This document shows positions 1-64,000 of a stretch of 64,000 nucleotides of DNA, piece after piece. The translations under genes were made by a program, and so were the position numbers. This stretch comes from Octopus vulgaris (lineage: Eukaryota): contig OX597823.1 in NCBI GenBank assembly GCA_951406725.2, forward strand, positions 34,658,001 to 34,722,000, read 5' to 3'. Below the pieces are notes generated by a model. That model made no database searches, had not been told where the DNA came from, and was given only the letters and a program-made list of their open reading frames with translations. Within the stretch, counting starts at the first letter, position 1. Each line of letters starts with the position of its first letter.

Positions 1-80
1 GATCACTTACTACTCTTCTAGAAGAACACATATTAAAATGGTTGAGAGTGCCGATGAAGAGTCAGCTTGTTCCATGTGAT

Positions 81-124
81 CAGTCTGATGATGGTGAACA
101 TGCTAAAACTTCAAAGTCACTGTC
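81..124 (+). ncRNA. Degenerate type-I hammerhead ribozyme relic
   Basis: CAGT-CTGATGA-TGGTGAACATGCT-AAAAC-TTCAAA-GTC-ACTG; stem I and the GUC triplet are intact, other changes fit CpG decay. Confidence 0.4.
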
Positions 125-503
125 AACCTTCTTTTTTTCTCTTTTGCAAAAATTGATAAGTCCTTATAGTAAAGTTAGTTATTTTAACTTGGGAGGTTAT
201 ATAAAAAGGGAAGTTATGTATTTATATAACAGGTGGCTATGTTGACCTTGGGAGATTAGGAATCAATTGTGTGATGTTAACACTCCTTTATATAGAGATT
301 GGGATAAACCCTCTTCTCATAAAGGCAAGAGTATAATCAAAGACTAATTACCTTATTCAAAGATAAAGGGTTTCATTGTTTAATAAGGTGCATCAGTTTG
401 TTTGTGTAATTAGGAAAAGAAATATTTAAAGCACAAAAGAGAGCAAAAAAAATTCCATTTCAGTAAAAGAGGGAAGTACCGCTTGCCATGTCAAAATGTG
501 AGT

Positions 504-541
<38 letters not shown>

Positions 542-3344
542 CTGCCACTGCCACCAAAGTATTTCAACCCGGTAAATCAAACCACCCTACCCTTATCCCT
601 GACATTCTAATTGGTTGAGAGACTACAACATACACAACACATCCTGCTTCAACAATCTCATCAAGGCTGCCGTGGACACAATAGTGCCTCCTTCCCTGCG
701 CACCAGCTAATCTCTTTTTCACAGCCTTAACATCCAACCCCCACCCACACACCTCACCAAGCTTAACTACACCTCCACCCACTCCTCATATGCACCTACC
801 ACCTCCACTTGATAATAAACAATCGTCCACCCCCACCCCTCACCAGTTATTATTCAACACACACTACAAGCAACAATAACAGTGGCGGCGGCGGCGGCGG
901 TGGTGGTGGTGGTGGGCATTTCAAAGTTCAAACAGTGCAGTAGACCCATTTCCATGGAGAGGAATGGAGGCAAACAGTCCAGTTTCAATTAAAACACCCC
1001 AATCATTAACATAAATTCAACATAATTATTCTTGAAGCAAACGAAGTAAAATGTTAGCCTAAATGTTGGGGGCAACGTTAATTCTTCCACCCCCAAGGGT
1101 TATTTCTTCTTTAGTGTTTGCGTGCATGTCTGCGTGTGTGTGGGGGGTGCGTGAATGTGTATGGAGGAAAGACTTCTACCCGAAAAAAATTAAAAACTAA
1201 ATAAAGGAGCGGTTTTGGTGGGGTACAAAAGGAAATTCTGCCGCGCGCGTGCGTGTGTGTGTGTGTGTGTGTGTGTGAGGGATTATTTAATGGTTTAGTG
1301 GGAGGAGAAAAGGGTGGCACCCATGACATTTCTCTGAACCTTCAACACTGGAGAATGAAACTGGTTCATTATCCACTTCTCTGAGATGGTTGCCCTTACA
1401 CATCATAAAGGCTGTGTTCCCCACTCATGTAAACAAACCCCTTGCCTGTATGGGGAACTACCCAAAGTCCCTCCAGAACTAAATCAACATCTTTATTTAA
1501 GACCTTCCCTGAATATTTATGATAGAATGGTCCTCTCCAAAGACACCCAAGGTAGCCAAGAATGAAGGTCTTAAATCAAGCTCTGGATTTAGTCTGCCAG
1601 TCCCTGTTGAATGATCTCTACAAAAGGCTTTCACATATATTCCATCTTCCAAAATTTCCGTGACAATGGCTTTGTTTAACTCCAAGTTAGAGTAATAAAA
1701 AAAAATATTTTCCAATGCTGTGCAGTGGCATTGATTCCAAAACTCCATGTAGTTATGAGGTGAACAACTTAATCACACAGCCAGCAGTCGTTTTACATGT
1801 TTGTTTGTAATTTTGTCTATATTTCAGGATCATGTAGTTTGTAATTTCTCTCCAATGAAAAGGAGTGATTAAAACTGGAGTCTAGTAACATTTCTGGTGG
1901 AAGGGAGTGATCAAAGCTGGGCTCTTGTAAGTTTTCTGATTAAAGTAAGTTGTTAAGAATGGACTCAAATAACATTTCTGGTATCCAAAAGAAGAGAATG
2001 GTCAAGGCTAGGATCTAGCAAAGCTGACCTGAGGAATGAGGCAGTTAAAGATGAGATCTTAGCAATTAACATCTGATGGAAGAAAATGATCAAAGCTGGG
2101 TTCTAGGGAAAAAAAGCAAAACATGAAAGACAGGCTTAAAAGTTAGGTGGCAGCGACCGAGATCTTTGGCAATACACTGTGCTTGTATAGACCTGTCAAA
2201 CCAAGTGAGACCATAGTCATGGCCAATGCCATGTCAGGTCAATGCCATGTCAGGTCAATGCCATGTCAGGTCAATGGCACCCGTGCTGGAGGCACATATA
2301 ATACAACCACGACACTCTCAGAGTTGTTGGCATTAGGAAGGGCATCCAGCCATAGAAACCATTCCAAATCAGATCAGAACCTGGTGCAACACCCTGGCTT
2401 ACCAGTTTTCAATCAAATCGTCAAACCCATGTCAGCATGGAATGTGGACGTTAAATGATGATGATGATATAGTTGTGTGTTTAAGAAGTTTGCTTCCCAA
2501 CCACATGGTTTCAAATTTCATCCTATGGCATGGTGCCTTGGGCCTTCTCCTATTGCCCCAAGCCACCCAGTCGAGTGGATTTGGTGAATGGAGGGTAGCA
2601 CACATGGAGGAAGAAGAGGAAGAGCAGAGAGCAATTACTGTAAGAGAGGAGGAGAAACGATGGGTGGGTTCAGCAAAGGCAAGAAGGGCTAAAGGGCATT
2701 CTAGAAGTGTAAGGGTAGAGTTAGATAAAGATAAGAAGAGCAGGGCTAGCTCAAAGTACTGGCAACTTGGGCAGATGCCCAGGGGGCCATGTGCTAGGGG
2801 GTGCCAAGGAGGGTGTGACAAAGACAAGGAAATTTCCATGGCTGTCAGCTTGTACACACCAAAGTTCAGCTTGCCCAGGGTACCAGCAACCTGGCCCTGA
2901 AGCGGAGATGTTGGGTGGAAATAGAAGTAGGTTGTAATAGAATTGTGAGTGATGAAACGATTTGGGTCCTGCAAGGCAATGGAGGAGAGCAGTATACACA
3001 CACACACACACACATTTATCATTGTCATTTATTCATTCATTTATCTAATTTTGTCACAGTTTGGCTGACTGAAAACTGTTGGTTATAGCTCTAGTTAAGA
3101 ATGCAAATGCCCAATTCTTTCTCATTATTATCATTACTATTCTTTCACACCGACAGCCAGAGTTTTTGTTGTTTAGCAGTGCGCCCGCCCTTCCCACCCT
3201 CACCACCTGTACTGGATATCTCTATCTCCTGACCTCTATTGGATGTCCAAAGGCTTAATGTTCCCCCATCTCTACTTAGGGTTTATCTCCTATGTAATGT
3301 AGTGATTATGTAGTGCATAAAAATGATGGCGTAGTATATGCAGG

Positions 3345-4812
3345 TTGAAGGCTATTGTAGGGATCTTCCATGGTGTACGTAGGGGCTATGGTTTTGGCTC
3401 CTGCAATGAGGAGGGAATCAGGCTGCTGGAGTTCTATGATGCAAATGATCTTATAGTTTGTAATACTAACTTCAGGAAACCTGCCAGTTGCTTATTCACC
3501 TACTGGTGTGGTGGACACACTAATGAAATTTACTATATCCTTGCAAGGAAACGGGAAAGATGTAGAAAAGGCATCAGTAGAAACTCCATAAGATGTACCC
3601 GGTGTAAGCTACGGACACATAAGAAGTGCAGCAATATCAAAGGAAGGCTAACTGGGAAGATAGTTTTTGTGTGTGGCAAATGCTCAGAGGAAATAAACAC
3701 TGTAAATGTGCAGAAAACAGCTTCCATCACATGCCAGGGAGAAAAACTAGAAGTAGATGATAGCTTCCATTACCTAGGTGACCAAGTCAGTAGCGAGGGG
3801 TGGATGCTCTGAGAGTGTAACTGCTCAAATAAGAATAGCCTACCTCTGCTAAAGGGTCTCTTGCTCAGAGTAGGAGGTAGACTGTATGACGCATGTGTGT
3901 GAATAGCCATGCTACATGGCAGTGAAACATGGGTCTTGACTGCTGAGGACATGCGTAAGCTTGCAAGGAATGAAGCTAGTATGCTCCACTGGATGTCTAA
4001 TGTTAGTGTGCATATTCCACAGAGTGTAAGTGCCTTGAGAGAAAAGTTGGACCTAAGAAGAATCAGATGTGATGTGCAAGAGAGCCGACTGCGCTGGTAT
4101 GGTCATGTGGTGAGAATTGATGAGGATAGCTGTGTGAGAAAGTGTCACACCCTAGCGATTGAGGGAACCTGTGGAAGAGGTAGACCCAGGAAGACCTGGG
4201 ATGAGGTGGTGAAGTATGACCTTCAAATGCTGGGCCTCATGGAGGTGATGACAAGTGACTGAGACATTTGGAGATATGCTGTGCTTGAGAAGACCTGAAA
4301 AGCTAAGTGAGACCATAACCGTGGCCTATGCCAGTGCAGTATAACCGGCACATTTAAGAGTACCCTTCAGTCATTGAGCAATAAACTATGCTTGTAAAGA
4401 CCTGTTGAGTCAAGAGAAGTCATTGTCGTGGCCGATACCAGCACCACCTGACTGGCACCCATGCTGGTGGCCTGTAAAAAGAACCATTCAAGCGTAGTCA
4501 TTGCCTATGCTACCTGACTGGCTCCCACGCAGGTGGCACATAAAAAGCACCATTCAAGTGTGTTCGATGCCCATGCTGCCTGACTGGTCCCATGCTGGTT
4601 GCATGTAAAAGCACCATTCAAGTGTGGTTGTTACAAGTGCGACTTGATTGGCTCCCATGCCAGTTGCACGTAAAAAGCATCCAGTTGTAGAAACTTTGCC
4701 AGATCAGATTGGAGCTTGGTGCAGCCTTCTGGTTTGCCAGCCCCCAGTCAAACTATCCAACCTATGCCAGCATGGAAAGCAGACATTAAACAACGACGAT
4801 GACGATGATGAT
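3345..4812 (+). mobile_element. RTE-clade LINE, internally deleted (APE fragment, PHD-like finger, C-terminus, 3' UTR with (GAT)n tail)
   Basis: GYGFGSCNEEGIRLLEF (APE end), MLHGSETW...RLRWYGHVVR...RGRPRKTW (RTE C-terminus), (GAC/GAT)n tail. Confidence 0.85.
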
Positions 4813-4946
4813 TATATATATCGTTTGTAGAAAACATAAATCCAGAGAAGAAGCACTCTCTAAGATGTAGAGCAATATATATAAGAAAAATTGAAATTGA
4901 AAAGGCACTGAGAATAGTTAAAAAATTTTTATATTTAAAGATTTAG

Positions 4947-5354
4947 ACTGAGTTTCAAAAACTTCAAATAGAAAGACATGGCTTATGTCACAACTGTCTT
5001 GCTTCTGACTAGTGTTTGAAGCTTGTAGGGAGTTCATGGCTTAAATTAGTACATGTTTTGAATAAGTCACATGGCTGGACTTAGAAATTTTTGTAGGCTG
5101 TAGGTTAAGGCGGACTGAACTGTGTCAGCCTTAACTTACAATGCTAAATAGTGTCACTTGATACTAACAAACCTACAAAAATTTCTAAGGACCAATCATG
5201 TGACTATCCTCTACCAATCAAATCATATTCCAAACATATACTAATTTGAGCCATGACCTCCCTACAAAAATAGAGTGAGCTTCAAATACTCGTCAGAAGC
5301 AAGACAGCTGCGACATAAGTCACGTCTTTCTATTTGAACTGTTTGAAAATCAGT
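4947..5354. repeat. Imperfect ~400-bp fold-back inverted repeat
   Basis: Arm 4947-5100 is the reverse complement of 5170-5354 with indels (e.g. GAAAGACATGGCTTATGTC / GACATAAGTCACGTCTTTC). Confidence 0.85.
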
Positions 5355-5562
5355 GTGGAATAAAATAACTTTGTTTTATATATATATACGTATACGGCAA
5401 GAAGAAAATGGAGGGGATACAGAAATAGTATACATCAACTGTTAGACATTATATTATGTCTATTTATTTATTCTAAAACATTTAGGAGAATGAATACATA
5501 TGTAAAGACTGTGAATTACATACATAAGTACTAGTAATTCATAGAATAGAAAAAGAACAGTT

Positions 5563-5687
5563 TCTTACGGCCGTTTCTGCCAAGAGGTCACAATACTCTA
5601 CATGTTATTTCCATCTCTTCAGTGTTCTGTAGTGATCGGTAGATAAAATTAGGGTATTTAGGTGTGCCTCTAGGCCACATCAGAGAG
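5563..5687 (-). ncRNA. Type-I hammerhead with long stem II insertion (A9 mutated)
   Basis: Minus strand TCT-CTGATGT-G-GCCTAGAGG...CCTCTTGGC-A-GAAAC-GGCC-GTA-AGA; palindromic stem III ACGGCCGT; AATAAA downstream; element lies between (TA)n tracts. Confidence 0.55.
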
Positions 5688-5764
5688 TTTAAAAGAGGGT
5701 CTAAAAAGTTCAGAGGGCTAATGCATGTATATATAAATATACTTATATACACTCTTATATATAT

Positions 5765-6165
5765 ACTCTTTTACTCTTTTACTTCTTTCAGTCATTTGAC
5801 TGCGGCCATGCTGGAGCACTGCCTTTAATCAAGCAACTCGACCCCGGGACTTATTCTTTTGTAAGCCCAGTATCTATCAGTCTCTTTTGCCGAACTGCTA
5901 AGTAATGGGGACATAAACACACCAGCATCGGTTGTCAAGCAATGCTAGGGGGACAAACACAGACACACAAACACACACACGCATATATATATACATATAT
6001 ACGACAGGCTTCTTTCAGTTTCCGTCTACCAAATCCACTCACAAGGCTTTGGTCGGCCCAAGGCTATAGTAGAAGACACTTGCCCAAGGTCCCACACAGT
6101 GGGACTGAACCCGGAACCATGTGGTTGGTAAACAAGCTACTTACCACACAGCCACTCCTGCGCAA
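5765..6165 (-). mobile_element. tRNA-derived CORE-type SINE with internal microsatellite and (AAAGAGT)n tail
   Basis: tRNA-like A/B boxes, CCTTGGGCAAGTG core, tail shared with many copies (8430-9505, 11530-11765, 20420-20640, 49155-49560, 55405-55765, 62725-63318). Confidence 0.85.
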
Positions 6166-7045
6166 TATATATATATATATATATATATTGTATATTTGTG
6201 TGTGTTACACCTTCTTGATAATCCCTACTCTTATCCCCTGCTCTTGACTTTTTCACCCATTTTTCCACGGGTGGATAAGTCTTCTGTAGCACTGCATATC
6301 ACCAGTGTGTACAGTCTCTTGCAATCTGCTCTGGAAGGCAGAGCATCTACAGTCAGCCTTCACAGCTTTGTCTCTAGTTTTCCTTCTTCCCCAGCTTTCA
6401 CTGACTTTGAGTGATCAGCATCAGTCAGTTTTCATACCCGAAAACACCCAAACACACCCAACCCGACCAGCACAGTCTTTTGCACACTGCGCCTGATTTT
6501 TCTCTCAGTACATTTGTACCCTGGCGTTCATGCACACTAACATTACACAAACAGTGGAACATGACAGTCTCTCTTCTTTCTAGTCTTTGTAAGCTGTCTG
6601 CATTCAAGGCGCAGGTCTCCCTGCCATGTAGCATCACAGTTCTTGTCATCATCATCATCATTTAACATCTATATTCCATGCTGATATGGGTAGGACAGCT
6701 TGACAGGATACATTAGATCCAAGGACTTAATTCTACTCCAGTGTCTGCTTTGGCATGATTTCTATGGCTGGAAGCCCTTCCTAACACCAACCATTTCACA
6801 GGGTGTGCTGGGTACATTTTTCACACAACCAGCCATGCAGCTTGCAAGACTATAGACGCTGAGGGCAGGGGCATCTTTATGCTAGGGGAATAAGGAGTAG
6901 AGAGGAAAAGGGCCAGAGAAGAACAGGGTTTTGCTGTGTGGGAGCTATGTAATTATTCATCTTTTAAGTGGAGCTAGAAAGAAATGAAAAATTGTGGTGG
7001 TAAGAAGTGCATAAGAAAAAATGTGAGAAAAAATATTGGACTTAC

Positions 7046-48009
<40,964 letters not shown>

Positions 48010-48185
48010 ACTGAATGAAGAAACTCCAGCTGAACGAAAGACAAGAAAAGAAAAGAAAAGAAAAAGTGAAAGATTGTAAGGTGTGCTTGTATGGATGGTA
48101 GTGTTGCTGTTCACACAAAATATTCAGACTTAGAGAATGGAAGATCCAATAAATTGACAAGTTGTAGCTCAGTTGCAAACATAGT

Positions 48186-48693
48186 TTAACTCTTTCATAA
48201 CCAACATGGTTGAAACCGGCTCTGGTTCTGTATTACAAATGTCTTGTTTTCAAAAGTTTTGAATTAAAATCTTCCACCAGACATTAGTCACAATTTATGT
48301 TCCTAACACTAGCTGAATAATATCTAAGTTATTTTACTAAATTCTTTGTTATATTTAAAATTAATTGAAACAAACACAGAGCATCTCAACAGAAATATGG
48401 TAACAAAAGGGTTAACACACATAATAGAGAAATAATTCTTAAAATATATAATAGAGAAACAATTCTTAACCCTTTTGATACCAACCTGGCTGAAACTGGC
48501 TCTGGTTCTGAGTACAAATGTCTTGTTTTCAAAAGTTCTGTATTAAAATCTTTCACCAAACCTTAGTTACAATTTATGTTCCTAACACTAACTTAATGAT
48601 AACTAAGTTATTTTCTAACCTTTTTATTATATTTAAAATTAATTGAAAGAAACACAGAGCATCTCAAAATGAATACAGTAATGAAAGGGTTAA
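48186..48693. mobile_element. Tandem pair of TTAA MITEs
   Basis: Two copies bounded by TTAA..AAGGGTTAA and separated by ~50 bp; the same pair occurs at 58301-58799. Confidence 0.8.
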
Positions 48694-50307
48694 AGCATTC
48701 CTGCTGTTATTTCAAAGAAACCTGTCTCTCCATCAGGTGTTATAATTCTTGCTTTTGTATCTTCAGAAAGCTTTGTTATTGCATTGAGAAGATTTGGATG
48801 TCTATTGATATGCTCTAAGAATTTTGAGCATCTTGCCTCTGTGATTAGAATCAAAAGCCTTCTTGAAATCAACATACAGGATGATGGTTCTGCTATTGTG
48901 TGCTTTGACCTCTTCAATTAACCTTCTCAGAGTCAGAATATGTGTTGCTGTGGATCTACCAGGTTGGAACCCATTCTGATTTTGTCGTAGATGTTTATCA
49001 ATTGCTTGGCTGTAGTCTGTTAAGCATCATTCTGTTGATGAGTCTGGCTACTGTGTGGTGCATTTTCATGGTTTGTGTGTTTTGTCCTAAACACAACACA
49101 AATTCCTTACTTATCAATCAAGAAATCACTGACTTCTAAAATTAATATATATAGGTACAGGAGTGGCTCTGTGATAAGAAGCTTGCTTCCCAACCACAAG
49201 GTTCCAGGTTCAGTCTTACTGCACGGCACCTTTGGCAAGTGTCTTCTACTATAGGCTCCAGTCGAACAAGGCCTTGTAAGTGGATTTGGTAGATAGAAAC
49301 TGGAAGAAGCCCTTCATATACACATACACACACACATATATATATGTATGTATATGTTTGTGTGTTTGTGTTTGTCCCCCTACCATCACTTGACATCTGA
49401 TGTTAGTATGTTTGCATACCCATAACATAGCAGTTCAGCAAAAGAGACTGATAAAAAAGTACTAGGCTTACAAAGAATAAGTTCTGGAATCAATTTGTTT
49501 GACTAAAGAAGGTGCTCCAATATGGCCACAGTCAAATGACTGAAACAAGTAAAAGAATGCATCTTCTCACTCACACACAAGGAAATCACAATATTGTGTC
49601 AAGAATAAAGTCAATAAGAATTAATTGCTCAGCCCACCTAGCTGTTAGTAGGTACCACCATGTGGTGTACTTCCCTATACTATGTCAATGATCAAGAGAC
49701 TCAGCTTTCTATAACCCAATCTATTTAGCTGTAAATAGGTACCAAAAACTAGTGGCATAATTGACTGACATAAACAGCAGCTGATTTACAAAACTGATCA
49801 ATGATTGATTTGCTTAGAGCGGTAAGATTCCATGCAACCTACAGTTATTAAAGAGATATGGCTTTCAATTGTTTAATAGAAACCGGAAGAGGAACATTCA
49901 CAGAGTAGCTGGCAAAGAGGCAAAATGAGTCATTTTTAGGGAATAATGGAAGCGTAATTATAAAGAAAAATTTCCTCACACAGCTTTAATTTTTCATACA
50001 CACATATAATACACACACACAAACGCACACACACACAAACACACACACACACACACACATAATACACACATACACAAATATATTCTTTTCTACTCTAGGC
50101 ACAAGGTCCAAAATTTTGGGGGAGGGAGCCGGCCCCCAGTACACAACTGGTACTTAATTTATTAATCCCGAAAGGATGAAAGGCAAAGTTGACCTCAGTG
50201 GAATTTGAACTCAGGACATAAAGACAGATGAAATACGCTAAGCATTTCGCCCGGTGTGGTAATCTTTCTGTCAGCTCACTGCCTTACATCTATATCTGTA
50301 AAATTCA

Positions 50308-50374
<67 letters not shown>

Positions 50375-51689
50375 CTTTTTATGCATTTCCACATTTTTCA
50401 TCCAATTTTGATGACATTTGTTTTATTAAATGGCAAATTTACCCAGGCAGGTCACTGCTGCATAACCGATGCCTAGAGGTACCCCCTTCTAGGAGAAAAA
50501 TCGATAAAAGTGAAGGGACACACCTCCACTTTTTGCAAAAGTTGCACATTAGAAATGTTTTTACAAGAACATCCGATTTTTATAATTTTGGTGTCAAAAA
50601 GACCGTCATGTTGTGACATTTCAGACAAATATTTTGGCACTGCCTTGGGACCTCTGATTCCCAAGAAAATTGCAAAAAACTTTGAAAAATCAATTTTTCG
50701 CATTTTTGCAAAGTTACATGGAAAGTCCGATTTCCTTGGTTTTACAGCTAAAAAACCACCTTGTAATGGTGGTCCTATGAAGTATCCGTTCTATGTCCAA
50801 AGGCATCCCAGTGTGACAAAAACCATGGAAAACTGTGAAAAAATCGATTTTATAAATTTTTTTCCTCTTTAAATCTTCAAAAACTTCTCACTGCTTTGGT
50901 GGATTGCATTCAAACTTTACACACTATTTACTCATCCAAAGGATAATGTTAGGAAACTACAATTTGCACAGAATTCATCCACGTATGATCAACAATTGAG
51001 AAAAACTAAGTAGAAAACTGGTTTTTTTGCCGTTAAATCCCTCATTTTTGACCAAATTCATCCAAATCTCATATGAACTGTACAGATGACTTAACAATGG
51101 TTTAAAACTATTTTTGGTTAATATTCTTTATCTAACTTGCGACAGATCTACGAAATACTGTGAAACATCACCTTTGCATATTTTTGCAGAGTTACACCTA
51201 AGAAAGCTGTTTCAAGAAACACCTGATCTTTTTTTTTTTTTTTGCTTTTTGTTGCAAAAGAACTGCTATGTTAATCGTTTCTGGAAAGTATTTCTTCTTT
51301 GTCCCTGTGCATCCGGGTTCTACAGAAAACTGGAAAACATAGACAGTCCTCCCCCTCCAACAGCTTCACCTTTTTGCAGAGGGCTAGGTCTAGGTCAACC
51401 TTCCACTCACACTCCTTTGCACCTAATAAATGCCACTTGGGAAAAATCACTTCTTCCTCAGTGTCAATGTTTGCAACTTAATCCAAAAAATATTCAAAGA
51501 GATGTACAACGAAAAATATGGTAGAACCTATCAAGAGTATTTAAGAGCCAAATAATGCTGGGTACTTCTGCTAGTACACAAATATATTACATATACACCT
51601 GTATATATAGCAATCTAATTATCTATCTACCATTTCGCCATGATAGATCGCTAGCCACTAAACCTTTTTCTATTTTCTCTCCCTGTTTA

Positions 51690-51723
51690 TTTCTGTCGAA
51701 GAGCATAGGCTCGAAACATAAAA
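51690..51723 (+). ncRNA. Minimal hammerhead-like motif (family C; non-canonical CUGUCGA)
   Basis: TTT-CTGTCGA-A-GAGC-ATAG-GCTC-GAAAC-ATA-AAA. Confidence 0.5.
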
Positions 51724-51881
51724 GACTTTCTCACTTTCCAAGTGTTAAACAAATACATCTGTTTGTTGTTTACACACCCATCTTTGTCTTTTGTGTTTTT
51801 TTAAATTCTCACAACCAATTTGTTTATCTACCTATCTGTCTGTCTGTCTATTTATTACTATCTCTCTCTATATATATCTAT

Positions 51882-51950
<69 letters not shown>

Positions 51951-52405
51951 ACTTCCATTAAAGCAGGCCATGAATAAGGCATTCAGTCATCTGTTATCTG
52001 TCATTTTGTTATTTTATCTGTCAAAATGTTGGGTTATTTTGTAAACCACATATGAATTGTACAGACTTAACAGACTCTCATGTGTGTGTGTGTGTGTGTG
52101 TGTAGTTGTTTGTTTTCTTTGGAAATTGTATAAGCTTGTTTTTTACTATACAGCATTTAAACTAGATACTTATAAAGTGACAAGGGTCTTTTGTTTAAAG
52201 TCAAGACAGTTCCTGAGCTTTCTGGAAATGAGAATGAGGTAGTGTGTGTATGTAAGTAAGGCTGTGTGAGTATGCATCTGTATGTATCTGTATGTGTTAT
52301 ACACATATTTGGTTGCAAAGTGAACTTCTTAACCATACAACCACGCCAGCACATAAATTATCATTATTTGCATCATATATATTGATGTAGAATATGTATG
52401 TAGGC

Positions 52406-52477
<72 letters not shown>

Positions 52478-52541
52478 AGAGAGAGAGAGAATAGATAAAT
52501 AGATAGATAGATAAATAGATAGATAAAGAGAGAGAGAGAGA

Positions 52542-52607
<66 letters not shown>

Positions 52608-52749
52608 TGATTAGAGTATCCTCATAATGAAATGTCTGTTGTCATTCTTAAACTCGGTTAAAATAATTAGCTTAATTGAAAATATATTCGTGTGAATGTG
52701 TGTGAATGTGTGTGCGTGTGTGTGTGTGTGTGTATGTGTATGTGTGTGT

Positions 52750-53445
52750 GTACATAAGTGCCTCTCCCTCAGAATGATAAGCAGACTGTATGATGCCTGT
52801 ATGGAAACAGCCATGCTCCATGGCAGTGAAACATGAGCTGTGACCACAGAGGACATGTGTTGGCTTGAAAGAAATGAAGCCAGTATGCATGTATGACAGA
52901 GTGTAAGCATCTTGAGAGAAAAGTTGGACATAAGAGGCATCTGATGTGGTATGCAAGAGAGATGAATGTGCTGGCACGGTCATGTGATGTGTATGGACGA
53001 GGACAGCCGTGAAAAGAAATACCAATCTCTAACGGTGAAGGAAACCTGTGGAAGAGGTAGGCCCAGGAAGACATGGGATGAGGTGGTGAAGCATGATCTT
53101 CAAATGTTGGGCCTCACAGAGGTGATAACTAGTGACCAAGACCTTTGGTGATATGCTGTGCTTGAGAAGACTCATTAAGCCAAGTAGAACCATATGGCAC
53201 CTGTGAAATCGTAATTGTTGTAGATACTGGTGTCACACAACTGGCACCTGTGCCAGTGGCCCATAAAAAGCACCCATTACACTCTTGGAGTGGTTGGTGT
53301 TCGGGAGGACATCCAGCCGTAGAAATCATGCCAAATCAGACTGGAGTCTGGTGCAGCCTCCCAGGTTACCAACTCTGGTCAAACTGTCCAACCCATGGCA
53401 GCATGGACAACAGATGTTAAATCGTGGTGATGATAATGATGATGA
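52750..53445 (+). mobile_element. RTE LINE 3' fragment
   Basis: WHGHVMCMDEDS...CGRGRPRKTWDEVVKHDL plus tail. Confidence 0.85.
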
Positions 53446-53929
53446 TAAACAGATTTATTAGTGAGGGATTATCAATCCAGGCTTTATAAGCTCTCTGTTA
53501 GTACACCAGACTAACAATATCATTTAGATTAGTATAAAACTCCTTGAATTCTAATGGCAGGGTCCAAGGTTATGGTTCATCACCATTCTATATTGTAAAT
53601 CCATGGTTGTGTTCCAGTTATCCTGGTTTTTACACATACTGATATTCAAGACAAGGCATAAATAAGGATCATGACATATTTTTCTTTATTGCAGTAAATT
53701 TGACTTACAGCTGTTTCCAGTAGCCATTTTAGGTTCGTTATTGATAAGTCTACTCAGTTATCGTCTCTATGTATATTAAACCACAGTTTTACCTTTAAAT
53801 TACCTACTACCATATACCTTATAACAAGGACCATACAGACTGAGGTAATATACCAGGAGTGCCTATGGATACATCTATCTCTTAGAAGGTTACATCACCT
53901 CTAACTTATATCTTACAATATATATATCA

Positions 53930-54290
53930 TGTAGCCAGAGGGGTAGCTAGGCATCAGGTTTACATAGCAAAAAGAATAGCTGAAGGTAAGAGATTTGCAA
54001 ATGTCCTACAACATGAGGATCAGACATGTGAAGTGTTCAGGATTGCAAAGCAGTGTATCTGAGAAAATAGAGATGTGGTGGGTGAGAAATATCTGTGAAT
54101 GAATAATGGTATGCTTGCACTTAGTGACTCAGAGAAGAAAGATGCATGGAAGTGTCACTATGAAAGGTTACTAAATGTGGAAAAGGAATATGAGGAGGAG
54201 AGTCTACCAAATATTGAACCAATTGAGAGACCAGCCATCAGGGTTGATAGCAGCATCATAGATAAGGCAACTAAGGACATGAAAACTCAA
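53930..54290 (+). mobile_element. RTE LINE internal fragment
   Basis: EVFRIAKQC...EKKDAWKCHYERLLNVE. Confidence 0.65.
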
Positions 54291-54731
54291 CCATCCCATT
54301 TATATTCTGATCCCCATCCCTTGCATGTATGTCCAGCATTTTGCCACCATCTCTATCCTGCTGTCTCCCACTCTCTCTCTCTCTCTCCTTCTCCTGCTCT
54401 TCCCTCAGGTTGGGTAACCATGTATTTCCTTTGCAGCAGCACACCTCTTTCTCTTCTCATACCTGATCTCTCTCTTTCATTTGCCAAGCATATATATATA
54501 TATATACACACACATGTGCATATGTATATATGTATGTGTATGTGTATGTGTGTGTGTATGTGTGTGTGTATGTATATATATATATATATATATTAGAAGG
54601 TTTGGAGATGATGTACAGGTATTTTATATTAGAAGAAATGAGGTACTCAGAAATTCGGATGGTTTTATATTTACAGATATTTATTTGTATATTATATGTT
54701 TTTATACATCATATAACTTATATCATATATC

Positions 54732-54782
<51 letters not shown>

Positions 54783-55767
54783 AAGTGCAAGAAAGAAAGA
54801 GAAATGGTACTTATTTAATGAGATGAGAAATTATAGAAGAAATATTAGAAAAAAAACAAAAAGAAAAGAAAAAGAAAAAACAAAATAACAGACGAAATAA
54901 AAGGTGATTATGTTTAAATGTCAGCAATTAATCTTCCTGGGTCTCTTTCTCGAAAATATTTCCTGTAATTACTCTCCATCAAAAATTTATATAATTTTTT
55001 TCCTTATTTTTGTTAATTAATCATAGATATGTTTGCCAACATAAAGAATTGTACTGCGCCATTTCAAGAGTTTAAAAATTATACTAAAAACAAAATATAA
55101 AAGCATAAAGCGGGTAATGTTGTAGGGAGGTGGGGAGGGGGAGCAGCTTTAGAACATATTAAATAAGGGAGTAAATTTCTAGTCAAGTAGGGGCAAAATG
55201 TGTGTCTTCTTATTCGTATGAATACATGAGTTCATGTATTAAATAACTTTCTGAATTCTTTGCACTGATGCTTTTTATCTCTTTTCATGTTTGGAATCCA
55301 TCAAACATGTTATCTTGTTCTTCTACATGCAGACGAAGACATGATAAATGCCAGGCATATACCTTTACAGTGATGTAAACAGGTTATATATATATATATA
55401 TATATAGGTACAGGAGTGGCTGTTTGGTAAGAAGCTTGCTTCCGAACCACATGGTTCCAGGATCAGTTCCACAGCGTGGAACCTTGGGCAGGTGACTTCT
55501 ACTATAGCCTAAGGTCAACCAAAGCCTTGTGAGTGGATTTGGTAGATGGAAACTGAAAGAAGCCCAATGTATATATATGTGTGTGTGTGTGTGTGTGTTT
55601 GTCCCCTCTCCATCGCTTGACATCCAATGTTGGTGTGTCTACATTCCTGTAACTTAGCGGTTCGGCAAAAAGAGACCGATAGAATAAGTATGAGGCTTAT
55701 AAAGTATAAGTCTTGGAGTTGATTTGTTCGACTAAATAACTGAAACAAGTAAATGAATAAAAGAATG

Positions 55768-55918
55768 ATATTATTTACATTATTTACATTATTCATGGAT
55801 ATTTGTCCTCATCTTATTTGTTGTTAACACAATATTTCACCTGATATACTCTCCAGCCTTCATCAGGTATCTTGGGGAAATTTTGAACCTGGGTTCTCGT
55901 TCCTAAGGTATTTTTCAA

Positions 55919-55950
<32 letters not shown>

Positions 55951-56687
55951 TCACTACCTGGAATCGAACTCAGAATCTTAGGGTTAGTAGCCCATGCTCT
56001 TAACCACTACACCATATGCCCATGGGCATAGTGGTTAAGAGCGCAGGCCACTAACCCCAAGATTCCAAGTTCAATTCCAGGCAGTGACCTGAATAATAAT
56101 AAGCCAGACATAGTCTTAATTGAGAAAGAAAGCAAATTATGCTGGATCATAGATACAGCATGCCCAGCTGACTACAAGGTATGCGATAAAGAAGAAAGAA
56201 AAGTTGATAGATATGACAGGTTAGCTTGGGCGATAAAGCTGTTGTGGCCAGTGAAAAAGGTGGTAGTGATATCAATAATTGTCATAGCCCTGGGAAAGTG
56301 AGTAAAAATCTTGAGAAGTACATGGAACAAATAGGGGCTGCAATAAGGGTGGAGCACTTGCAGAAAACAACACTGCTTGGAACAGCTTGAATACTTCAGA
56401 AGGTGCTCAAAAAACAAGAGGTGTTACTTAGTTCACTGGTAGTGAACAGCTGACACCGTAGTACATCTACAGCGATAGAAGCTGTGCAAAGGCAATAATA
56501 ATAATAATAATACCATCAAAAAATACCTCAGGAATGAGAACCCAGGTTCAAAATTTCCCCAAGACACCTGATGAAGGCTGGAGGGTATATCAGCCAAAAT
56601 GTTGTGTTAACAACAAACAAGATGAGGACAAATATCCGTCAAATGTAAATAATGTAAATAATTCCTCATCTCTTAAATATAGAACTG
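55768..56687. mobile_element. Family A tRNA-hammerhead SINE, most complete head-to-head pair
   Basis: Centre palindrome TATGCCCATGGGCATA (~56015-56030); A box TGGYGTAGTGG, B box GAGTTCGATTCC, (AAT)n; HHRs at 55826-55871 (-) and 56563-56608 (+). Confidence 0.85.
56101..56493 (+). mobile_element. R4/Dong-like non-LTR retrotransposon 3' end (RLE endonuclease) inserted in (TAA)n
   Basis: KPDIVLIEK...IIDTACP.D.....KEERKVDRY..L...LW...V.IIVIALG...LQK..LLGTA.IL.KVL; flanked by AAT repeats. Confidence 0.8.
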
Positions 56688-57416
56688 TAAAAGAATGGTG
56701 TTGGTTTGTATGGTTGAGAGAATTAAAAAGAGAGTTGCTTTCCAGAGATTATTAGAGGATGAAATTTGAAGTGAGTGAAATTATGTAAACTGTTGTGTTA
56801 TTGGTGGGGATGTTGGCCATTTAGGTGTAGAACAAAGGTATAAATATTTTAGTTTTTCTGTTCTTTATCTATGTTCAGCAGGCAGAAAATCATTCTCTGT
56901 AGTTATCAACCAGGGTATTTTTTGGACAAGATTTCATGTGTTTTAGTTGAACATAAAGTATAAAGGTTTTCATTACCACAATATTAAGAACTGTACAGGA
57001 AATAATTCATGTTAACATTTCACCATCTGGTGAATGGTTAATATTGTTGAATGTGTCTGTGTGTGTTTGTGTGTGTGTGTGTAGTATGTGCACGTATTTG
57101 TGTGTGTGTGTGTGTAGTATGTGCACGTATTTGTGTGTGTGTATGTGTAGTATGTGTGTCTGTAGTATGTGCACATATTTGTGTGTGTGTATGTGTGCAT
57201 GTATTTTTGTGTGTGTGAACATGTAGTTATGTGCATGTGTGTATGTGTGTGTGTGCATGTGTGTGAGTATAAATTTAAGTTAATCATATGTGACCCTGCT
57301 AAATTTACTTTTATCAGATATATGACAGTTTTAATGTATGTATATATGTAAGTTTATATATATATGTGTGTGTGTGTGTGATATATATTGTATATACATG
57401 CACATATATATACATC

Positions 57417-57448
<32 letters not shown>

Positions 57449-57488
57449 ATATGGTATATATAGATATATATATATTTATATATATATA

Positions 57489-58295
57489 CATCATCATCAT
57501 CATCGTTTAATATCTGCTTTCCATGCTGGCATGGGTTGGACGATTTGACTGAGGTCTGGTGAACCAGATGGCTGAACCAGGCTCCAATCTGATCTGGCAG
57601 AGTTTCTACAGCTGGATGCCCTTCCTAACACCAACCATTCCAAGAGTGTAGTGGATGCTTTTACGTGCCACTGGCACAAGGGCCAGTTGGGCGGTATTGA
57701 CAATGGCCACGCTCAAATGGTGATTTTTATGTGCCACCGGAACAGGAGCCAGTCCAGTGACCACTCTGACAACGACCTCGCTCGAATGTTTTTTCACGTG
57801 TCACCAGCACAGTAAGGCAATGCTTGTAGCGATCACACTGGAATGGTGCTTTTTACTTGCCACCGGCATGGAAGCCAGTTAGCCGCTATGGCAACGATCA
57901 TGCTCCACTAGCAGGGATGCCAGTCATCGAATTCGATTTCGATTTTGATTTCACTTGCCTCAAAAGGTCTTCGCAAGCAGAGTTTAGTGTCCAATGAAGG
58001 AAAGATACACTTAACTGGGCTGGTTACACCACTGGCATAGGCCATGGGTTATGGTCTTACTTGGCTCGCCAGATCTTCTCAAGCACAGCATATTTCCAGA
58101 AGTCTCGGTCACTAGTCATTGCCTCAGTGAAGCTTAATGTTCGAATGTCATGCTTCACACCTCATCCCAGGTCTTCCTGGGTCTACCTCTTCAACAGGTT
58201 CCCTCACTGCTAGGGTGTGACACTTTTTCATGCAGCTATCCTCATCCATTCTTGCCACATGACCATACCAGTGCAGTCTTCTCTCTTGCGCACCC
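57489..58295 (-). mobile_element. RTE LINE 3' fragment with tandem-unit UTR
   Basis: (CAT)n, shared tail, reverse complement of LHWYGHVARMDEDSC...GRPRKTWDEV. Confidence 0.85.
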
Positions 58296-58799
58296 CATCC
58301 TTAACACTTTCATTACCAACCCGGCTGAAACCACCTCTGGCTCTGTGGTACAAATGTCTTGTTTTCATAAGTTTGGATTTAAAATCTTCCACTATTGTTC
58401 CAATTTGTTCCTAACACTAGCTGAATGATAACTAAGTTATTTTACTAAATTCTTTGTTATATTTAAAATTGATTGAAACAAACACAGAGCATCTCAACAG
58501 AAATATAGTAACAAAAGGGTTAAAATACATAATAGAGAAATAATTCTTAAAATATATAATAGAGAAACAATTCTTAACCCTTTTGATACCAACCTGGCTG
58601 AAACTGGCTCTGGTTCTGAGTACAAATGTCTTGTTTTCAAAAGTTCTGTATTAAAATCTTTCACCAAACCTTAGTTACAATTTATGTTCCTAACACTAAC
58701 TTAATAACTAAGTTATTTTACTAACTTTTTTATCATATTTAAAATTAATTGAAAGAAACACAGAGCATCTCAAAATGAATACAGTAATGAAAGGGTTAA

Positions 58800-60050
58800 A
58801 GCATTCCTGCTGTTTATTTCAAAGAAACCTGTCTCTCCATCAGGTGTTATAATTCTTGCTTTTGTATCTTCAGAAAGCTTTGTTATTGCATTGAGAAGAT
58901 TTGGATGTCTATTGATATGCTCTAAGAATTTTGAGCATCTTGCCTCTGTGATTAGAATCAAAAGCCTTCTTGAAATCAACATACAGGATGATGGTTTTGC
59001 TATTATGTGCTTTGACCTCTTCAATTAACCTTCTCAGAGTCAGAATATGTATTGCTGTGGATCTACCAGGTTGAAACCCATTCTGATTTTGTCGTAGATG
59101 TTTATCAATTGCTTGGCTGTAGTCTGTTAAGCATCATTCTGTTGATGAATCTGGCTACTACTGAAGATAATGCAATGCCTTTCTAGTTCTTCTCATCGCT
59201 GAGATCTGGTTTGAGAATATGGAGCAGATCCAACACTGATAATTGCTTTGGCTTCAAGTTCTCTTTCAACAGTTTGTTTGCAAAGTAAAGCACAATTTCA
59301 TCAAAATTGCATCTTTTCAAAACTTTGAGTTAAACATTATCTACCCCAAAGATTTACCTTGATTGATTTCTTCATCTAAATTCGGTATCATTAATGCCAA
59401 GGTTATTCAGCTACCATTCATATCTGAAATAAATCTCCAGAGTCTTCCAGGTCTTTTCGAGAACAAAATGTTGGTTACAAAAAAATCATTTTCAACAGAA
59501 AATTCATGTAGAAATCTGTTGTTCCCATTTGTGTGTATCATGGAGTATAATATCTAATGATGAATTAGATAGAATAATACCAGATGTGCCTTTAAATCTC
59601 CAAGCACCAATGTTAAATTTTGCTTTGGCACAACATTCAGTTAATGCTTCACAGTGGTCTTCTGCTTCAGTTGGTGCATAGGTGATTATCACCATGGTTT
59701 TAGGATTGCCACTGAATTCTGCAATAAGGATTCTGTCGTTCACAGGTCTTACTTCAGCTAAAGTACCTTCTGCCATCTTATTGACAACAAATCCATCACC
59801 ACCCAATGCTGCACCATTAAACGATCTCCATGCATCATGCACAATTTCGTCATCTATTACATCTAATACACTCAAGTTACATCTTTCGAAGTTCTCAGTT
59901 AATTCAATCCATTTCTCATTCTTTCTGAGCAGTCTTACATTATGAATTACAATTTGAGAAAATTGCTTGTAGTTCAGCAGTCTTTTCCCTTCAGTGTTGT
60001 TGTTGTTGTAATCCACTGTACCCCTTCCATCAGGATTTAAGGACACAACT
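58800..60050 (-). mobile_element. Decayed LINE (APE endonuclease plus RT start, RTE-like)
   Basis: HNVR.L, GGDGF, DRILIAEF.GNP...II.YAPT (APE); NGFQPGRST..HILTLRRLIEEVK (RT). Confidence 0.75.
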
Positions 60051-61407
60051 TTAGCCTACCTCTTTGACTGAGGACAAGTTTTCCGCGTATTTTTGTTTCC
60101 TAAACATTTTTTACACCCGTTGCAGTATTTATTTATTTATTTTTTTATTTTTCGTTTCCAGGTAATATCGTAAGCATTAACCCATTCGACTAACACCCTT
60201 TAAGGTGGTGCCTCAGCATGGCCGCAGTCAAATTACTGAAACAGGTAAAAGAAAAAAAAATGATAGACATCGACACAGCTATAGGAGTGATCCTCCATCT
60301 ATTGTGACTGTTTCTTCATAACTATCTTTAAAATGTCTCTAATGAAATTTTCCCAGAGACACGTCTCCAAAGGTACATTACAACTACCTTTGAAAATTTG
60401 GGGGAAAATGCGGCGGGGGTCAGCTTCAGATCCTTCAACTTCTACTCCATTCATCCCCGCTCAATTTTCATTTATATCTTTTTATCTTACTCTCAAAAAT
60501 GTATCTTGAAAATTTCATTTAAAATAAAAAAATAGGCACATAACAAATTCCTGTGGGGAGGGATGATCTTCCACGTGATATTTTTTTTCGAATTTCTCTT
60601 GTCACACAGTCTGTAGCATTTAAAATATCTCTGGAAAATTTCATGACAAAATATGCGTTCTTAAGGAAGTTATGTTGGTAAACAATTTGACGGGGGTGGG
60701 ACACACTTTTGGAAGTTATGCCAATGAAATGCAGACAATTGATAACTCACGAGTTTACAAGTAAACTCACACATACATACGCACACAGATTCATATAAAC
60801 AAACACACTGACACACAGATGCACACACACACACATACATACATACATACATACACATACGTATAGATCCATGCACGCGCACACACATAAATTTAGTTTC
60901 CAATTATCTCCTTTCTACACAAAAACCTCCTGTGTTTTCCCTCTTTCATGTTTACATCGGCGTAAGTGTTTGTTGAGAGTATATGTGTGTATATGTATCT
61001 ATGAGTCGATATGTGTGTGTTTATATGTAAGATGTGTGTGTGTGTGTGTGTGTGTGTTTATTCTGAGCACTGTACACAATGTTTATTATTATTATTATTA
61101 TTATTCTAAGCTAAAGCCAAGACATGAAACCTTTTAACACAAATGCCAAAAAACATAAAACGCGCCATGCAAGACCAGCAACATGTAGCACAGCCTCTCG
61201 TGCTACAGTAACCACTGCTACATATAACCATCACCACAAGCACAGCACACCCTCCCATATAACCATCACCACTACCGCATGGTTCCACGTAATCCCCCAC
61301 CACTACCACATCGTCCCAAACAACCGTCACTGATATCTCGCCTGCCTCACCACACTACCATCATAACAATAGAAAGTTTCTATAAAAATGACAAAATTTC
61401 AACATAC

Positions 61408-61560
61408 CAGGCTAAGACTTAGGAAGATCTCGCCAACATCAGCTCCGACAAAGTAGCAGCGACTGGCAACGACTAACTACGAATTCCCCAACACAATCAC
61501 CGGTTCAACCCACCACTACCACCACCGCCGCCGCCACCAACATAATCACTCCCGACTCAA
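61408..61560 (-). promoter_or_regulatory. Possible non-coding first exon / TSS region of the ABCC gene
   Basis: CTG|GTATGT donor-like site at 61402-61407 in a locally CpG-rich, non-repetitive stretch; no transcript evidence. Confidence 0.25.
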
Positions 61561-61682
61561 CCACAACATATTAACACCACTCATCACCACCACCACCGCC
61601 GCCGCCGCCGCAAGCACATGTTCAAAGCATGTATGTTTGTGTAGCAGTGGATTTGCGGTGGAGGATGGGGGTATAACGAGCG

Positions 61683-61724
<42 letters not shown>

Positions 61725-61951
61725 GCGTGTGTGTGTGTGAGAAGTGTACAGGAAGAATGAAACTTAACACGCTACCGAAACGGCTGACGACAGAACGAAA
61801 GAGAGCTAATGAGTGTGTGTGGAGAGAGAGGTAGAAATATAGAGAGGGGGAAAAAAAGACAGTGAGAGAGTAAAAGCATAGAAGCCGATGACAGGTACCC
61901 GGTGAAACAAACACGCGCGCACACACACGCGTATAAACAAATAAATAAATA

Positions 61952-62056
61952 AAACCCTCCTTCTTTCCCGAGCGTCCAATAATACTTTATTTGTTTATTT
62001 GTTCCACGTCCTTGCGTTGTTGTGTTTTTTTGTTTTCTTGTTTGGATTAACTTTAT
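61952..62056 (+). mobile_element. Family B element 3' part (homologous to 11404-11510)
   Basis: AAACCCTCCTTC...GAGCGTCCAATAATACT...TTGTTTGGATTAACTTTATAT. Confidence 0.8.
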
Positions 62057-62101
62057 ATATATATATTTATATATATGTGTATGTGTGTGTGTGTGTGTCT
62101 C

Positions 62102-62259
62102 TTACACACAGACACACGCACATGTTATTGTAGAGTGAGAAAGAGACAATAAAATAGGGATGAAGAGGGGGTATGATATCTGATAGAGAAAGTGTATATA
62201 TATATATATATATACACTTTCTCTATCAGATATCATACACACTTTCTCTATCAGATATC

Positions 62260-62292
<33 letters not shown>

Positions 62293-62466
62293 TATATATA
62301 TATACACACTTTCTCTCTCTTCTGTCTCTGTCTCTGTCTCTCTCTCACACACACACGATGAGACAGGCAGTCATATACATCGCTATATCAGATATCATAC
62401 CCCCTCTTGATCCCTATTTTATTGTCTCCTCTCTCGCTCTACAATAACGTGTGCGTTTGTCTGTGT

Positions 62467-62470
<4 letters not shown>
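62102..62470. repeat. Inverted repeat, ~85-bp arms, microsatellite-rich spacer
   Basis: 62102-62186 is the reverse complement of 62384-62470. Confidence 0.85.
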
Positions 62471-62542
<72 letters not shown>

Positions 62543-63073
62543 TATCATTTGGCGTAAAGACAGCGATAGACTGTGTGAAGTGAAATGACTTTCGCGTCGG
62601 TCAGAGAGACCACACCCTGATATGGCACCAGAATATGAAAGGCGAGTTCCTTTCCTATCTCACTTTCTGAGATTTTCTGTTTTTTACTTCTTTATTTTTA
62701 CTGCCTTTCTTAACATCTGAACTAGTTATTCTTTTACTTGTTTCAGTCATTTGACTGCGACCATGCTGGTGCACCGCGCCTTTAGTCGAACAAATCGACC
62801 CCAGGACTAGTTTTTTAAGCCTTGTACTTCTTATATCTGTCTCTTTTTCTAATTTACAGGGACGTAAACACACCAACATCAAGCGATGGTTGGGGGACAG
62901 ACACACAAATACATACACTTACACATACACGATGGGCTTCTTTCAGTTTCCATCTACCAAATCCACTCACAAAGCTTTGGTCGGCGCGCAGCTATAGTAG
63001 AAGACACATGGCCAAGGTGTCACGCAGTGGGACTGAACCCGGAACCATGTAGTTGTGAAGCAAGCTTCTTACC

Positions 63074-63291
63074 GAGATGTACTCGCATAGCAAGTAATTT
63101 GATCTGAGATCGTGTGCTGAAACGAAAACAATTGCAGCGTGGAAGGTGTTTATAAGCCATTTAAGAAACACACAAAAGCCGTTCGATTCACTTCAACATT
63201 TAAGTTTAATTTGTCAAAATATTTTCGTCGCTAAAATCCGCGACCTGTTCACTGACAAAAATCCGTGCTGCACATGAAAGTCCAAATCTGT
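63074..63291 (-). mobile_element. 218-bp insertion with 12-bp TSD carrying a hammerhead, inside a CORE-SINE head
   Basis: TSD AAGCTTCTTACC at 63062-63073 and 63292-63303; the SINE resumes after it. Confidence 0.8.
63210..63259 (-). ncRNA. Minimal type-I hammerhead with G3-C8 compensatory core
   Basis: TTTGTCA-GTGAACA-G-GTCGC-GGATTTTA-GCGAC-GAAA-ATAT-TT-TGACAAA: 7-bp stem I, 5-bp stem II, palindromic AATATT stem III. Confidence 0.75.
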
Positions 63292-64000
63292 AAGCTTCTT
63301 ACCATACAACCACTAAGCAATTAGCGATGAGCTCATCCTAAAATAGGCAACGAGTATCAAAATTAGACTGAATTGTTATTATCAGTCCGAATGTGATGCA
63401 CATTCGAACTGGCGAACAGGCTACTCACAGCATTCTGTCATGGAGAAATATACCTCGCTTGTTGACAAATGGTGCGTCAACAAGATCGGCTCGCAACGCC
63501 ATTTACCTAGACTGTGAAATACTAACATTTCGGAGTAATTTATCTCTTCATCGGTCACCTCATCATCCCCTCTGTCTTCGTCTATAAATTGGTGTGATAG
63601 ACTGTCTCACGCATGTCAAACCTTTTTTCACTAGCGCCTTGTTTCTTTTTCAAGCCCTTCCCCTTCCTTACTACGATTCGTGTCGCTCATTTTTTCTTTC
63701 TTTTTTTTTTTTTCAATCTACATATATTAAGGTCTGGCCAGAGTATTTTAATTCCGGGTTGTAGTGTGACGCGGGTAACTGCTTTCCACAGCATCACCCT
63801 ATAAAAAAACGATTACTACAAGCTAAGATGCATTGTATTCAGCTGTTTATTTACGTATTCATCTTGGGCGCATATAAGAGAGAGAGAGGGTGAGCGAGGG
63901 AAAAAGAGAGAGATGACGATGTTTTTATTGCGATTGTAGCTAACAAGCAGTTTATAATATTTTTCTTCGAGTTAATAATTACAATACAAAGACTAAAAGC

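What the first reader, a model, noticed from the sequence alone, without database searches (positions are those of the whole stretch)
63062..63303. TSD-flanked 218-bp insert with an intact hammerhead showing a natural G3-C8 core swap
Seen on the minus strand: TTTGTCA GTGAACA G GTCGC-GGATTTTA-GCGAC GAAA ATAT TT TGACAAA, then ATTAAA. Stems I (7 bp) and II (5 bp) are perfect, helix III is the palindrome AAUAUU, and the core reads GUGAACA instead of CUGANGA. Known: C3 and G8 form a Watson-Crick pair in the active HHR and the double swap rescues activity. Both positions changing together argues for selection on function, and standard CUGANGA searches would miss this motif. A 12-bp TSD (AAGCTTCTTACC) shows it arrived as a discrete retro-insertion into a SINE.
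Basis: partly seen in the sequence, partly recalled or inferred. Interest (0 to 1): 0.85.

Follow-up and report, generated by a model that had tools for sequence, protein, structure and literature searches.

The report
Flipped-core hammerhead in Penelope retroelement
This is a cut-short copy of a very common Penelope-type jumping gene in what is likely an octopus genome; its leader holds a hammerhead-ribozyme-shaped motif whose core C-G pair is flipped to G-C in thousands of copies, and it is predicted, not shown, to cut itself slowly.

Summary
The motif and the 12-bp target-site duplication are real. The insert is not a stand-alone element: it is the 5'-truncated end (pLTR part plus tail, with the first 29 codons) of a young Penelope-like retroelement (RT plus C-terminal GIY-YIG). 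The motif has thousands of copies (6,315 exact hits, control 0). G3/C8 is the consensus of all three subfamilies. The nearest sister element and three outside relatives carry C3-G8 at the same place, one carries U3-A8, and the stems covary (11 of 13 pairs). Other PLE families of this genome carry U3-A8 and A3-U8, so all four Watson-Crick pairs occur. That argues for selection on the active-site pair. Against strong activity: an extra G after A9, a U-U-U cut site, an all-AU helix III, 224 copies with G at position 8 (95 of 100 listed G3.G8), and copy ends showing uncut templates (0 of 101 start at the cut). PLE hammerheads and natural U3-A8 are published; I found no paper on natural G3-C8, but two key papers were not held. 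This scan noted G3-C8 before on other DNA (phages, two Penelope-type elements; unchecked). Cleavage is untested. New variant of a known kind.

The parts
63062..63073 (+). Target-site duplication, left copy (12 bp); its end overlaps the element's 3' end by a 4-nt microhomology
   Evidence: TSD-like repeats of 8-14 bp in 20 of 27 tailed copies outside (TA)n
63292..63303 (+). Target-site duplication, right copy (12 bp)
63074..63272 (-). 5'-truncated end of a Penelope-like element: pLTR leader, hammerhead, start of the ORF and tail; youngest subfamily
   Evidence: 99.5% to the closest other copy; same unit 0.9-1.2 kb behind the GIY-YIG stop in 29 of 30 loci and in front of the ORF in L170, L169, L181, L184
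63210..63259 (-). Type I minimal hammerhead motif with G3-C8 core, extra G after A9, palindromic 6-nt helix III, U17; predicted cut between 63217 and 63216
   Evidence: covariation with five homologous motifs
63074..63160 (-). First 29 codons of the element's ORF (ATG at 63160), in frame with the RT ORF in full-length copies
63074..63129 (-). PLE 'tail' between the two preferred 3' ends (inferred RT start sites) at about +145 and +207
   Evidence: 3' ends of 101 arms are bimodal: 48 at +137..+162, 53 at +198..+209
63274..63291 (-). 18-bp filler at the 5' junction, origin unknown
   Evidence: absent from the other top BLAST copies; best match elsewhere in held DNA 11 nt
62930..63316 (-). Host repeat with a tRNA-like head (octopus SINE; label recalled), interrupted by the insert; bounds approximate
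   Evidence: six uninterrupted copies of the site in the window

Best explanation
The insert is a truncated copy of the end of an abundant Penelope-like retroelement, and its leader carries that element's hammerhead motif with a family-wide G3-C8 core pair, which likely still works as a slow, dimer- or protein-assisted self-cutting RNA. Shown: the parent element, the position of the motif 92 nt in front of the start codon, fixation of G3/C8 in three subfamilies, and compensatory change against homologous motifs. Inferred: transcription starts about 23 nt before G3; the element's RT primes at one of two sites 145 or 207 nt downstream and copies uncut RNA, which gives the thousands of ~150-200-bp copies, often as inverted pairs. 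Inferred: cleavage at +58/+59 would remove the leader from a fraction of transcripts (or cut tandem read-through RNA into units) and is not needed for insertion; lasting selection on that side step would keep 3 and 8 paired while letting the pair flip.
For: Parent: 1,025-residue open frame with RT motifs and GIY-YIG; unit behind the ORF in 29 of 30 loci and running into the ORF start. Fixation: 94 of 100 listed hits read G3..C8, none C3..G8; three subfamily majorities, 2.1-4.6% internal divergence, all G3/C8 (219 arms); no variant >=5% at any core position in contigs of four runs with four organism codes. Covariation: sister element (54% identity, tree support 99/96 and 99/98) has C3-G8 and a G-C to A-U change in stem II (37 of 41 motifs identical); metagenome relatives give C3-G8 (L311, L313, L315) and U3-A8 (L312), the scan left positions 3, 8, 9 free; unguided alignment: 11 of 13 pairs change on both sides, score 0.908, 0 of 500 shuffles. 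Other families here: U3-A8, A3-U8 (994 hits, 99 of 100 listed). Subfamily changes fall in loop II (4 of 8 sites) not in core or stems (1 of 42, a U-A to U.G wobble), p = 0.001. Literature: the C3G/G8C double mutant partly restores cleavage of a PLE hammerhead, which needs the PLE protein, and unprocessed RNA is the dominant insertion substrate (PMC11167929).
Against: No cleavage data. An extra G at this position was strongly detrimental in a viroid hammerhead (review PMC3705267) and the PLE consensus has H there (supplement of PMC4209133), although all six clade motifs have the G and so does one published motif (Nasonia). The helix III duplex is nearly neutral (-0.2 kcal/mol; -3.8 if extended) and the self-dimer minimum-energy fold is not the active dimer. 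224 genomic hits have G8, 95 of 100 listed as G3.G8; G8 is 9 of 219 arms against a C-to-G background of 17 of 970 (p = 0.04), and some insertions carry it in both arms, so unpaired cores may still have moved. Sister and L312 have C at position 9 and L311 swaps 15.1-16.1, so this clade tolerates core changes that should slow cutting. Core/stem constraint against the rest of the UTR is not significant (p = 0.14). The six aligned motifs were chosen because they fit a stem descriptor, so stem covariation is partly circular; 5 of 9 metagenome loci gave no motif (three of them have 215 nt or less behind the match).
Confidence: 0.6

Rival explanations
1. The motif keeps the hammerhead fold, including the 3-8 pair, as a binding or folding element for the element's protein (template choice, translation control) but does not cut at a rate that matters.
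For: 0 of 101 arms start at the cut, 49 start at -5..+10; weak-activity features; clade members with C9 or a 15.1-16.1 swap; catalytic mutants did not affect insertion in vitro and no RNA-seq ends at the cut were found for the lizard element (PMC11167929).
Against: G12, A13, A14, U4, G5, A6 are invariant across six homologous motifs and the 3-8 pair only forms in the active conformation (PMC3884650); one insertion (L230) has both arms starting within 3 nt of the cut.
Confidence: 0.28
2. The motif is a decaying relic: the family source picked up G3 and C8 by chance and the element spreads regardless.
For: G3.G8 copies exist in all three subfamilies; constraint against the rest of the UTR is not significant; a PLE clade without canonical hammerheads is very successful (PMC8557442).
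Against: Every parseable family keeps a Watson-Crick 3-8 pair through at least three independent changes (G-C, U-A, A-U from C-G); stems are perfect while loop II changes.
Confidence: 0.09
3. The insert is an independent small element (retrozyme, SINE or hairpin DNA transposon) that uses the ribozyme to cut out its own RNA.
For: Most copies are short, share a 5' end and often form hairpins.
Against: The unit is part of an autonomous PLE and contains its start codon; ends match two internal RT start sites, not the cut; long copies have the same two-arm layout; the B-box-like word on the + strand varies at its core position in 44 of 97 arms.
Confidence: 0.03

Closest known systems
Minimal type I hammerheads in the pLTRs of Penelope-like elements (Cervera and de la Pena 2014, PMC4209133)
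   Same: In the pLTR; extra nucleotide between 9 and 10.1; G10.1-C11.1; short palindromic helix III; U17 common; most copies dispersed, some as close inverted pairs; low predicted activity.
   Different: Core pair is G3-C8 (paper reports C3-G8 and U3-A8; no G at 3 in the supplement rows I read); extra nucleotide is G, not H; no cephalopod example there ('octopus' 0 hits in file 2; file 1 not searchable).
Poseidon element PAc of Anolis (Frangieh et al. 2024, PMC11167929)
   Same: Two RT start sites inside the start of the ORF define the tail; uncut RNA is the template; hammerhead next to the start codon.
   Different: PAc is C3-G8 and G3-C8 was an engineered rescue; here it is the natural state. 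Here the cut lies 56 nt before the AUG, in PAc 26 nt after it. Different PLE group (CX3CxxC linker present).
Natural hammerhead core variants (Perreault et al. 2011, PMC3088659)
   Same: Compensatory change of the 3-8 pair in nature.
   Different: Only U3-A8 is named in the section I read; the present genome holds G-C, C-G, U-A and A-U, each as a family consensus.
Non-LTR retrozymes (bioRxiv 10.64898/2026.07.22.740005, part 1 of 5 read)
   Same: Small non-coding units with a type I hammerhead related to pLTRs.
   Different: Retrozymes are tandem arrays; these copies are dispersed single or inverted arms that end at RT start sites and keep the start of the ORF.

Membership tests
EN+ Penelope-like element | [quoted passage not shown] | tested here: met
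   GIY-YIG above Pfam cut-off at residues 915-1005; RT motifs visible; RVT_1 only weak, in 3 of 22 homologues; source name 'Reverse transcriptase domain-containing' for the best hit
EN+ Penelope-like element | Same repeat (pLTR) before and after the ORF | tested here: met
   L162/L170 have the unit on both sides of the ORF; 29 of 30 loci have it behind the ORF
EN+ Penelope-like element | Optional tail at one end and inverted 5'-truncated arm | tested here: met
   bimodal 3' ends 48/53; inverted arms
EN+ Penelope-like element | CCHH motif in the endonuclease | tested here: met
   two Cys inside the GIY-YIG core and two downstream His, by inspection
EN+ Penelope-like element | Intron in the pLTR (some PLEs) | tested here: inconclusive
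   acceptor-like motif just before the common 5' end in 1,010 copies; no shared upstream exon found
Neptune or Nematis clade | CX2-5CxxC linker before the endonuclease; (TA)n targeting | tested here: met
   C-X3-C-X2-C in the protein; 24 of 51 tailed copies end in (TA)n or another simple repeat scored as such; feature list from PMC8557442
Nematis clade | Groups with reference Nematis RTs | not tested
   no reference sequences were available; the tree only separates it from the other PLE group of this genome; the Nematis label is recalled
Type I minimal hammerhead | U4 G5 A6, A9, G12 A13 A14, A15.1-U16.1, H17, G10.1-C11.1 | tested here: met
Type I minimal hammerhead | Watson-Crick pair between 3 and 8 | tested here: met
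   G3-C8; covaries C-G 4, G-C 1, U-A 1
Type I minimal hammerhead | Literal C3..G8 consensus / Rfam model match | tested here: not met
   0 of 100 listed hits are C3..G8; no Rfam hit, nor for the C3-G8 sister
Type I minimal hammerhead | Stems I and II form; palindromic helix III for dimers | tested here: met
   pair probabilities 0.69-1.0 in the 208-nt leader; palindrome present but weak
Type I minimal hammerhead | Self-cleavage | not testable with these tools
   only assembled contigs were available
Non-LTR retrozyme | Head-to-tail tandem monomers, each with a hammerhead, no ORF | tested here: not met
   dispersed single or inverted arms with the ORF start
MITE / hairpin DNA transposon | Equal terminal inverted repeats and fixed length | tested here: not met
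   arms end at different sites and are truncated on the inside; parent is an RT element

The most novel reading that the evidence does not exclude
One animal genome holds recently active Penelope families fixed for all four Watson-Crick versions of the hammerhead's 3-8 active-site pair, although their insertions are copied from uncut RNA: the ribozyme is then selected for a step outside integration, most boldly a deliberately slow leader-removing switch that sorts transcripts between translation and reverse transcription, with G3-C8, the extra G and the U-U-U site as its tuning.
Probability: 0.3. Interest if true: 0.75.

Novelty: new variant of a known kind. Interest (0 to 1): 0.55.

Why it matters
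What Penelope hammerheads do is an open question. This family gives a natural, many-thousand-copy version of the textbook C3G/G8C rescue mutant, with a close sister element in the same genome as the built-in control, and a record of template ends showing that integration uses uncut RNA. It also shows that descriptors fixed on CUGANGA miss whole families: about 11,000 arms above control for this family alone and about 1,000 for the A3-U8 family.

Tried and rejected
Rfam scans found no hammerhead: uninformative. A loose genome pattern for other G3-C8 families with an S..S helix III gave 352 hits against 810 in the control: noise. The PLE next to copies in L032 and the GIY-YIG families are not the parent. 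Paired hits in L124 and L125 are segmental tandem repeats, not full-length elements. No RNA holder listed on record; contigs cannot show ends: no evidence on expression. Cap-templated G at the common 5' end: base before the start G 8, C 8, T 5, A 2 of 23, inconclusive. Spliced first exon: no shared upstream sequence. G3.G8 as an ancestral intermediate: the 9 such arms are spread over all subfamilies without shared diagnostics; no C3-G8 among 100 of 224 listed. A 5'-3' closing helix seen in one fold had probability 0 in another copy: dropped. One search collapsed 101 arms to 70 by a de-duplication error and was replaced; one search's 5' ends were over-extended into microsatellites and were re-called. 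A global DNA alignment of the two pLTRs misaligned the motifs; motif-only alignment was used. No PDB sequence match. Origin of the 18-bp filler not found. Przybilski and Hammann 2007 and Lunse et al. 2017 were not held.

Full report
Observation. The minus strand 63259-63210 has the described layout, with G3 at 63252, C8 at 63247, one extra G at 63245 and the predicted cut between 63217 and 63216. Both stems form in the 61-nt fold (z -3.49, 0 of 200 shuffles) and in the 208-nt leader of a near-identical copy (pair probabilities 0.69-1.0). The 12-bp repeat at 63062-63073/63292-63303 is a duplication, since six uninterrupted copies of the host repeat in the window hold it once. Rfam has no match but also misses the C3-G8 sister motif.

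Copy number and consensus. The genome is 2.8 Gb in 227 contigs; the best named protein hit is from Octopus vulgaris, so an octopus host is inferred. A pattern with positions 3, 8 and 9 free has 6,315 hits, control 0; 94 of the 100 listed read G3..C8 and none C3..G8. A looser pattern gives 12,069 against 1,080. In 101 arms picked by a pattern downstream of the cut (8,914 hits genome-wide; first 100 listed plus one neighbour), G3 is in 74 of 78 and C8 in 73 of 78 arms that reach the core. Three subfamilies (117, 50, 52 of 219 arms pooled from all held loci; 2.1, 2.6, 4.6% divergence) all have G3/C8. Contigs of four runs with four organism codes show no variant of 5% or more at core positions; variants sit in loop II, stem II CpGs and one stem I site that becomes a U.G wobble (whether these runs are RNA is a guess).

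What the insert is. [quoted passage not shown] The unit lies 917-1,231 nt behind the stop on the same strand in 29 of 30 loci. In L170, L169, L181 and L184 it runs straight into the ORF; the ATG at window 63160 is in frame, so the insert holds 29 codons. 3' ends are bimodal, 48 near +145 and 53 near +207, as for the two RT start sites and tail described for PAc (PMC11167929, passages and section 3 part 2). Long copies show the same two-arm layout. Of 51 tailed arms, 24 end in simple repeats, 20 have 8-14-bp duplications, 7 neither. The insert is therefore the truncated end of an autonomous Penelope-like element. Its clade has the Neptune/Nematis linker (PMC8557442 passages); Nematis is my recalled guess, not tested.

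Is the swap real? The nearest sister element (54% identity; sister with support 99/96 and 99/98) has at the same place a motif with the same extra G, 6-nt helix III and U17, but C3-G8, a compensated stem II pair and C at 9 (37 of 41 motifs identical, 28 of 30 loci). Of 13 metagenome loci I examined 9; a scan with 3, 8 and 9 free found motifs behind the ORF in L312 (U3-A8), L313 and L315 (C3-G8), I parsed L311 (C3-G8, 15.1-16.1 swapped) by eye, and five gave none. On an unguided alignment of these six, 11 of 13 pairs change on both sides, covariation 0.908, 0 of 500 shuffles, slid controls at most 0.23; the stems were part of the selection, the 3-8 pair was not. By parsimony C3-G8 is ancestral and G3-C8 derived (inference). 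A distant PLE group in this genome carries U3-A8 (11 of the 30 GIY-YIG loci for the commonest form; also L032) and A3-U8 (994 hits within 2 mismatches, 99 of 100 listed exact hits A3/U8). All four pairs thus occur as family states.

Evidence against strong activity. 0 of 101 arms start at the cut; 49 start at -5..+10, 23 at +11..+22, 4 extend upstream, 10 start inside the motif, 2 at +55/+56, 13 beyond. The two near the cut are both arms of one insertion, L230, no more than chance among truncated arms. 224 hits have G8, 95 of 100 listed G3.G8; G8 is modestly above the C-to-G background (p 0.04). The extra G was detrimental in a viroid hammerhead (PMC3705267 passage); the PLE consensus has H there, with one published G (PMC4209133 supplement file 2). 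Helix III gives -0.2 kcal/mol and the self-dimer minimum is not the active form. Subfamily changes avoid core and stems relative to loop II (p 0.001) but not significantly relative to the rest of the UTR (p 0.14).

Mechanism. Most likely (0.6): a slow type I hammerhead helped by dimer formation or the element's protein, cutting a fraction of transcripts 56 nt before the AUG; integration uses uncut RNA that starts about 23 nt before G3 (start site inferred; an acceptor-like motif there leaves splicing open). Rivals: non-cutting structural element (0.28), relic (0.09), independent small element (0.03).

Comparison with print. PLE hammerheads, the extra nucleotide, palindromic helix III, low activity and natural U3-A8 are in PMC4209133 (parts 1-2 of 4 and supplement file 2 part 2 read; file 1 not searchable) and PMC3088659 (passages, section 8). 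G3-C8 appears as an engineered variant in PMC11167929 and PMC3884650 (passages). Searches returned no report of natural G3-C8 or A3-U8 or of cephalopod PLE hammerheads; PMC6962438 only counts Rfam hits. I saw passages only of PMC6765202, PMC6155905, PMC13725137 and PMC3488204, part 1 of 5 of the 2026 retrozyme preprint, and no hits in PMC1636495. Lunse et al. 2017 and Przybilski and Hammann 2007 were not held and could contain such variants. Earlier unchecked notes of this scan report G3-C8 in phages and two Penelope-type elements; none for this genome.

Verdict. Real, ordinary in its vehicle, unusual in its core: new variant of a known kind, interest 0.55.

Noticed in passing
L084:2046-2085 (G000:C4:868558) and 994 genomic hits: A PLE family whose hammerhead-type motif has A3-U8 as its consensus, with a 2-bp stem II and a GC-rich palindrome.
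   Followed up: partly
L281-L310; G000:C19 near 14.37-14.39 Mb: Very young sister PLE (open frames up to 1,312 residues, tandem spacing about 4.6 kb); its motif has C at position 9, as does metagenome relative L312.
   Followed up: partly
L311:4965-5022: Metagenome PLE motif with C3-G8 but U15.1-A16.1 in place of A-U.
   Followed up: no
L070, L075 and many hits: Young PLE family with intact 781-residue frames and a U3-A8 motif about 75 nt from its 3' end.
   Followed up: partly
L079, L085 3' ends: PLE family whose motif has GCAA where GAAA is expected.
   Followed up: no
L050:1572-2117: Uninterrupted dCMP-deaminase reading frame starting about 50 bp from the 5' end of a copy, on the opposite strand; gene or retrocopy not determined.
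   Followed up: no
L107:1501-1522 and 1,010 genomic hits: Motif just before the common 5' end that reads both as branch point plus splice acceptor and as an initiator-like start site.
   Followed up: partly
window 63273-63214 equivalent in L101/L107: In the youngest subfamily an upstream ATG at +2 opens 19 codons that stop on the UGA right after the predicted cut; the frame differs in older subfamilies.
   Followed up: no
L185: Seven to eight tail-less arms in tandem, 170-190 bp apart, in front of an ORF start.
   Followed up: no
L230:495-771: One insertion whose two arms both begin within 3 nt of the predicted cut, joined by AT-rich filler.
   Followed up: partly
window 62167-62244: Near-perfect inverted repeat around a (TA)n core that scores as miRNA-like hairpins below gathering thresholds.
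   Followed up: no
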